DNA from: a virus
Length of the DNA stretch: 64,000 nucleotides
Virus record (IMG/VR): IMGVR_UViG_3300026097_000980
Coordinates: 91,509-155,508 of that record
Direction: 5' to 3' (one strand)
Each line of letters begins with the position of its first letter. The first letter of the stretch is position 1. The notes below the pieces were generated by a model. It searched no databases, was not told the origin of the DNA, and worked only from the letters and a program-made list of their open reading frames with translations. A program made the position numbers and the translations under genes. This document shows positions 1 through 64,000 of the stretch, piece after piece.

Positions 1-122
1 AGAGCACCCATTATGCTGGTAGGTGTCACCGTAATGCCAAAGATTTTCATCTTGGTATTTTTAAGATTTTCCATTTCGTTTTCTATATTTTCGGTGATTT
101 CACCCAAGTCTTTGTCACTCAT
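1..122 (-). CDS. Hypothetical protein, N-terminal fragment (MSDKDLGEITENIENEM...), runs off window edge
   Basis: ATG at 122 preceded by GGAGCGAACA; frame open to position 1. Confidence 0.6.
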   Translation of the reverse strand, partial: MSDKDLGEITENIENEMENLKNTKMKIFGITVTPTSIMGA

Positions 123-807
123 TGTTCGCTCCTAGTGTTGTATAAAGTTGTTTGAGTTCTGTGTAATTTTTTACAGTTGTATTTTTCCTAGCATTAGCTA
201 CAGTGCTAGGTTTTTTGTTAGAATGTAGGTCAAAATCAAACACTGTTTTAAGATCCTGTTTCGGATTAAATGATAGCCGATCATAATCAACTATCCTATC
301 AAATTCGCAAAAATTTTCCACGTAGTTTTTTTGTCTTTTAAGGGTATAATACGCTTCTGCGAATAGTTCGGTACTTACAGTGATCTTTTTAACCATACCA
401 AACTCAAATCTTTTTCTGTGCCATTTTCCTGTTTCAGACGCTACAGAATAACTTAACACAATATCAAATAAATTTTGTCTGTCAATGTATACTGTATAGA
501 AATTTGCATCTACATAATTTCTGTATTCTCTATCTAAATCTTTGAACTTTTCAAAGTGATTCTCTTTTTGGCTGATATACCAAAAAAGATTCCCGATATC
601 TTTTATTAGAGCCGAGTTACTGTTTTTTATATTTTTTAATTTGTTAACAAATTTTTTATAGTCTGTATCATATTCTAAGTCAGGGTTTTTGCCAGTGTGA
701 AACGGCTCACAATAATCAACATTATAATGTTGCATAAACTGTGCAATCTCTAACATATATGTGCTTCCTGATCTAGGAAGACTAATTATTGCAATTTTAT
801 CTATCAT
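115..807 (-). CDS. Sulfotransferase-family protein
   Basis: N-terminal ISLPRSGSTY PAPS-binding loop, EPF motif, R-x7-S motif. Confidence 0.65.
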   Translation of the reverse strand: MIDKIAIISLPRSGSTYMLEIAQFMQHYNVDYCEPFHTGKNPDLEYDTDYKKFVNKLKNIKNSNSALIKDIGNLFWYISQKENHFEKFKDLDREYRNYVDANFYTVYIDRQNLFDIVLSYSVASETGKWHRKRFEFGMVKKITVSTELFAEAYYTLKRQKNYVENFCEFDRIVDYDRLSFNPKQDLKTVFDFDLHSNKKPSTVANARKNTTVKNYTELKQLYTTLGANNE

Positions 808-1042
808 TACCTATCCGTGTCTCTGACACTACGTTATCATTCTGTTTGATTTTTATTATTATGGTTTGTTCTAATTCTACTTGTTCTTCGCACACTTCTA
901 TTTTACATTTCAAATGTTCGTCGTATTGTCTATGTGTAAACTCGCCGATTTCTGCTCCAAAATATGCTAAAAATCCAAACGCTATCGCTTCCATGTTCTT
1001 TTTGCCATCTCTCTGTCTAATGCTTTTTGAAAGTTTGAACAT
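797..1042 (-). CDS. Hypothetical protein
   Basis: 81-aa ORF, co-oriented and overlapping its neighbour. Confidence 0.5.
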   Translation of the reverse strand: MFKLSKSIRQRDGKKNMEAIAFGFLAYFGAEIGEFTHRQYDEHLKCKIEVCEEQVELEQTIIIKIKQNDNVVSETRIGNDR

Positions 1043-1123
1043 CTAGGGTTCATTCTTTTAATCTTTAGCTCATTATCCTGCCATTCACTGGTCCAACATA
1101 TCACAGGTGAATAACGAGTTCGT

Positions 1124-3115
1124 TCACTGTTCATATTGACTTCTCACCATTGATTTATGTTTTGCATCGCTGGCTCCATTAAAGAAGCGAGCCGCAGGAT
1201 TGTCATAGTTCTTCTTGTCCGTGTATATATCCTTTGGCGGGTATAAATCGCCGTCTGCCATTTGCGGTTGTTGATATGCTCTAAAGTCGGGATTATATCC
1301 TAACAGTGCTACCAGTGCTGATTCATCTGTGCTACCTGCCATTGCAGCCTGTGCCAGTCTATCTTCTTCTGCATTGGCTTGTGCGATACTGGTTTCATTG
1401 GCTTCTTCCATTGTATCTTCTTGTTCGTCCTTGATGTCTTGTAGTGTGCGTTCTGCAACGCCGTTCACAATGTCGCGTATCAGATTCAAATCCAAACTGG
1501 CCAGTTCAATGTCTGCCATGTCAGCACCTTGACTTAACTGCTCTGATGCGCTCAGTGCAGATTCGCCTGTGATGTCTTCAGTTTGCACTGACCCGCCCTG
1601 TGCAAGATCCATGCTGTTGTCACTGCCCGCATTGCCTGCACTACTACCAGAGCCGTCCATACTGTTCATACTGCCCATGCCACTGCCTTGTGAACTGCTA
1701 CTTCCAAAGCCTCCTCCACTGCTACTCATACTGGAGTTCATAGCACTAAGACTGCTTGTAAGGCTCTGTGTGCTACTCTCTGCGGCTGTGCTTTGTGCGG
1801 CACTGGCTACATCGTCAGCGGCACTGAGAGCGTTCAGTTCGTTTGCGTTTAAGGATCTTCCCGATCCTGATGAGGTTGTTTCCGTGCTCGGAGCAATATC
1901 CCCTGTTGACACTTCAATACCTCCAGCGACTGCTTGTGTTTCTTGCACAGGCGTTCCTGTTGCTGGGTCAGTTGTCTCCATTCCCACCATTCCTTGAGAT
2001 TGTGTATCCATTGAAACATTTCCTGTTCCTCCTGTTATATCTGGAGTGCCTGTAAAATCTTGTGTGCCTGAATATAAATCTTGTTGCGGTGCTATTTGTG
2101 CCATCATAGCATCATTGTAGCCTGGACATTCTGGGGAGAATGTAGGATCTGCTGAACACTGTGCTGACAGCAATACCGTATCCTCTAGGCTTTCCTCTTC
2201 TAGGGGATTGCCTGCGTATCTGTAGTTCAGTTTGATTGAGGGATTCGCAAACTCTGGACCGTAGTATCCTGCCCAGTATCCCAAATCTTTACCAGTCACA
2301 TTCAGTTGAATAGATTCCAGTGTGTTCACATCAAACGGGTCTTTGAATGTTTCCTCACCTGAGATGTTTGTCCACTCACTGTAATATTGACTGTAGTCAT
2401 AGGTCTTTGAAAACACAGCCGTGCCCTGTGTGTCACGAATAACTACCTCCACATAGAAAGTGTCTGGAGTGCTTCTTGCATTATTAGTATAGTTGGCATC
2501 CCAGTTCTTGACACTCCACGAATAGTTGTAGCCAGTGGCTTCTATTCCTGCTTGCTCTAGTGCAATGTTTATTGCGGCGAGGTTCGTGAGTGTGCGTTCT
2601 ACATATCCAAAGTTAATCTGTCCATCCGCCGCACCAACGTATTGATCATTAATAGTAGGACATGATCCGCCTGAAGTTCCACCCCATCCTCTGTTAAGTT
2701 CGTAGCATCCATTCCAATATTGGCTAGTGTCACCTATCAAGTCGCCGGTTTGCCCCACAATGTATTCCTGTGTTGCCCAGTCTATCTCGTCAATCTGTAT
2801 ATATGAGTAGGTAGAATCCATTGACCTATTGACGCAGACATCTGAACGACCCACATACACTTTGTTTACATCGTCTCTCAAACAAAGATATTCGTTGCCT
2901 AACACGCCGTCCGATCCTGTGGTTGAGTTTTCTGAATAGAAATATTCGTCAACACTGCCGCCTTGATCTATCCACCAATCTTTTATTTCATTGTGGTCGG
3001 GTGCTTGGAATGTGTGGGTGTCGTGAGGACCCGCTTTAGAAAGCGGCGCCACCAGTAGCATACATAAGCAGAGCACTGCCCAATATGCCCCAGCCAATGC
3101 CTTTGAGTGTGTCAT
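1124..3115 (-). CDS. Large secreted/surface protein with Ser/Gly/Met-rich low-complexity region
   Basis: Signal-peptide-like N-terminus, 663 aa, acidic. Confidence 0.6.
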   Translation of the reverse strand: MTHSKALAGAYWAVLCLCMLLVAPLSKAGPHDTHTFQAPDHNEIKDWWIDQGGSVDEYFYSENSTTGSDGVLGNEYLCLRDDVNKVYVGRSDVCVNRSMDSTYSYIQIDEIDWATQEYIVGQTGDLIGDTSQYWNGCYELNRGWGGTSGGSCPTINDQYVGAADGQINFGYVERTLTNLAAINIALEQAGIEATGYNYSWSVKNWDANYTNNARSTPDTFYVEVVIRDTQGTAVFSKTYDYSQYYSEWTNISGEETFKDPFDVNTLESIQLNVTGKDLGYWAGYYGPEFANPSIKLNYRYAGNPLEEESLEDTVLLSAQCSADPTFSPECPGYNDAMMAQIAPQQDLYSGTQDFTGTPDITGGTGNVSMDTQSQGMVGMETTDPATGTPVQETQAVAGGIEVSTGDIAPSTETTSSGSGRSLNANELNALSAADDVASAAQSTAAESSTQSLTSSLSAMNSSMSSSGGGFGSSSSQGSGMGSMNSMDGSGSSAGNAGSDNSMDLAQGGSVQTEDITGESALSASEQLSQGADMADIELASLDLNLIRDIVNGVAERTLQDIKDEQEDTMEEANETSIAQANAEEDRLAQAAMAGSTDESALVALLGYNPDFRAYQQPQMADGDLYPPKDIYTDKKNYDNPAARFFNGASDAKHKSMVRSQYEQ

Positions 3116-4001
3116 TGCGTCTGGTTTCCTCTTCCTGTTCAGTAGGCTTTAGTTCTGGATACTTTGCCCACATTTCTTTGGCTTCATCGCCTATCTTGCC
3201 ATTGAACGGACAAGGTGTTCCAGCCATTTCCATTGCTGTAAATACCTTTGGATCCTGGCACATTAGACTCACAGCCGCAACCTTCATGCCCATGTTGTAC
3301 AGGGTCTTTGAATTCTTTAGTCGCTCACAGTTTAGATCACGAACATGTCCACCGCCCGCAATACCCAGTATTTGACTTTGCACTGCCGCTGAATATGAAA
3401 CTGTGCAGGTGTCATTGCCTCCTGCGTTCACCGTGGGGGCAATAGCACTGGGTGGTGGTGACTTGATGGTCTGTGTAATATCACTCTTGTTGTTGTTATT
3501 GTTTGTGTTGTTATTGTTGTTGGTGTTATTACTGGTTGACGTATTTGTGTTCGTGTTGTTGTTAGTGTTTGTGTTCGTGCTGGTGCTGTTCACAGTTTGG
3601 TCAACAGTTTGATCAATGGTGCTGTCCGTGGTCTGATTGATAGTGCTGTCTGTGGTCTGATTGATTGTGCTGTTAGTAGTGTTATTAATCGTGCTGTTGT
3701 TGGTGTTGTTGGTAGTCTGATCAATAGTGCTGTTATTAGTGTTTGTGTTAGTGTTGGTGTTGTTAGTGCCGCCACTCAGAATATTGTTGTTGGTGTTTGT
3801 GTTTGTGTTGGTGGTTCCGCCACTCAGCACATTATTGTTGGTATTTGTACTGTTCACCGTTGAGTTGGTATTTGTGGTGCTTTCCGTCACCACAAGGCTT
3901 GAACTGTCTGCTTCGCCATCTGCATCTTCAAGTGCATGTGCTTGTGGCACCGCACTGATAGACAAGGCTATAACTGCTACGAATAGCACTCTTTTAATCA
4001 T
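3036..4001 (-). CDS. Secreted/membrane-anchored Asn/Thr-repeat protein with Cys-rich C-terminal domain
   Basis: Start moved to ATG 4001 (GGAGCGA SD); signal peptide; (NT)n and STIDQT repeats; C-terminal TM segment. Confidence 0.65.
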   Translation of the reverse strand: MIKRVLFVAVIALSISAVPQAHALEDADGEADSSSLVVTESTTNTNSTVNSTNTNNNVLSGGTTNTNTNTNNNILSGGTNNTNTNTNTNNSTIDQTTNNTNNSTINNTTNSTINQTTDSTINQTTDSTIDQTVDQTVNSTSTNTNTNNNTNTNTSTSNNTNNNNNTNNNNNKSDITQTIKSPPPSAIAPTVNAGGNDTCTVSYSAAVQSQILGIAGGGHVRDLNCERLKNSKTLYNMGMKVAAVSLMCQDPKVFTAMEMAGTPCPFNGKIGDEAKEMWAKYPELKPTEQEEETRRNDTLKGIGWGILGSALLMYATGGAAF

Positions 4002-4097
4002 TTTTCGCTCCCGGGATAAATCGTATTCCCTCAACAGTATTTAATCACAGGTTATTGTGAATTTTAGTACTACTTTAGTACAAGTATTTATCATAAA

Positions 4098-4117
4098 GGT
4101 GTAAAAATATTTACACC
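4098..4117. promoter_or_regulatory. Perfect 8-bp inverted repeat GGTGTAAA-N4-TTTACACC (TGT-N10-ACA), putative operator
   Basis: Directly upstream of TATAAATA promoter and Fis-like gene. Confidence 0.45.
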
Positions 4118-4133
4118 AGACTATAAATACATC

Positions 4134-4355
4134 ATGTCCAGAGAAGAAGATGACGAACTGAGAAGAATCGTTGAGGAACTAGAAAGTTTAAGAAAACAAG
4201 TAGGGCTTCCAGACCGTGTTGAAAAAGTAGAAAAGGATGCTATTCAGAATGCTCTTTATGAGACCGATGGCAATCAAACACTTGCGGCAAAAAAACTTGG
4301 ATTAGGTAGAACCTGTTTGATTGCCAAAATGAAGAAGTATGGGATTATAAAGTAG
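4134..4355 (+). CDS. Stand-alone Fis/NtrC-type HTH_8 DNA-binding protein
   Basis: VEKDAIQNALYETDGNQTLAAKKLGLGRTCLIAKMKKYGI matches HTH_8. Confidence 0.85.
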   Translation: MSREEDDELRRIVEELESLRKQVGLPDRVEKVEKDAIQNALYETDGNQTLAAKKLGLGRTCLIAKMKKYGIIK

Positions 4356-6045
4356 CGTTAGGCTCGTTAGGTTTCTTATCTAGAGAATCTGGCATTCCAT
4401 CATTGTCAGCGTCATTATATGTATTAGGAGTGTCAGTGTCTTTCTTCTTATAGATTGTCAGCATTTCATTGTTAAGATCTGCTAACACCTTACCGGCGGC
4501 ATCTACTTCAACAATATTTCTAATAGTTTTTCCTTGTTGAATGTATGAACGATACTGTACTAGAATATTGTTCTTACCTAACTTCTGTGCAATATTTTTT
4601 ATTTCATCAGGTGCATCTTTTAGTTTTTCGCTAGGCTTAACTTTAACTTGTAACGCAACGCCATTTCCGCCTTTGGCAGTTAAAACATTACTGCACTCTA
4701 AGTCAAAATATTCGCAGACTTGATAAAATGTTTTTCCAAACCTTAGTTCTACAAAATCTTTACCTGCTCCTGGATCCATGATAGTCACAACTACTAGCTC
4801 GTCGCCGCGAGTCTTAGAAGAGGCATCTTGCTGATCAACATTCTTCCCTGAATGATATAGTAGTCCTTGCTGTAAATGTGATAGAAAGTCTATTTCACCT
4901 TCTGTTGTATCACCTGCAAGATGTTTGTTAATTTTTTGTTGGGCCCATTGATAAGTTTCTTTAATAGGCCCATTCATTACTGCTTGAAGAGTCTTAGGAT
5001 TTACTATGAACTCACCATCTTTGGTATAGTTGTCTATTACTTTTGCAAATGATGATTTGAAGTTTTCAGGTAACTCATAGTTAAAACTCTGTCTCCAGAA
5101 CAATCCAAGTTTCTCAAAAGTTCTACCACTTGCCTGTCCAATCTGTGAACGGCCACTGCCTGCTTTTAAACTTAAAAGACTTAGTGTTTCTGGATCTCCT
5201 TCGCTACCAGCAACGATAAGTTTTAAATCAACCTTTGTCATATTTTGGTTTTCTGCTTCTGCACCGTCACTTACTACGCTGATCTCTTGTTTGACATCAT
5301 CAGTGTAATATTCTTGGATTTTAGATACAGCATTACTTGGTTCAAGGCCTGTGTTTGCATAGTTTGCCGCCTTGCTTATCATTTCATTTAGTTTCTTTCC
5401 AGCATCATCACTTAATTCTAGTTTTCTCTGCACTGCTAATCCGTCGCCTTTTGCTTCTATAAGCATTCTTAAGGCTTTGATGTCTCCTCTAGGGAGTGTC
5501 ACTTTAATACTTAGACTATCATCGGTTCTGTCTTGCACCGGCAAACTTATTTCATTTTTTCCGCTTGCAAAGAAATTTTCTCCAATGCGTAGAACATCGT
5601 CTGCCGAAATTTCTGTAGATGTATTAGTAAATCTTGCAGCCATTGCAAATCCTAATACACCTTCAGTAACATTTCCTGCATTTACAGTAGTTTTAACAGC
5701 TGACTTATCTATGTTTGTAGGAATAAATTTATGAGTTTTGCCGTCTTCGTCTACGCCGGTTATTTTTTCTTTTACATTTGTTTTTTCACCCGACGATCTT
5801 AGTTCTACTTGCTTGTTTATTATTGCAAGAGCATTTTCTATCTCTTCTTCAGGAATAGTAACAGGAATTAACCCACTCCCTGCCTTAACTATGATTGTCT
5901 CTCCTGCTTTTATCTTTGCGATAAGAGGAGGTATGTATGCATTATGGCTTTTATTTTCCGGAGTCCAATATTCTCCCGAAATTAGAGCTTCGTGTAGTTT
6001 CATTGTAGACTTGACTGTTTCTGATAAAAATTCAAATGCTCTCAT
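4345..6045 (-). CDS. Hypothetical protein, possible head-internal protein
   Basis: 566 aa; N-terminus MRAFEFLSE; TAAATA 5 nt before ATG. Confidence 0.6.
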   Translation of the reverse strand: MRAFEFLSETVKSTMKLHEALISGEYWTPENKSHNAYIPPLIAKIKAGETIIVKAGSGLIPVTIPEEEIENALAIINKQVELRSSGEKTNVKEKITGVDEDGKTHKFIPTNIDKSAVKTTVNAGNVTEGVLGFAMAARFTNTSTEISADDVLRIGENFFASGKNEISLPVQDRTDDSLSIKVTLPRGDIKALRMLIEAKGDGLAVQRKLELSDDAGKKLNEMISKAANYANTGLEPSNAVSKIQEYYTDDVKQEISVVSDGAEAENQNMTKVDLKLIVAGSEGDPETLSLLSLKAGSGRSQIGQASGRTFEKLGLFWRQSFNYELPENFKSSFAKVIDNYTKDGEFIVNPKTLQAVMNGPIKETYQWAQQKINKHLAGDTTEGEIDFLSHLQQGLLYHSGKNVDQQDASSKTRGDELVVVTIMDPGAGKDFVELRFGKTFYQVCEYFDLECSNVLTAKGGNGVALQVKVKPSEKLKDAPDEIKNIAQKLGKNNILVQYRSYIQQGKTIRNIVEVDAAGKVLADLNNEMLTIYKKKDTDTPNTYNDADNDGMPDSLDKKPNEPNATL

Positions 6046-6053
6046 AAGTGTAT

Positions 6054-6740
6054 TTATTCAATATCGGGGAATAGGCAATCTTGTATGAATGCTCGGACAT
6101 CCTCTTCGTCCAGGCCTAATGCGGCCATTGTGCGAGGAGTATGTGGATTTTGTTTTTGGTAATACGCATAACGATTTTGTGCGGTGATGCCTTGTTCGCG
6201 ATCGCCTTGATCATTAAAGAACGCAATCTCATCTAGGTAAGCATACACATTATGTTCAGCCATTGCGTAAATCTGTTCTAGTTCATCTTCCTTGTTAACA
6301 TTACCGGCAGCGACCATATGCTCAGAAAATATAGCTTGCGCCCAGTCTGGTAACTCTCTCTTTTTACGCCAGTCTAGTTTGGCAACTTCTTGAGCAAATC
6401 CTTCAATCATAACATGATGTGGATTTTGTGTTGCTGAGTAATCGTGAAAGCATCCTGTAATTTTATTTTTGCCTGCAATAACATCGAATCCAAATATAGG
6501 ACCGTCATTTTCTAGGTGTGGGAAGATGCAACAATGCATCATCCACAGTCCTTTGGTATCGCGAGCATCAACTACATCCACATGAGCCCTGCGATACTGA
6601 TCACTATTCCAAACACGATTAACCCACCCAGGCTGATTGAAGCGATCCATACCAGGCTCCGATACCTCAGTTCCTGTTTTGTCAAACGCCGCTTCAAAAG
6701 TCTGCTGTACTCCTATCAATGTATCCCAAACTTGACTCAT
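6054..6740 (-). CDS. pcyX: Ferredoxin-dependent bilin reductase (PcyX/PcyA-like)
   Basis: RRAHVDVVD, MHCCIFP, PIFGFDVI, ELPDWAQAIFS, QKQNPHT motifs; linked to heme oxygenase. Confidence 0.8.
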   Translation of the reverse strand: MSQVWDTLIGVQQTFEAAFDKTGTEVSEPGMDRFNQPGWVNRVWNSDQYRRAHVDVVDARDTKGLWMMHCCIFPHLENDGPIFGFDVIAGKNKITGCFHDYSATQNPHHVMIEGFAQEVAKLDWRKKRELPDWAQAIFSEHMVAAGNVNKEDELEQIYAMAEHNVYAYLDEIAFFNDQGDREQGITAQNRYAYYQKQNPHTPRTMAALGLDEEDVRAFIQDCLFPDIE

Positions 6741-8026
6741 TAGTATCTATAAGTCTCTAGTTTGTAAGGTCCTTGTACAGGTACACTAATATACTTTGCC
6801 TGTTCTTTTGTGAGCACAGTTAGGTCAGCACCTAGTTGTTCTAGATGTAGTCTAGCTACCTTCTCGTCTAGATGTTTTGGTAGAAGATATAACTTGCCTT
6901 TTTCGTAGTTTTCTGCATTATTCCACATTTCAATTTGTGCAAGAACCTGGTTAGTAAAACTATTGCTCATTACATAACTAGGATGGCCAGTAGCACAACC
7001 TAGATTTACTAATCTTCCTTTTGCTAGAACGATAATCTTTTTACCATCAGGAAATTTTACATGATCAACCTGTGGTTTAATTTCATCCCACTCATATTTT
7101 TCTATGCCTTTAATATCAATTTCACTGTCAAAATGGCCAATATTACACACAATAGCATTGTTTTTCATTTTAATCATATGGTCGTGTGTGATAACATCGA
7201 TGTTGCCTGTGGCTGTAACAAAGATATCTGCTTTGTCTGCGGCATACTCCATTGTGGTAACTTTGTACCCTTCCATAGCCGCTTGGAGTGCAAGAATAGG
7301 ATCAATTTCAGTAATCCATACTTGAGCACTTAATGCTCTTAATGCCTGAGCAGATCCTTTGCCAACATCTCCATATCCACAAACGACAGCAATTTTGCCA
7401 GCAATCATAACATCTGTTGCTCTTTTAATTGCATCTACACAGCTTTCACGGCAACCATATAGATTATCAAATTTAGATTTAGTAACACTGTCATTTACAT
7501 TGATTGCAGGAATTTTAAGTGTGTTATTTTCAATTCTTTCCAACAGTTTGTGAATACCTGTAGTAGTTTCTTCTGTAACTCCTACAATGTCTTCCAACAG
7601 TTCAGGATACTTGTCGTGAATATAACCTGTAAGATCGTGGCCATCATCCAGTAGAATGTTAGGTGTCCAGCCATTAGAACCTCTCAGTGTTTGTTCGATA
7701 CACCACCAATACTCATCTTCAGTCTCACCTTTCCATGCAAATACTGGAATACCTTGATCAGCCAAAGCGGCTGCCGCATGATCTTGAGTAGAAAAAATAT
7801 TACAACTACTCCAGCGAACATCAGCACCTAGCTCTACTAGTGTTTCAACTAACACTGCTGTTTGAATAGTCATGTGCAAACTACCTGTAATTCTAGCACC
7901 AGCTAGAGGTTTTTTACCTGCATACTCTTTCCTAATTGCCATCAATCCTGGCATTTCGCCTTCGGCAATCTCTATTTCTTTTCTGCCGTAATCTGCAAGG
8001 TTAATATCTTTAATTTTGTAATCCAC
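6740..8026 (-). CDS. ahcY: S-adenosylhomocysteine hydrolase
   Basis: [52 protein letters not shown]. Confidence 0.97.
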
Positions 8027-8048
8027 TAATGTTTTCCTTATGTTAATA

Positions 8049-8444
8049 TTATAAACTGTTTACTAAATTCATTGCTACACTGGTTCCCGTTATCGCACTG
8101 CCTATCATAATAGCGCGATCGTTCCATACGCCGCCTACGTATATCCACAAGACAGATGCGATTAGATAGGACAGTTTTCCATAAACGTCCATATCAGCCG
8201 AAAACAAAAATACACCAATAATAGCCAATACAGTTGCACCCCACTTGGCATAATAATCAACGGTGCCAGTAGGTGTTGTCGGACGTAGATCATCCGCCTC
8301 TGCTTGAAGCTCTTCTAGCTCCTGCTTCAGTCTTCTTTTTTCTGTGGCAAGTTCCATTGCAAGCTTCCCTGCTTTAGACATGGTGCTGCCTTCGAATCTT
8401 TCGTGTGTTTCTTCACTCACTATCGGGTCATCTCTATCTGTCAT
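8049..8444 (-). CDS. Small membrane protein with coiled-coil N-terminus
   Basis: Three hydrophobic segments in C-terminal half. Confidence 0.6.
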
Positions 8445-8450
8445 AAAGGA

Positions 8451-8993
8451 TTATTTATCTACAAATTCCATCATTTCTTGAAATAATCTAGTTGCAAACT
8501 CAAAACATAGTTTAGCTTCATCGGCCATACTGTCGTCAACCTTTTTTCTAATTTTTTCTTTTAATTCTTCTCGATCACCATCGAATTGATAAAAACGTCC
8601 TTCTCCAGGAACTTTTTTAGCAATTATTTGTCCGCCACTTAGATCGCCCATGTGCCTTACATAGATATGAGCCATAAGTTTATGTGGGTCATTGCTGATG
8701 CTCATGATATGATCAAGATATTCTTTTACAACCGCACACTGAGGTGGCTGTTGATCCTTGTGCGGCCACAATTCCATAAAGTCCGCATAGATTTCCTTAG
8801 ATCGTTCAACAATTCGCATATCGTTTAATAATCCGTGACGTGCGGCCATAACTTCTAACAGTTCATACATTGGAAACTGATTCCATAGGTAGGTTGCATA
8901 TAATTCTGCATCGATATCTTTAAACAATACTTTTACAAATTCTTGCCTTTCGGCGTTTGTGTGTTGTTCTTTGGTAAGTTCTTTTAGACTCAT
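8451..8993 (-). CDS. hemO: Heme oxygenase (biliverdin-producing)
   Basis: LKELTKEQHTNAE proximal His; AHIYVRHMGDLSGGQII motif. Confidence 0.92.
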   Translation of the reverse strand: MSLKELTKEQHTNAERQEFVKVLFKDIDAELYATYLWNQFPMYELLEVMAARHGLLNDMRIVERSKEIYADFMELWPHKDQQPPQCAVVKEYLDHIMSISNDPHKLMAHIYVRHMGDLSGGQIIAKKVPGEGRFYQFDGDREELKEKIRKKVDDSMADEAKLCFEFATRLFQEMMEFVDK

Positions 8994-9292
8994 TGTTCTT
9001 CTTCTACCACAATCTTTAACGGATACCCGTTGCTTCTCGCAATCGCTGTTGCTTCTAGACCTTTTTGTTCTGCAATTTCATATAGATATGCACCGGCTAT
9101 GCCACTTCCTGTATTATGCACTTCCATTGTGATTTGTTCAGCAGTCATCCTATCATGTCTAAATATTCCCATTAAGATTTCTATCACCAGTTCCATAGGT
9201 GTTACGTCGTCGTTCAACAATAACACTTTCCATAATTTTGGAGGTGACAGGTCCGTTTTGGTTTTTATTTTAAGATCATTTTCTGTTGTCAT
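8990..9292 (-). CDS. clpS: N-end-rule adaptor ClpS
   Basis: WKVLLLNDDVTPMELV, VHNTG, YEIAEQK, YPL motifs. Confidence 0.92.
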   Translation of the reverse strand: MTTENDLKIKTKTDLSPPKLWKVLLLNDDVTPMELVIEILMGIFRHDRMTAEQITMEVHNTGSGIAGAYLYEIAEQKGLEATAIARSNGYPLKIVVEEEQ

Positions 9293-9311
9293 GTTATCCT
9301 CTGATATAAGT

Positions 9312-9330
9312 GGGGGAGTTGCCTCCCCCT
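9312..9330 (-). terminator. GC hairpin after Hsp20
   Basis: GGGGGAG-ttgc-CTCCCCC stem; no clear U tract. Confidence 0.4.
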
Positions 9331-9338
9331 AGACTGTG

Positions 9339-9803
9339 TTACTTGCTATCTACTGTGAGAGATTCTTTTGAAGCAGGAGCCTCAATTGCAATCTTCTTAG
9401 GTTGTAGCTCTTCTGGAACTTCACGCTTGAGGTATACATTCAGCATACCGTTGTCTAGCGAAGCTCGTTCTACTTCTACGTGATCAGCAAGTGTAAACGA
9501 TCTGCTGAAGTTACGTCCTGCGATGCCTTTGTGTAGATAGTTTACTTCATCATCACCTTTTGGAGATATACCTTCTACAGTAAGGATATTTTTGTCCTTG
9601 GTAATATCCAAGTTATCCATATCGAACCCAGCAACGGCCAAAGTAATTACATACTCGTCGTCGTTAATCTGTGCAATGTTATATGGAGGATATCCTTGCG
9701 GAGCACTGTTTGCGAATTGACGATCTAGTTCGTCGAACAGTCTATCAAATCCCACAGTTGCTCTGTGTAATGAAGGTAGGTCTAGAGTTGTTAGTCTTGT
9801 CAT
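9339..9803 (-). CDS. ibpA: Small heat-shock protein (Hsp20/IbpA family)
   Basis: GFDRLF, YPPYNI, LAVAGF, YLHKGIAGRNF, NGML. Confidence 0.93.
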   Translation of the reverse strand: MTRLTTLDLPSLHRATVGFDRLFDELDRQFANSAPQGYPPYNIAQINDDEYVITLAVAGFDMDNLDITKDKNILTVEGISPKGDDEVNYLHKGIAGRNFSRSFTLADHVEVERASLDNGMLNVYLKREVPEELQPKKIAIEAPASKESLTVDSK

Positions 9804-9869
9804 TTTGTTTCTCCTTTTAAATAAGCAAGATTTTTACGTAGGACCCATTATGGCGTCCAAGTTTATTTA
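9804..9869 (-). promoter_or_regulatory. TAAATA promoter plus ROSE-like RNA thermometer leader
   Basis: Leader AAUCUUGCUUAUUUAAAAGGAGA: UCUUGCU can pair with the AGGAGA SD. Confidence 0.6.
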
Positions 9870-10982
9870 TCACACGAATACACCGTTGTACTGTTGTGTG
9901 ACTCTGACAAATGTAGTACATTTACTTAGGTGCTTGAGCTTTGCGGCTCCGGCATAGGTACAGGTACTACGCAAACCGCCCAGGATGTCCTGAACGACGT
10001 CTTCTACTGCTCCGCGATATGGCACAAGAACTTCTCTGCCTTCCGCGGAACGGTATTCTCGTAATCCACCAAAGTGTTTTTCATTTGCGGCCTTTGAGCT
10101 CATTCCGTAGAATTGTACAAACTGTTTTACTTCCACAATTGGTTTTCCATCTTGTAGGGTATACTCTTTCTGGTACCAACGGTTTACAACGTCTCCGCCG
10201 CCTTCATCACAGCCCGCAAGCATACCACCAAGCATTACAAAGTCAGCACCTGCGGCAAACGCCTTAGCCACATCGCCAGGACAAGTGCAACCGCCATCAG
10301 CAATAATGTGGCCGCCCAAACCGTGGGCTGCATCGGCACACTCAATGACAGCTGATAACTGAGGATAACCAACCCCAGTTTGAATCCGTGTAGTACATAC
10401 ACTACCAGGGCCAATGCCCACTTTAACAATATCTGCACCTGCAAGAATAAGTTCCTCAGTCATCTCACCTGTTACTACATTACCCGCAATGATGACAATA
10501 TGCGGATAAGTCTTGCGCATCTCTGACACAAAGTCACGGAAGCGATTTGAATATCCGTTGGCTACGTCGATGCAAACGTATTTTAGATTACCGTCTGCAC
10601 GACTGTATACATCTGCAAACTTGTTCCAATCACTGCCGTTGATGCCTATGCTCATAGCAACTTTATTAGTTCGTAGATATTCGTCTGTGTCGTAAAAGTC
10701 CACAAGCTCGTCCGCAGTGTAAGTCTTAACTAGACAGGTAAACATACCTAGACGTGCAAGTTCGTCTGCCATCTCAAATGTACCAACACCGTCCATATTG
10801 GCAGCCATAACAGGAATGCCTCGCCAGTGTTCATCTTCGATATTGTCAGGAAACTCTGGCGTCCAATTGCGCCAAGTGTATCCTCTATGAAGCTGTACTT
10901 CTTTGCGACTGCCTAGTGTGCTACGCTTGGGGCGAATAAGAACGTCTTTATAATCTAGTCTAAGTTCTGATTCAATTCTCAT
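9870..10982 (-). CDS. guaC: GMP reductase
   Basis: [37 protein letters not shown]; start set at MRIESE. Confidence 0.95.
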
Positions 10983-11542
10983 CTGCTTTCTCCAATAGGA
11001 TCTAGTCCTTTGTTTCGCAATCCTTTTAGCACATTCTGTACACCGACTGCTTGATTCCAAGCATCTTCTAGTGCGTGATGTTTTAGCACAGGCGGACGAT
11101 TGGGATCAATACCTAAGTCATACAATGTACGAGTGTCACGGGCTTGCCAAAACTGCCAAGGACATGATTTTTGTAATTTGCTAAAAATATGTTCTAGAAT
11201 TACCAAGTCAAATCCTGCTCCGTGACTCCACACTCGTTTAGCACCCCAACAAAATTTATACAATTGATCCATAGCATCCTTAATATCGACTCTGCCTTCA
11301 GGATTAAATGCTTCTTCTTGTGCTTCGGCACTTTGCTTTGCCCACCACTCAATGGTAGCATCGCTTGTGGTAAGACCTAGTGCGTCGCAACTGTCGATGT
11401 CCACACGGACATAAAACTTTTCACAGTCAGGTGATTCGACATCGTCACCATAAGGATCAAACTTCACAGCACCAATACTCAAAACTGTAGCCGTAGGCAA
11501 TACGTCCAAAGTTTCTAAATCTATCATTACATCACTTAGCAT
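10979..11542 (-). CDS. DEDDh 3'-5' exonuclease (Rv2179c/DUF5051-like)
   Basis: [27 protein letters not shown]. Confidence 0.85.
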
Positions 11543-11603
11543 TATTTTCTCTCAAGTTTTTGATCTATGTTACTATAGTAACATCTAAGAAAATTTTGTC
11601 AAT

Positions 11604-11631
11604 AAAAAAGGACTCCGAAGAGTCCTTTTTG
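11604..11631. terminator. Intrinsic terminator after groEL
   Basis: A6-GGACTC-cgaa-GAGTCC-T5. Confidence 0.8.
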
Positions 11632-11638
11632 TTTTTTA

Positions 11639-13240
<1,602 letters not shown>

Positions 13241-13537
13241 TTACTCTCCCTCTCTTACAATTGCATACACTTCTTCTTCTTTTAGAATGTGGTAGTCCTG
13301 TCCGTCAACTTTAATCGTTTGTCCTTGGAAAGTACCAAACACTACAGTATCATCTACTTTAATTTGCATTTCTACATGTTCACCGTTGTCTAGTACTCTA
13401 CCAGGTCCAACTGCAAGAACTTTTCCTTTGGTGGGTTGCGCATTCACCGCATCTGGAATAACCAGCGATGAAGCATTTAATGTATCGTCATCTAGTAATT
13501 GGACAACGAGTCTGTCTCTGATAGGTTCAAATTTCAT
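13241..13537 (-). CDS. groES: Co-chaperonin GroES
   Basis: PIRDRLVV, GKVLAVGPG; adjacent to groEL. Confidence 0.95.
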   Translation of the reverse strand: MKFEPIRDRLVVQLLDDDTLNASSLVIPDAVNAQPTKGKVLAVGPGRVLDNGEHVEMQIKVDDTVVFGTFQGQTIKVDGQDYHILKEEEVYAIVREGE

Positions 13538-13596
13538 TATATTCTCCTTTTAAAGTAAGATTGTTTTCGGCCCTATTTAGGTTCCATGACTATTTA
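13538..13596 (-). promoter_or_regulatory. TAAATA promoter(s) and ROSE-like SD-sequestering leader of groES
   Basis: AAUCUUACUUUAAAAGGAGA, nearly identical to the Hsp20 leader. Confidence 0.5.
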
Positions 13597-13598
13597 TT

Positions 13599-13841
13599 TT
13601 AATAGTTTTTCTGCGGTAATTTTTGTTGATTAAGTTTTTTACGCCATCGAGCTTTTGCCGCAGAACGTGCCCGCTTCCTTTCAGAACTAGGTTTTTCGTA
13701 AGACTCTCTTTTTCGTACTTCTTCCAATATACGACTATCGTTGACTTTTCGTTTAAGTCTACGAAGAGCTTGAGTAAGATTTTCATTGTCTTTTAATTTG
13801 ACAGATCTGCCTTTAAAATCGTTATGTTTATAATTAGCCAT
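13599..13841 (-). CDS. rpsU: 30S ribosomal protein bS21
   Basis: ENLTQALRRLKRKV...RKRESYEKPSSERKR; TATAAATA ends 5 nt before ATG. Confidence 0.92.
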   Translation of the reverse strand: MANYKHNDFKGRSVKLKDNENLTQALRRLKRKVNDSRILEEVRKRESYEKPSSERKRARSAAKARWRKKLNQQKLPQKNY

Positions 13842-13888
13842 GGAAATATTTATATTTTAACCTTAATACAACTATTATATATGAAACA

Positions 13889-14299
13889 TTAAAGATTGTC
13901 TACCGAAGGATGCTTTAAAATAATATTAGTAATCTGACTATATGAATTTATAATTCTGTGATTGTAGCTTGGAAAAAATCTATCGTTGCCTACTGAATAT
14001 GCTTTTTTATTTGCTTTTAAAAACCCAACTAATTCTCTAAAATCTGATTCGGCATTATAGATTATTAAATCGCTTTTTACAATTTTATCGAGCAACCATT
14101 CCTGACTATGTTCTTGACCCCAATAATAACATATAACAGGCACTGTCTCCCCAATATCCAACAAAGGCTTTGTAAAATTTTGAGTTTGATCTTGATTTAA
14201 ATCCACAAGAAGAAGGCGAAATCCTGATTCAAGATAGTCATCCGGTTCGGTAACTACAATAATTTTCTGATCTACTTCTTGTTCTTGATTTGGTTCCAT
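13889..14299 (-). CDS. Hypothetical protein
   Basis: 136-aa ORF in gene run. Confidence 0.6.
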   Translation of the reverse strand: MEPNQEQEVDQKIIVVTEPDDYLESGFRLLLVDLNQDQTQNFTKPLLDIGETVPVICYYWGQEHSQEWLLDKIVKSDLIIYNAESDFRELVGFLKANKKAYSVGNDRFFPSYNHRIINSYSQITNIILKHPSVDNL

Positions 14300-14336
14300 A
14301 TAGAGGTGCTCGATTGTTCAGAGTTTTGAATGTAAT

Positions 14337-16139
14337 CTATTTTTCTCTTTTGATCTGCTGGGTTCCCTGTTTCTCTATCCACTGAGATCTTTTTTTTTGA
14401 TCTTGTTGTTCAGCTATCCATTTGAGTGCTTCGGTAGCATCCTCGTCGAGCTCTAAATATTCTTCAGTTTCCCAAGGCAATAACTCTATTTTTCCGTGTT
14501 TTAACAATTGTCTTTGTCTTTTTAAACTGTCCTCAGGATTGTCTGCCTTCCACATTCTCATTGCTTCTCTTTCAGCTTCATGAACAGAATCTAAAATTTC
14601 TTCGTCCGTTTCGTCGTACTCTTCTTCTGTATCATTATCCGAATCGATCTCTGTCTCGACTGTCTCAATTTCTGTTTCAGTGATTTCAACTTCTTGATTG
14701 ATTTTTTCATCTCTACTTACAGGATTTTCGTCATTGTAAAATTCTTCTACCAATCCTTGTGTTTCTTTTTGCGTAGCAAGGTCCCAATCTTGTAAATATT
14801 TTGGATCTATCGTTGGCGCCGGTATGTAGTCATCTTGCGTAGGATCGCTTCCTTGTTCCTCTGGAATTGGTTCCTCACTTCCTCTATCCGTTCCATTAGG
14901 AGGTCCGTCTCCGTCAGGATCCTCTGGCCCTCCATCATTATCGTTGGGCTCATCTTTTTCCTCGGTGGCAGTTTCATTTCGCTCCTCCCTGCTCCAATTA
15001 AAAGTATACTGGCTTGCAATTAGAAGTAGTACAGCAAGAGGATCAAACACAATGATAATAACAATAATAACCCAACGAACTGCTTCTTCTAATAGATTTT
15101 TATCTGCTTGCTCGCCATAGATAAACTCTGCAATATACTTGATAGGACCAACTTCCGCTTCTAGCTTGCGATACTCAGCTTCTAGAGTAAACTTTTGTTC
15201 TGTGAGAGCGTCAAGCTCTGTGTTAGCGGCTTTGATTCTTGCGTTCTGTTCGTCGATGATAGCATCAATATCTTCGCCTGTGCTTTGACCTAATTGTCCA
15301 CGAAGTCTGCCAATAAGTTTGTTGCTGTCATCAATCTCTGCTTCAGCACGACTACGAAGTCTCTGTATTTCTTCTTGAGCGTTTGCTTTTAGTTCTTCAA
15401 TCTTAGCGAGAATCTCCGTACGTTCTTGCTCGAGCCCTTCTTTATATGCAGATACAGCACGGGCTGTGCCGCCGCCGTATGCACCGTCTGGTCTAGTACC
15501 TACTAGACTTTGTAGGCGTTTAACTGCTTCTTCGTCTGTGGTATCAATATCGGATAGTTCGTTAAATCTAGCAAGTTTTTCATCAACAGCTGGAAGTTGA
15601 CCTAAATAAAATTCTTTGTCTCGTTCAAGTTTTTCGTTAGTAGCATCAATAGCAGGTTGTACACGATCGTAGGCTGTGTCAATACGCTCTTGTTCTCTGT
15701 CAATCTGTGACTGTATGTTTTGATCTGCACCTGTGCCTGAAGTTTGTGTAGTTTCTACTATTTGTTCGGCACGAGCAATAACTGCTTGCTGTCTAGCAAT
15801 CTCTTTTTCAATCTGTTCAATTTGTGCAACGCCTTCGCCTGCGGCTGACGTCTGTTCTATGTGTGCCTTTGACAAGAACCCAAAGATACCCATGCTTGTA
15901 ATAAACATTAGAATAATAACAGCGGTACTTAGATAGGTTTTGAGCCACCAAGTAGCACGTTCCCAGTGCTTGTGTAACCACACTGCTGTGACCAGTTTAC
16001 CAATCTCAAGAGCGCCGCCCATAATGATAATTGGAACTGCGGCTGCCGCAAAGATAGCAACAAGCCCTGCTACTGAGTAGTAAATGGCAACCGCACTAAT
16101 AGTGAGTGCGGTGATGAGTGTTAGTACTGCTAAGAACAT
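14337..16139 (-). CDS. Membrane coiled-coil protein with peptidoglycan-binding-like segment and acidic tail
   Basis: Three N-terminal TMs, long coiled coil, LQSLVGTRPDGAYGGGT, a further TM. Confidence 0.7.
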   Translation of the reverse strand: MFLAVLTLITALTISAVAIYYSVAGLVAIFAAAAVPIIIMGGALEIGKLVTAVWLHKHWERATWWLKTYLSTAVIILMFITSMGIFGFLSKAHIEQTSAAGEGVAQIEQIEKEIARQQAVIARAEQIVETTQTSGTGADQNIQSQIDREQERIDTAYDRVQPAIDATNEKLERDKEFYLGQLPAVDEKLARFNELSDIDTTDEEAVKRLQSLVGTRPDGAYGGGTARAVSAYKEGLEQERTEILAKIEELKANAQEEIQRLRSRAEAEIDDSNKLIGRLRGQLGQSTGEDIDAIIDEQNARIKAANTELDALTEQKFTLEAEYRKLEAEVGPIKYIAEFIYGEQADKNLLEEAVRWVIIVIIIVFDPLAVLLLIASQYTFNWSREERNETATEEKDEPNDNDGGPEDPDGDGPPNGTDRGSEEPIPEEQGSDPTQDDYIPAPTIDPKYLQDWDLATQKETQGLVEEFYNDENPVSRDEKINQEVEITETEIETVETEIDSDNDTEEEYDETDEEILDSVHEAEREAMRMWKADNPEDSLKRQRQLLKHGKIELLPWETEEYLELDEDATEALKWIAEQQDQKKRSQWIEKQGTQQIKREK

Positions 16140-16146
16140 ACTGTAT

Positions 16147-16581
16147 TTATTTTTCTACCCATGTCCAAGCACCGGAACCGTTATCGAAACACGCAGTAGC
16201 GTCCATGGTTTTTGTAACATTATGTGCAGTTGCTTGAATGTAAATTTTTCGACAGTATCCGCTTCCGGCTGGATAGGTAATAACAGGAACAGCCATACCG
16301 GTTGCTTCAGAGCCGTACCAGATAACTTTTTCTCCGTTTTCCGCAAACATCAAAGCATGGTGAATTGAACTTTGATACTTCACTTCGTCCTGACTGTTCA
16401 TTGTTTTAAACCAGCCAAATGATAGTGTGATAATTTGGTTTGTAAAGTTTCCCGAACGATACTCGTAAAATTTAGGACTATTAAAGTCAGCAAATGCCTG
16501 ATTAGTAACCAGGCATAGCGGTATTAATAACTTCCCAAGTGCCGTCAGGACGTTGACAGCTGATAGCTTGGCGATGAACAT
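16147..16581 (-). CDS. Surface-antigen-like protein (RT0821/17-kDa antigen-like); start uncertain
   Basis: GYCRKI...ATACFD..GAW pattern. Confidence 0.5.
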   Translation of the reverse strand: MFIAKLSAVNVLTALGKLLIPLCLVTNQAFADFNSPKFYEYRSGNFTNQIITLSFGWFKTMNSQDEVKYQSSIHHALMFAENGEKVIWYGSEATGMAVPVITYPAGSGYCRKIYIQATAHNVTKTMDATACFDNGSGAWTWVEK

Positions 16582-16831
16582 AATGTCCTCCGATTTGCAT
16601 TGGATATGTGAACACTCCGCAATTAGGTGCCATACCTAATCTATGTTGTGCAACCCTTTTGATCTGATCATCAGTACACTCGACAAGAGTTTGACTTTCG
16701 ACAGTTTCGCCATTCTTGGTTAAGATTTCCTGTGAAGTATGGCAGTATTGCGGAGTGTGATTAACAACTTTTGTTTGAGCAGAGGAGCAACCTGCTAATG
16801 CAATTGCTCCTAAGATTAACAGACCACGCAT
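16502..16831 (-). CDS. Lipoprotein
   Basis: Lipobox LAGC. Confidence 0.7.
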   Translation of the reverse strand: MRGLLILGAIALAGCSSAQTKVVNHTPQYCHTSQEILTKNGETVESQTLVECTDDQIKRVAQHRLGMAPNCGVFTYPMQIGGHYVHRQAISCQRPDGTWEVINTAMPGY

Positions 16832-16832
16832 G

Positions 16833-17321
16833 TTATTGTGCCTTGTTAGTTGTTATTAAAGCGTCGAATACATCTTTAGGCATTTTAAGTTTTACAAACG
16901 TGTAATGTTTGCCCTGAAAAATATAAGTGCCTCGTTCTTCTTCAAGATGCTGGGTAATTGCAGTATCTTTTACACTGTATGAAATAACAGTATGAGTCGA
17001 ACGCTGGTCGTTTACAAATTCTAGTTTTGTTTCTGAATTAACTTTGCCATTAATTCGCTTGGCAAAATTATTCATTGCAATTGCATGCATTTGTTCTTCA
17101 GCGGCTTGCTGATAACGACTTTCACCTGCACCGCAAGCATATGCATAATCCTTTGACCACCAAAGGAACCCTTCTGTGCCTGCCTGTGCGCAACTTGCGT
17201 ACCACTTAGGTTGGGCGTATGAATCGCGTTCTGCGATTTCAACAGTTGATGAAAATGTAGAACAACCTGCTGTTACTGCAAATGCTGATGCTACTGCCAG
17301 TGCCTTAAATGTGCCTTTCAT
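16833..17321 (-). CDS. Lipoprotein (LPP20-like)
   Basis: Lipobox TAGC; PKWY...GAGES pattern. Confidence 0.65.
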   Translation of the reverse strand: MKGTFKALAVASAFAVTAGCSTFSSTVEIAERDSYAQPKWYASCAQAGTEGFLWWSKDYAYACGAGESRYQQAAEEQMHAIAMNNFAKRINGKVNSETKLEFVNDQRSTHTVISYSVKDTAITQHLEEERGTYIFQGKHYTFVKLKMPKDVFDALITTNKAQ

Positions 17322-17394
17322 TGTATTAGTCTCCGTGTGTGTTTTCTAACAATGTTTAATTAGTATAAGTGAAATTGATCCGGTTGTCAACCTT

Positions 17395-17946
17395 TTATTC
17401 GGCTCTGTAAAAGATGTGAGCACCGATGCGTCCAATTGTGCGGAATCGCTTGTTCCAACTTGGGTCAACATAGGTTGCATGATAGTGAGTAGCACCTTCT
17501 GTGATGCCTCTGTATAAGTCGCGATTGAGGATTTGAAATGCCACAGTCTGTGCCCGTCTCCATGCCTCGGCATCAGTAGGATTATCACTCTTGCCATCAC
17601 AGAACCAGCTGAACTGACACTTGTGTCTAACAGGTACAAGTTTGTTGTGATTATCTTTCCACCATTTGGAATATTTCGCATCTTGAACTACTCCACAAGG
17701 TGTGTTCGGCCAGCGGCTGTCTCGCACACGATTAAGAACAACATCGCTGACAGCGAACATTCCTGCAAGATTGTCTGAACGACTTTCGTGGTACACATTT
17801 AGTGCCATACAGTATTCCTGCGGATGGCTCTCCATTGTGTATAATTCTGCTTCTGGTGCTCTGATAGTATCACCAAAGGAATTGTCTGACGCAACCGATA
17901 CTGTTGCAAACAACATCGAAGACACGATTGCTGTTGTAAATTTCAT
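17395..17946 (-). CDS. Cell-wall hydrolase, SleB/Hydrolase_2 family
   Basis: CMALNVYHESR, VLNRV, CQFSWFCDG, GATHYHA, IGAHIFY; signal peptide. Confidence 0.9.
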   Translation of the reverse strand: MKFTTAIVSSMLFATVSVASDNSFGDTIRAPEAELYTMESHPQEYCMALNVYHESRSDNLAGMFAVSDVVLNRVRDSRWPNTPCGVVQDAKYSKWWKDNHNKLVPVRHKCQFSWFCDGKSDNPTDAEAWRRAQTVAFQILNRDLYRGITEGATHYHATYVDPSWNKRFRTIGRIGAHIFYRAE

Positions 17947-17999
17947 TATTCGCTCCATCAATTATTTAAAGGTTAATCTCTTATAATAAACTGTTAAGT

Positions 18000-18446
18000 T
18001 TACCCGCGACGCATTTTACTGATCATTTCTGCTTCTTCTTGATTAATAACAGGAACAGCATTACTTTTATGCATAGTAGCCACTCCCTTGATGAGTGTGC
18101 CTGTATATTCTTTCTTTGGTTGTGCAAGTGCATTTCCTGTGCTCAGTTCGCCACTGGGGATATGTGATCCGCTGTCTCTGCGATAGCCTTTTGGTTGCCA
18201 GTCGAATGTTTTTACTTCTGGTGCTGTCTGATACTGCACAGGCTTGCGGCGTTCTGTTTCGCCATGCACCCAAGCAACATATTGATCAATGTCCATGCAG
18301 AGATCGTGTTGATGTGCCTGCTTCATTCGCTTGTTGTAATCGCGAAGTTCTGCTTGATACTTTTTTAACTGCGTTTTTGTAAGTTTGCTTTTCTTAGGCT
18401 TGGCTGTTCGTAAAGTAGACAAACCTTTTTCGAGATGCATTGTCAT
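18000..18446 (-). CDS. Hypothetical phage protein
   Basis: SD-preceded MTMHLE start; own TTGACA-17-TAATAT promoter at 18507-18479. Confidence 0.7.
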   Translation of the reverse strand: MTMHLEKGLSTLRTAKPKKSKLTKTQLKKYQAELRDYNKRMKQAHQHDLCMDIDQYVAWVHGETERRKPVQYQTAPEVKTFDWQPKGYRRDSGSHIPSGELSTGNALAQPKKEYTGTLIKGVATMHKSNAVPVINQEEAEMISKMRRG

Positions 18447-18510
18447 ACGACACTCCGTAGTTGTTAAACTATACAACTATATTAAACTCGTGTTGTAGAA
18501 ATGTCAACCG

Positions 18511-18558
18511 TTATTGTATTTGTGATTTCATCCACTGCCAGTATTCTGAATCAGTCAT
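18511..18558 (-). CDS. 15-aa peptide MTDSEYWQWMKSQIQ downstream of attenuator
   Basis: Strong SD GGAGAAAGGAA immediately after the terminator. Confidence 0.4.
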   Translation of the reverse strand: MTDSEYWQWMKSQIQ

Positions 18559-18572
18559 TTCCTTTCTCCATT

Positions 18573-18691
18573 AAAAAACCCCGGAACATTTCTATCCCGG
18601 GGTTAAGTCTAGCACAATAGAGCCTACTCCCCGGGAGAGTATCCTAATAGTAGTAGACTGCTGTGTGCGATTGTCTTCATATTATTATTTA
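18573..18691 (-). promoter_or_regulatory. Leucine-sensing transcription attenuator (leader peptide MKTIAHSSLLLLGYSPGE, 18680-18624)
   Basis: CTA CTA CTA TTA codon run; antiterminator UCCCGGGG; terminator AACCCCGG/CCGGGGUU plus U tract. Confidence 0.75.
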
Positions 18692-19278
18692 CTCAAACTT
18701 TTTAAAAATTGAAATGCTTCTTTAGATTTAAGATAATCTAAACAATTCTCCGGTGTTGATTCAAAATAAGGATCTTGATCTTCACCGAGGTCATTAATAT
18801 CTGGTTCTTGCCACCATTTTTCTATAACACAATCATTAATAATTGCAGAATAACGCCAGCTACGCATACCAAAACCAAGATGCGACTTATCGACTAACAT
18901 TCCCATTCTACGAGTAAAATCACCATTACCGTCTGGGATAAATTTAATGTTTTGAACGCTTTGATCAATCATCCACTTACGCATTACAAAGGTGTCGTTT
19001 ACTGAAATAACATAAATGTCATCTACGCCTTCGTCAAGAATCTGTTGATAGTTTTCTTCAAATCCTGGAACTTGAAATGTTGAACATGTAGGTGTAAATG
19101 CTCCAGGTAAAGAAAATAACACAATTCTTTTATTTGCAAAAATATCTTCGGTTGTAAATTCTTTCCAATCAAACGGATTTTCACCGCCGTTAGTTGTGTC
19201 TACATAAGTGATAGGATGTCCGTCAGTGCGGACACGATAATGAAATGTTGTAAACGGAATTTGTATGCCTTCTTTCAT
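18685..19278 (-). CDS. Peroxiredoxin (Prx5/redoxin family)
   Basis: FSLPGAFTPTCS, SVNDTFVM, GFGMRSWRY. Confidence 0.93.
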   Translation of the reverse strand: MKEGIQIPFTTFHYRVRTDGHPITYVDTTNGGENPFDWKEFTTEDIFANKRIVLFSLPGAFTPTCSTFQVPGFEENYQQILDEGVDDIYVISVNDTFVMRKWMIDQSVQNIKFIPDGNGDFTRRMGMLVDKSHLGFGMRSWRYSAIINDCVIEKWWQEPDINDLGEDQDPYFESTPENCLDYLKSKEAFQFLKSLSK

Positions 19279-19529
19279 GTGTGTGTTTCTCCTTGATAAG
19301 CACGAAAAAGTTTTGAACCTAATGGACTGATTGGTTCTTGAGGTTTCGCTTTTTTCCCTGTCCTTTCTTCTACCATCATTAACAGTCTGGTAGCGTGTCC
19401 TCGTTTTCTATATAGAGGATTCACAAAAATATATTCTATCTCTGCGTGTGTGTTATACCTAACAAAAGCAATAGTGGTGTTAGGATTACGAAAAGTGATG
19501 ACGCCATCACCGTAGATGACGTCCCACAT
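19275..19529 (-). CDS. Minimal GNAT acetyltransferase
   Basis: IFVNPLYRKRGHATRLL motif A; start set at MWDVIY. Confidence 0.7.
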   Translation of the reverse strand: MWDVIYGDGVITFRNPNTTIAFVRYNTHAEIEYIFVNPLYRKRGHATRLLMMVEERTGKKAKPQEPISPLGSKLFRAYQGETHT

Positions 19530-19536
19530 TACACAG

Positions 19537-19971
19537 TTAGGCGTTTTCTTCGTTGTATGCATCCAAAGTCTTCTTGAACTTGTTAGCATGTGAACGCTCT
19601 GCCTTAGCAAGAGTTTCAAACCAATCTGCAATCTCGTCGTGGCCTTCGTCACGAGCTGTCTTTGCCATGCCCGGGTACATGTCCGTGTATTCATGTGTTT
19701 CACCAGCAATAGCACTTTCCAATGCTTCTACAACATTGCCTGCCGCTAGACCGGTTTCTGGATCACCCGAGCCACCTTGAATTAGATATTCCATGTGTCC
19801 GTGTGCGTGACCAGTTTCGCCTTCTGCTGTGTTACGGAATACATTGGCTACTTCTGGAGCACCTTCAATGTCTGCCATGTTTGCAAAATACAAATAACGA
19901 CGGTTGGCTTTTGACTCACCTGCGAAAGCATCTTTCAATGCCTGTTCTGTTTTAGAACCTTTAAGACTCAT
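19537..19971 (-). CDS. Rubrerythrin (no rubredoxin domain)
   Basis: [37 protein letters not shown]. Confidence 0.93.
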
Positions 19972-20003
19972 AGTTTCCTCCTGTTGTTGTAAACTATTAA
20001 ACT

Positions 20004-20090
20004 ATTGTAGTAGATATTTACTATTAATGCAACCGTAAAAATTGCAAAAATCTATGTTATTTTTCTATGGGTGTGTTAGTTAAAATCTAT
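20004..20090 (-). promoter_or_regulatory. Sigma70 promoter TTGCAT-17-TACAAT with upstream OxyR-like box (20054-20090)
   Basis: ATAG-N7-CTAA-N7-ATAG-N7-ACAT versus OxyR consensus ATAG-N7-CTAT-N7-ATAG-N7-CTAT. Confidence 0.65.
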
Positions 20091-20103
20091 TATCTTTACA
20101 GAT

Positions 20104-20131
20104 AAAAAAAGGCCGCCGAAGCGACCTTTTT
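20104..20131 (-). terminator. Intrinsic terminator
   Basis: GGTCGC-ttcg-GCGGCC-T7 on minus strand. Confidence 0.8.
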
Positions 20132-20144
20132 ACTAGATTCTATA

Positions 20145-20486
20145 TTAGAATGATAATTTGATGCCTACAGTTGTTTCTGTACGCTCAACATCCTCGTTTA
20201 GATCTGTGTTGACATATGCTGATACACTGTCTGTGATTGATTTACTAACGTCAACTTCAATGTCTTCAAGTGTAAAATCTGCACCAGCATCTGTGTCATG
20301 TAGATTGATGCTTGTTGCAACTTCTACGCCGTATGGTAAACCTGTAAGGCTGTTGCCTAATACAAAGTTATTAATTTCACCTTTCGCTTCGTGCTCAAGT
20401 GCAATCGATGTTCCAAGGTCTAGTCCTTCAGCTGATACTGCTGTTGCAGATACGGCAAACATTGCCGCGATTAACGTTTTAGTCAT
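20145..20486 (-). CDS. Small outer-membrane beta-barrel-like protein
   Basis: Signal peptide, alternating beta strands, C-terminal VGIKLSF. Confidence 0.55.
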   Translation of the reverse strand: MTKTLIAAMFAVSATAVSAEGLDLGTSIALEHEAKGEINNFVLGNSLTGLPYGVEVATSINLHDTDAGADFTLEDIEVDVSKSITDSVSAYVNTDLNEDVERTETTVGIKLSF

Positions 20487-20540
20487 TTTATTTCCTTCTG
20501 TGTGTGATATTGTTTAGATATCTAAGTATAGTTATAAAAG

Positions 20541-20562
20541 AAAAGCACCCGAAGGTGCTTTT
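20541..20562 (-). terminator. Terminator of tmRNA
   Basis: AAAAGCACC-cgaa-GGTGCTTTT. Confidence 0.8.
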
Positions 20563-20878
20563 CTGACTTTTGGATTACAAGGCAGTCAACCCCGAAGCCT
20601 CATGCGGCCAGTGCGAATGTTTCATCATTTGCAGTTATTTTATTTTGCTTCTACGACCGGGTATACTCCCAATCCTAACGGCTTTCACATTGCCGGTAAC
20701 TCCACTCGCCTAATCATCTCGCCGTCGAATCCTTGATCTGCCCCATCATAGATACACCACGTTCTTCTCCTACTATTTCACCTTTCGGTCTACTCTCTCG
20801 GAGTTGTAGATGTATCTATGGTGGAACAGCCGGGAGTCGAACCCGGGTCCGTCAACCTTTCGGTCTGCTTCATCGTTA
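20563..20878 (-). ncRNA. ssrA: Circularly permuted (two-piece) tmRNA, tag ANDETFALAA
   Basis: Acceptor piece with T-arm CCGGGTTCGACTCCCGG and CTGTTCCACCA ending at 20819; 74-nt intervening stem; coding piece GGGGCAG...GGATTCGAC from 20744; G3-U70 pair; tag ORF 20632-20600. Confidence 0.92.
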
Positions 20879-20887
20879 CAGTATTAT

Positions 20888-21172
20888 TTAACTATCTTTT
20901 TTGCTGTCTGTCAAGTCTTCTAATTGCTTTTTTAAATTTAAGACTTGGATATGCAGTAACATGTTTTCCACAACCAATTTAGTCATAGATGCAAGGAGCA
21001 CAACTTTGTCTTCTTCTGTGTACTCTTCTTTATCGAATTGCTCCAGGATAGATGTTCCTATCATTTTAAAGGCTTCGTCTTTGCCTACAGATAATTTATC
21101 CCAAGGAATAGGATCTCCCGATTCCGCTTCTTTAGCGATGTCTACTAATAATTCTAAATCAATTTCTCTCAT
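20888..21172 (-). CDS. Hypothetical protein
   Basis: 94-aa ORF coupled to upstream gene. Confidence 0.6.
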   Translation of the reverse strand: MREIDLELLVDIAKEAESGDPIPWDKLSVGKDEAFKMIGTSILEQFDKEEYTEEDKVVLLASMTKLVVENMLLHIQVLNLKKQLEDLTDSKKDS

Positions 21173-21810
21173 AATTCTAAATCTCTACTTTCAAAAACGA
21201 TGTTATTAACAAATCTAGATCTGTGTTTTGTGGGACAGCTACCAGAATGCCATAATTTCGAAGGAAATAGCATAGCTCTTCCTTTTTTCGGCTCTACTTC
21301 TTTGAGAATTTTCAAGTTATCTTCTCCGAATCCTAAATGTGGTATCTTCTTTTTAAACAATCTAGTAGGACCATCCGAGTCGCTAACATAATATATTAAT
21401 GTGAATCTGTTAGGGAATGTACTGTCTTGATGTGGAGGATGAAATTTATTTTCAAATCCCGGATGCTGTAATAAACAGTTGTTTTTAATTCTATCAATAC
21501 CGTTAATTTGGCAGCTCAAAAGTTCTTGCAACAGATAGACCAAACTGCACTGTAAATAGAAATGCTCTCTATCGTATACACCATCTTCTTGTTTGCTAAT
21601 ATGAACAAGTTGAGGTGTTTCAAGTATGTTAGGATTGTTATTCCAGTCTTTGGGTTCTACTGTCCAATCTGTATACTTCCAATCTATGTCTCCATCTCGA
21701 AATATATTTTCTAGATCGTTCTGTAATGTTACCGGAGCAAAGTCGTCGATCACTAAACAGGTTTTATCTAAATAGTCCAATTTTTTTGTTGTTTTTAATT
21801 CTTTCATCAT
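21169..21810 (-). CDS. 2OG-Fe(II) oxygenase
   Basis: HPPHQD...LIYY...GPT...PKKGRAMLFPSKLWHSG...R; start approximate. Confidence 0.8.
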   Translation of the reverse strand: MMKELKTTKKLDYLDKTCLVIDDFAPVTLQNDLENIFRDGDIDWKYTDWTVEPKDWNNNPNILETPQLVHISKQEDGVYDREHFYLQCSLVYLLQELLSCQINGIDRIKNNCLLQHPGFENKFHPPHQDSTFPNRFTLIYYVSDSDGPTRLFKKKIPHLGFGEDNLKILKEVEPKKGRAMLFPSKLWHSGSCPTKHRSRFVNNIVFESRDLEL

Positions 21811-22183
21811 ACTCTTTCTTTGTACTAGGAAAATGCCATGCCCAAAATGCAATTAGAAACATAAAGCCGCCACTGTAAATAACTGCATTTAAATTTCCGG
21901 TTGCATAGTATGTTATCAAAACAGTCGAACTCATCACAGTAATCATGGCATACTTGGCTTTCAACGGAAAAACTTTATAATGTGTCCAATTGGTTAGAAA
22001 CTCGCCGAACCATGGATGATTGTACAACCAATCGTGCATCTTTTTAGAACTTTTACTAAACGCCCAAGCGGCAGTGACAAGGAATATTGAAAACGGAATA
22101 CCCGGTGTTACAAATCCTATGTAGGCCATTCCTACACAGAAAAAGCCTAAAGTCATATATAGATATTTTTTAAGGTGATACAA
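21764..22183 (-). CDS. YbaN/DUF454 family membrane protein
   Basis: IGFVTPGIPFSIFL..AAWAFSKSS...WLYNHPWFG. Confidence 0.8.
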   Translation of the reverse strand: MYHLKKYLYMTLGFFCVGMAYIGFVTPGIPFSIFLVTAAWAFSKSSKKMHDWLYNHPWFGEFLTNWTHYKVFPLKAKYAMITVMSSTVLITYYATGNLNAVIYSGGFMFLIAFWAWHFPSTKKEYDERIKNNKKIGLFR

Positions 22184-22973
22184 CTATAATCTCGCCGGTA
22201 GTCGGATTGTAATACATAGGACTAAATCCTGCAGGGGGTGTGCCGCCGGTTACTTCTCTAACTGGTTTTACATAGAATCTGTTTGAATCTTCAGATTCTA
22301 ATACAGCTATTGCAGGCTGTGCGGAGATGATAATTGTATGTTCATGTTGATTATTTGCCCCGGCGCCGAGGCCTATAGCAATTGATCTCGCTCCCTGGTT
22401 GTTACGACCTGCAGAATCACCGATGGCTATTGCATCTTCTCCCTGATCGATTCTACCTGCGAAAGCGCCCATGGCTACAGCGGCTTGTCCTTGGTTTTGA
22501 TATCCGGCGTTGTCGCCGACGGCTACAGCATCGTCTCCTTGATTGGAATTTCCGGCGACGTTGCCGATTGCAATAGCAGTAATACCTTGCGAGCTAATGC
22601 TGCCGGCTTTGTAGCCAATTGCTACAGATCTCAATCCTGCATCAAGTCCTGCTTCAAAACCTAATGCAATCGTCTGTTCTGAAGTTCTTATTTGTGACGT
22701 TTCGACCGGGCCGACAATTTTTCCGTCAACCCCGTCTACAAGTATAGTACTATCGTCAGCAAATACCGATCCTGTCAAATCTCCATCAATTCGATCAAGA
22801 CTAATAGTAGTGAACGAAAGTTGACCATTACCATCGGTGGTTAGTACCTGATTTTCTAATCCATCAGTAGCAGGAAATTGATATGATCCATCGCCACCTA
22901 AATGGGTAAAGTTTCCATCAAGTTCGTTATATGTTAAGGCTTCGCCCTTGTCGCTACGCTTAACTAAAGTCAT
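22170..22973 (-). CDS. Tail-fibre-like protein with YadA-head-like 14-aa repeats
   Basis: Repeated QGxxA(V/I)A(I/V)GxxAG. Confidence 0.7.
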   Translation of the reverse strand: MTLVKRSDKGEALTYNELDGNFTHLGGDGSYQFPATDGLENQVLTTDGNGQLSFTTISLDRIDGDLTGSVFADDSTILVDGVDGKIVGPVETSQIRTSEQTIALGFEAGLDAGLRSVAIGYKAGSISSQGITAIAIGNVAGNSNQGDDAVAVGDNAGYQNQGQAAVAMGAFAGRIDQGEDAIAIGDSAGRNNQGARSIAIGLGAGANNQHEHTIIISAQPAIAVLESEDSNRFYVKPVREVTGGTPPAGFSPMYYNPTTGEIIVVSP

Positions 22974-23167
22974 TCGCTAATATTTCCGTCATCGTCGTAG
23001 TGTTCGCCTACATAACTACTAAACACACCATTCTCTATTCCTGGATTGTTTTCAACATAATCAAAAACAACATATTCAAATCTTGCTGTTTGTTGACGAG
23101 TTGGCAATCTTAAAAAGGTAAAACCAGTGTCATCAAGTGTTGCTTCTGTTTCTCCGTATCTTGGCAT
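22970..23167 (-). CDS. Hypothetical virion-associated protein
   Basis: 65-aa ORF between PAAR and fibre genes. Confidence 0.55.
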   Translation of the reverse strand: MPRYGETEATLDDTGFTFLRLPTRQQTARFEYVVFDYVENNPGIENGVFSSYVGEHYDDDGNISE

Positions 23168-23172
23168 TTATT

Positions 23173-23469
23173 TCATCCATTGGCAATCACATCGCCACTT
23201 CCTGTAGCCGCAGAGTTCGGAACCCAAGAACCGTGTCCGCTCGTAGCATCGCCTAGCCGATGCACTGGAATATTATTTGCAAAAACATCAGGAGAACCGG
23301 CCGAAGCAGGATCTCCACAACTTGTAGTATCACCAATTCTTACTGTTTTAGAATTATTTGTGAATACATCCGGAGAACCAGTTGCATAAGAAGTTTGGTG
23401 GAAAGGGCTAGGTGTAGGACTTGCGTGTCCAACGTGAACATCTTGCCCAACTCTAACCACCGCAGGCAT
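23173..23469 (-). CDS. PAAR-repeat spike-tip protein (T4 gp5.4-like)
   Basis: MPAVVRVG, GSPDVF repeats, RIGD/RLGD, CGD. Confidence 0.88.
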   Translation of the reverse strand: MPAVVRVGQDVHVGHASPTPSPFHQTSYATGSPDVFTNNSKTVRIGDTTSCGDPASAGSPDVFANNIPVHRLGDATSGHGSWVPNSAATGSGDVIANG

Positions 23470-23488
23470 TATAATGCTGGTCCTTGTG

Positions 23489-23797
23489 TCATAACGTTCC
23501 TTGATTAGGAGAAACAGAAATCCCAGTGGTAGCTTGAATATATTGATCGGCAAACCCTGCTTCTGTGTTAGTTGCAACACAAACTGATCCCTTGTCAACT
23601 GGAATTTCTTTAGTTACATCTACGGTAAACAAAAACGGAACTAATCCAATACCTTGCGGCGATGCACTAATAACCATAGGCGAACTAATTACATAAACGT
23701 TGTCTTTATCTTCTACAAACTTTGCTACCAATTCTTCTCCACTAAAAAGTTTTAGTGTAACAATTTCGCCTGCGACTAAGCCTTTTTCGATTAACAT
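23489..23797 (-). CDS. Hypothetical protein (Sm-like fold possible)
   Basis: IVTLKLFSGEELVAK...YIQATTGI. Confidence 0.6.
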   Translation of the reverse strand: MLIEKGLVAGEIVTLKLFSGEELVAKFVEDKDNVYVISSPMVISASPQGIGLVPFLFTVDVTKEIPVDKGSVCVATNTEAGFADQYIQATTGISVSPNQGTL

Positions 23798-24051
23798 TAT
23801 AATTTTCCTTCTGTTGAACCTGTTGTTGTTTCTTCTAAATATGTTTTTAAGTCTGTCATTCCGCCTACATATTGACCATAGATAAAAATCTGAGGAACTG
23901 ATCTTGCAGTCGGAACCTGCTCAATCAACTGCTCTTTCGTCCAGCCCGAGCCTATCTTTCTTTCTTCAAATGATATATCGTGCGCATGTAGAAGATGCTT
24001 TGCTTCTTCGCAGTGCGGACAATTTTCTTTACTCCAAACAATAGTTTTCAT
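23797..24051 (-). CDS. Glutaredoxin
   Basis: CPHC, SVPQIF, YVGG. Confidence 0.92.
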   Translation of the reverse strand: MKTIVWSKENCPHCEEAKHLLHAHDISFEERKIGSGWTKEQLIEQVPTARSVPQIFIYGQYVGGMTDLKTYLEETTTGSTEGKL

Positions 24052-24059
24052 TCTTTTCC

Positions 24060-24227
24060 TTATGATGTAAACACAATTTTATTTTGCTTGTCGGTCACCC
24101 GAACTAGGACTGCGCCAGCATTTTTCTTTGCAATTGCCATTGAAATTGCTTGGTTCTCACTACTGTAAGAACCAATCGTTGTCCATTTTTCATACGGACT
24201 GTTTCTTTTTAATTGTGCTTTAAACAT
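24060..24227 (-). CDS. Hypothetical protein
   Basis: 55-aa ORF MFKAQLKR between nrdB and glutaredoxin. Confidence 0.5.
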   Translation of the reverse strand: MFKAQLKRNSPYEKWTTIGSYSSENQAISMAIAKKNAGAVLVRVTDKQNKIVFTS

Positions 24228-24228
24228 A

Positions 24229-25329
24229 TTATATATTAGGCAAATCGTCGTAGTCAAGTTTTTCTGTCATAACTCCTATGACGTAATTTGTGCTCTCATT
24301 CTCCTGTAGTGCAGTTTGCTTTGAAGACGTATCCGAGTGCTTGTTGAACCAAGGAATCGGAGTAGTCTTGGGAGCCTGCTCAGTGTATTTAATCCCAATG
24401 TCCTTCAAACTTTCCTTTGCCGTGTAGTCTACAAAGTCTCTGAGAATGTTTGCATTTAGACCAATCACTGGACCTTTCATAAACAAGTAGTCTGCCCATT
24501 GCTTTTCTTCTTCAATAACAGCCATATACATATCATAAACTTCTTGCTCGCATTCTTCCTTAGCACGAGCAAATCTTTCATCTTCTTTAACAACTTGATT
24601 GATAAGATATGCAGTCCATCCTTTGTGTAGTAGCTCGTCCTGCAGAATAAGGCTGATGATATTGCCGTTGCCGATAAAGATCTTATTCTCTACCATTGCG
24701 AGGCTTGTAGCAAAACTTACCATAAAGCGAAGTGCTTCGAGCGCATAACTTGCGTTCAATGCCAGCCAGATAGCTTTAATGTGTTCGTACTCATCTACTT
24801 TCTTACCTAGTTCAACTTCACAGTTTAGCACATGCAGTTTGTCATAGTATTCGCCTACATTGGCAGCCATGTCTACGATTTCATTCGTATCGTGAATAGA
24901 GTTAAACACCTCCTTAGGTACATTGTAAATGTTACGAATGATATGGCTGTATGAACGGCTGTGAATATTTGTTTCAAAAAATCCCCAGTTTAAACACAGT
25001 GCTTCTAGTTCTGGTAGACTCACAACAGGAGTGAATACCTGTGTAGGACCTCGTCCTTGGATACTGTCCAGTGCGGTCTGTCTCAGTAGATTAGAAGTAA
25101 AGATGTGTTTAACTGCGTCGCTTGAATCTTTAAAATCTTGTGAATCTTTTGTTAAACTTACTTCTTCAGGAACCCAAAAGAATCCGCGAGCTGTAGTTTC
25201 AAAGCTCTGAATTTTTGGATATTTTACTTCTTCGAAACGTTGGATAGTTACAGGACCTGCTGGATCCAGAAACATTTTACGCTGTAAATAGTCTGTATTC
25301 TTTGTTAAGTCATATTGTGCTTTGCTCAT
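24229..25329 (-). CDS. nrdB: Class Ia ribonucleotide reductase beta subunit
   Basis: FFWVPEEV, ETNIHSRSY, RFMVSFA, DELLH. Confidence 0.96.
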   Translation of the reverse strand: MSKAQYDLTKNTDYLQRKMFLDPAGPVTIQRFEEVKYPKIQSFETTARGFFWVPEEVSLTKDSQDFKDSSDAVKHIFTSNLLRQTALDSIQGRGPTQVFTPVVSLPELEALCLNWGFFETNIHSRSYSHIIRNIYNVPKEVFNSIHDTNEIVDMAANVGEYYDKLHVLNCEVELGKKVDEYEHIKAIWLALNASYALEALRFMVSFATSLAMVENKIFIGNGNIISLILQDELLHKGWTAYLINQVVKEDERFARAKEECEQEVYDMYMAVIEEEKQWADYLFMKGPVIGLNANILRDFVDYTAKESLKDIGIKYTEQAPKTTPIPWFNKHSDTSSKQTALQENESTNYVIGVMTEKLDYDDLPNI

Positions 25330-25337
25330 GTTTGCTC

Positions 25338-27689
25338 CTATAATTTACACGCTTCGCAATCTTCATCTTCTTCGAATCCAATAACACTGTGTCCGTTAGT
25401 TTGTATTTCTAATTTAGGTTGTTCTGTTGTGTTGAGAAGTTTATCTTCTTGTTTTGCACCGCTTTTGTTAATTAGACTGTAATAGAATGTTTTTAGTCCC
25501 CAATAGTGTGCCTGCATTAAATTTTTAGCAATCATGGTACTAGGAACTTTACCTCCTTCAAAGTAAGCAGGATTATAAAATGTATTGGTGCTAATACTCT
25601 GATCAACATACGCCGCCAAAACTGCCGCAGTTTTTATATACCCGACGCAGTCTGTCTGTTGCCACATCAACTGGTATTTCTTTTTAAGTTTATGATACTC
25701 GGGAACTACTTGTACAAACGACCCTGCTTTTGATTCTTTGGTTGAAATCAGTGCCATTGGCATTTCGATACCGTTAGTACTGTTAATAACAACTGAGCTT
25801 GACTCTACCGGAGCAATAGCTGTTAGTGTGGCATTATGAATTCCGTATTGTTTCATATCAGCTCGTAAAGTTTCCCAGTCAAGTTCTGGAGTAAAATCAA
25901 CCAAGTCGTTAACTCCCGGAGCGCGGCATTCCCAAGGAAACACTCCACGGCCGTACCGAGTCTTACTTGAATCTTTGCAAGCGCCTCTTTCTTTAGCAAG
26001 TTCGACACTGGCTTCGGTTAAGAAAAACGCTTGATGCTCCATCCATGTTTTTACTTCTTCTAGTGAATCTTGTTCGCCGTACTGTAAATTCCTCTTAGCA
26101 TGCCAATACGCAAGATTGGTAACACCGATGCCTAAAGGACGGATTTCGTCATTGCTTAATCGACTTTGGACACTTAAGAAGTCTTGATAGTCTAGGATAT
26201 TACACAAACTACGCTGTAAGATTCTACATGCCCTGCGCATGTCTTCCGGATTTCTAAAGGAACCCCAATTAATGCTTCCTAAGGTACACAACGCTATGCG
26301 TCCATCTTCATCGTCCAGGCGCTTAAATGGTTTTGTGGGCAGTAGAATCTCACAGCATAGGTTTGATTGGTAAATTGTGTGATACTCAGGATCAAAAGGA
26401 CCTTGATTCATCACATTGTCAATGAACACAAGATAAATGCGTCCAGTGTCAGTGCGTTCTTTCAGTATGCCTGAGCGGAACACTTCATCTGCTGAGATTG
26501 TTTTCTTTCTAATGTCTGTGCGCTTTTCATATTTTACGTACAGCCTTTCGAACTCCTCCGTGTTAGAATAAAATGCTTCGTACAGTTCAGGTACTTCATT
26601 AGGATCAAAGAATGTTATTTCTTTTTGTTCTTTAAATCTTCTCCAAAAGAATGCATTGAGGACGACACCATAGTCCATATGTCTGACTCGGGTTTCATCG
26701 GTTCCTTGATTATTTTTAAGAACAATAAGATCGTCAAACTGGTAATGCCAAATAGGATAAAACACTGTAGCACTTGCATTTCTAATCCCTCCTTGCGAGC
26801 AACTACGAAGATCACCAAACCACTTCTTAAGGAATGGGATCATACCTGTGTGCATAATCTCTCCGCCTCGAATAGGAGCACCTAGCGGACGAAGCCTACC
26901 AATTTCAAATCCAATACCTGCTCGCTTTGAAGCATACTTCGCCATCATTTCGCCTGACGCAAAAATACTATCAAGATCATCGTCCGAACGAATTAACACG
27001 CAAGAACTGAACTGTTTTGTTTTAGTACCAAGTCCGGCAAGCACAGGAGTGGCAAGGGTAAACAAGCCGTCCGAGGCACAGTTATAATACTCTTTGATTA
27101 ACTTCATTCTTGTGCGATTAGGTTCTTCACGATGCATAACGGTTGCGGCGGCAATCATATATCTAACTTGAGGCGTTTCGTATATGGTCTTAGTACTTCT
27201 GTTCTTGACTAGATACTTTTCAATCATCTGTTCAATTGCAGAATAGGAATAGTTCTCATCCTTTTCGTGATCGATGATTGTGTTCATACGATCCCAATCC
27301 TCTTCTGTGTACCACTCAAGAAGTTCAGGTGTGTACAATCCGACCTGGACGTTCTTTTTTACAATATCATACAGGCTCGGAACTTCGTATGAGCCGTATA
27401 CATCTTTGCGTAACATAGATAATCGCTGTTTGCCTGCGACATATTGATAGTTTGTATGGCCGACTCCTGGATTTGATTCTACATTAATAAGGTCGACGAT
27501 TGCTCTCAGTGTTATTTCGTCAATTTCTTTTGTGGTAATACCGTCATAAAAGTGCGGCTGTGCATTAATTTCGATCATGCTCTGACTTACGTCGGCAATT
27601 CCTTGACAAACTTTCGCTATCTGTGCCTGCCATTTTTCGACTGCTAATATTTCTTTCTTTCCGCTTCTTTTAATGACTGTGATTGACAT
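25338..27689 (-). CDS. nrdA: Class Ia ribonucleotide reductase alpha subunit with ATP cone
   Basis: VIKRSG, QFSSC, SNLCCEI, KTFYY, C-terminal CEAC. Confidence 0.97.
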   Translation of the reverse strand: MSITVIKRSGKKEILAVEKWQAQIAKVCQGIADVSQSMIEINAQPHFYDGITTKEIDEITLRAIVDLINVESNPGVGHTNYQYVAGKQRLSMLRKDVYGSYEVPSLYDIVKKNVQVGLYTPELLEWYTEEDWDRMNTIIDHEKDENYSYSAIEQMIEKYLVKNRSTKTIYETPQVRYMIAAATVMHREEPNRTRMKLIKEYYNCASDGLFTLATPVLAGLGTKTKQFSSCVLIRSDDDLDSIFASGEMMAKYASKRAGIGFEIGRLRPLGAPIRGGEIMHTGMIPFLKKWFGDLRSCSQGGIRNASATVFYPIWHYQFDDLIVLKNNQGTDETRVRHMDYGVVLNAFFWRRFKEQKEITFFDPNEVPELYEAFYSNTEEFERLYVKYEKRTDIRKKTISADEVFRSGILKERTDTGRIYLVFIDNVMNQGPFDPEYHTIYQSNLCCEILLPTKPFKRLDDEDGRIALCTLGSINWGSFRNPEDMRRACRILQRSLCNILDYQDFLSVQSRLSNDEIRPLGIGVTNLAYWHAKRNLQYGEQDSLEEVKTWMEHQAFFLTEASVELAKERGACKDSSKTRYGRGVFPWECRAPGVNDLVDFTPELDWETLRADMKQYGIHNATLTAIAPVESSSVVINSTNGIEMPMALISTKESKAGSFVQVVPEYHKLKKKYQLMWQQTDCVGYIKTAAVLAAYVDQSISTNTFYNPAYFEGGKVPSTMIAKNLMQAHYWGLKTFYYSLINKSGAKQEDKLLNTTEQPKLEIQTNGHSVIGFEEDEDCEACKL

Positions 27690-27806
27690 ATCTTTCCTTA
27701 TTCTTGATTGAACTTGTGATACACATCAACTGAGATGATGCGTTCGAGTGTAGAAGTATGTATCCAAATTCAGGACTTCATTAAACATTTAGTTAATTTT
27801 TTGTAA

Positions 27807-29375
27807 TCAGCCGCCATATGTGACTGAGAACGCTAAAGTGCCCGGTAACGCTGATGACAACGGATTTCTGTACGTTAACAGTATTGTGTCTTGGCGAGAA
27901 CTGTCGTCGGCAATGTTGTTTCTTAGTGTAGCAGAAAATTCAAAATTTGTAAATATTGTAGGAGAACTTCCTCCTTCTATTACGTAATCATAGTCATCTG
28001 ATATGCTAACAACATTGTTATCTTCCACGGTCATAATAGTAAGACGACCTCGTCTTACTGATGTATCTAATGTAAGAGTATAATCTACATAGATATAACC
28101 GTTATCAGCTCCTAATGCTAAGAATGGTCTAGGACTTGGATCAAGGAATACTTCAGTTTTAATAACATTAGAAAATTCAGCAAAACTAGAACCAATTACT
28201 TCGGCTATTGCTCCAGTTCCTTCTCCGGTTGTAAGTCCTGCATTTTCTACTCTGTTTGATGTACAGTTGTACATCACGTTTTCTAGTGTGTCTCCGAAAT
28301 AAACTATTTCGCTTATAGGGTTAGCGGCAGACTGAGTTCCGTTTCCGCAATTTCTAAAGTCGGTGGTACGAATTGTTGTGCCACCGCCAGCGTTAAAATT
28401 TATTGCTCGTGTGTGTATCTCTTCAAATGTACAGTGATCGAAAATCCAATTATTGGTCTGTCCTGTTACACCATTTACATAGACACCGTCGTGTAAGTTA
28501 GTAAAGTTACAGGATTCAAAAGTTAATCTGGTTTGAAAATTATCTGTCTGTGTAATCTTAACAGCAAGATCGGAATCTTTAAAAGTACAATTATCAAAAA
28601 AGACATCAGTTACACTAACTCCGACAAGCTCGTTAGTCCAGTTTAGCATTCCGAACCTACTTTCTATCGGCCCTACGGCGTTTCCTAATGTATAATTTGA
28701 TTCGAACGTGACATTTTCAAATTTAGAATTTTGTAATCCAGACAGGTTCATTTGTCCGCCTGCGAAGTCTAAAGTTAGATTTGAAATTTGAACATTATTA
28801 GGTATGTTAGAACTGGTGAAATCTGCAAGTTCGTCGCCATCCTCGGTAATAAAAAACACACTGTTCCCGCCGAATCTTAAAAAAGTGTTCTGTTCAGTTT
28901 CTCCTCTTAGGATAACGTTGGAAGGAATATTTAGAGTTTGTGTAAAAAGGTATTCTCCATTCGGAACTATTAAAACTTTTCTAAGATCAGTGTTAGTGCT
29001 TCTAAATAATTGTGTGAATGCGTTTTCGAAAGCTTGAGTACTATCAGTGGATCCATCATTGACTGCTCCGAAATCAGCAACACTTACATACTCGTCTAGT
29101 TTATTCTGCAAGCTTCTCGAAGTAGAAAGACTTATTCCACTTACATTTCTTCCGTACTGATAACTTGCCGCTAATTCTAAGAGATTATCATTTTCAGTAA
29201 CAATTTTAGTGTTTCCGACATATGGAGCGCCTTCTGCTACACTGCCATTTCCTATAAACAATTCCTGAGAATCAATTGCCCAGGCGATCTCACCTGAACT
29301 TAATTGAGGAATGCCGTTATTGTTATTTTTAAGACCTCGTCTTACCTGAATTTTTGAGATTTGAACCACTGCCAC
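27807..29375 (-). CDS. Tail/baseplate protein with pectate-lyase-like beta-helix
   Basis: QISKIQVRRG, VSVADFGAVNDGSTDST, beta-helix repeats. Confidence 0.75.
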   Translation of the reverse strand: MAVVQISKIQVRRGLKNNNNGIPQLSSGEIAWAIDSQELFIGNGSVAEGAPYVGNTKIVTENDNLLELAASYQYGRNVSGISLSTSRSLQNKLDEYVSVADFGAVNDGSTDSTQAFENAFTQLFRSTNTDLRKVLIVPNGEYLFTQTLNIPSNVILRGETEQNTFLRFGGNSVFFITEDGDELADFTSSNIPNNVQISNLTLDFAGGQMNLSGLQNSKFENVTFESNYTLGNAVGPIESRFGMLNWTNELVGVSVTDVFFDNCTFKDSDLAVKITQTDNFQTRLTFESCNFTNLHDGVYVNGVTGQTNNWIFDHCTFEEIHTRAINFNAGGGTTIRTTDFRNCGNGTQSAANPISEIVYFGDTLENVMYNCTSNRVENAGLTTGEGTGAIAEVIGSSFAEFSNVIKTEVFLDPSPRPFLALGADNGYIYVDYTLTLDTSVRRGRLTIMTVEDNNVVSISDDYDYVIEGGSSPTIFTNFEFSATLRNNIADDSSRQDTILLTYRNPLSSALPGTLAFSVTYGG

Positions 29376-29410
29376 TTTGGCACACTCCTAATTGATATTA
29401 TCCAAAGTAT

Positions 29411-30127
29411 TTATGTGATTCTGTAGTACTGTTCGACTCGCTTACACCACTCTTCAGTCCAGTAATCAAAGTGTTCAGGCTCAAGGACAAATTCTTGATA
29501 TTGCGGATCTCCCCATTTACCTGGTTCAACTTCAGGTGGACGAACACACATAAGCACAACACCTTTGCGAATATTTGTACCATGCACTTCATTATGCGCT
29601 AATGCATATGCCGTTAGTTGTAAAAAGTAATCATTAATCCATTCTCTTTTTTTAGGTTTGTTAGATTGTTTGAAGTCGAGAATAGCTTCGTCACCGTTAT
29701 GCAACCCCACACAGTCAGTGGTACCAGCGTAAAGCTCTGGAAAATATAAAGGAACTTCTGAACCCCATACTTCTGAGATAGCAGGGAATCCAACTTCGAT
29801 GACTTTCTTTGCCATGTTTAGACTTTGTTGAGCATACGGATTGCTCACGCTTTCTTTAAGTTCGTCGCCTTTGATGTAGTTTTCAAGATAAGTGTGCATA
29901 CGAGTTCCGCGACTGGCAGCTTCTGTAGTAATCTGCTGTGCTTTCTGTTCGCCTACACGTTTACGCCATGCTTGAAGTGCTTGTCTTTGTTCTTCAGGTT
30001 TAGTCTTATCTAAGATAGTTGTTACTGAAGGAACTCGACTGCCATCCGGGCATTGATATAATCTTTTACCTTGGGAGTCATCACGAGAGAGATTGAAGTA
30101 TTGAAATTTATTTTTTAATAAGCTCAT
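29411..30127 (-). CDS. PD-(D/E)XK exonuclease (Cas4/MGME1-like)
   Basis: PSVTTIL, RGTRMH, AGTTD, ILDFKQS, QLTAY; TTGACA-17-TATACT ends 6 nt before ATG. Confidence 0.85.
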   Translation of the reverse strand: MSLLKNKFQYFNLSRDDSQGKRLYQCPDGSRVPSVTTILDKTKPEEQRQALQAWRKRVGEQKAQQITTEAASRGTRMHTYLENYIKGDELKESVSNPYAQQSLNMAKKVIEVGFPAISEVWGSEVPLYFPELYAGTTDCVGLHNGDEAILDFKQSNKPKKREWINDYFLQLTAYALAHNEVHGTNIRKGVVLMCVRPPEVEPGKWGDPQYQEFVLEPEHFDYWTEEWCKRVEQYYRIT

Positions 30128-30163
30128 CAAACAAGTATACTTGCTCTTTGTACCGTTGTCAAG

Positions 30164-31261
30164 TTAATTTTCAATTAATTTTTCCCAGGGTACATCTTTA
30201 CTACCGAAATGTCCGTAAACACAATTGGCACTGTACTGAGTAAAATTAAACATATTAAATTGTCTAATGATACCAAGTGGTGTAAGATCAAATTGTTCAA
30301 TCCAATTAAGTATACTCGCGTCGGCGCCGTCGCTGTCAACATATATGCTAACTGGATCTTTTACTCCAATAGCATAACCTAACTGTATAGTACAACTGTT
30401 ACAAAAACCTTTTGCTACAGCGTTTTTAGCTAACCAGCGAGCCATGTATGCCGCACTTCGATCTACTTTGGTAGGATCTTTTCCACTAAACGCACCGCCA
30501 CCGTGACGAGCATAGCCGCCGTAAGTGTCTACAATAATCTTACGACCGGTAACACCTGCATCGCCATCCGGGCCACCTACTACAAAATTGCCTGTTGGGT
30601 TAAGATATAATTTTGTAACACCTTCTTGATATAATCCTCCAAGTTCTTCTATAATTGCAAGATTAGCTAAACCAAGTGCTTCTAATTTTTTACCTTCGGC
30701 ATGCTGTGTGCTTACAACCACGGCTGTAGCCACACTAGGCTTTCCGTCTACATATTTAATAGATACCTGTGACTTGGCATCTGGACCTAGTATATCTAAA
30801 TTAGATAAACGCTTGTTATCTAAATTTTTAAGTATTTCGTGACTGTAATGGATAGGTGCTGGCATATAACTTGACGTTTCGTTACAGGCATACCCGAACA
30901 TTAGTCCTTGATCGCCTGCTCCGAAGTTGTCTGTGCCTAACCCAATGTCTCCACTTTGCTTGTGTAAATGATTGTGTACTGTTAATTGGTTCCAATGAAA
31001 TCCTTGTTGTTCGTAACCGATTTCTTTGACCTTGTCTCGCACTAACTGCTCAACTTCGTCAGTAGTTAGATTGAAGTTTTTAACTTCTCCCGCTAGGCAA
31101 ACATAGTTTGTAGTTACAAGAGTTTCGCATGCTACTCTGGTAGTTTCATCACCCGCTTGCAATGCCGCATCTAAGATTGCATCTGAAATCTGATCAGCAA
31201 CTTTATCAGGATGTCCGGAGCTCACTGACTCGCTTGTAAATATAAAGTTATCTTTATTCAT
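30164..31261 (-). CDS. metK: S-adenosylmethionine synthetase
   Basis: FTSESVSSGHPDK, GAGDQG, GRKIIVDTYGG, GGGAFSGKDPTKVDRS. Confidence 0.97.
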   Translation of the reverse strand: MNKDNFIFTSESVSSGHPDKVADQISDAILDAALQAGDETTRVACETLVTTNYVCLAGEVKNFNLTTDEVEQLVRDKVKEIGYEQQGFHWNQLTVHNHLHKQSGDIGLGTDNFGAGDQGLMFGYACNETSSYMPAPIHYSHEILKNLDNKRLSNLDILGPDAKSQVSIKYVDGKPSVATAVVVSTQHAEGKKLEALGLANLAIIEELGGLYQEGVTKLYLNPTGNFVVGGPDGDAGVTGRKIIVDTYGGYARHGGGAFSGKDPTKVDRSAAYMARWLAKNAVAKGFCNSCTIQLGYAIGVKDPVSIYVDSDGADASILNWIEQFDLTPLGIIRQFNMFNFTQYSANCVYGHFGSKDVPWEKLIEN

Positions 31262-31284
31262 ATATGTAGTTATTCGTTTGCTTA

Positions 31285-31644
31285 TTAGGAAAGATTTTTT
31301 TCGGCGTTTGATGCGGCGATCTGATCAACAGCATCTTGGCTGTCGTCGCCATCTGAAGTTCGTTTTTCTTTTCCGACACCCGGAACATTTAGTTCAATAC
31401 CACTGCCGTCATAGTTTTTTGTAAGATTTTTTATAACTTTCCCTTCATCGCTATTAAAAATAGCGTCGAAGGTTTCATAATCCATAGTAACATAGATTTC
31501 GTTGTTTGCGAGGAAGTCAGTCAGCGCACCGTAGTTTATCTTAGCTGGGGAAGTTCTGTAAGATGACTTTGAAATGTAATTTTTCAAGACAGTAGCAAGA
31601 ACACTTATAATGTGTTCTTGGTTTGAAAATTCAAACAGCTTCAT
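31285..31644 (-). CDS. Hypothetical protein
   Basis: N-terminus MKLFEF. Confidence 0.6.
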   Translation of the reverse strand: MKLFEFSNQEHIISVLATVLKNYISKSSYRTSPAKINYGALTDFLANNEIYVTMDYETFDAIFNSDEGKVIKNLTKNYDGSGIELNVPGVGKEKRTSDGDDSQDAVDQIAASNAEKNLS

Positions 31645-32711
31645 CCAGCTAAAATTCCTAACATTCTGCTAGAACGCTCGATGCTTTCTCTCTTTGCTCT
31701 GCCCTCTGCTTCACTGCCACCTACTGCTGGTTCCGAAGTCCCAAAATCATCTTCTTCAGGCTCTAATTCATCTAAATCCAAAGGACCTTCATCTTCTGGT
31801 TCTTCCTGAGGTTCGTCGCCTAGCATATCAGTTGGAGCTGATTCTCCCGATAGTACCAAAAGTGCATTATGTAAATCCATTCTGGTAGTCTTAAGATGAT
31901 CTAATGCATCAGAAATTGCAGGTGATACCGACTCAATGAAGTCTTTTGCTTCTTGATAACCCATTTCTTCGCGGATGGAATCGCCTAGTTGTAGTAAAGT
32001 TTCATTTTCCATACCACTAAGTTCGTCAATCCAGCGATCCACTCTATCAACCATTGTTTTTGCAGTTACAATTGCAGAAGCCTGTTGTACTTCACCTTCT
32101 GCTACTACACTGTTATTATTTTCTATACTATCCATCATATCATCCATCGGGTCGTCATCGTATTCTTGTCTAAAATCAAAATCATCATTTTCGTATTCTA
32201 TTACTGCCTGAAAATCATCTTCAAGATCCTGTAAGAGATTATCGAATCCCCTTCTTGGTTCTTCGCCATCATCGCCTGAATATTCATATGCCACAGCTTC
32301 TATTGCGGCCTCAACATCACCTTGTTCTAGGTGACGAATCACTGTTTCAGGATTTACATCACCGTAGGCACGATAATCATCGTTGGCTTTTTGGTCAAAC
32401 TTTTTTAGTAGTTCACGGACCATATTTTCATCAACGTCCTGTCCTTCAGCAACCTGTTCCTCTCTCTCAGCAAGTTCGGCATTGATAGCATCAAGCATCC
32501 ACTGTGCTTGAAGATAATTTTCATTTTGTAAATCTTCATTAAATTTGCTATTTGATCTAAAATTATGTAACTGTGTACGTAATTTATTTCTAGAATCTTC
32601 TAATTGCGGATCGGAGAACGACTCAAAATTAATTTTTTTACCGAAAGTTTTAGCCATACTTTCGTTAATTTTTTTCGAAGTGTTCTTTGAAAAAATTTCT
32701 TTTGTTATCAT
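31641..32711 (-). CDS. Acidic hypothetical protein (scaffold/core-like)
   Basis: 356 aa, highly acidic. Confidence 0.6.
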   Translation of the reverse strand: MITKEIFSKNTSKKINESMAKTFGKKINFESFSDPQLEDSRNKLRTQLHNFRSNSKFNEDLQNENYLQAQWMLDAINAELAEREEQVAEGQDVDENMVRELLKKFDQKANDDYRAYGDVNPETVIRHLEQGDVEAAIEAVAYEYSGDDGEEPRRGFDNLLQDLEDDFQAVIEYENDDFDFRQEYDDDPMDDMMDSIENNNSVVAEGEVQQASAIVTAKTMVDRVDRWIDELSGMENETLLQLGDSIREEMGYQEAKDFIESVSPAISDALDHLKTTRMDLHNALLVLSGESAPTDMLGDEPQEEPEDEGPLDLDELEPEEDDFGTSEPAVGGSEAEGRAKRESIERSSRMLGILAG

Positions 32712-33160
32712 AATAAAATTTCCAACTGTCTTTTATTTAGTGAATTTTTAACTAAATTTTCTATTTTTTGTTTTGTAAGATCTAAACGGATTTTTGCTTC
32801 TTGATATCTCGATTCGAATATTTCAGCGTCATAATATTTTCTCTGACCAAGTTTTTCTTTGTGATGTTTCGCAAAAATTTTTGTTTCGATTAACCAGTGT
32901 CCGTATTCTTGATCTAATCCGTACAATTGTTGTTGTTTCTGTGCGTTGGCTTTGAAAAAAACGTATTCTGCAAGTGCAAGTGCAGTATCATTTAAAAATA
33001 TGTTATCGTATAATGTTTTATTTTTAAAAATGATTTTTTTTCTTTTATTTTTTTGAACTATTTTAATTTCGCCTAGCTGAATACCTTCATTAATTTTTTT
33101 AGGAATTAATTTATTACTTGTTTTAATGATCTGATTAAGTTTTTTGTCAAGATCGTTCAT
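32708..33160 (-). CDS. Hypothetical basic protein
   Basis: 150-aa ORF after TAAATA. Confidence 0.6.
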   Translation of the reverse strand: MNDLDKKLNQIIKTSNKLIPKKINEGIQLGEIKIVQKNKRKKIIFKNKTLYDNIFLNDTALALAEYVFFKANAQKQQQLYGLDQEYGHWLIETKIFAKHHKEKLGQRKYYDAEIFESRYQEAKIRLDLTKQKIENLVKNSLNKRQLEILL

Positions 33161-33191
33161 GATCTTGTATTTAAAAAAAGAAAAGGACTTC

Positions 33192-33434
33192 TTAGCCCAT
33201 TTTGAGTAGTATGGTAACTACAATTGACAGCACACCAGCTACCACAGTACCTGCTGTACCAATGATTACTTTGCTTAGGCTTTTTTGTCCGGTGATGATG
33301 TCGTCGTGAATGTCATCTACTTTGGTTTCGAGGGTTGTTAAGCGGTTGTCTAACTGCTCATAACGAAGGGCACACAAATCAACATGTGCTTCTAGACTTT
33401 CTTTTTCTAATGATGTAGGCTGTTTAGTTGCCAT
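33192..33434 (-). CDS. Small coiled-coil protein with C-terminal TM
   Basis: LEAHVDLCALRY...IIGTAGTVVAGVLSIVV. Confidence 0.65.
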   Translation of the reverse strand: MATKQPTSLEKESLEAHVDLCALRYEQLDNRLTTLETKVDDIHDDIITGQKSLSKVIIGTAGTVVAGVLSIVVTILLKMG

Positions 33435-33529
33435 CTTATCTCCGTTTATCTCGCTCCGAGATGAATAAAGTAAACTCTTGGTTGGCCTTTATTGAGTTGT
33501 TCTAAGATGCCTTGTTTGCCTATATGTGT

Positions 33530-33853
33530 TTATTTATCTTCTTGCTTTAAATTCTGATTGATCTCGCGAAGTTCTTCGCTGATTTCTTTTAGATTGTTTG
33601 CTGTATTTAATAAGAGATTACTTAATCGTGCCAGTTTAAATATTGCCCACCACCACCAATACACAGCAACAGCGAAAAATGCAATGCCGCCGATAACAAC
33701 AGCACGATTCCAACCTTCAGTCCAGCCGATCATGTCTATAAAAAATATACCGGCTAATGCAATTAGTGGAACAGTCCAGCCAGCATACGCCCACCAACGA
33801 ACTTCTCTGTTGGTAGTAGAATAGAAATTTTTAAACCGTTCTAAGTTGATCAT
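33530..33853 (-). CDS. Two-TM membrane protein (holin-like topology)
   Basis: Two TMs plus C-terminal coiled coil. Confidence 0.55.
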   Translation of the reverse strand: MINLERFKNFYSTTNREVRWWAYAGWTVPLIALAGIFFIDMIGWTEGWNRAVVIGGIAFFAVAVYWWWWAIFKLARLSNLLLNTANNLKEISEELREINQNLKQEDK

Positions 33854-33889
33854 ACTAATATTTAAATTTTTTTGTAAAAAAAGAAAACA

Positions 33890-34282
33890 CTAGGCTTTAA
33901 TATGAACCCAGGTGTTAGACGCTTCGCCGATGGTTATAAATGCAGGCGGTGAGAAATCTACAGTATCGTCGAGCCCTTCTATAATGGGAACACCTTGTAG
34001 GTCTTTTATAAGTAAACCGGCTTCTCCGTCTTCGTCAAGAAAAAACCCATTCTGTTCTGTGTTGAATTCCCAGATCCAGTGAGCGGCTTTTCCTCTGTTC
34101 GCAACCGGAACTGTGCCAGTATGTTTTACAGGATCGACTATCCAATCTATATTACTGCGAAGCCCTATCGTTTGAATTAGAGCGTTGAGATTAGACTGTT
34201 GAAGCTTCTGATAATCAGATTGAGGACGCAGATTATCTGTTCTAGTTATGTCTACTAATGTAATAATCTCAAAAGTCTGCAT
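33890..34282 (-). CDS. Hypothetical protein
   Basis: 130 aa, TLVDITRT; TAAATA 6 nt upstream. Confidence 0.6.
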   Translation of the reverse strand: MQTFEIITLVDITRTDNLRPQSDYQKLQQSNLNALIQTIGLRSNIDWIVDPVKHTGTVPVANRGKAAHWIWEFNTEQNGFFLDEDGEAGLLIKDLQGVPIIEGLDDTVDFSPPAFITIGEASNTWVHIKA

Positions 34283-34300
34283 GACCTTTATTTACGTCAT

Positions 34301-34329
34301 AAAAAAAGGGCAATAAAATTATTGCCCTT
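34301..34329 (-). terminator. Intrinsic terminator
   Basis: AAGGGCAATAA/TTATTGCCCTT plus T tract on minus strand. Confidence 0.75.
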
Positions 34330-34351
34330 CTTCGTAATAGTTTAAAAACTA

Positions 34352-34798
34352 TTAAGCGAAAGTACCGCCAGTAAGTGTGACTTCAGTGATAGCCACGTCG
34401 TCAGCTGACTGACCTAGTGCAGAAGCAACTGCTTCTTCCATGCTTTCGAAAGTAGTGTTTCCAGTATCGTCTGTACCACCGTATGCAGAAGCACCACGTC
34501 CGCCTCTGTTTACTGTGTTTGCATTGACAATTACAGTAATAAAGTTAGAAGCCGGAACACCAATGTAATAAACTTCAGCAAAGCCTTGAACTGCATTGAT
34601 AATCTTTTGAAGATTTGAGTTTGCAGCCGCTGGTGTAGTAGTTTCGTCTACTGCTGTAGAAACAATTTTAAGAGCTGTAAGTTGTGGTGTACCAAAACGA
34701 GTGTATGGTCCAACACCTGAAGCTCCGTCGCCTAAAATTTTACGGTTGTTAGCACCGAGGGTAGTTGATCCTACCACTGTTGAATATAGATCTGCCAT
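34352..34798 (-). CDS. Probable abundant virion structural protein
   Basis: Ala/Gly/Thr-rich, strong SD, own TAAATA promoter and terminator. Confidence 0.6.
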   Translation of the reverse strand: MADLYSTVVGSTTLGANNRKILGDGASGVGPYTRFGTPQLTALKIVSTAVDETTTPAAANSNLQKIINAVQGFAEVYYIGVPASNFITVIVNANTVNRGGRGASAYGGTDDTGNTTFESMEEAVASALGQSADDVAITEVTLTGGTFA

Positions 34799-34892
34799 GA
34801 TATTTCTCCTTCTCTTATCATTAGCCTCGCTCAGAGACTGGCATAGTATTTAGCAATTTTGTAATATTTCAAGGAGATAGGTTTGTTTTTGA

Positions 34893-36005
34893 TCAGTTCA
34901 GTGTGAATCTTTTGCGAGGGACCAGCTTGACTTTTTCGCCATGTTTGACATACCCTTCTCCGCCTTTCTCTGAACCTATGTTTGCTATAACATCGCCTTC
35001 AGCGGCATCTAGTTCGCGAATAACTTCGTCTTTGGCTGACATAATCTGTCTTACCAAGTCGATAATATCTGCGGTTATGTCTTCAACAGTATTATCATTC
35101 TTCACAACAAATTCTTGTGCTAGGTCGAGAACTCGCTGTCTTTTTGGATCAGTAAGTTTGGCTTCTTCTTTTTGCAAATAATCTAAGAATGACTCTTTGC
35201 TGAGATCATCCAGCCTACGCTGTTTGCCCATATAGTTTACATAACGATAGAATATTTCTTGTATGTCGGCTAAGCCTTTTCTTGGAGCAAAGAACTCTTT
35301 TATTCTGGATTGAACTTTTTTAGCTTTTGCATCTATATTATCTAAATTTTCTACGTCAACTTCTGGCTTGCTGTCAACATATGTTTGTCCTAACACCGCA
35401 ACATCACCTTTAAACAAATCTTGTCCGTCGAATGGTTTGCCTTGTTTAGACCCAAACTCGTCAAATATTGCAGTAGCTGCCACAGCGGCTTTTTTACCTT
35501 GAAGTTTTGCACCGACTTCGCTGTCAGTTTTGACTGTGTAGGTTACTTTATTTGGTGTAAACACGATGCTTCCATCTGTTGATTGTGCAGGTCTTCCTGG
35601 ATGAAACAGTATGTCTGCATATACAAATCCACGAAAGTCTTTTGGAGTTGCACTTTCAAATATTGGCCACAGTGCCGCCATATCGCCTGCAAACTTTTCA
35701 CGCCATTCTTCGCCCTTACCAGTCGATAAAATAAAGTCTGCTAGATCATCTGCACTGGTTGTTTTGTTTCTTCCCCAGCCATTCTTTCCTGTGAGAATAA
35801 ATGTTCCGTCACTGTCTCTGCCCCAGTACATTGTGGGATACCCGTCCCACTTCACAGCGACATCTTTAGCGCCTTGTTCCATATTTCGTAGTATTTCTAC
35901 AGCACGAACAGCACCGTTCTCTGGATCTGTAAACACTAGGTCTTCTAGGTGATTAAACTCTCTACCTACTTTTTTAGCTTCTGTTAGGATTTCAAACGCT
36001 CTCAT
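34893..36005 (-). CDS. Ligase-like covalent nucleotidyltransferase (RNA-ligase-like)
   Basis: VKWDG (motif I), GGEGYV (IV), VKLVPR (V); N-terminus MRAFEILTE. Confidence 0.55.
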   Translation of the reverse strand: MRAFEILTEAKKVGREFNHLEDLVFTDPENGAVRAVEILRNMEQGAKDVAVKWDGYPTMYWGRDSDGTFILTGKNGWGRNKTTSADDLADFILSTGKGEEWREKFAGDMAALWPIFESATPKDFRGFVYADILFHPGRPAQSTDGSIVFTPNKVTYTVKTDSEVGAKLQGKKAAVAATAIFDEFGSKQGKPFDGQDLFKGDVAVLGQTYVDSKPEVDVENLDNIDAKAKKVQSRIKEFFAPRKGLADIQEIFYRYVNYMGKQRRLDDLSKESFLDYLQKEEAKLTDPKRQRVLDLAQEFVVKNDNTVEDITADIIDLVRQIMSAKDEVIRELDAAEGDVIANIGSEKGGEGYVKHGEKVKLVPRKRFTLN

Positions 36006-36202
36006 TAAATTGCCTTCTCACCTGTTAGATGCGGCATCGAAAACCAAAGTTTGAACCATTCGGGTGTACCTGGTTTAATATTGTGTTTCTTTTCGAGTCG
36101 TTGTTTTTCTGTGCCTGTAATTGAAAGGTTCTCAGGAACATATTCAGTGTATCCTTTAAACTCGTTAACCCCTGCTAATTTTTTAAGTTCGTTTATGGTC
36201 AT
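36005..36202 (-). CDS. Hypothetical protein
   Basis: ELKKLAG...IKPGTPEWFKLWF. Confidence 0.6.
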   Translation of the reverse strand: MTINELKKLAGVNEFKGYTEYVPENLSITGTEKQRLEKKHNIKPGTPEWFKLWFSMPHLTGEKAI

Positions 36203-36966
36203 GATACTATATCTATCATCGATCTCATCCAGCCGATAGTTCCGGGTTGGAAAGATTCTATCTGTTTGTGACTGGGCAGTTCAATGCCTTGCTTGCCTAG
36301 TGTTTCTCTAGCATCCACTGTGAGTTCTTCATAGTTAGGAAGCTTTTTAATAAAGTCCATAATCTTTGGAAAGCTCATTGCGATTTCTGCTGTGGCTGTT
36401 GGCCCTAGCAAAATCTTTGCAATTTGATTAGGGTCTTTTGTAATAACTTCATTGGTTGCTCTGTCAACAAGTCCTTGGGTGTAGCTCCACTTTAGTCCTT
36501 GCGGATATTCATCGCTGATCTTTGCTTTGCCGATACTGTTTAAAAGTATATGGCGATGCTGTCCTTTGATACCATCTTCGCCATACTCGCCTGCCATTGA
36601 AAACTTTAACCATTCAGGGTCGCCGAACATAAAATCAGTCTGTACAAATCCGTTTTCTTCTTTGCCGTTAATTGGTGTTTTGAAATGAACACTAATTCCG
36701 GATTTAGCAACAGCATTTTCTAAACCTGCTTGTTCTGCATAGGCTTTCAGCTTTGATTCTAGATCGCCTTTAGATGTAGAAGCCACGTCTACCGCAAGAT
36801 CTAAATCACCCGAAGTAGGCTTTTTGCCAGTAGTGCCCAGCATGTTATCTGACAACGGTAATCCTGTGATGCCTTCAAGATATTTAACAGTTGACTCAAC
36901 ATCACCTTGATTGATGCGTTGAGTTAGACTATTGCCTTCGCTGTCTTTAAATACATTTCCGCTCAT
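36199..36966 (-). CDS. Pol-beta-superfamily nucleotidyltransferase
   Basis: LGTTGKKPTSGDLDLAVD and VQTDFM acidic triad. Confidence 0.65.
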   Translation of the reverse strand: MSGNVFKDSEGNSLTQRINQGDVESTVKYLEGITGLPLSDNMLGTTGKKPTSGDLDLAVDVASTSKGDLESKLKAYAEQAGLENAVAKSGISVHFKTPINGKEENGFVQTDFMFGDPEWLKFSMAGEYGEDGIKGQHRHILLNSIGKAKISDEYPQGLKWSYTQGLVDRATNEVITKDPNQIAKILLGPTATAEIAMSFPKIMDFIKKLPNYEELTVDARETLGKQGIELPSHKQIESFQPGTIGWMRSMIDIVS

Positions 36967-37217
36967 CGTTCTTTTGACTCTATTACTTTTTTCATGCCAC
37001 GTTTAAACTTGTTGGAATCCTGTCCTTTAATACTGTTGATCAATCTTCTTTCTAATTCGTCAGCGGTTTCACTGTCATAGTGATTGCGAAGACTTTCAAT
37101 AAGATTGACTGCACTATTGATTACGTTCACAGCCCTGGACTCTATTATACGATCAGTGTCTCTGTGATTACCAAAGTCGTTTAGCTCTTGTAATATTGAT
37201 CTAGTTTTTAATTTCAT
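36963..37217 (-). CDS. Hypothetical protein
   Basis: 84-aa ORF at head of operon. Confidence 0.6.
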   Translation of the reverse strand: MKLKTRSILQELNDFGNHRDTDRIIESRAVNVINSAVNLIESLRNHYDSETADELERRLINSIKGQDSNKFKRGMKKVIESKER

Positions 37218-37381
37218 AACACCAACTTAGTTTAATTTATTTACCGAAGTTTGTCTACATTTTTTACATCCAGAATAAAATGTTAAATTTTGATTAATTT
37301 TTTTGTGCGAGTGCTAAATATTGTTGCAAAGCACAATAACTGTGCTACAATAGTATAACACACAAAAGGAACTTTCACACA

Positions 37382-37573
37382 ATGAAAAAACTCTTAAATT
37401 GGATCTCACAAGGACTCAAAAGAACTTCTCAGACAGAAGAAGAACGTTATCTGTCACAGGCAACTGATCTAGCTGATCTAGAAAGACGTCAAAGATTACT
37501 TACCTACGGTAAGGCACCTCATCAAACAGGATATCAATACTATCACGATGTCCGCGGTGGGAGAGCGGTATAA
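37382..37573 (+). CDS. Small protein, DUF3563-like
   Basis: EERYLSQATDLADLERRQR. Confidence 0.6.
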   Translation: MKKLLNWISQGLKRTSQTEEERYLSQATDLADLERRQRLLTYGKAPHQTGYQYYHDVRGGRAV

Positions 37574-37782
37574 TGGAACAGTCAATGCAATCAAGCAGAA
37601 ATGGCGTAGCGTTTAGACGACCAACCTTTGACGGCTGGCGAATCCTTAAAAACTTCTGGAAGGGAGTAGCTTGGAGACTAGAGCTCTTAGGTAGAGCAAA
37701 GGCAGCATCAGAACTGTCAAGAATGGGCTATCATGATCAAGCCAAAGAGCTGATGATGGAAATGCTCAAGGAGAGACGTTAG
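37573..37782 (+). CDS. Small host-like hypothetical protein
   Basis: GRAKAASELSRMGYHDQAK; translationally coupled. Confidence 0.55.
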   Translation: MEQSMQSSRNGVAFRRPTFDGWRILKNFWKGVAWRLELLGRAKAASELSRMGYHDQAKELMMEMLKERR

Positions 37783-38013
37783 TTCAACCTAACACAGACC
37801 AGTGTCATCATAATGATACTGTTATCACTGAACGGTGCAGGGAAGTACCGTTCAACACTAGACGCAGAGACACATAGGAGAAAACATCGTGGCACATATA
37901 CCATACTTTGGCGAAGATGAACCCAAAAAAGATTCTAAGCCAGTTGACAAGAAATAAATAATAATGTTACGTTAGTAACACATTACACATACACACACAA
38001 AAGGAGAAATGTA

Positions 38014-38334
38014 ATGAATGACTTTAATCAAGTTACACAACAACTCTCTGCTATGGCAGAGCAATTCAAAGACATGGCGGCACAGTATACGCCAAAAGCA
38101 CCAGAAGTTAAGTTCAATCGTAACGGTTATGAAATCCGTACAGAAGTTCTTGATATGGCCAAAGCATTCACAGAGTTTGAATACTCAATGAAGTTTACTG
38201 GTTGGGAACAAACTGTAACACGCGATCCAGAAACTGGCGAAGTTGTTACCACAGTTGAAGTTCCATCTGTACCTGGTGTTGATAAAGTTCTTGAGAACGC
38301 TGAAAAGTTCTATGAGTTTATAAATAAAAAGTGA
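38014..38334 (+). CDS. Hypothetical protein
   Basis: Strong SD; NGYEIRTEVLDMAK...AEKFYEF. Confidence 0.7.
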   Translation: MNDFNQVTQQLSAMAEQFKDMAAQYTPKAPEVKFNRNGYEIRTEVLDMAKAFTEFEYSMKFTGWEQTVTRDPETGEVVTTVEVPSVPGVDKVLENAEKFYEFINKK

Positions 38335-38386
38335 ACAAACTACTAAGACAATCAGGGACATAGTCCTTATATAATAAAGTAGAGTT

Positions 38387-38413
38387 GAAAGGGTCTTCGG
38401 ACCCTTTCTTTTT
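38387..38413 (+). terminator. Intrinsic terminator
   Basis: GAAAGGGTC-ttcg-GACCCTTTC-T5. Confidence 0.85.
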
Positions 38414-38450
38414 GGTTGACAATTCATAAATCATCAGCTATATTAGCAGT

Positions 38451-39041
38451 ATGATGAAAAATAAAGTAATATTAACAGACGTTGATGGCGTCCTCTTTGA
38501 CTGGCAGTATTCATTTGAAAACTGGATGAATCGACACGGTTATGAAATGAATCTCGATCACAAAGATGATTATCTAATGGATAAAAAGTACGGGATCGAT
38601 AAAAAAGAGTCTAAGCGTTTAATCCGCATGTTCAATGAAAGTGCTTGGATACGTAGACTTCCGCCTTTTAGAGATGCTATCCATTATGTAAGAAGATTGC
38701 ATCAAGAACACGGGTATGTTTTTCATGCTATTACAAGTTTAAGTAATGATCAATATTCTCAACATCTTCGCACAAAGAATCTTAGAGAAATGTTTGGAGA
38801 CACTGTATTTGAAGATTACGTATATCTAGATACTGGCGCTGACAAGGACGAAGTATTAGAAATCTATAGAGACACAGATTGCTGGTGGGTCGAAGACAAA
38901 CCTCAAAATGCTTTGGTTGGTAGGGATCTTGGGTTGAGTTCAATCCTAATGGATCACTCCCATAACCAAGGAGAATTTTCCGGAGTCACAAGGGTAAGGA
39001 ACTGGAAAGAAATATATAGTATCATAATAGGAGAAAAATAA
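38451..39041 (+). CDS. HAD-family 5'(3')-nucleotidase-like phosphatase
   Basis: LTDVDGVL, ITS, WVEDK; TTGACA-17-TATATT ends 6 nt before ATG. Confidence 0.8.
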   Translation: MMKNKVILTDVDGVLFDWQYSFENWMNRHGYEMNLDHKDDYLMDKKYGIDKKESKRLIRMFNESAWIRRLPPFRDAIHYVRRLHQEHGYVFHAITSLSNDQYSQHLRTKNLREMFGDTVFEDYVYLDTGADKDEVLEIYRDTDCWWVEDKPQNALVGRDLGLSSILMDHSHNQGEFSGVTRVRNWKEIYSIIIGEK

Positions 39042-39218
39042 ATGACACTACATGAGCAAATCGTAGAAGCCTACGAAAACTACCTAAAAGAAGCTGAAAC
39101 TTTTGATGGAAAAGGTGTAAAGGCTGCCGCTACCCGTGCAAGAGGAGCACTAAACGATCTTGGTAAATTAACTAAAGAAAGACGTAAAGAAATCCAAGAA
39201 ACAAAAAACGCAATGTAA
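39042..39218 (+). CDS. Histone H1-like Hc1-family small DNA-binding protein (not in ORF track)
   Basis: 58 aa: KGVKAAATRARGALNDLGKLTKERRKEIQ; SD GGAG. Confidence 0.7.
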   Translation: MTLHEQIVEAYENYLKEAETFDGKGVKAAATRARGALNDLGKLTKERRKEIQETKNAM

Positions 39219-39243
39219 AAAAAGCCCCTTTCGGGGCTTTTTT
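39217..39243. terminator. Bidirectional terminator
   Basis: A7-GCCCC-tttc-GGGGC-T6 between convergent genes. Confidence 0.85.
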
Positions 39244-39251
39244 GTGTCTAC

Positions 39252-39413
39252 TTAAAAATCAGTGACAATCCACTTCGGACCGAAGCTGGTTTTACCTTCA
39301 CGCCTTTTGGCTAGGATATGTTCCAGTTCTGCTTTATGAAGCTCTATCATTTTGTCTTTGCGGTGAGATAGTGAGGCTTCATACATTTTTTTGATTAGTT
39401 CATTTTGTTTCAT
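39252..39413 (-). CDS. Hypothetical 53-aa protein (MKQNELIKKMYEAS...)
   Basis: SD AGGAGG; TTGACT-18-TATAAT upstream. Confidence 0.6.
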   Translation of the reverse strand: MKQNELIKKMYEASLSHRKDKMIELHKAELEHILAKRREGKTSFGPKWIVTDF

Positions 39414-39489
39414 GACTTTCGCCTCCTGTTGTATAATTATTTAGCATTATACGCACAGTTTGCGCAAAAAGTCAAGCTCGATTTTGACT

Positions 39490-39560
39490 TCGAGGGTAGC
39501 GAACACTCTCCGTCGGGCTCGAGCACACCCATCACCCTAACGTAACGGTCCCAAGGTGAA
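39490..39560. ncRNA. Candidate ncRNA containing permuted 23S rRNA H69-H71 segments
   Basis: GGTAGCGAA (39495-39503) and TAACGGTCCCAAGGT (39543-39557) versus 23S TAACGGTCCTAAGGTAGCGAA; intergenic, GC-rich, hairpin-flanked. Confidence 0.55.
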
Positions 39561-39563
39561 TTC

Positions 39564-39812
39564 TTATGTTTCGTGTCCTTCAGTGTAAGGACGAACACCG
39601 TGTTCTTCCAGTTTGTCTTCACGGATGCATACCGAGTCGTGTATTTCCCAGCCATTGGGATAGATGGAGTTAAGAGTTTGTATGATAGGCACAGGATTGT
39701 TTTCTGCCCAGTAAACACATTCCTGTTCAGTTTCAAATTTGGGATCATACCAAAGGAAACCTTCGTGCATGCCCTGACTCATCTGTGTGACCAATATCAT
39801 CACATACCACAT
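39564..39812 (-). CDS. Hypothetical protein (FETEQEC motif)
   Basis: Hydrophobic N-terminus, two Cys. Confidence 0.6.
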   Translation of the reverse strand: MWYVMILVTQMSQGMHEGFLWYDPKFETEQECVYWAENNPVPIIQTLNSIYPNGWEIHDSVCIREDKLEEHGVRPYTEGHET

Positions 39813-40087
39813 TAGATACGGTCTCTGTTTATCTTGTCTTGAAACTGTTCAGCTGTGTAACACACGCCGCGGAATATTAAGCCGTCCTTGCTGGCAAACT
39901 TAAACTCATAGTTATCATCAACTACATCGATGCCTGTGCCATCATCCGCCACAGCATTCACAAACTGTTCACAGGCTTCGTGCGAGTCAAACAGCCTATC
40001 ACTCACAGATGGACCTTGTGTGACCAAAGGATTAGATACATCAGTTACTGAAAAAATCAACATTATGCCGACTGATATAAGTGTCAT
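39812..40087 (-). CDS. Hypothetical protein (FDSHEAC motif)
   Basis: Same architecture as neighbour. Confidence 0.55.
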   Translation of the reverse strand: MTLISVGIMLIFSVTDVSNPLVTQGPSVSDRLFDSHEACEQFVNAVADDGTGIDVVDDNYEFKFASKDGLIFRGVCYTAEQFQDKINRDRI

Positions 40088-40416
40088 ACATTAGGTTCCT
40101 CTAGTATCGGAGCGAACTCATCTCCCATTAGCATAACGCAACCTTTGTTGAGTTCGGGGAATTCGATCGTAACGGTAAACCCTTTGCCTTGCGGATCAAC
40201 ATACAGTTTACCAGCACCTTGGATTATATCGCCATTGGGCATACGGATAACACTGGGTCCACCAGCAAAGGGTTGTTCGTTATATGTTTCTAGAAACTGT
40301 TTGTTTTCATCTATGGATTTACAAACGGCTACCATTGGAAGTGATTCAACCGCGAATGTCAGGGCTGATAAAGTTAGCCCTAACAAAAAAGCAGTCGTTT
40401 GGGCTAACTTCTTCAT
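40084..40416 (-). CDS. Secreted hypothetical protein
   Basis: Signal peptide, two Cys. Confidence 0.6.
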   Translation of the reverse strand: MKKLAQTTAFLLGLTLSALTFAVESLPMVAVCKSIDENKQFLETYNEQPFAGGPSVIRMPNGDIIQGAGKLYVDPQGKGFTVTIEFPELNKGCVMLMGDEFAPILEEPNV

Positions 40417-40449
40417 AGGATATTCTCCTGTTATAAAGTTATTTAGTGA

Positions 40450-40932
40450 TTACTTGCCTTCCATTAGTTTAACTGCGGCATCGTAGTCCGCTTGTGATAC
40501 TAAACCTTCTTCTAGTAAACGCTGTCTGTTAACCGCATGAGCCGCTTGTGTTTCTTCTTTGCTTCCGCCGAAGTAAGGAACACAATGTCCTTCGGCGATC
40601 ATAATCTCTGTGACTCGCTTCATTTCGCCGTTATAGTCAACTTTAAAGTCTCCTAGAATACGACCAAACTTGCCTTTCATATCCTCGCCGTGCTTGTCTT
40701 CTGTGGTGATTAACTTGCCACCATTCTTCATTAGCTCTTTTAATCTTGCTTTTGCCGCTTCGCCGAAAAGATCTTCTACTCTATCGCTGGTGCGTGACTC
40801 TGGTGTGTCGATGCCCATAATGCGAACACGCTCGTCCTTTAGGCAAACGCCAAATCCTAGATCAATGTCAACATCAACTGTATCGCCGTCAACAACTTTT
40901 ATTACTGTTACATCATATTCATTTTGTGTCAT
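40450..40932 (-). CDS. Thermonuclease (SNase) family nuclease
   Basis: VVDGDTVD, VRIMGIDTPE, KFGRILG. Confidence 0.9.
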   Translation of the reverse strand: MTQNEYDVTVIKVVDGDTVDVDIDLGFGVCLKDERVRIMGIDTPESRTSDRVEDLFGEAAKARLKELMKNGGKLITTEDKHGEDMKGKFGRILGDFKVDYNGEMKRVTEIMIAEGHCVPYFGGSKEETQAAHAVNRQRLLEEGLVSQADYDAAVKLMEGK

Positions 40933-41564
40933 TAGAAATATACCTTCTTTGAGTTAAATGCTCGCTCCCAACCCCAGAAACGGGCCTTCCAGTCTGATTG
41001 ATCATCGGAGCAGAGATTGATCCATTCACTCTTTCGGTCTATGATTTCTTGAATCCTTCCCTCCCAGTCTGCAGAATCGATTAACTCTTCTGCACGGTCT
41101 TTCAAATCAACTGCGTCATTGTATGTCACGGCATCTTGCTCTATGTGAAAAACTTCAAAACAGTGTTCGTGGGTGACATAGTCTATTGAAAAGTCAATGC
41201 CCCACTTTGGCTGTATACGAAGCAGTTTGTTCAGCACAGGTCGAACCCGTGCGGCTCGTTCTATTGCTTCTCTTGCTTCGCCTGCATATGCCCAACGATG
41301 CAGTATTTGTGTATGATCTAATATTAATCCGCTTTCGCTAGAATCACTGTCTCTATACCATTGTTGACAACAGGCTGTGTGATATTGCACATCACCTATT
41401 AGGGCACCATTGTATTCATAATGAAGTCTTTCGATAGGAGTTGCTACCTCGTAGCCATCCTTGTCAAAGTCTCTGAACTCTGCATTGTAGAGAACATCTG
41501 TGTGGATCGGCTGTGTGAGATAAGGTTCCGGAAACAGAACCACATGATTTTTATGTAGACGCAA
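40932..41564 (-). CDS. Hypothetical protein
   Basis: 210 aa; TTG start with GGAGCGA SD. Confidence 0.65.
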   Translation of the reverse strand: MRLHKNHVVLFPEPYLTQPIHTDVLYNAEFRDFDKDGYEVATPIERLHYEYNGALIGDVQYHTACCQQWYRDSDSSESGLILDHTQILHRWAYAGEAREAIERAARVRPVLNKLLRIQPKWGIDFSIDYVTHEHCFEVFHIEQDAVTYNDAVDLKDRAEELIDSADWEGRIQEIIDRKSEWINLCSDDQSDWKARFWGWERAFNSKKVYF

Positions 41565-41648
41565 TCGTCGCTCCTTTAATCTACTGTAATCATATTTATT
41601 GCAAAAACCCTATAAATATTAGTAGATTAAACTTCCGGGAGCGAAACA

Positions 41649-42452
41649 ATGGAACTTATTTCACCAGCCGTTAAAAGCGGTATTTCAACTCTTACACTGT
41701 CAGGTCGTGCTTTGTTATTTGCAGAGCTGGCCTCAATAGCCTATATGGACGAAAAAGAAGCAACCAGTCAAGCAAAGAAACTAGGATTCACAACTGTTGA
41801 ATTCTACAATAAAGCTGGTGCTCAAGCCTATCGGTTTATGAGCAAGCGAGATCTTGTGATCATCTGCCGTGGCACAGAGCCAACAGAATGGAATGACATT
41901 AAAGCAGACCTAGATGCTGTTCCTGTTATGGCTGAAACTGTTAGTCGTGTTCATAGAGGATTCAAAGCAGAAGTTGACGAACTATGGCCAATGGTTATAG
42001 AAGATGTTCAGCGTGAAGCAGAAGGCAGAGACCTTTGGTTCTGCGGACACAGTTTAGGTGCGGCAATGACTACAATCATGGCAAGCAGATGCTTCCACGA
42101 TCCGGACCTTGCTGATCCAGTAGAAGTTCACACATATGGTTCACCAAGAGTAGGATGGCCAGGATATGCTAAAAGTCTCGGTATGACACATCATCGTTGG
42201 GTTAACAACAACGACATAGTCACCCGAGTTCCTATGTGGATTATGGGTTATCGTCATCACGGTATAGAACACTATATCGATTCAGAAGGCGACGTGGATC
42301 AGGAAAAAGGTCTTGCTCGTTTCTGGGATGGCTTTCAAGGAACTGTAAGAGGACTACTAAAAGGAAGTGTGGATCAGATTTCAGATCATAATATGAGTGA
42401 ATATATCAAACATCTTGCTAGAAATGCACGGGGTAGAATAGAACCCAAATAA
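41649..42452 (+). CDS. Class 3 lipase
   Basis: RGTE, VHRGF, CGHSLGAA, YGSPRVG, NNNDIVTRVP, DH. Confidence 0.92.
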   Translation: MELISPAVKSGISTLTLSGRALLFAELASIAYMDEKEATSQAKKLGFTTVEFYNKAGAQAYRFMSKRDLVIICRGTEPTEWNDIKADLDAVPVMAETVSRVHRGFKAEVDELWPMVIEDVQREAEGRDLWFCGHSLGAAMTTIMASRCFHDPDLADPVEVHTYGSPRVGWPGYAKSLGMTHHRWVNNNDIVTRVPMWIMGYRHHGIEHYIDSEGDVDQEKGLARFWDGFQGTVRGLLKGSVDQISDHNMSEYIKHLARNARGRIEPK

Positions 42453-42457
42453 CCCAC

Positions 42458-42480
42458 AAAGCCCCGAAAGGGGCTTTTTT
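42458..42480. terminator. Bidirectional terminator
   Basis: AAAGCCCC-gaaa-GGGGCTTTTT. Confidence 0.85.
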
Positions 42481-43786
42481 ATCTAACTTCGATCCAACCC
42501 AAACTTGCCCAACCCTTTTTGTTGGCACCAATACTTGCCATTGCGATTAGGAATATGCCTGAAGTGTCGCCCAGTGTGGTTGTGGTTGTACGACTAAGTT
42601 GTGTGATGCTTCGATTTGGAAACTTGTATACTTGTCCCATATTACCTGAACTGATATAAGTTGTGTTTAGGATACTACCGTTAGTAAACCCTGTTGCGGT
42701 TAGGTTGTATTCAACAGCACTATCATCGCCCATGCTTACCCAAGTGCCGCCTGTGATGGTAGGATTTTCAATAGCACGAACAAAGATGTTGGTGTTGTCT
42801 AGTGTAGCACCAGAGAACTCATCAGGTATGATAACGCTGTCTAAGGAGTCGCTCTTTAGTCGTATAGCAACCAACGGATAGAAAGTATTGGCAGTAGTAA
42901 GTGTCTTACCAGTGATGGCATTTGACACGCTGTTCTGTCTACCTAGTAGTTCTGTGATTGCTTCCACAGTCATTGAGTGTGAACCTTGGTAGAAGGTGTG
43001 TGTTCCTGCTGTGCCTGCGACATTGGTTAATTCTACGCGAATAGGTAGTGCGGCTTTGGCAGCCCATGGATGGTCATGTGTGTTAGCGTGTTGTATTTTA
43101 TGAACAGGATATTTGTTGTTGTCTATCACAAAGTTCCATTCAATCTGTCCAGCACCGTACCATTCAAACTCTATAGTCATATGCTGTATGGCTGTAGGAT
43201 CTGCTGTGATACCACTAGGTCCTGTGCCGTCTAAAGGATCTACATTCCACTCGTCTCTAGCAAAACTTTCTGTTTCAACTCCACCAGCTGTGTTCCTGCG
43301 TAGCACACAACGATAAGTGCCATCTCCACTATCCTCAAAGTAGAATCCGTTGAGTTCGTCAAACAGGCCAAAGCGTCTGCGAATGCCTGTGGTAGGTGTG
43401 CCAAATATCATACTCATAGCCACTTCAGCTTGGCGTCCTGGAATGTATCGCTGAACACGATTAGTTTGGCGTATAACTTCATCGCCAGCATCGCCGCCTA
43501 CTTCTAGTTTTACCATGCCAAGATATTCATCGTGTGTAGCTGAAGCTGTGCCCGTAATCAGCTCGTCAAAGATATCTGTGTCTTTGCTTCTTGTGAATGT
43601 TGCGAAGTCTGTGATTTCGTTGGTGCTGACTTTCACACGGTTGGTTGATGTATGCTGTTTGGTAGTGTCGTCTATGCGTATAACAGGATAACCATACGGA
43701 TCGTAGGCCATTGCCTGTACTAAGTCGTTGGTGTTAGGTTCGTGACTGTGGACATAGTTGGTTGAGTTGGGGTTAATGTTTGGCAT
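42479..43786 (-). CDS. Probable virion structural protein (beta-rich)
   Basis: 435 aa; RYIPG, FEWYGAG, LPIRVE. Confidence 0.6.
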   Translation of the reverse strand: MPNINPNSTNYVHSHEPNTNDLVQAMAYDPYGYPVIRIDDTTKQHTSTNRVKVSTNEITDFATFTRSKDTDIFDELITGTASATHDEYLGMVKLEVGGDAGDEVIRQTNRVQRYIPGRQAEVAMSMIFGTPTTGIRRRFGLFDELNGFYFEDSGDGTYRCVLRRNTAGGVETESFARDEWNVDPLDGTGPSGITADPTAIQHMTIEFEWYGAGQIEWNFVIDNNKYPVHKIQHANTHDHPWAAKAALPIRVELTNVAGTAGTHTFYQGSHSMTVEAITELLGRQNSVSNAITGKTLTTANTFYPLVAIRLKSDSLDSVIIPDEFSGATLDNTNIFVRAIENPTITGGTWVSMGDDSAVEYNLTATGFTNGSILNTTYISSGNMGQVYKFPNRSITQLSRTTTTTLGDTSGIFLIAMASIGANKKGWASLGWIEVR

Positions 43787-44892
43787 TACTGGCCGTCCGT
43801 AGCAGTATTATAGAAAATAAGTCCAGTAAAATCAGATCCTACGCCGCCAGGTCCGTCTTGATTTTCTGATTCGCCTGGTGCTGTAAAGTAAAACTCTGCT
43901 GTGCCTGGGCCTCCATCATTGCCGAAGATTGCATAAAGATAATAATAAGAATCAGCTTCAAGATAAAAGTCTCCTGTAGCATTTGCAGCCGGATGCTTAC
44001 CGCCATTATCAACGACTGCATCAGCCAGTGTGATATTTGTAGGTGCATCATTATCGTTCACATCTGCATCTGTGCCTAAGAACAAATAACTTGCATCATC
44101 ACTGCGTATTCTGAATCCCCAAGTGCCTGTGCTGTTCGGCTTGAAATATCCTAACAGCGTATAGGTTGTGGTTTCGGCTACAGTTCCATCTCTGCTGATG
44201 TTGTTAACCACATTCTCATCATTTATCGCAGGCGAACCGCCAAAGAAGTTATCATATGCTGTTTGATCATCGTATGGAGAAGTTTTATCTCCAAAATAAT
44301 CCACGGTGTATTCTCTTTCAACTAATCCTGCACTTAATGTCAATCCACTTACGTCTACGCCCGCTACGCCTAACGCTGTATTCCAAGGACGAAAAGGAAT
44401 AAGTCCACTTGCATTTGGATTATCGAATATAGTTCCGTCTGTGTTGTAAACTGTAGGTAGGTTATCCCACTCGTAGGTATTGTTTGTTCTATAGTAATCT
44501 TCTGTTGTGGGGTTATCACTCATAAGGGCTTTTCTTTTGATTTGAGCGATGCCCAGTTTGACCTGCTGTCTTACTCTTTTGTTCGCGGCCGACCCTGTTC
44601 CATCTTTGGGTGTGCAGATGATTTCGTCACCGTCAGCCAGGTGTTGATCGATAGTGTCTGAGCCTGTTAGATCTGTAAGCTGGATCGAAGTGTCTCGAGA
44701 AACATAAAAACGATCATAGCAGTCTCCGTAGCTGAGACTGTCTGGTCCGTCTATGGTTGTGGAAGCGGCACCACCTGTTTCATCACTTTTGATATCAGCA
44801 ATCAGTTGTGTAATAGTTTTAGCAGTTTCGTCAATGCCAGTAAAAGACCCAGGAACTGCTGTAATACCTTTGTAGGTTAAACTCCACGCCAT
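43786..44892 (-). CDS. PA14-domain protein (putative adhesin/structural)
   Basis: GYFKP...GFRIRSDDASYLFLG...VDNGGKH. Confidence 0.7.
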   Translation of the reverse strand: MAWSLTYKGITAVPGSFTGIDETAKTITQLIADIKSDETGGAASTTIDGPDSLSYGDCYDRFYVSRDTSIQLTDLTGSDTIDQHLADGDEIICTPKDGTGSAANKRVRQQVKLGIAQIKRKALMSDNPTTEDYYRTNNTYEWDNLPTVYNTDGTIFDNPNASGLIPFRPWNTALGVAGVDVSGLTLSAGLVEREYTVDYFGDKTSPYDDQTAYDNFFGGSPAINDENVVNNISRDGTVAETTTYTLLGYFKPNSTGTWGFRIRSDDASYLFLGTDADVNDNDAPTNITLADAVVDNGGKHPAANATGDFYLEADSYYYLYAIFGNDGGPGTAEFYFTAPGESENQDGPGGVGSDFTGLIFYNTATDGQ

Positions 44893-45176
44893 CAGTTATC
44901 CCCGTATACCCTACCGTGTTCTCCACGAATGTCCGCAGGGTGCTTGGGCTCTTGCCATCCACCGCCTGCATCTACGGTCACGCTGGCAATATCTGAAACT
45001 TGTTCATCTGGCTCGTTTGCATAGGTACTACCACATCCTGAACTTTGTAGGTCATCGATCTGATCCATTCTACGAGATTCATCGTCGTAGTAATCTTGTT
45101 CTTCGTTATGTTTACTTTGATCTTCTACTTTATCTATTAGATCTAATAGATCTCTGATTATTTCTATAGCTCTCAT
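44892..45176 (-). CDS. Hypothetical acidic protein
   Basis: MRAIEIIRD; TAAATA 5 nt upstream. Confidence 0.6.
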   Translation of the reverse strand: MRAIEIIRDLLDLIDKVEDQSKHNEEQDYYDDESRRMDQIDDLQSSGCGSTYANEPDEQVSDIASVTVDAGGGWQEPKHPADIRGEHGRVYGDN

Positions 45177-45184
45177 GTTTGTAT

Positions 45185-45784
45185 TTATAGAGATTCAGCG
45201 AACTGTTTTAGGTCATCGAATATCTGAACTTTTTTGCGAATGTCTCTGTAGGTAAATTTCTTCAACTCTTGTTCAGTCTTTAAACCATGCCCGGTTCTAA
45301 CTAGAATAGGTCTAGCTCCAATTTTTACCGCCGCTTTTAGATCTTTGATTTTATCACCTACAAAATAACCTCTGTTGAACTTGATATGTGGATTTTCTTT
45401 TTCACAACGTTTGAACATACCAGTGTTTGGCTTTGCGTACATATCATCTTTACGACTGCTGGCACTGTAGTAAATTGCATCAATGCTAGGGCATCCGGCT
45501 TTGCCAAAAAGTTCAAGCATGTGATCATGAACCTTTTCCACATGTTCTTGGGTGTATAGTCCTTTTTCTATGCCTCCTTGATTAGTAATAATTACAATTT
45601 TATGTCCTAGAGATCTAAGCAGTGAGACGGCTTCGATAGATCCTTCAATCGGCTCGAAGTCTTCTACGTTACAACAATAACCTCTGTCTTTGTTAATAAC
45701 ACCGTCTCTGTCTAAACCAATGACACATTTATCGTAGACTTTTCCTGTCCACCCTAGATTAACTTGATTCTGTGTTGTTTCCAT
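45185..45784 (-). CDS. gmhB: GmhB-like HAD phosphatase (heptose-1,7-bisphosphate/histidinol-phosphatase family)
   Basis: LDRDGVIN, ITNQGG, KPNTGM, VGDK..D, LVRTGHG. Confidence 0.8.
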   Translation of the reverse strand: METTQNQVNLGWTGKVYDKCVIGLDRDGVINKDRGYCCNVEDFEPIEGSIEAVSLLRSLGHKIVIITNQGGIEKGLYTQEHVEKVHDHMLELFGKAGCPSIDAIYYSASSRKDDMYAKPNTGMFKRCEKENPHIKFNRGYFVGDKIKDLKAAVKIGARPILVRTGHGLKTEQELKKFTYRDIRKKVQIFDDLKQFAESL

Positions 45785-46166
45785 TTTCTTCTTTGGCTAT
45801 CCTTTGACTGTCTCCAGGAATAATTCGATAGTTATCTGTTGGCTCATCTTTGGTGCTTACTTCGAATATAGTTGCACCCGGAACAAGAGCCTCTAACTGA
45901 TGAGGTTGCAAAGGTGGATTATGCCATGCTTCGCCTTCCTGCAGGATTTTTTCTTTATACTCGGCTGTTTCAGTGTCGCACCAAAGAAGTCTAAATTTAC
46001 CGTAGTTTACAAACCACGATTCTTCTTTATCTTTATGGAAGTGCATACTAAATTTACTGCCTTCTTTTTCAAACACTAAAAACTTTGCACAATAATCTTC
46101 TCTGTTAGCCCAAATAACTTCGTAGCCCCAACCTTTATCGACTTTACCTAAAAATCTGTCTGCCAT
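45759..46166 (-). CDS. Cupin (sugar-isomerase-like)
   Basis: KGWGYE, SMHFHKDKEESW, PHQL, EVST. Confidence 0.8.
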   Translation of the reverse strand: MADRFLGKVDKGWGYEVIWANREDYCAKFLVFEKEGSKFSMHFHKDKEESWFVNYGKFRLLWCDTETAEYKEKILQEGEAWHNPPLQPHQLEALVPGATIFEVSTKDEPTDNYRIIPGDSQRIAKEENGNNTESS

Positions 46167-46783
46167 TATCTATTCTCCACGATCTTATCAGCCAAACCCC
46201 ATTCTACCGCTTCTTCGGCACTGAGGAACGTATCAAACTTCATGGTCTCGAACATATCATCATAGGTCTTGCCTGCGGTGTTGTGACGAACATACAGTTC
46301 GGTTAGACGTTGATTAATACGCTGGCTTTCTTCGAATGTGCGTTTCGCATCTTCAAATTGTAATTCTTGTACATGTACTGAACCCCGGGTGCCTGGAGTA
46401 CCCGAACTCACACGGTGAACCATTGTGCGACTTTCTGGCAGTACATAACGCTTGCCTTCTGCTCCTGCTTGTGCTAAGAAACTGCCCATGCTGGCGGCTT
46501 GGCCCATAACATATGTAGCAACATCTGGTTTGATAAACTGCATGGTGTCATAGATAGCAAGCCCTGCTGTGACTAATCCTCCCGGACTGTTAATAAACAG
46601 TTGAATATCTTTGTCTGGATTCTCTGATTCTAAAAATAATAATTGTGCAACAACTACATTGCTCATATGATCTTCTACAGGGCCATTCAACATAATGATT
46701 CGCTCTTTGAGCAATCGACTGTAGATATCATAAGCTCGTTCGCCTTTTGATGTTGATTCTACTACCATTGGTATCAGTGACAT
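46166..46783 (-). CDS. clpP: ATP-dependent Clp protease proteolytic subunit
   Basis: [30 protein letters not shown]. Confidence 0.96.
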
Positions 46784-46923
46784 AGATATTTCCTTGTGTG
46801 TTTAAACGTATAATATATAGTAGTATTACTAGAATGTCAACGAGTAATTGAAGTTGACAACACTTTAAATTGATCGTACAGTTTAATGTTAATGTAATCA
46901 TTTTTCAAGTAAATATTTTATCG

Positions 46924-47433
46924 ATGGCAACCTTAGTTTTAAACGCAGATGCACAGCCTACTAATTTGGTGCCACTTTCTGTTATCTCATGGCAGGAAGC
47001 TATCAAATATATAGTGCTGGAAAAAGCTCGAGTTATGACATACTATGACGATTGGGTTGTGCGTAGCCCCACGTGGGAAACTGCTGTGCCTGCGATTATC
47101 ATGCTGTTAGAATATCAAAAACCCAAGAAGGGTGTAAGGCTTTCTAAGAAAAATATCTATTTGAGAGACAACTACAAATGCCAATACTGTGGCATACGAG
47201 TTACTGAATCTACAGCCAGTATTGATCATGTGATTCCACAGAGCAAAGGCGGGCGTGGCGGATGGGCAAATCTAACCACAGCCTGTCGTAGATGTAACAG
47301 TGCAAAGTCAGATAGAAGCGACATGCTACCTTCGACTATGCCTTACAAACCCGATTATTGGGAACTTGCGGCGAAACGCAAAGCCATGGGCTATGACATC
47401 AAACACCCAAGCTGGCTTGACTTTATAGGTTGA
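46924..47433 (+). CDS. HNH endonuclease (McrA-like)
   Basis: LVLNAD, RDNYKCQYCG, IDHVIPQSKGG, ACRRCN. Confidence 0.9.
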   Translation: MATLVLNADAQPTNLVPLSVISWQEAIKYIVLEKARVMTYYDDWVVRSPTWETAVPAIIMLLEYQKPKKGVRLSKKNIYLRDNYKCQYCGIRVTESTASIDHVIPQSKGGRGGWANLTTACRRCNSAKSDRSDMLPSTMPYKPDYWELAAKRKAMGYDIKHPSWLDFIG

Positions 47434-47484
47434 CAACTCTTAAGATTTTTTGTATACTTGTATAAATTGTGTTAGGAGCGAAGC

Positions 47485-47991
47485 ATGAGCAAACACTTTT
47501 TCGAGAGAGTACAACAAGGGTATGCAGGTGTAAAGAAAACAGTTTCGACTACCTGTTCACTTGCATACTGTAACGAAACATCTTCTAAATATAAAGGATA
47601 CGGTTCGAGATTATGTGAACACCATCAGAGTTTGATGCGTGAATACGGCGGCCCGGGCCGCACTGATCGTCCGTATACATTCCATAAAAACCGCCACTGT
47701 GAATGTTGCGGACTTGACCCGTGGGAACATCCTATGGTTAAAAAAATAGACGACGAACTGGTTCGAGATAGAGTTGCATGGGGCATGCTTATTGTAGATC
47801 ATCTACACACCCAGCGTGACGGCGGCTGTGACAGCAAGCATAATGTACAAACACTATGTAGAATGTGTGATCAAATAAAAACCACACTGGCCTGTGACAG
47901 CATGCCAAAAGCTCGTTACAAAGACGAAGCAGAATATTATGCTGTTATTGAACGTCTCCGTCCTTATTATGAAAAACTGTTTGGAAAATAA
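47485..47991 (+). CDS. Zn-binding HNH-like protein
   Basis: CECCG, IVDH, NVQTLCRMCD; TTGACA-17-TATACT at 47430-47458. Confidence 0.65.
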   Translation: MSKHFFERVQQGYAGVKKTVSTTCSLAYCNETSSKYKGYGSRLCEHHQSLMREYGGPGRTDRPYTFHKNRHCECCGLDPWEHPMVKKIDDELVRDRVAWGMLIVDHLHTQRDGGCDSKHNVQTLCRMCDQIKTTLACDSMPKARYKDEAEYYAVIERLRPYYEKLFGK

Positions 47992-47992
47992 A

Positions 47993-48667
47993 ATGGAAAT
48001 TGATTTAGAAACAATGCGTATTGCTACTCGCGAACGTATCGAAATGGAACAGAAAATGAGTAAGGGTGAGTTTGATAATCATCCGTGGGACGAATGTCCT
48101 ACACTCAGTCGCTTTATTGCCAACTCAAACATTACCAGTCGTTGGTGGGAACGTAGAATTGCAAATTTATTAAGTTGGGGTACACAGCCTTCCAGTGATG
48201 ATCCCGACGATGAACAAGACTATGGAGATCTATTTGCTCCTCCATTTGTATTAGGTGAAGACAACATCGAATTAAAAACAAATGAAAAACTTGGACGGCC
48301 ACACATTGTAGGTCAACAGTTTCGATTCTACGAAAACATTCCATTCTACATGATGTTTAAATTAGATCCTGAGGAAGACATTGGGCGATGTTTTATGTTT
48401 TCAAAAGAAGATCTATACAAAGAGATTTTTGAACACGAAAGTAGTTATCCTTGGAGTTCACAAGGTAGCGGTAAGACCACAGGACTTGATCGTCCAGAAC
48501 GTCTTCGATTGATTGAAGATTCGTTTGAAGGAAAAAATCAAATATTATGGGGCTTTGGTATAAATCCAAAGTCAAAGCCAGATGTATATGAAAGATGGTG
48601 CGACGAGTATCTAGTTGATATATACACACTTAAAGATTGGAAAGGATTTAAGGAAAGCAAGGCATGA
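47993..48667 (+). CDS. Putative restriction-endonuclease-like PD-(D/E)XK protein
   Basis: E...GD...IELK pattern only. Confidence 0.45.
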   Translation: MEIDLETMRIATRERIEMEQKMSKGEFDNHPWDECPTLSRFIANSNITSRWWERRIANLLSWGTQPSSDDPDDEQDYGDLFAPPFVLGEDNIELKTNEKLGRPHIVGQQFRFYENIPFYMMFKLDPEEDIGRCFMFSKEDLYKEIFEHESSYPWSSQGSGKTTGLDRPERLRLIEDSFEGKNQILWGFGINPKSKPDVYERWCDEYLVDIYTLKDWKGFKESKA

Positions 48668-49983
48668 GAACACAACCAGAATACATTATTGGACAACTAG
48701 AAATCCATAACAGTCGCTTGAACAAAGAAGCGATTCTAGAGTCTGCAATGGAGGAAGAATTAGATGAATTCTTCCACGGTTTACGATTAGCATTAGACAA
48801 GCTGGTAACATTCGGTGTCAAGGAAATTCCATTAAAGGAAACAGACGACGGACAAGGCCTAGCTTGGGATAATTTCTTAAAACTGACTGATTTGTTAGTT
48901 AGCAGGCATGCGACAGGTCACACCGCTCGTGATGCTATCTTGCTTGCTATGGAAGTATCAAGCAAGTCACAGTGGAATGACTGGTATCGTCGTATCCTTA
49001 TCAAAGATCTACGCTGTGGTGTAAGTGAAAAGACAGTGAATAAGGTTGCTAAAAAGATGAAGCGACCTGAGTATCAAGTTCCTGTGTTTGAATGTATGTT
49101 AGCCCAGGACAGCAACAATCACGAACGTCACTTAGAAGGAGTTAAACGTTTAGAGCCCAAGCTGGATGGGGTACGCTGTTTGACCATTATTGATCCAGCA
49201 TCCGGAAAGGTAGAACAATATACCCGCAACGGCAAATTACTCGAAAACTTTTCTCATATCACCCAGGCCCTTCAGCCTTATGTTACCGAGATAGGTCGAG
49301 GGTGGGTCCTTGACGGCGAAGTTGTCAGCAGTGATTTCCAGACCCTTATGCGACAGGTGCATCGTAAAAAGGATGTCCAGGCAGAAGATGCACGATTGAT
49401 GTTGTTTGACGCTGTACCCTTGCCAGAGTTTAAAGCAGGTCAGAGTGTGATGGGCTTACGCAAACGCAGGGTTATGCTGAAAGAACTGTGTGCTATGTTA
49501 GAAGACGTTGACTGCATAGGTCTTATTGAGCAGTCCAGGGTTGATCTTGATACCCTAGAAGGCAAAGTAGAAATGGAAGACTATTTAGAGAACGCTGTGG
49601 CACAGGGCTATGAAGGCATTATGATCAAAGATGATGACTCTCTTTATGAATGTAAGCGTAGCACGGCGTGGCTTAAACAGAAGCCATACATTGAAGTATC
49701 CTTAAAGGTGATTGAAGTTGAAGAAGGTACAGGTAGGAATGCGGGACGATTGGGTGCTGTTGTGTGCGAAGGCATCGACGACGGAAAAGATATTAGAGTT
49801 AACGTCGGTAGCGGCTTCACTGACACTGATAGGGATGAGTATTGGGATTGTCGTGATGCTGTTGTTGGGCAGGTTGTAGAAGTAAGGGCTGATGCCATCA
49901 CACAAAATCAGGATGGCACCTACAGCCTAAGATTCCCTAGATTCCTAAAGTTCCGTGGCTTTACACGCGGAGAAAAGATCTAG
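48664..49983 (+). CDS. ATP-dependent DNA ligase
   Basis: EPKLDGVR, LDGE, EGIMIK, VGSGF, SLRFPRF. Confidence 0.96.
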   Translation: MRTQPEYIIGQLEIHNSRLNKEAILESAMEEELDEFFHGLRLALDKLVTFGVKEIPLKETDDGQGLAWDNFLKLTDLLVSRHATGHTARDAILLAMEVSSKSQWNDWYRRILIKDLRCGVSEKTVNKVAKKMKRPEYQVPVFECMLAQDSNNHERHLEGVKRLEPKLDGVRCLTIIDPASGKVEQYTRNGKLLENFSHITQALQPYVTEIGRGWVLDGEVVSSDFQTLMRQVHRKKDVQAEDARLMLFDAVPLPEFKAGQSVMGLRKRRVMLKELCAMLEDVDCIGLIEQSRVDLDTLEGKVEMEDYLENAVAQGYEGIMIKDDDSLYECKRSTAWLKQKPYIEVSLKVIEVEEGTGRNAGRLGAVVCEGIDDGKDIRVNVGSGFTDTDRDEYWDCRDAVVGQVVEVRADAITQNQDGTYSLRFPRFLKFRGFTRGEKI

Positions 49984-49986
49984 TCC

Positions 49987-50853
49987 ATGACAACACTACA
50001 CACGTTCGGCTGTTCTATAACCCAAGGGTTTGCACTTCCAGATGTAGTGAAACCTTTGCTTAACGAACAAGGAAAACCATTAACCGACGACGAAGTGCGG
50101 GCATTGGGTGACCAGTTTAACTGGAATGACGTCCATGTGTACGCTCCTAGCGACTATGCATGGCCTAGTGTGCTTGCCGATAAGTTGGGTATCTCTGTAC
50201 AGAACTATGCAAGACGCGGAGCATGTTTTAAACAGATAGCCAGACAGTGTGCTACAGAAGCAAAAAACATACAGCCCGACGACACAGTAATTGTGATGTG
50301 GACATACCTATCTAGGCTAAGCCTTCAGTGGCCTGCTAGAACATCGGTTCCGTTCTGTAATATCGTGGATCCAGACAGAGGATGGCGCACAAGAATTCTG
50401 CCAAAGTTTAACAAGTTCTTTGGGTTGAGCCCTTCCGACAAGAGCACCAACGAAGCAGATGCCCACATTCACAATTACATACAAGACTCTGCACACACCT
50501 ATCTCAGTCCGTTAGGAGTGTATGACAGATACTACAACAGCATGGTGCTTCAGCAAATGACCGATGGATTTCTCAGGGCTACTGGTGCAAGGGTTATACA
50601 TCTCAGCGTAGAGTCAGAGAGCGTGATCCAACAACTTGAACAGGCAAGAGCAGAACTTGATGAATCGCTGAAAGGGCCTTACAGCATTCCGCACCCAGAC
50701 GAATGGTATTCTGTAGACGTAGATTATTCATGCTGTCCTGTGATATTCAATCCTGAAATACCCCCTGCGGAGAACGACATGCACCCAAGCGTGACGCATC
50801 ATCGTAACTTTGCCGAATACGTCTACGCAGGGTACTTCGAGGGTAGGGTCTAG
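49987..50853 (+). CDS. SGNH-hydrolase-like protein
   Basis: FGCSITQG, NYARRG, DMHPS. Confidence 0.6.
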   Translation: MTTLHTFGCSITQGFALPDVVKPLLNEQGKPLTDDEVRALGDQFNWNDVHVYAPSDYAWPSVLADKLGISVQNYARRGACFKQIARQCATEAKNIQPDDTVIVMWTYLSRLSLQWPARTSVPFCNIVDPDRGWRTRILPKFNKFFGLSPSDKSTNEADAHIHNYIQDSAHTYLSPLGVYDRYYNSMVLQQMTDGFLRATGARVIHLSVESESVIQQLEQARAELDESLKGPYSIPHPDEWYSVDVDYSCCPVIFNPEIPPAENDMHPSVTHHRNFAEYVYAGYFEGRV

Positions 50854-51398
50854 GCCAGCCACGTGCTTGTGGTTTGATTGCCTATTATTTCACAGGCATC
50901 ACGCCACATGTCTTCTGGGTCAGTTTCCCAAATAAACTCTGGGTCTGGCTGTTTCAGTATCATCCATGAGTGCTTGGGTGTCCAAGGATGTTCGCCTTTG
51001 ATCTCACCCGCTAACTGCCCAGGTGCCCAACCCGTGTAACCCAAGAACAATCTTAGATATCTGGGTGCGTCCTGATCCTGTAGGTGTCCAAACATTGCTG
51101 AATGACTGGTGTAGCTGAGATACTCGGTGATGTGTTGTGTGTTGTTCATGCTCCACTCTGCACTGTGTAGCATCCACACACTGCTTGGAGCAACAGGCCC
51201 ACCTAGATACATGGGGAATCTCAAATTAATTTCGTCTTCTATCATGACGTCATCCACGGTTAGGTCTGTGCTACGATTAAGCACAACTCCAAACGTGCCA
51301 TCCGCTGAGTGTTGGCAGATCATGATTACTGAATTCTTGAATCGTGGGTCAGCACAGCTGGGCAGTGACACCACACAGTCTCCGGGTCTTATTCTCAT
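50850..51398 (-). CDS. YqgE/AlgH (DUF179) family protein
   Basis: DPRFKNSV, GVVLNR, GGPV, GYTGWAPGQLAGEI. Confidence 0.9.
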   Translation of the reverse strand: MRIRPGDCVVSLPSCADPRFKNSVIMICQHSADGTFGVVLNRSTDLTVDDVMIEDEINLRFPMYLGGPVAPSSVWMLHSAEWSMNNTQHITEYLSYTSHSAMFGHLQDQDAPRYLRLFLGYTGWAPGQLAGEIKGEHPWTPKHSWMILKQPDPEFIWETDPEDMWRDACEIIGNQTTSTWLA

Positions 51399-51403
51399 CG
51401 TGT

Positions 51404-51634
51404 TTAACTCCAATCAGGTAATGGGCCGCCGTACTTTTTGCCTTTGATCTTCTTGCCACGCACACGTATGCGTTCTGGTCCGACCTTGTGGCTCTTTCCA
51501 CCGTCACGGGCACGATAGCCCTGACTTTTACAGGAAGCAAGCTGAGAAGCACCCAGGGCGGCATCCGGCTTTCCACTGGTACACAGTGCTCTGCTGGCAG
51601 GTGCTTCAGTAACGATTACTTCTTGAATCTTCAT
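51404..51634 (-). CDS. Small basic hypothetical protein
   Basis: MKIQEVIVTE...CKSQGYRAR. Confidence 0.6.
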   Translation of the reverse strand: MKIQEVIVTEAPASRALCTSGKPDAALGASQLASCKSQGYRARDGGKSHKVGPERIRVRGKKIKGKKYGGPLPDWS

Positions 51635-51912
51635 TGTGTGTGTTTTTCCAGTTCTGCAATGCGAGCTTCTAGCTCGTCTATTTTACGAGTTACGTGTGGA
51701 TACTTCTTGCGCCATGCGTCCACGGGCTGTTCTAACCAAGTCCAGCCATAACGCTCAACAAGGAAGTCTAGAGTTTGATCCAGTTTTGCATAACACCAAA
51801 TGCCCGCTCGAGTGTCTTTGAAGTATGCCAAGAATGCGGCTCCCGCCAATGAGCCAAGGATGGCTGTGTAGATCCACAGCGTGTCCGCAAACAGTTTGTC
51901 AATGATGTCCAT
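51631..51912 (-). CDS. Small membrane protein
   Basis: N-terminal TM, C-terminal coiled coil, SD present. Confidence 0.65.
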   Translation of the reverse strand: MDIIDKLFADTLWIYTAILGSLAGAAFLAYFKDTRAGIWCYAKLDQTLDFLVERYGWTWLEQPVDAWRKKYPHVTRKIDELEARIAELEKHTQ

Positions 51913-52096
51913 TTGATTCCCTCTGTACAGTATTTAGCGGAACCCTGCGAGTCTCTCCGGTCTTCCTGTTATACTGAGTCTTCCCCCAAGGATTGATCGC
52001 AATCAGTATCCAATCTTGGGCTGTGTCACACCCTCCACAACACAGCTCAGTACCGCACTGCTGATGTAGTTCTGCCATTTCTTTTAGATCGCTCAT
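51899..52096 (-). CDS. Small Cys-rich hypothetical protein
   Basis: SD GGAG before MSDLKE; CGTELCCGGC. Confidence 0.5.
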   Translation of the reverse strand: MSDLKEMAELHQQCGTELCCGGCDTAQDWILIAINPWGKTQYNRKTGETRRVPLNTVQRESNGHH

Positions 52097-52250
52097 TGAA
52101 TTCTCCCGTAAAATATTTAGCGACGATGCACACAGAGCAAGAGAAATCCCCGAGGGGCCGCGCAATTTTTCAACGCGAAGCGCCGCGCAGATTTTTACAC
52201 ACAAGCGATAGAATAGAGCACCCAGCACAATCAAAACCATAAATAGCAAC

Positions 52251-52517
52251 ATGCAGATTGCGTTTAATACTGAACAGGATATAGAATTCCTCCGCTGGCT
52301 GAAAACCACTGACCACGAAGCAACTATGATCGCAGTAGACTGCGGTTGGACGCCTGACTATGCCACGGGTACATACTACGCATGGTTCACTTGGGAGCTA
52401 GACGAAGATGCGCTAGAAGAATATGTACACAGTATTCCGCACAGAGTTCCGGAACAGTTAACACTAGACTTGGACTACACACTGTGCAACATATCAAGAT
52501 CAGTGAGGTTTCCATAA
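52251..52517 (+). CDS. Hypothetical protein
   Basis: TAAATA 5 nt before ATG. Confidence 0.6.
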   Translation: MQIAFNTEQDIEFLRWLKTTDHEATMIAVDCGWTPDYATGTYYAWFTWELDEDALEEYVHSIPHRVPEQLTLDLDYTLCNISRSVRFP

Positions 52518-52696
52518 TGACCGAAGCTAAACACTATACCAAAGAACAACTGTACAGCATACTTGACTGGCATACTGAACGTGGCTATGACATACAGTGT
52601 GTATGGCAGTATCATCCAGAAGGCGGACACCTAGGTGTAATGCTGAAGTGGCATGATCCCCTAAGACAGTTAGAATACTGGTTAACTGCGACATGA
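52517..52696 (+). CDS. Hypothetical protein (MTEAKHY...)
   Basis: Coupled TAATG junction. Confidence 0.55.
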   Translation: MTEAKHYTKEQLYSILDWHTERGYDIQCVWQYHPEGGHLGVMLKWHDPLRQLEYWLTAT

Positions 52697-52920
52697 TAAC
52701 ACATACACTGGAACTGGATCGATTAACAGACTTATGTGACTACTCCCAAGCACAGTTCGGAGAAGATGCTAAACTGTGGCCTTGGTACTATACCACAGAA
52801 GGCTTGGACATATACGAAATGCGCACAGACGATGTAATCACAGTGTACTGGAAGGATGAACAGGCAGCAATGTTATTCATGTTAAAGAGAGGTGCAGAAT
52901 GGAAAGTGGTAGTAGCATAG
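52693..52920 (+). CDS. Hypothetical protein
   Basis: ATGA overlap; DEQAAMLFMLK. Confidence 0.55.
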   Translation: MITHTLELDRLTDLCDYSQAQFGEDAKLWPWYYTTEGLDIYEMRTDDVITVYWKDEQAAMLFMLKRGAEWKVVVA

Positions 52921-53132
52921 CAAGTATAGCGAGTACGGTGAGTAACACACTGAGCTCAGTAACACGAGTAGCAAACATCAACGGTGGCTACACAGTAACT
53001 AACACGATACACGAAGAGACTGGCAAAGGCATAACCAGTTCAAGTACCCAATACACAGTGTACGACAAGACTGCAAGCATAACCGATGACAGTACTCCAC
53101 GTTATGGGATTAGCATAGACACATGGGCATAA
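52899..53132 (+). CDS. Hypothetical Ser/Thr-rich protein
   Basis: SD GAGG; 77 aa. Confidence 0.5.
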   Translation: MESGSSIASIASTVSNTLSSVTRVANINGGYTVTNTIHEETGKGITSSSTQYTVYDKTASITDDSTPRYGISIDTWA

Positions 53133-53285
53133 CAGAACTGTTATTGTGTGTGTGCATAGGCTCCGCCGTGGGAATTTTTATATATCTACTGACCTAACTG
53201 TGTATCTTTGTGTAGGATAGGCCCCGCTGTAAGGTGCGCACACACACGTATGTGAGGGTATAGTGTAGAATTGTGTGCCAAACTG

Positions 53286-53569
53286 TGTGGAAAAGTGTGA
53301 CAAAGTGTGATATTGTGTGGTATTGTAGCAATGCCTGTCATCCCCTCCATCCTGATTCACAATTCTCCACAGTAAATCTACCGTTTCCCCCAGAATATGA
53401 CTCACTTTCGGGGTTTCACTGTGCATAAATCACACAATCTGAGTGGATATCACTGTGGATAAGTCGGTGATTTCACAGTTCGACCTGCGCATAAGTGATA
53501 TTATGTTAAATCACAGTCCCTCTACTGTACACACAGAGTTATCCACAGTACAGTACACAGTTATCCACA
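53286..53569. promoter_or_regulatory. DnaA-box cluster
   Basis: Perfect TTATCCACA at 53539 and 53561, reverse copy at 53454; single-mismatch copies at 53286, 53363, 53420. Confidence 0.75.
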
Positions 53570-53680
53570 GTGTGTAGAACAGCGACAGAAGATTCTATAC
53601 TACTGTGTAGACCGCATAGGCCCCGCTGTAACACATATACATATACACACGTGTATGTGGGCACACAGTGTAAATACAAT

Positions 53681-53827
53681 ATGCAGATACACAAGTATCA
53701 CAACACATACATTATAGAGTGGGCGGATGGTTCATACACAGTAGTAAGTGAAGACTCGGTGGATGACAGTTGGTCAGAGCTTGCTGATATACTGGATACA
53801 CTGCATGACGGTGAACAGCCCCAATAG
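53681..53827 (+). CDS. Small acidic hypothetical protein (MQIHKYH...)
   Basis: TAAATA 4 nt before ATG; bracketed by two 14-mer repeats. Confidence 0.5.
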   Translation: MQIHKYHNTYIIEWADGSYTVVSEDSVDDSWSELADILDTLHDGEQPQ

Positions 53828-53900
53828 GCCCCGCTGTAACACATGCGCATATGCGTATAAAGAGGTTGACACACCCTGTGTTTGATCATACTATAACTGT

Positions 53901-54149
53901 ATGACTATGCCATATGAGAGATTCAACGCAGTTAACAGGACCCGTGAGTGGTTGCTGGTGAACATCCATAACACACGACTTCCCAAGTATATTCGTGAGG
54001 AGATGCGGAGTTTATTACGACACTATCCTGTACATTCGGAACTGGCACATATTGCCGAACAGGTTCCTGGATATCTAGAAGCTTCGCCGGACCCGTTTGT
54101 TAAAATGGTAAATGAATATCCCGGGGTTGACACCGAAGGGGATACATAG
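53901..54149 (+). CDS. Hypothetical protein
   Basis: MTMPYER...SLLRHYP; -10 box ends 6 nt before ATG. Confidence 0.7.
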   Translation: MTMPYERFNAVNRTREWLLVNIHNTRLPKYIREEMRSLLRHYPVHSELAHIAEQVPGYLEASPDPFVKMVNEYPGVDTEGDT

Positions 54150-54197
54150 TATACTGTATTCACAGTGAGCGGAAAAGGATATATACACAACAGTTTC

Positions 54198-54274
54198 GCG
54201 CCTATAGCTCAGTTGGTTAGAGCAGGGGACTCATAATCCCTTGGCCCGAGGTTCGAGTCCTCGTGGGCGCACCA
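54198..54274 (+). tRNA. tRNA with CAT anticodon, Ile2-like (elongator Met not excluded)
   Basis: Cloverleaf, AGGGA-like arm with CTCATAA loop, encoded CCA. Confidence 0.9.
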
Positions 54275-54279
54275 TAACA

Positions 54280-54355
54280 CTCTCGGTAGCATAATGGATA
54301 ATGCAACAGCCTTCTAAGCTGTGGATTGCAGGTTCGAGTCCTGCCCGGGAGGCCA
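54280..54355 (+). tRNA. tRNA-Arg(TCT)
   Basis: ACAGC-CTTCTAA-GCTGT anticodon arm; GGTTCGAGTCC; CCA. Confidence 0.92.
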
Positions 54356-54359
54356 CTTT

Positions 54360-54446
54360 GCCAGTATGGTGGAATTGGTAGACACAATGGACTTAAAATC
54401 CATCGCCCGCAAGGGTATCCCGGTTCGAGTCCGGGTACTGGTACCA
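54360..54446 (+). tRNA. tRNA-Leu(TAA)
   Basis: ATGGA-CTTAAAA-TCCAT arm, long variable arm, CCA. Confidence 0.93.
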
Positions 54447-54567
54447 CGTTGAACAACAGTTGAACAAAAAAGTTTTACTGTTCACCATTTGTCCTAAAAA
54501 TAACACTTTACACATACGTGCGCAGACGTTACTATATACACATACTTTAAAAAACGGAGCGTACACT

Positions 54568-54819
54568 ATGCAAAATTACACAACTGCTGTTGCAAGCGTT
54601 ATTGCTTACTATGCAAAAATGATTGCAGAAGCAAGCTACGACTCAGTAGCGGAAGCAAGCGACTACAGCATTACAGACAACTGCGCAAAAATACAGTACT
54701 TGCTTGCGGAAAGTGCGCAACACACTACTGTGCAAAGTTTAGCAGTTGCCGCAATAAACAGCAGTGCGGATACAGTAGTACGCGAATGCATGTACACACA
54801 ATTAATGCAACACACGTAG
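54568..54819 (+). CDS. Early hypothetical protein (DTVVRE motif)
   Basis: Own promoter and GGAGCG SD; start MQNYTT. Confidence 0.7.
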   Translation: MQNYTTAVASVIAYYAKMIAEASYDSVAEASDYSITDNCAKIQYLLAESAQHTTVQSLAVAAINSSADTVVRECMYTQLMQHT

Positions 54820-54899
54820 TTAATAGTAAAACACAATTGTACACTGTAGCATGCATGTGTTACTATATACACATACTAAACAAAACGGAGCGTGTATAT

Positions 54900-55109
54900 A
54901 TGTTAACTACTAAGCAACTTAGTGCTAAAACGTTTGTAACATACTGTAGTACTACTAACACACTGTTTTTGCACAAGCAAAAAGTAAAACCCAAAAACGT
55001 AGCATTTGCTACAGCGGATTTTGTAGTTAAAAATGCGGCTGTGCAACAAGTTAAAAAGTTTTTTGCACTGCCCGCGCTGTACAACTTACGTAAAAAAACT
55101 GCAACTTAA
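54900..55109 (+). CDS. Early basic hypothetical protein
   Basis: Own promoter and GGAGCG SD; start MLTTKQ. Confidence 0.65.
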   Translation: MLTTKQLSAKTFVTYCSTTNTLFLHKQKVKPKNVAFATADFVVKNAAVQQVKKFFALPALYNLRKKTAT

Positions 55110-55193
55110 TTGCAAAAAACACTTGCACTATGTGTGCAAGTGTGCTACTATATACACATACACTAAACAATTAACTGCATTAGGAGCGAACTT

Positions 55194-55640
55194 ATGCAAT
55201 ACTGTAATATTAATACACACTGCGCTGTGGTTGATAGCGCAAACTATGCACTGCTTACAGCAGAACAACAGCAAACACTTACACAAGCGGAAAAGTGTTT
55301 TGTTGTGCAATTTTTAGCAGATACACTTGCAAGCTTAACACAACTTAATAATGCAAGTGTAGTTGAGGGTGAGGAGTACGTTATACGTTTAACGGACGCA
55401 CTTGAAGTTATGCAAAACTTGCAAGCACTGTATGAAACGTATGAGGATGATAACGCACAGTTAACGTTTACAATAGCAGATGCGGGTGCGGCAATTTGTA
55501 GTTACGATACAGAGTACAGAGAGTGCATTGCGGAGCAATTTGAGTGTGCGTGTGATGAGCAAGCAAAACTTGCAAAGCAATTGCACACTACTGGTGCGGA
55601 CTATAGCACACTTGCACTGCGTGTAATTTACGCTTACTAA
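55194..55640 (+). CDS. Early acidic hypothetical protein (DTEYRE motif)
   Basis: Own promoter and GGAGCGAA SD. Confidence 0.75.
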   Translation: MQYCNINTHCAVVDSANYALLTAEQQQTLTQAEKCFVVQFLADTLASLTQLNNASVVEGEEYVIRLTDALEVMQNLQALYETYEDDNAQLTFTIADAGAAICSYDTEYRECIAEQFECACDEQAKLAKQLHTTGADYSTLALRVIYAY

Positions 55641-55709
55641 AAAAACACTTGACAAAGTGTGCGTATGCTGTTATAGTATACGCATACTTTAAATACAGGA
55701 GCGTACACT

Positions 55710-55877
55710 ATGCAAGCAAAGCAAGCATACACTGTTAACTTAACAGCAAACGAAGTTAGCACACTGCTAGAGTTAGTAAAAGCGGAGCAACAGCACTACG
55801 AGGACAGTGAGGACACAACAGACGTTGCTGTGTACACACTGTGCGACAACATACTAAACAAATTGTATAACGCATAA
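55710..55877 (+). CDS. Early 55-aa acidic protein (MQAKQAY...; not in ORF track)
   Basis: Own promoter and GGAGCG SD. Confidence 0.7.
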   Translation: MQAKQAYTVNLTANEVSTLLELVKAEQQHYEDSEDTTDVAVYTLCDNILNKLYNA

Positions 55878-55945
55878 AAAACACTTGACAACTGTGTATG
55901 TGTGTGCTATAGTATACACATACACTAAACAAAACGGAGCGAACA

Positions 55946-56128
55946 ATGACAGTAGCAGAACTTGTAGCACAGCTACAGCAACTTCCACAAGACCTCGCAG
56001 TCACAGCGTTTTCACATCAACAAGCACAAGAGCTTGAACTGTATAGTGCGGAACTGTTTGAAGCAATGGGCACACCTGAAGATGAGCACTATATTCCAGA
56101 ATCAGTCACACTGCACTTCGACGTATAA
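55946..56128 (+). CDS. Early hypothetical protein
   Basis: MTVAELVAQLQQLPQD; promoter and SD. Confidence 0.7.
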   Translation: MTVAELVAQLQQLPQDLAVTAFSHQQAQELELYSAELFEAMGTPEDEHYIPESVTLHFDV

Positions 56129-56137
56129 GGAGCGAAC

Positions 56138-56932
56138 ATGCCAGCCAAAAGAGAAACAGATGCGGAAATTGTCGAACGCTTACGCGAGCGTTTCGATATC
56201 CTTAACTTAATGACAGCCGCTGTTAAAGCAGGCGATATCCGAGCAATGATTGTAACAGGTCCTCCGGGTGTGGGCAAGAGTTTCGGTGTTCAAGCCACAC
56301 TAGAGAAGGACGACCTATTCGCCACACTGGGCAATCGTCCACCCAAGTATGAGTTTGTTAAAGGTGCTATGAGTGCAGTGGGCTTGTACGCCAAACTGTA
56401 TCAGTATAGTGCTCGAGACGAAGTCCTAGTGTTTGATGACTGTGATAGCATTCTACTAGACGATCTCTCGCTTAACATTTTAAAGGCCGCATTGGATTCG
56501 GGCAAGAAGCGCATGATCCATTGGAACACGGATTCACGTAGCCTACGACAGGAAGGCATCCCTCACAGCTTTGAGTACAAGGGCGGTGCTATCTTCATCA
56601 CCAACCTTAAGTTTGAGAACGTGCGTAGCAAGAAACTAAAGGACCACCTTGAGGCATTAGAGTCACGCTGTCACCACATTGACTTGGGCATGGACACTGA
56701 TCGTGAAAAGGTTCTGCGCATCAAACAGATTGTGCAGGATGGCATGCTAGACGGATATGATCTTGCCAGCGACATCAAAGACAGCATTGTAGACTACGTA
56801 GTTGCCAACAAAGAACGACTGCGCGAACTCAGCCTGCGTTCAGTGTTGAAGATTGCAGACTTAGCCAAAGCACACCCGGATCGTTGGGAGCGCATGGCTG
56901 AGGTCACTGTGATGCGGAGGGCTCGTTCATGA
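56138..56932 (+). CDS. AAA+ ATPase
   Basis: Walker A GPPGVGKS, Walker B LVFDDCD, FITN, ALESR. Confidence 0.88.
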   Translation: MPAKRETDAEIVERLRERFDILNLMTAAVKAGDIRAMIVTGPPGVGKSFGVQATLEKDDLFATLGNRPPKYEFVKGAMSAVGLYAKLYQYSARDEVLVFDDCDSILLDDLSLNILKAALDSGKKRMIHWNTDSRSLRQEGIPHSFEYKGGAIFITNLKFENVRSKKLKDHLEALESRCHHIDLGMDTDREKVLRIKQIVQDGMLDGYDLASDIKDSIVDYVVANKERLRELSLRSVLKIADLAKAHPDRWERMAEVTVMRRARS

Positions 56933-57099
56933 TCGATGCAGGATATTGGAGTACTTGCCAGTACATTCTCTACAGGGGTCGTACACCAGACGGTACCAAG
57001 TACTGTGGAGTTGACAGCAACGGGCGTAGTTCATACTGTGAAGAACATCATGCAGTATGTTATACAGCACACAAGCGCAAGCGCAAGAAGAAACTTTAA
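56929..57099 (+). CDS. GcrA C-terminal-domain-like mini-protein (not in ORF track)
   Basis: 56 aa STCQYI...KYCG...SYCEEHHAVCY; ATGA overlap with ATPase and GGAGG SD. Confidence 0.6.
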   Translation: MIDAGYWSTCQYILYRGRTPDGTKYCGVDSNGRSSYCEEHHAVCYTAHKRKRKKKL

Positions 57100-57156
57100 T
57101 TCAATTTGGATCCCTAAGGGGTTGTTAAAAGAGTATATAACATGTACTATAATAAT

Positions 57157-57270
57157 ATAATAAAAACAATAACAATTTTATTATAGACATTACCGATCAC
57201 ACTGCGCAAGCTCCGATTCGCTCCCGGGGTGCAGTGGGGGGACTACGATCTTGTAGTCCCCTTTCTTTTT
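57157..57270 (+). ncRNA. Candidate trans-acting sRNA with anti-GGAGCGAA loop
   Basis: Promoter TTGTTA-17-TACTAT; A-rich 5' hairpin; hairpin with loop ATTCGCTCC (57216-57224); terminator GGGGACTAC/GTAGTCCCC plus T tract. Confidence 0.7.
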
Positions 57271-57367
57271 ATTCAAAATACCACAGGCCCCGCTGTAAAG
57301 GGGTTGACAAGTCCTATCAAAGACCATATACTGTATAGACAATGAAGCAATAAGTGGAGCGAACACT

Positions 57368-57685
57368 ATGAGCCAAAGAGATACTAACTCATTCGATAGA
57401 ACAGCAACCGCTGTCACAGCAATCATGCAACTTGAATCCGTAGAAGAGATCCGTGCGGTATGTGATGCGATCAAGCGTCAGCAAACATACCTCAGCACAC
57501 AGAACATCCGCAAGGTTGTGAAGGGTGCATGCGTGAGCTTTACTGATCGTTCGGGTCGTAAGATAGTTGGCACAGTCACAAAAGTCAACCGCAAGACTGT
57601 GGAGGTGTTAGGTGGCATGAGCAACGGCCTGTTCAGGACAACCTATAAGGTTCCAGGATCAATGTTAACAGTGGAGGGTGCGTAA
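57368..57685 (+). CDS. Early protein with SH3/KOW-like C-terminus
   Basis: VSFT...GTVTKVNRKTVEV...YKVP. Confidence 0.7.
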   Translation: MSQRDTNSFDRTATAVTAIMQLESVEEIRAVCDAIKRQQTYLSTQNIRKVVKGACVSFTDRSGRKIVGTVTKVNRKTVEVLGGMSNGLFRTTYKVPGSMLTVEGA

Positions 57686-57873
57686 TGATCAAGTTAGCAA
57701 TTGGAATTGTAATAGGGGCCCTCGTGGTTGCCTATTACCCTAAAGCGGGCACAGAAGTTCGCAAACTAACCAACACCGCGGCCGCTGAAGTAGAGAGTGC
57801 TACTAGGGATGAGGCCAAGTTTGAGCAATTGTACAAAGAAACGTTGAAGGCACTACAGGAGAAGTCAGAATGA
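57685..57873 (+). CDS. Small membrane-anchored protein
   Basis: N-terminal TM. Confidence 0.6.
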   Translation: MIKLAIGIVIGALVVAYYPKAGTEVRKLTNTAAAEVESATRDEAKFEQLYKETLKALQEKSE

Positions 57874-58043
57874 TCACTTCAGATGCTGACCTCAACCTAG
57901 CACGGTTGATCTTCGATGACATCACGGACTTCACTGCCGAAGAGGTCCTGGAGATGGAGCTGGCACTAATGGATAGCATTGCGATCAAACAAGCTGGTGG
58001 CGAGCACCTCGTACACTGGGATGCCGCAGGAGATTATCAATGA
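57870..58043 (+). CDS. Small acidic protein (MITSDAD...)
   Basis: ATGA overlaps at both ends. Confidence 0.6.
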   Translation: MITSDADLNLARLIFDDITDFTAEEVLEMELALMDSIAIKQAGGEHLVHWDAAGDYQ

Positions 58044-58246
58044 GTGGTCCAACCTTTCACTGGGACGGAGACAGACGTCGTTGGATTATTATGCACGGCA
58101 GTCACAACCCTGTCTACAGTAATAACCTAGAATCACTCACAGAGTTAGCCAAACTGCAAGAGATTGATGATTCCGTAGAAGATTGGTGTGACTGTGATGA
58201 TGCAGAGGCTATTTGGCAGAAAATGGTTGACTGTGATCCAAAATGA
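58040..58246 (+). CDS. Hypothetical protein
   Basis: SD GGAG; coupled to upstream ORF. Confidence 0.6.
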   Translation: MSGPTFHWDGDRRRWIIMHGSHNPVYSNNLESLTELAKLQEIDDSVEDWCDCDDAEAIWQKMVDCDPK

Positions 58247-58293
58247 CCATACACTATACATATAGTTAGGAAATAGGCATTAGGAGCGAAACT

Positions 58294-58638
58294 ATGCAAG
58301 CACAAATCGAAAAGCTTATCCAAGACATCAAAGCGGACTACGTGCGTTTCATGACTGGCGTTGGCGACAAAGAAGACATCCGCCAAGACATGATCGACAA
58401 CTTCGTAGACAGCATCACATACAACGAAGGCAAGAAGTATATCAAGATCCTCAAGAAGCTGGGTAGCCAGACTATGGTGTGGGGCTTCATCGTAAATGTA
58501 GACGACGACAAGAAGTTCCGCAAGGGTGACATCTTAATGGCGGCAGGCTACAATGCTCCTGCTCGCAACAAGCCACGTGGCAATGTTATTGATGGCAACT
58601 ACAGTATTCGTTGGACTGGACCGGAGTACTTAAAGTGA
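58294..58638 (+). CDS. Hypothetical phage early protein
   Basis: KKYIKI...VWGF...GDILMAAGYNAPARNKPRGNV. Confidence 0.75.
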   Translation: MQAQIEKLIQDIKADYVRFMTGVGDKEDIRQDMIDNFVDSITYNEGKKYIKILKKLGSQTMVWGFIVNVDDDKKFRKGDILMAAGYNAPARNKPRGNVIDGNYSIRWTGPEYLK

Positions 58639-58850
58639 AGAAGTGCCAGGATTGGCAGATCGAGATCCTCCGAGAAGTCACAGAGGGTCTCCATCAAAGC
58701 CATTACTATGTGACTAAGGGACGCACCAAGTTGGTTGCGTATTATCCAGAGGACCGCAAGGACGAGTTCGTTATCTTCAAGAAGCCCAAGAGCTTCTCAA
58801 CTCGTTATCGCAAGTTCGAGGTCATTGCCTCAGGATTAAATAGCCTTTAG
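58635..58850 (+). CDS. Hypothetical protein
   Basis: GTGA overlap; EVTE...HYYV...FSTRYRKF. Confidence 0.6.
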   Translation: MKKCQDWQIEILREVTEGLHQSHYYVTKGRTKLVAYYPEDRKDEFVIFKKPKSFSTRYRKFEVIASGLNSL

Positions 58851-58912
58851 GGGTTGACATCTTTCTTTACAGAGGCTATACTGTAAAGACAATGAACAGA
58901 CAGGAGCGAAAC

Positions 58913-59272
58913 ATGTCAAATTCAGTAGAAGCAATGTTGGTAGAGGCGGCACACGCCAAAGCAATCCAAGCGGCTCGCAATGCGGCCCAAGCGTTCGCAG
59001 ATCGCCACTTCGGCGGCGGCGATGGCGGTGCGTGTGGCTTTGCTTGGGTTGACGCATACAAGGTACGTTCAAATTCAAAGATGGGCAAGGCACTGCAGGA
59101 AGTAGGCTTCCGCAAGAGCTACACTGGTGCACTCCAACTGTGGAACGGACGTGATGGTTGGTATTTTGGCCAGAGCGTGGATGCCGCAGAAGAAGGTGCT
59201 CGTGCCTACGCTGAAGTATTCAAAGAAGAGCTTGAGCTTGACAACATCTACGCAGGATCGCGCTTAGACTAA
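58913..59272 (+). CDS. Hypothetical phage early protein (CGFAWV motif)
   Basis: Promoter and GGAGCGAA SD; start MSNSVE. Confidence 0.75.
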   Translation: MSNSVEAMLVEAAHAKAIQAARNAAQAFADRHFGGGDGGACGFAWVDAYKVRSNSKMGKALQEVGFRKSYTGALQLWNGRDGWYFGQSVDAAEEGARAYAEVFKEELELDNIYAGSRLD

Positions 59273-59392
59273 GGAACAAACGACCTGGGCACGTCGCGAG
59301 GAAAACTGCCCGTTTTATTTTTCCTAAATGGTTGACACTGATCCAAAATGGCCATACACTATACATATAGTAAGAAATTAGGAGCGAATCCA

Positions 59393-59788
59393 ATGACCAC
59401 ACTTTTACAACACATCGAGTCACTTAACGCACACGCAGACCTCATGATGGAGCAGGAGCCAGGTCTGTGGATGAGCAAGTACACGGACGATATGTCGCAT
59501 TGGGCAGACATGGGTGTGTACACCGTGGAGGACTTCAAGCGCAATCAGTTGATCAACGGCATCTCGGATGCCAGCAAGGACCTCTATGGTTGCCGCTTGC
59601 GTTTGGACTGGGATGAGATGACTATTGAGCAGATGGAGTCTACATACGAGAACATCTGTGCTCAACTGCGTATCCAGTTCGAAGAGGAGCAGGCTTGGGA
59701 GGCTTGGGAAGCAGAGTGTAAGAAAGGCTTGCCAGATGACTGCGAGCCTCTTCCATACGAAGAGTATGCAGACTTGGAGCGTGTGTAA
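59393..59788 (+). CDS. Early acidic protein
   Basis: Promoter and SD; ISDASKDLYGCRLR. Confidence 0.75.
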   Translation: MTTLLQHIESLNAHADLMMEQEPGLWMSKYTDDMSHWADMGVYTVEDFKRNQLINGISDASKDLYGCRLRLDWDEMTIEQMESTYENICAQLRIQFEEEQAWEAWEAECKKGLPDDCEPLPYEEYADLERV

Positions 59789-59858
59789 TGGAGTTGGCGA
59801 TCGCAAGTTTGGTTCTTATCCCTTTAATTGCAACGGCTATTCTAGCAAGGTTCTTATA

Positions 59859-60026
59859 ATGCTAGAGCTGATTGGATTCGTCGCCCTTGCCTACTTGGCA
59901 TTCAAGTTTCTTCCTGCGGTGTTAGAAGCAGGGTTCAAATTTGCCATCATCTGCATTGGACTGTTGGCATTCATTTTGCTGATCGGATTCTTTACCACAT
60001 CAATTCAAATTGCATTTAGTGGTTGA
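59859..60026 (+). CDS. Small two-TM membrane protein
   Basis: MLELIGFVALAYL...; hydrophobic. Confidence 0.5.
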   Translation: MLELIGFVALAYLAFKFLPAVLEAGFKFAIICIGLLAFILLIGFFTTSIQIAFSG

Positions 60027-60080
60027 CACTGATCCAAAATGATCATACACTATACATATAGTGAAGTTAAGGAGCGAACA

Positions 60081-60236
60081 ATGGACTACAGAGATTACAC
60101 ACTTGAGCTGGTAGACGAAGGTCTAGTCGATGCACGTGACTTATTGGTCATGGCTGTAAAGTATATGAGTCAAGACGACGTCCGCGACATGATTACTGTC
60201 AACGAACTAGAAGCACTAACAGCGGAGGACGCATAA
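60081..60236 (+). CDS. Early acidic protein (MDYRDY...)
   Basis: Promoter and SD. Confidence 0.7.
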   Translation: MDYRDYTLELVDEGLVDARDLLVMAVKYMSQDDVRDMITVNELEALTAEDA

Positions 60237-60397
60237 TGTTCCAACAATACTTTGTTTATTATGATGGCCGGTTTGCTGGCACTGTGATGGCACTGTCAGA
60301 GTCTAGTGCAAAGGACAAAGGCTGTCAGATGGTTGGTGTGAGTGCGAGTGCTTACACTGGTAAGGCAAGACGTTTGGTAGAGGTAGTAAGACGATGA
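60236..60397 (+). CDS. Hypothetical protein (MFQQYFV...)
   Basis: TAATG coupling; GGAGG SD. Confidence 0.55.
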   Translation: MFQQYFVYYDGRFAGTVMALSESSAKDKGCQMVGVSASAYTGKARRLVEVVRR

Positions 60398-60546
60398 ACG
60401 GGAAGCGCATTGAACTCACTGTTAGTCTTTGGATTGCAGAAGACGCAGACGTTGCAGAAGTGTTCGAGAACATGGACTACGACTTCTCATATGAAGACAA
60501 GATTCTCGACACTGAGATTACCGACTTGAATACGGAGGTGGCATAA
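60394..60546 (+). CDS. Very acidic 50-aa protein (MNGKRIE...)
   Basis: ATGA overlap; GAGG SD. Confidence 0.55.
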   Translation: MNGKRIELTVSLWIAEDADVAEVFENMDYDFSYEDKILDTEITDLNTEVA

Positions 60547-60755
60547 TGAGCGCAGGTTCAAGCAACTATGAGTCAGTGGATGTGATCACAACGATCCGTC
60601 AGACTGTTGAAGTCCCCAAAGGCAGCGACAAGCAAGAGATCCTAAACTTCCTAGCACAGGAACAGAGTTTCAACGATGCATTCAAAGGCACTCGCAACGA
60701 AGCCTACGATATGTATATCCAAGACATTGAAGTAATAGATGAGGAGGTAGAGTAA
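60546..60755 (+). CDS. Acidic hypothetical protein
   Basis: TAATG coupling; GGAGG SD. Confidence 0.6.
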   Translation: MSAGSSNYESVDVITTIRQTVEVPKGSDKQEILNFLAQEQSFNDAFKGTRNEAYDMYIQDIEVIDEEVE

Positions 60756-61276
60756 TGCCCAATTGGTGTTATAATCATGTGGACATCACAGCCACCACAG
60801 ACGAGCAGAAAGACTTGTTGGACCGTGTGTCACGAGCAGAGACAGCGGACGGGTTCTTTGCAATGTTCCGTCCTATCGGAGAGTGGGACTACAATGTCGC
60901 ACTAGAGAAGTGGGGCACCAAGTGGGATGTTGAGCCTCTGGATGTGGAGTTCGATGGTGAGATGTTAACCACAAGTTTCGACTCAGCCTGGGCTCCACCC
61001 GTTGCACTCTACGAGTATTTGAAAGAACAAGGCTTTGGAGTCACTGCTTCTTACTACGAACCAGGTATGAACTTTGGCGGCTTCTGGAACGATGGTGAGT
61101 CGATCGAGCTTGACGATGTTAGCACTATGGCTCGCACACCGGATGACACTTGGGACGAAGACTTCCGTGAACTGGACGACATCTATGGCATTGCAGATGA
61201 TGTTGCCCAGTGGGACGAAGACGAAGAAGAGGAAGAAGATCCTTATGTGAGTCCAGGGAGTGACTGTCAGGTATGA
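60755..61276 (+). CDS. DUF1281/YubB-like ferredoxin-fold protein
   Basis: MPNWC, WGTKWD, FDSAWAPP, YYEPG. Confidence 0.8.
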   Translation: MPNWCYNHVDITATTDEQKDLLDRVSRAETADGFFAMFRPIGEWDYNVALEKWGTKWDVEPLDVEFDGEMLTTSFDSAWAPPVALYEYLKEQGFGVTASYYEPGMNFGGFWNDGESIELDDVSTMARTPDDTWDEDFRELDDIYGIADDVAQWDEDEEEEEDPYVSPGSDCQV

Positions 61277-61446
61277 GGACATATCATTTCCATTTTGAAA
61301 TCACGTGTGCTTCAGAAGGGCATGCGGACCTAGAGCGTGTTGAACAGATGATCGATCTGTCAATGCAGGAGTTGGTGTTTGATGATGAGTTCATCAAGGC
61401 ACTTGCAGAGAAAGAATCAGTAACTATACAGGTAACACAATCATGA
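61273..61446 (+). CDS. Hypothetical protein (MRTYHF...)
   Basis: ATGA overlaps at both ends. Confidence 0.55.
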   Translation: MRTYHFHFEITCASEGHADLERVEQMIDLSMQELVFDDEFIKALAEKESVTIQVTQS

Positions 61447-61679
61447 AACAGTATCAAGCGGCAGGCGTATCGTTCTTTCGAGATCGATACAAGGTACGGG
61501 TAGCACAAGACATCAGCAGAGTAAACGTGTTGAGCCGTAACGGACACACCAACATCGATATGGAGACACTGCCACGCTCAATGACCAAAGCAGAGATCGC
61601 AGAATGGTTCGACGGCGAGCTGTGGCCCACAGAAGCAAGAGAGGCAATTACCAAATTCCAGATCAAGCACTTGGCATAA
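61443..61679 (+). CDS. Hypothetical protein
   Basis: AGVS...KVR...GHTNI...LPRSMTK. Confidence 0.65.
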   Translation: MKQYQAAGVSFFRDRYKVRVAQDISRVNVLSRNGHTNIDMETLPRSMTKAEIAEWFDGELWPTEAREAITKFQIKHLA

Positions 61680-61687
61680 ATATTTTT

Positions 61688-62077
61688 ATGGAAGAGCTTG
61701 TGGGATACATCATTGTTCTCGTCATTGGAATTGCGATTGGTTGGTTCTATGCTAACCGTATTGCCATCCAGGCATTCGCCAACGTGATCCAGCGACTGGG
61801 AGTTCCTGAAGAAAAGCTCATAGAGCTTATGGAAGATATCAAAGAGAACGGCTATCAAGAAGAAGAAGAATCCTCGCCCATTGAGGATACTGTAGAGGTT
61901 CGCGTGGAACAGGTTGACGGCGTCCTCTATGCCTACAATGATGTAACCCAGGAGTTTCTCGCCCAGCACTCCGATCCAGAACAGTTGATAGAAAGAATCT
62001 CCCAACAAATCCCCACTGGATCTCTAGTAAGCATCCCCGTAAACAAAGGCGGACTTTTCTTTAAAGATATAGCCTAA
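61688..62077 (+). CDS. Membrane-anchored acidic protein
   Basis: TAAATA 5 nt before MEELVG; N-terminal TM. Confidence 0.65.
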   Translation: MEELVGYIIVLVIGIAIGWFYANRIAIQAFANVIQRLGVPEEKLIELMEDIKENGYQEEEESSPIEDTVEVRVEQVDGVLYAYNDVTQEFLAQHSDPEQLIERISQQIPTGSLVSIPVNKGGLFFKDIA

Positions 62078-62140
62078 ACCGGTTGACAACCTCTTCAAAA
62101 GATCCTATACTATACATATAGTGAAGTTAAGGAGCGAACG

Positions 62141-62242
62141 ATGGCTTACACTGCAAATCACCTAGATGTCATGCTTGTACTTGCCGCCACCGGCATTGCG
62201 ATTAGTTATTTGATGATCACCGGCGAATGGAGGAAGTTCTAA
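62141..62242 (+). CDS. 33-aa single-TM peptide (MAYTANH...)
   Basis: Promoter and GGAGCGAA SD. Confidence 0.6.
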   Translation: MAYTANHLDVMLVLAATGIAISYLMITGEWRKF

Positions 62243-62538
62243 TGCCTTACTACACTCACACCAAAGATCCAATCGGCGTATTCACGGAAAAGGACACCGG
62301 CAACTATTTTGAATACAGCCTCAACCCAGAACGAGTATTGGCTCCACCAGCACACGGCGGACGCAACATGGACTTCCCACACCGAGTTTGGGTAGGCGGC
62401 GAAGGCGTGTGCGGTATGAGTGGATGGCGACACGCTAAGGTTGGCAAGACTGTGGTCCACATCATCACAGACGAAGACGATCGTGGTCGTGCTGTGGTTG
62501 AGAAGTGGTATATTAAGAATCATCGGGAATATGCATAA
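62242..62538 (+). CDS. Hypothetical protein
   Basis: TAATG coupling; GGAGG SD. Confidence 0.65.
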   Translation: MPYYTHTKDPIGVFTEKDTGNYFEYSLNPERVLAPPAHGGRNMDFPHRVWVGGEGVCGMSGWRHAKVGKTVVHIITDEDDRGRAVVEKWYIKNHREYA

Positions 62539-62605
62539 AGGGGTTGACTGTGATCCAAATTGAGTCTATACTGTATAGACAATGAAGCATTAAGGAGCGA
62601 ACACA

Positions 62606-62875
62606 ATGCGAGTAGTAGAACAATACGGCATGTTTACTGACACTGGCGACTACATGGTAGACCGCATCGTACGTGCCGGCATCACAATGTGCCACGCAGA
62701 CACCCCAGCAACCAATGCTGAAATTTGGGGATTCGTCAAGCGTGAGTGCGCCAAGCTTGCAACTTCAGAAGACTTTGCAGAAGCAACTGACACTGTGGTC
62801 AGAGAGGAATGCTTCACAGCACTGTTCAATTGCATTCCAGGATTTAACCTTTCAGAAGACCAATACTGGGCATAA
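62606..62875 (+). CDS. Early protein (DTVVRE motif)
   Basis: Promoter and SD. Confidence 0.7.
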   Translation: MRVVEQYGMFTDTGDYMVDRIVRAGITMCHADTPATNAEIWGFVKRECAKLATSEDFAEATDTVVREECFTALFNCIPGFNLSEDQYWA

Positions 62876-62885
62876 GGAGTCTAGC

Positions 62886-63065
62886 ATGCACATCAACGAC
62901 GTATACGCATTGCGCACAGAGTTAAGCAAAGTATTAAGCAACGAACAGGTAGACCGTACCACAGTGAGAGCTCTATTAAGTGCGGCCTGTGACGAGATCA
63001 CTGAGTTCGAAGCACACTTACATGAACTGGCATTAGCAGAAGAAGCACGGGAGTTATACTCATGA
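62886..63065 (+). CDS. Hypothetical protein (MHINDV...)
   Basis: AAGGAG SD. Confidence 0.6.
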   Translation: MHINDVYALRTELSKVLSNEQVDRTTVRALLSAACDEITEFEAHLHELALAEEARELYS

Positions 63066-63322
63066 ACATGTTTGAAATGCAGAAGTTGGCAGAGCGTGGC
63101 ATGGAGTTCCTAGCATACATGCGTGAGTTCTACAGTAAAGAGCACGGTGGCATCTACGCTGATGAGACTGACTTTACCACAGAAGAGATTGTGGACGGCA
63201 TCAACGAATACTTGAAGGACCAAGACTGCTATCGTGGCATCATGCAGTACGGTGCTGACACAGTGGACCGTGAGCGAGTAAGACTGATCATTGAGCTGGC
63301 ACGGGAGGAGGCTACAGCATGA
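63062..63322 (+). CDS. Early protein (DTVDRE motif)
   Basis: ATGA overlap. Confidence 0.65.
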   Translation: MNMFEMQKLAERGMEFLAYMREFYSKEHGGIYADETDFTTEEIVDGINEYLKDQDCYRGIMQYGADTVDRERVRLIIELAREEATA

Positions 63323-63516
63323 AGCTGTTAGTGTTAACCGTGTGCATAGCATTGGGGGGCTGTAAGTTTAACAGCCACAAGGATGCACCCTGGGATCCTG
63401 CACACCCGGGTGAGCTACTACAACAACTACCTAACTGGGACCGTGAAGCCAATCAGATCTGTGCGGGACATCTTGATCCTCGAGACAGACTGCCTCACCA
63501 GAGTGGTCGGTGCTGA
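63319..63516 (+). CDS. Small lipoprotein
   Basis: Lipobox LGGC; GGAGG SD. Confidence 0.65.
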   Translation: MKLLVLTVCIALGGCKFNSHKDAPWDPAHPGELLQQLPNWDREANQICAGHLDPRDRLPHQSGRC

Positions 63517-63577
63517 GGGGATGACAGTCGGTGGGTATGGGGGCTATAGTGTAATACTGTATATACAGTATAGCTGT

Positions 63578-63657
63578 CCTTAACTCTCTACTTTCTTCTA
63601 TTCTTCTCTACTCTTCTCTACTCTTTTCTATTCTTCTTCTACTCTTTCTACATTTTT
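63578..63657 (+). repeat. G-free polypyrimidine tract of degenerate CTA(C/T)TCTT units
   Basis: About 80 nt without G, intergenic. Confidence 0.8.
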
Positions 63658-63769
63658 GAACCCAGGGGTTGTAAATCACCAGGGGGAGGGAAATCTTCAG
63701 ATATAATTTTTTTGCGCGGTAATTTTTTTTTGGCACAGAACCCCTTTTGTGCACCTGCTAAATAACACT

Positions 63770-63943
63770 ATGCTATACACACTATTCATAATCACAGTCA
63801 CAGTTTCAGGATACTCGACACAGTTGGTAGATCATTATCCCACCATGCAGTCATGCTTTCAAGCTCGCACTGCTGTTGTACAACAGTTAGGCAAGCCAGT
63901 GGATAACCATTATCAAGCTGTGTGCATTACTCGTCCACTGTAG
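63770..63943 (+). CDS. Small hypothetical protein (YPTMQSC motif)
   Basis: TAAATA 5 nt before MLYTLF. Confidence 0.6.
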   Translation: MLYTLFIITVTVSGYSTQLVDHYPTMQSCFQARTAVVQQLGKPVDNHYQAVCITRPL

Positions 63944-64000
63944 ACCCTAAGATTCAATCACAGACGCCTTTAGGAATTGCAGTCCACGATCATCCCACGA

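Follow-up and report, generated by a model that had tools for sequence, protein, structure and literature searches.

The final part of an uncultured virus contig was found to encode an RNA hairpin whose 9-nt apical loop, AUUCGCUCC, is exactly complementary to an 8-nt tag, GGAGCGAA, placed at the ribosome-binding sites (RBSs) of about 17 phage genes, most of them first in an early transcription unit. Sequence comparisons within the contig and among its relatives indicate that the RNA probably masks these sites, including those in its own operon. The address is kept across well over a hundred uncultured metagenomic phage contigs, and a sister clade has another, likewise matching, pair of tag and loop. 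No description of the present system was found in the literature on the motif and on phage anti-Shine-Dalgarno RNAs.

Genomic setting of the hairpin unit

The analyzed stretch of DNA (the window, 64,000 nt) is the final 64 kb of a linear IMG/VR virus contig of 155,508 bp, which has a G+C content of 40% and a completeness of 42% (CheckV). The contig encodes a ribonucleotide reductase, a GroEL-type chaperonin, a DNA ligase, three tRNAs, and a permuted tmRNA. No DNA-level match to the hairpin region was obtained by blastn against 50,697 phage records. The hairpin unit sits within a block of short plus-strand genes (about 54.5-63.5 kb; "early block"), in which a promoter scan detected 35 sigma-70-like promoter-like sites against 13.7 expected. 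It is flanked by a 56-aa ORF (56929-57099) and by ORF 57368-57685, and belongs to a transcription unit that runs from a promoter at 55885 to a terminator at 57263 and has tagged leaders at 55936 and 56129. The features of the unit and of its surroundings are as follows.

11639-13237, minus strand: phage-encoded GroEL-type chaperonin gene (PHROG 5725, E 1e-168)
20509-20911, minus strand: permuted (two-piece) tmRNA gene (Rfam tmRNA_permuted, 81.7 bits)
56138-56932, plus strand: AAA ATPase gene, NrdC.10-like (PHROG 1250)
56929-57099, plus strand: 56-aa ORF overlapping the ATPase stop codon (weak GcrA C-terminal match, E 2.7e-4, below the Pfam cut-off)
57125-57153, plus strand: promoter-like site TTAAAA-17-TATAAT (promoter scan, 10/12)
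57156-57185, plus strand: weak A/U-only 5' hairpin with an A-rich loop (AACAAUAACAA) (fold)
57200-57236, plus strand: anti-leader (motif) hairpin (fold, conservation and covariation in relatives)
57216-57224, plus strand: 9-nt loop AUUCGCUCC, complement of GGAGCGAAU (sequence, fold)
about 57237-57270, plus strand: intrinsic terminator with a stem of 11-12 bp and a U-run (fold, terminator scan)

The phage homologues of the window ATPase include T4-type nrdC.10 genes, and its best isolate matches were in PA5oct-like Pseudomonas jumbo phages (46% identity). The protein has 264 aa, and most homologues have about 340 aa with an additional N-terminal part of about 90 aa. The 60-aa ORF 55946-56128 was considered as this missing part and rejected, having no similarity to P0001. 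In one sub-lineage of the relatives, small ORFs homologous to the 56-aa ORF trail the ATPase gene. The permuted tmRNA encodes the tag peptide ANDETFALAA and may be a pointer to the host lineage; an alphaproteobacterial host is only hinted at, by this tmRNA and by the weak GcrA-like match.

Structure of the hairpin unit

Folding of the plus-strand RNA 57155-57275 gave three hairpins, namely the weak A/U hairpin, the motif hairpin, and the terminator (57237-57262 in this fold), with a minimum free energy (MFE) of -38.8 kcal/mol (z = -5.1), and none of 200 shuffled sequences was as stable. The motif hairpin comprises an outer stem of 6 bp (CACUGC/GCAGUG) and an inner stem of 6 bp (GCUCCG/CGGGGU) with a 4-nt bulge (GCAA) between them on the 5' side, and its loop was single-stranded in both the MFE and the centroid folds. 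The loop sequence occurs in this sense only once in the 155.5-kb contig. The downstream element is a G+C-rich stem followed by a U-run, as in intrinsic terminators (12 pairs at 57236-57263, then TCTTTTTATT, in the terminator scan), and it is the sole strong plus-strand terminator of the early block. Both the hairpin with its 9-nt loop and the terminator had been proposed in an earlier note on this DNA, and sequence and fold bore them out. The promoter named there, TTGTTA-17-TACTAT (57122-57150), is present, but the overlapping TTAAAA-17-TATAAT scored higher; a transcript from this predicted site would begin near 57160. The search of the window against Rfam 15 returned nothing at gathering score, and for 57050-57350 nothing relevant was detected at E values up to 10.

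Tagged leaders in the window

The word GGAGCGAA occurs 18 times in the window against 1.12 expected, a number reached by none of 100 shuffled sequences. Sixteen copies lie 0-4 nt before an ATG, in line with the earlier note, which described the loop as the reverse complement of many Shine-Dalgarno (SD) regions; of the other two, one is the loop itself read on the opposite strand, and the one at 40109 fits neither description. The copies without a start codon (window 40109, contig 10296) lie outside hairpin loops. In the early block, the tag was found on the promoter-proximal cistron of each unit, two units having the variant leader GGAGCGUA, and the internal, translationally coupled cistrons have other SD sites (e.g., GGAGGG, GGAGAA, and GGAGGU). 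Tagged leaders are carried by both strands, several of them 10-55 kb distant from the hairpin.

125-132, minus strand: GGAGCGAA leader of an ORF ending at 122 (start outside the window gene set)
4004-4015, minus strand: CCCGGGAGCGAA leader of ORF 3036-4001; 12 nt complementary
14978-14985, minus strand: GGAGCGAA immediately 5' of the ATG of ORF 14807-14977
17948-17956, minus strand: GGAGCGAAU leader of the SleB-type hydrolase gene 17395-17946; all 9 loop nt complementary
41635-41645, plus strand: CCGGGAGCGAA leader of the class-3 lipase gene 41649-42452; 11 nt complementary, into the inner stem
47475-47482, plus strand: GGAGCGAA leader of HNH-domain ORF 47485-47991
54556-54563, plus strand: variant leader GGAGCGUA of ORF 54568-54819; one mismatch to the loop
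55183-55190, plus strand: GGAGCGAA leader of ORF 55194-55640
55698-55705, plus strand: variant leader GGAGCGUA of ORF 55710-55877
55936-55943, plus strand: GGAGCGAA leader of ORF 55946-56128, first cistron of the hairpin-ended unit
56129-56136, plus strand: GGAGCGAA leader of the NrdC.10-like ATPase gene 56138-56932, in the hairpin's unit
57356-57363, plus strand: GGAGCGAA leader of ORF 57368-57685, downstream of promoter 57304-57332
58283-58290, plus strand: GGAGCGAA leader of ORF 58294-58638
58903-58910, plus strand: GGAGCGAA leader of ORF 58913-59272
59381-59388, plus strand: GGAGCGAA(UC) leader of ORF 59393-59788; 10 nt complementary including the closing G
60071-60078, plus strand: GGAGCGAA leader of ORF 60081-60236
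62131-62138, plus strand: GGAGCGAA leader of the 33-aa ORF 62141-62242
62594-62601, plus strand: GGAGCGAA leader of ORF 62606-62875

The calculated energy of the duplex between tag and loop was -12.4 to -13.4 kcal/mol, compared with -3.7 to -5.3 kcal/mol for pairing of the core SD. A duplex ranking of all start regions against the whole sRNA was set aside as uninformative because it ignores intramolecular folding and rewards stems. The extended matches of 12 nt (4004-4015), 11 nt (41635-41645), and 9 nt (SleB leader) agree with those described before, as do the Pfam assignments of gene 17395-17946 (SleB-type Hydrolase_2) and gene 41649 (class-3 lipase) with the labels given to them. The same note had placed the lipase and surface-protein genes in a late class, which was not established since TATAAATA, as a sign of T4-type late promoters, was not enriched in the window (5 copies against 3.7 expected).

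The location of the hairpin also invites an explanation purely in cis, in which the loop pairs with the leaders of its own operon (55936 and 56129) in a 5'-3' UTR contact, or with the next leader (57356) on read-through RNA, such that translation would proceed only from transcripts starting at the next promoter. In accordance with this explanation, the hairpin is always found where a tagged unit ends, shortly before the next promoter and tagged leader, intramolecular pairing is kinetically favoured, and the ATPase leader region also has CACUGCAC (56109-56116), complementary to the 3' arm of the hairpin, GUGCAGUG. However, a strong terminator separates the loop from 57356. Moreover, the contig has only one hairpin locus for about 17 tagged leaders, several of which are encoded on the opposite strand at distances of 10-55 kb, and retention of the tag at every one of these leaders requires action in trans. 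Pairing in cis only is thus considered unlikely.

Conservation of the hairpin in related phages

As relatives, 80 viral contigs (IMG/VR) were fetched with the ATPase protein (66-86% protein identity). About 70 of them carry the exact sequence GAUUCGCUCC on the gene strand behind the same NrdC.10-like ATPase gene, either directly 3' of it or one or two small ORFs further on, and the loop is accordingly the same in relatives that keep the tag, as the earlier note implied. Among the loci without GAUUCGCUCC, four are on contigs that end too early, and four further ones belong to an A+T-rich lineage in which the tag is absent too. The relatives hold one or two copies of the hairpin, and pairs are often 50-107 nt apart. 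In three contigs (L159, L171, and L183), two separate hairpin loci were observed 6-10 kb apart, indicating that the RNA is not always tied to the ATPase gene alone. A search for relatives with P0006 found none.

A total of 89 distinct hairpins have the identical loop, and the only sequence common to them is G-AUUCGCUCC-C; in the fold of each distinct instance, the motif forms the apical loop. The native flanks on the two sides folded to a mean of -15.7 kcal/mol, compared with -7.8 kcal/mol for flanks mixed between sequences. In an ungapped alignment of 29 terminator-doubling copies, anchored on the loop alone, double changes were present in all of the 10 outer pairs, 82.5% of the cells were paired against 59.6% after shuffling (0/500), and the covariation score was 0.564 against 0.12-0.29 for slid partners. 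When up to two mismatches were allowed, the sole loop variant detected in a hairpin context was AAUCGCUCC, three times. In the terminator-type copies (alignment A2, columns 15-20), a 5-nt bulge on the 5' side is semi-conserved as R-UAA-R-Y, with A17 in at least 90% of the copies, and the window copy has GCAA instead; the bulge could be a candidate protein or RNase site.

The A-rich 5' hairpin (57156-57185), previously interpreted as an ARN-type binding site for Hfq, was absent from all relatives, including the closest one (L001). A U-tail is present, and no conserved ARN or A/U-rich Hfq site was found, so this part of the earlier proposal is not supported. The earlier note also proposed a stand-alone sRNA of about 115 nt. 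A promoter-like site 65-85 nt upstream of the hairpin was detected in the window and in L001 (TTGACA-17-TACAAT at the corresponding place 5' of its hairpin copy) only. In most relatives, however, only 0-20 nt separate the start of the hairpin from the preceding stop codon, or the hairpin doubles as the terminator stem, and in those relatives it is therefore a 3'UTR element. A stand-alone sRNA with its own promoter would be, at most, a trait of the sub-lineage of the window and L001.

Joint difference of tag and loop between clades

In the relatives, GGAG near an ATG is continued by CGAA at 231 of 834 sites, and the next most frequent continuation was seen at 44. Viral contigs with the exact 15-mer CCGAUUCGCUCCCGG have a mean of 2.1 tagged starts in the same orientation and 0.12 in the opposite one, and bacterial genomes with the 15-mer have practically no tags. 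The 120+ bacterial matches to this 15-mer, from many G+C-rich phyla, were rejected as real copies and judged to be chance matches, as they are without tags and without U-runs.

A sister clade (B) was found within a set of 77 further loci obtained with the representative homologue P0009 (51% identity). In 30-odd of these 77 loci, the word GAGGGCA is enriched before start codons, and 2-4 tandem hairpins with UGCCCUC loops are located directly 3' of the homologous ATPase gene, the final one often being the terminator. The combinations of tag and loop in the loci with enough downstream sequence, together with the positions of tags and anti-tags on the sense strand, are listed below; the remaining loci are on truncated contigs or have the loop farther off.

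Tag A / loop A: 67 loci
Tag B / loop B: 28 loci
No tag / no loop: 44 loci
Crossed (tag A / loop B or tag B / loop A): 0 loci
Clade A, sense-strand tags with an ATG within 1-5 nt: 234/243 (96%)
Clade A, sense-strand anti-tags in apical loops: at least 82/116
Clade B, sense-strand tags with an ATG within 1-6 nt: 142/154
Clade B, sense-strand anti-tags in apical loops: 45/48

The co-variation of loop and leader, for which the earlier note had suggested a test, was thereby observed (67 A/A, 28 B/B, and 0 crossed). The three tag/loop states track the ATPase tree closely, four changes being needed where the minimum is two, and an independent-pairs test had about one usable contrast per type, too few for significance. 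Seed and targets are conserved and have changed together in the relatives, in few independent events, and the case therefore rests on two exact complementarities of 7-8 nt and not on many co-changes. The argument drawn from these comparisons is that two words, each with its exact complement, occupy the same structural and genomic position and are crossed in none of the loci.

The same table bears on two further explanations. Tag and anti-tag could be a double-stranded DNA site, GGAGCGAA/TTCGCTCC, read in either direction by a sequence-specific protein, and a change in the specificity of that protein would explain the sister clade. Such a site is the same on either strand, and tag and anti-tag would therefore change together without any RNA pairing. 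On the other hand, 96% of the sense copies contain the SD core and are followed by an ATG after 1-5 nt, both tags are SD cores with an extension, and the antisense copies lie in the apical loops of hairpins with covarying stems; a DNA site needs neither position. We give this explanation little probability. It is hardly credible that the element is an ordinary double-hairpin terminator with a fortuitous match between its loop and the leaders. The hairpin is indeed placed at the early block's only strong terminator, but the loop is invariant over about 90 hairpins with unrelated stems, and a second, different complementary pair was found at the same position in the sister clade with no crossed cases. 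Judging from the sequences, a chance match can be regarded as excluded, being contradicted by the loop invariance, the tag/loop table, and the split in position and orientation. The earlier concept of a single loop-displayed anti-leader for a barcoded gene set has held in its core (loop invariance, stem covariation, the kept tag, and the sister-clade pair), but not in its accessory claims.

In L326 of the sister clade, many leaders have the tag core twice (GGGCAAAC...AAGGGCAAAC) before one ATG, which may provide two pairing sites per leader in this four-loop phage.

Proposed mode of action

The structure, the loop invariance, the stem covariation, the complementarity, and the difference of tag and loop together between the clades are supported directly. 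That the RNA is made and stable, that it pairs in the cell, and that the outcome is repression is what we infer, the pairing from the sequences and the repression, stability, and timing from known anti-RBS RNAs. The RNA would be supplied either as a transcript of about 110 nt from its own promoter or as the 3' end of the ATPase operon mRNA. Its loop AUUCGCUCC is predicted to pair over 8-9 nt (up to 12 nt) with GGAGCGAA(U), a private extension of the SD core GGAG. Because the duplex would span both the SD site and the spacer, 30S subunits should be kept off. As the RNA would come from an early unit and be shielded by stable hairpins, it is expected to accumulate and to outlast the mRNAs, and the combination of early transcription with a stable hairpin end would result in delayed damping of the tagged set. 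The own operon would be damped through the leaders at 55936 and 56129, a delayed negative feedback, and host messages would be left alone.

Both tags consist of an SD core (GGAG and GAGG, respectively) with a private 3' extension in the spacer, and both loops consist of an anti-SD core with the matching extension. The spacer extension is free of constraint from ribosome pairing. Some observations count against masking of the ribosome sites, namely that an 8-bp duplex within a 9-nt loop is sterically tight, that the window has one hairpin where the relatives have 1-4, and that conservation does not extend to the 5' part of the putative sRNA.

The complementarity and the co-change of tag and loop are equally expected if the hairpin RNA protects or activates the tagged messages, by keeping the leaders safe from nucleolytic attack (by a RegB-like GGAG cutter, RNase E, or a host defence) or by holding early mRNAs in reserve. 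SD sites are known nuclease targets, as T4 RegB cuts GGAG in early leaders. Protection is nonetheless rather improbable. To our knowledge, a duplex over the SD and spacer blocks 30S binding in every well-studied case (RNAIII, CcsR, and OxyS). In addition, Pfam searches of the contig for RegB, RegA, and Gp23 gave no match, the Gp23 control included, and the absence of RegB and RegA homologues carries little weight because the contig is 42% complete.

Masking of the ribosome sites may be part of something broader. It is conceivable, and proposed here only tentatively, that tag and loop constitute a private and evolvable address code, by which the first cistron of each early unit and a few other genes are marked with an SD extension readable by the phage's own RNA alone and are switched as a set by one abundant hairpin RNA; the clades would then run orthogonal codes, GGAGCGAA/UUCGCUCC and GAGGGCA/UGCCCUC. 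In a bolder form, the hairpin would guide the NrdC.10-like AAA ATPase, whose gene lies directly upstream in the examined loci, to remodel or clear the tagged mRNAs.

Comparison with known regulators

T4 RegB (an endoribonuclease) and RegA (a translational repressor) are proteins that shut off many early genes post-transcriptionally. The proposed system resembles them as a phage-encoded early shut-off acting through a short RBS element (GGAG for RegB), but its effector would be an RNA. Early shut-off, which is done by proteins in T4-type phages, would here apparently be accomplished by one small RNA and an 8-nt RBS address.

In Staphylococcus aureus, the C-rich hairpin loops of RNAIII pair with the RBSs of several mRNAs and thereby block initiation. 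The present element likewise has a single-stranded, C-rich seed complementary to the RBSs of several mRNAs, as is characteristic of anti-RBS sRNAs such as RNAIII and the Rsa sRNAs. The loops of RNAIII and Rsa target the generic SD of host genes, whereas four of the 8 nt matched in the phage belong to a private extension, from which selectivity for the phage's own messages is expected. OppZ and CarZ of Vibrio cholerae are reportedly autoregulatory sRNAs derived from 3'UTRs, a type released from the mRNA by RNase E. Like them, the hairpin is located at an operon's 3' end, where it uses the operon terminator, and matches a cistron of the same operon; unlike them, it has a loop with matches in about 15 further leaders beyond this operon, and processing and feedback are in this case hypothetical.

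The closest parallel concerns the cuckoo RNA family of Alphaproteobacteria (RSs0680a-d/CcsR1-4, alpha-r14), which consists of 2-4 adjacent hairpins with variable stems that all display the anti-SD-like loop CCUCCUCCC (PMC4615179). These RNAs share a transcript with the gene upstream of them and precede a terminator-like hairpin, and S. aureus RNAIII and Rsa sRNAs with UCCC loops are cited in the same work (PMC4615179). The phage hairpins resemble cuckoo RNAs in having variable stems around one conserved anti-SD-like loop and in occurring as tandem copies. However, the phage loop is AUUCGCUCC and not CCUCCUCCC, the window has one hairpin (relatives 1-2, sister clade 2-4) instead of 2-4 adjacent ones, and cuckoo RNAs are chromosomal bacterial genes, whereas the present RNA is encoded by a phage. 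Furthermore, the phage loop, unlike that of cuckoo RNAs, matches a private tag on the phage's own leaders, and both differ together between the clades. As the defining loop motif is lacking and there was no Rfam match, the element appears to work like a cuckoo RNA without being a member of the family.

If confirmed, the hairpin would be a phage riboregulator controlling a whole temporal class of the phage's own genes, and the two clades would represent natural orthogonal SD codes that offer ready-made repressor/leader pairs for synthetic biology. The tag could also serve as a sequence marker by which early genes are recognized in the genomes of uncultured phages.

Repeated words near the hairpin unit

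The word TCACACTGC is repeated just upstream of the ATPase leader (56106-56116) and in the 5' arm of the hairpin (57197-57205), and it is through this repeat that the ATPase leader region carries CACUGCAC. The match between CACUGCAC and GUGCAGUG in the 3' arm (57229-57236) is possibly a second contact or a product of chance. Another word, AGGCCCCGCTGTAA, occurs in four exact, co-oriented copies on the plus strand (53219, 53618, 53826, and 57285) against 0.16 expected, one of them downstream of the hairpin unit's terminator and upstream of the promoter that follows. At the corresponding place, the relatives have a different conserved word, GGCCGGCACTCC.GCC.
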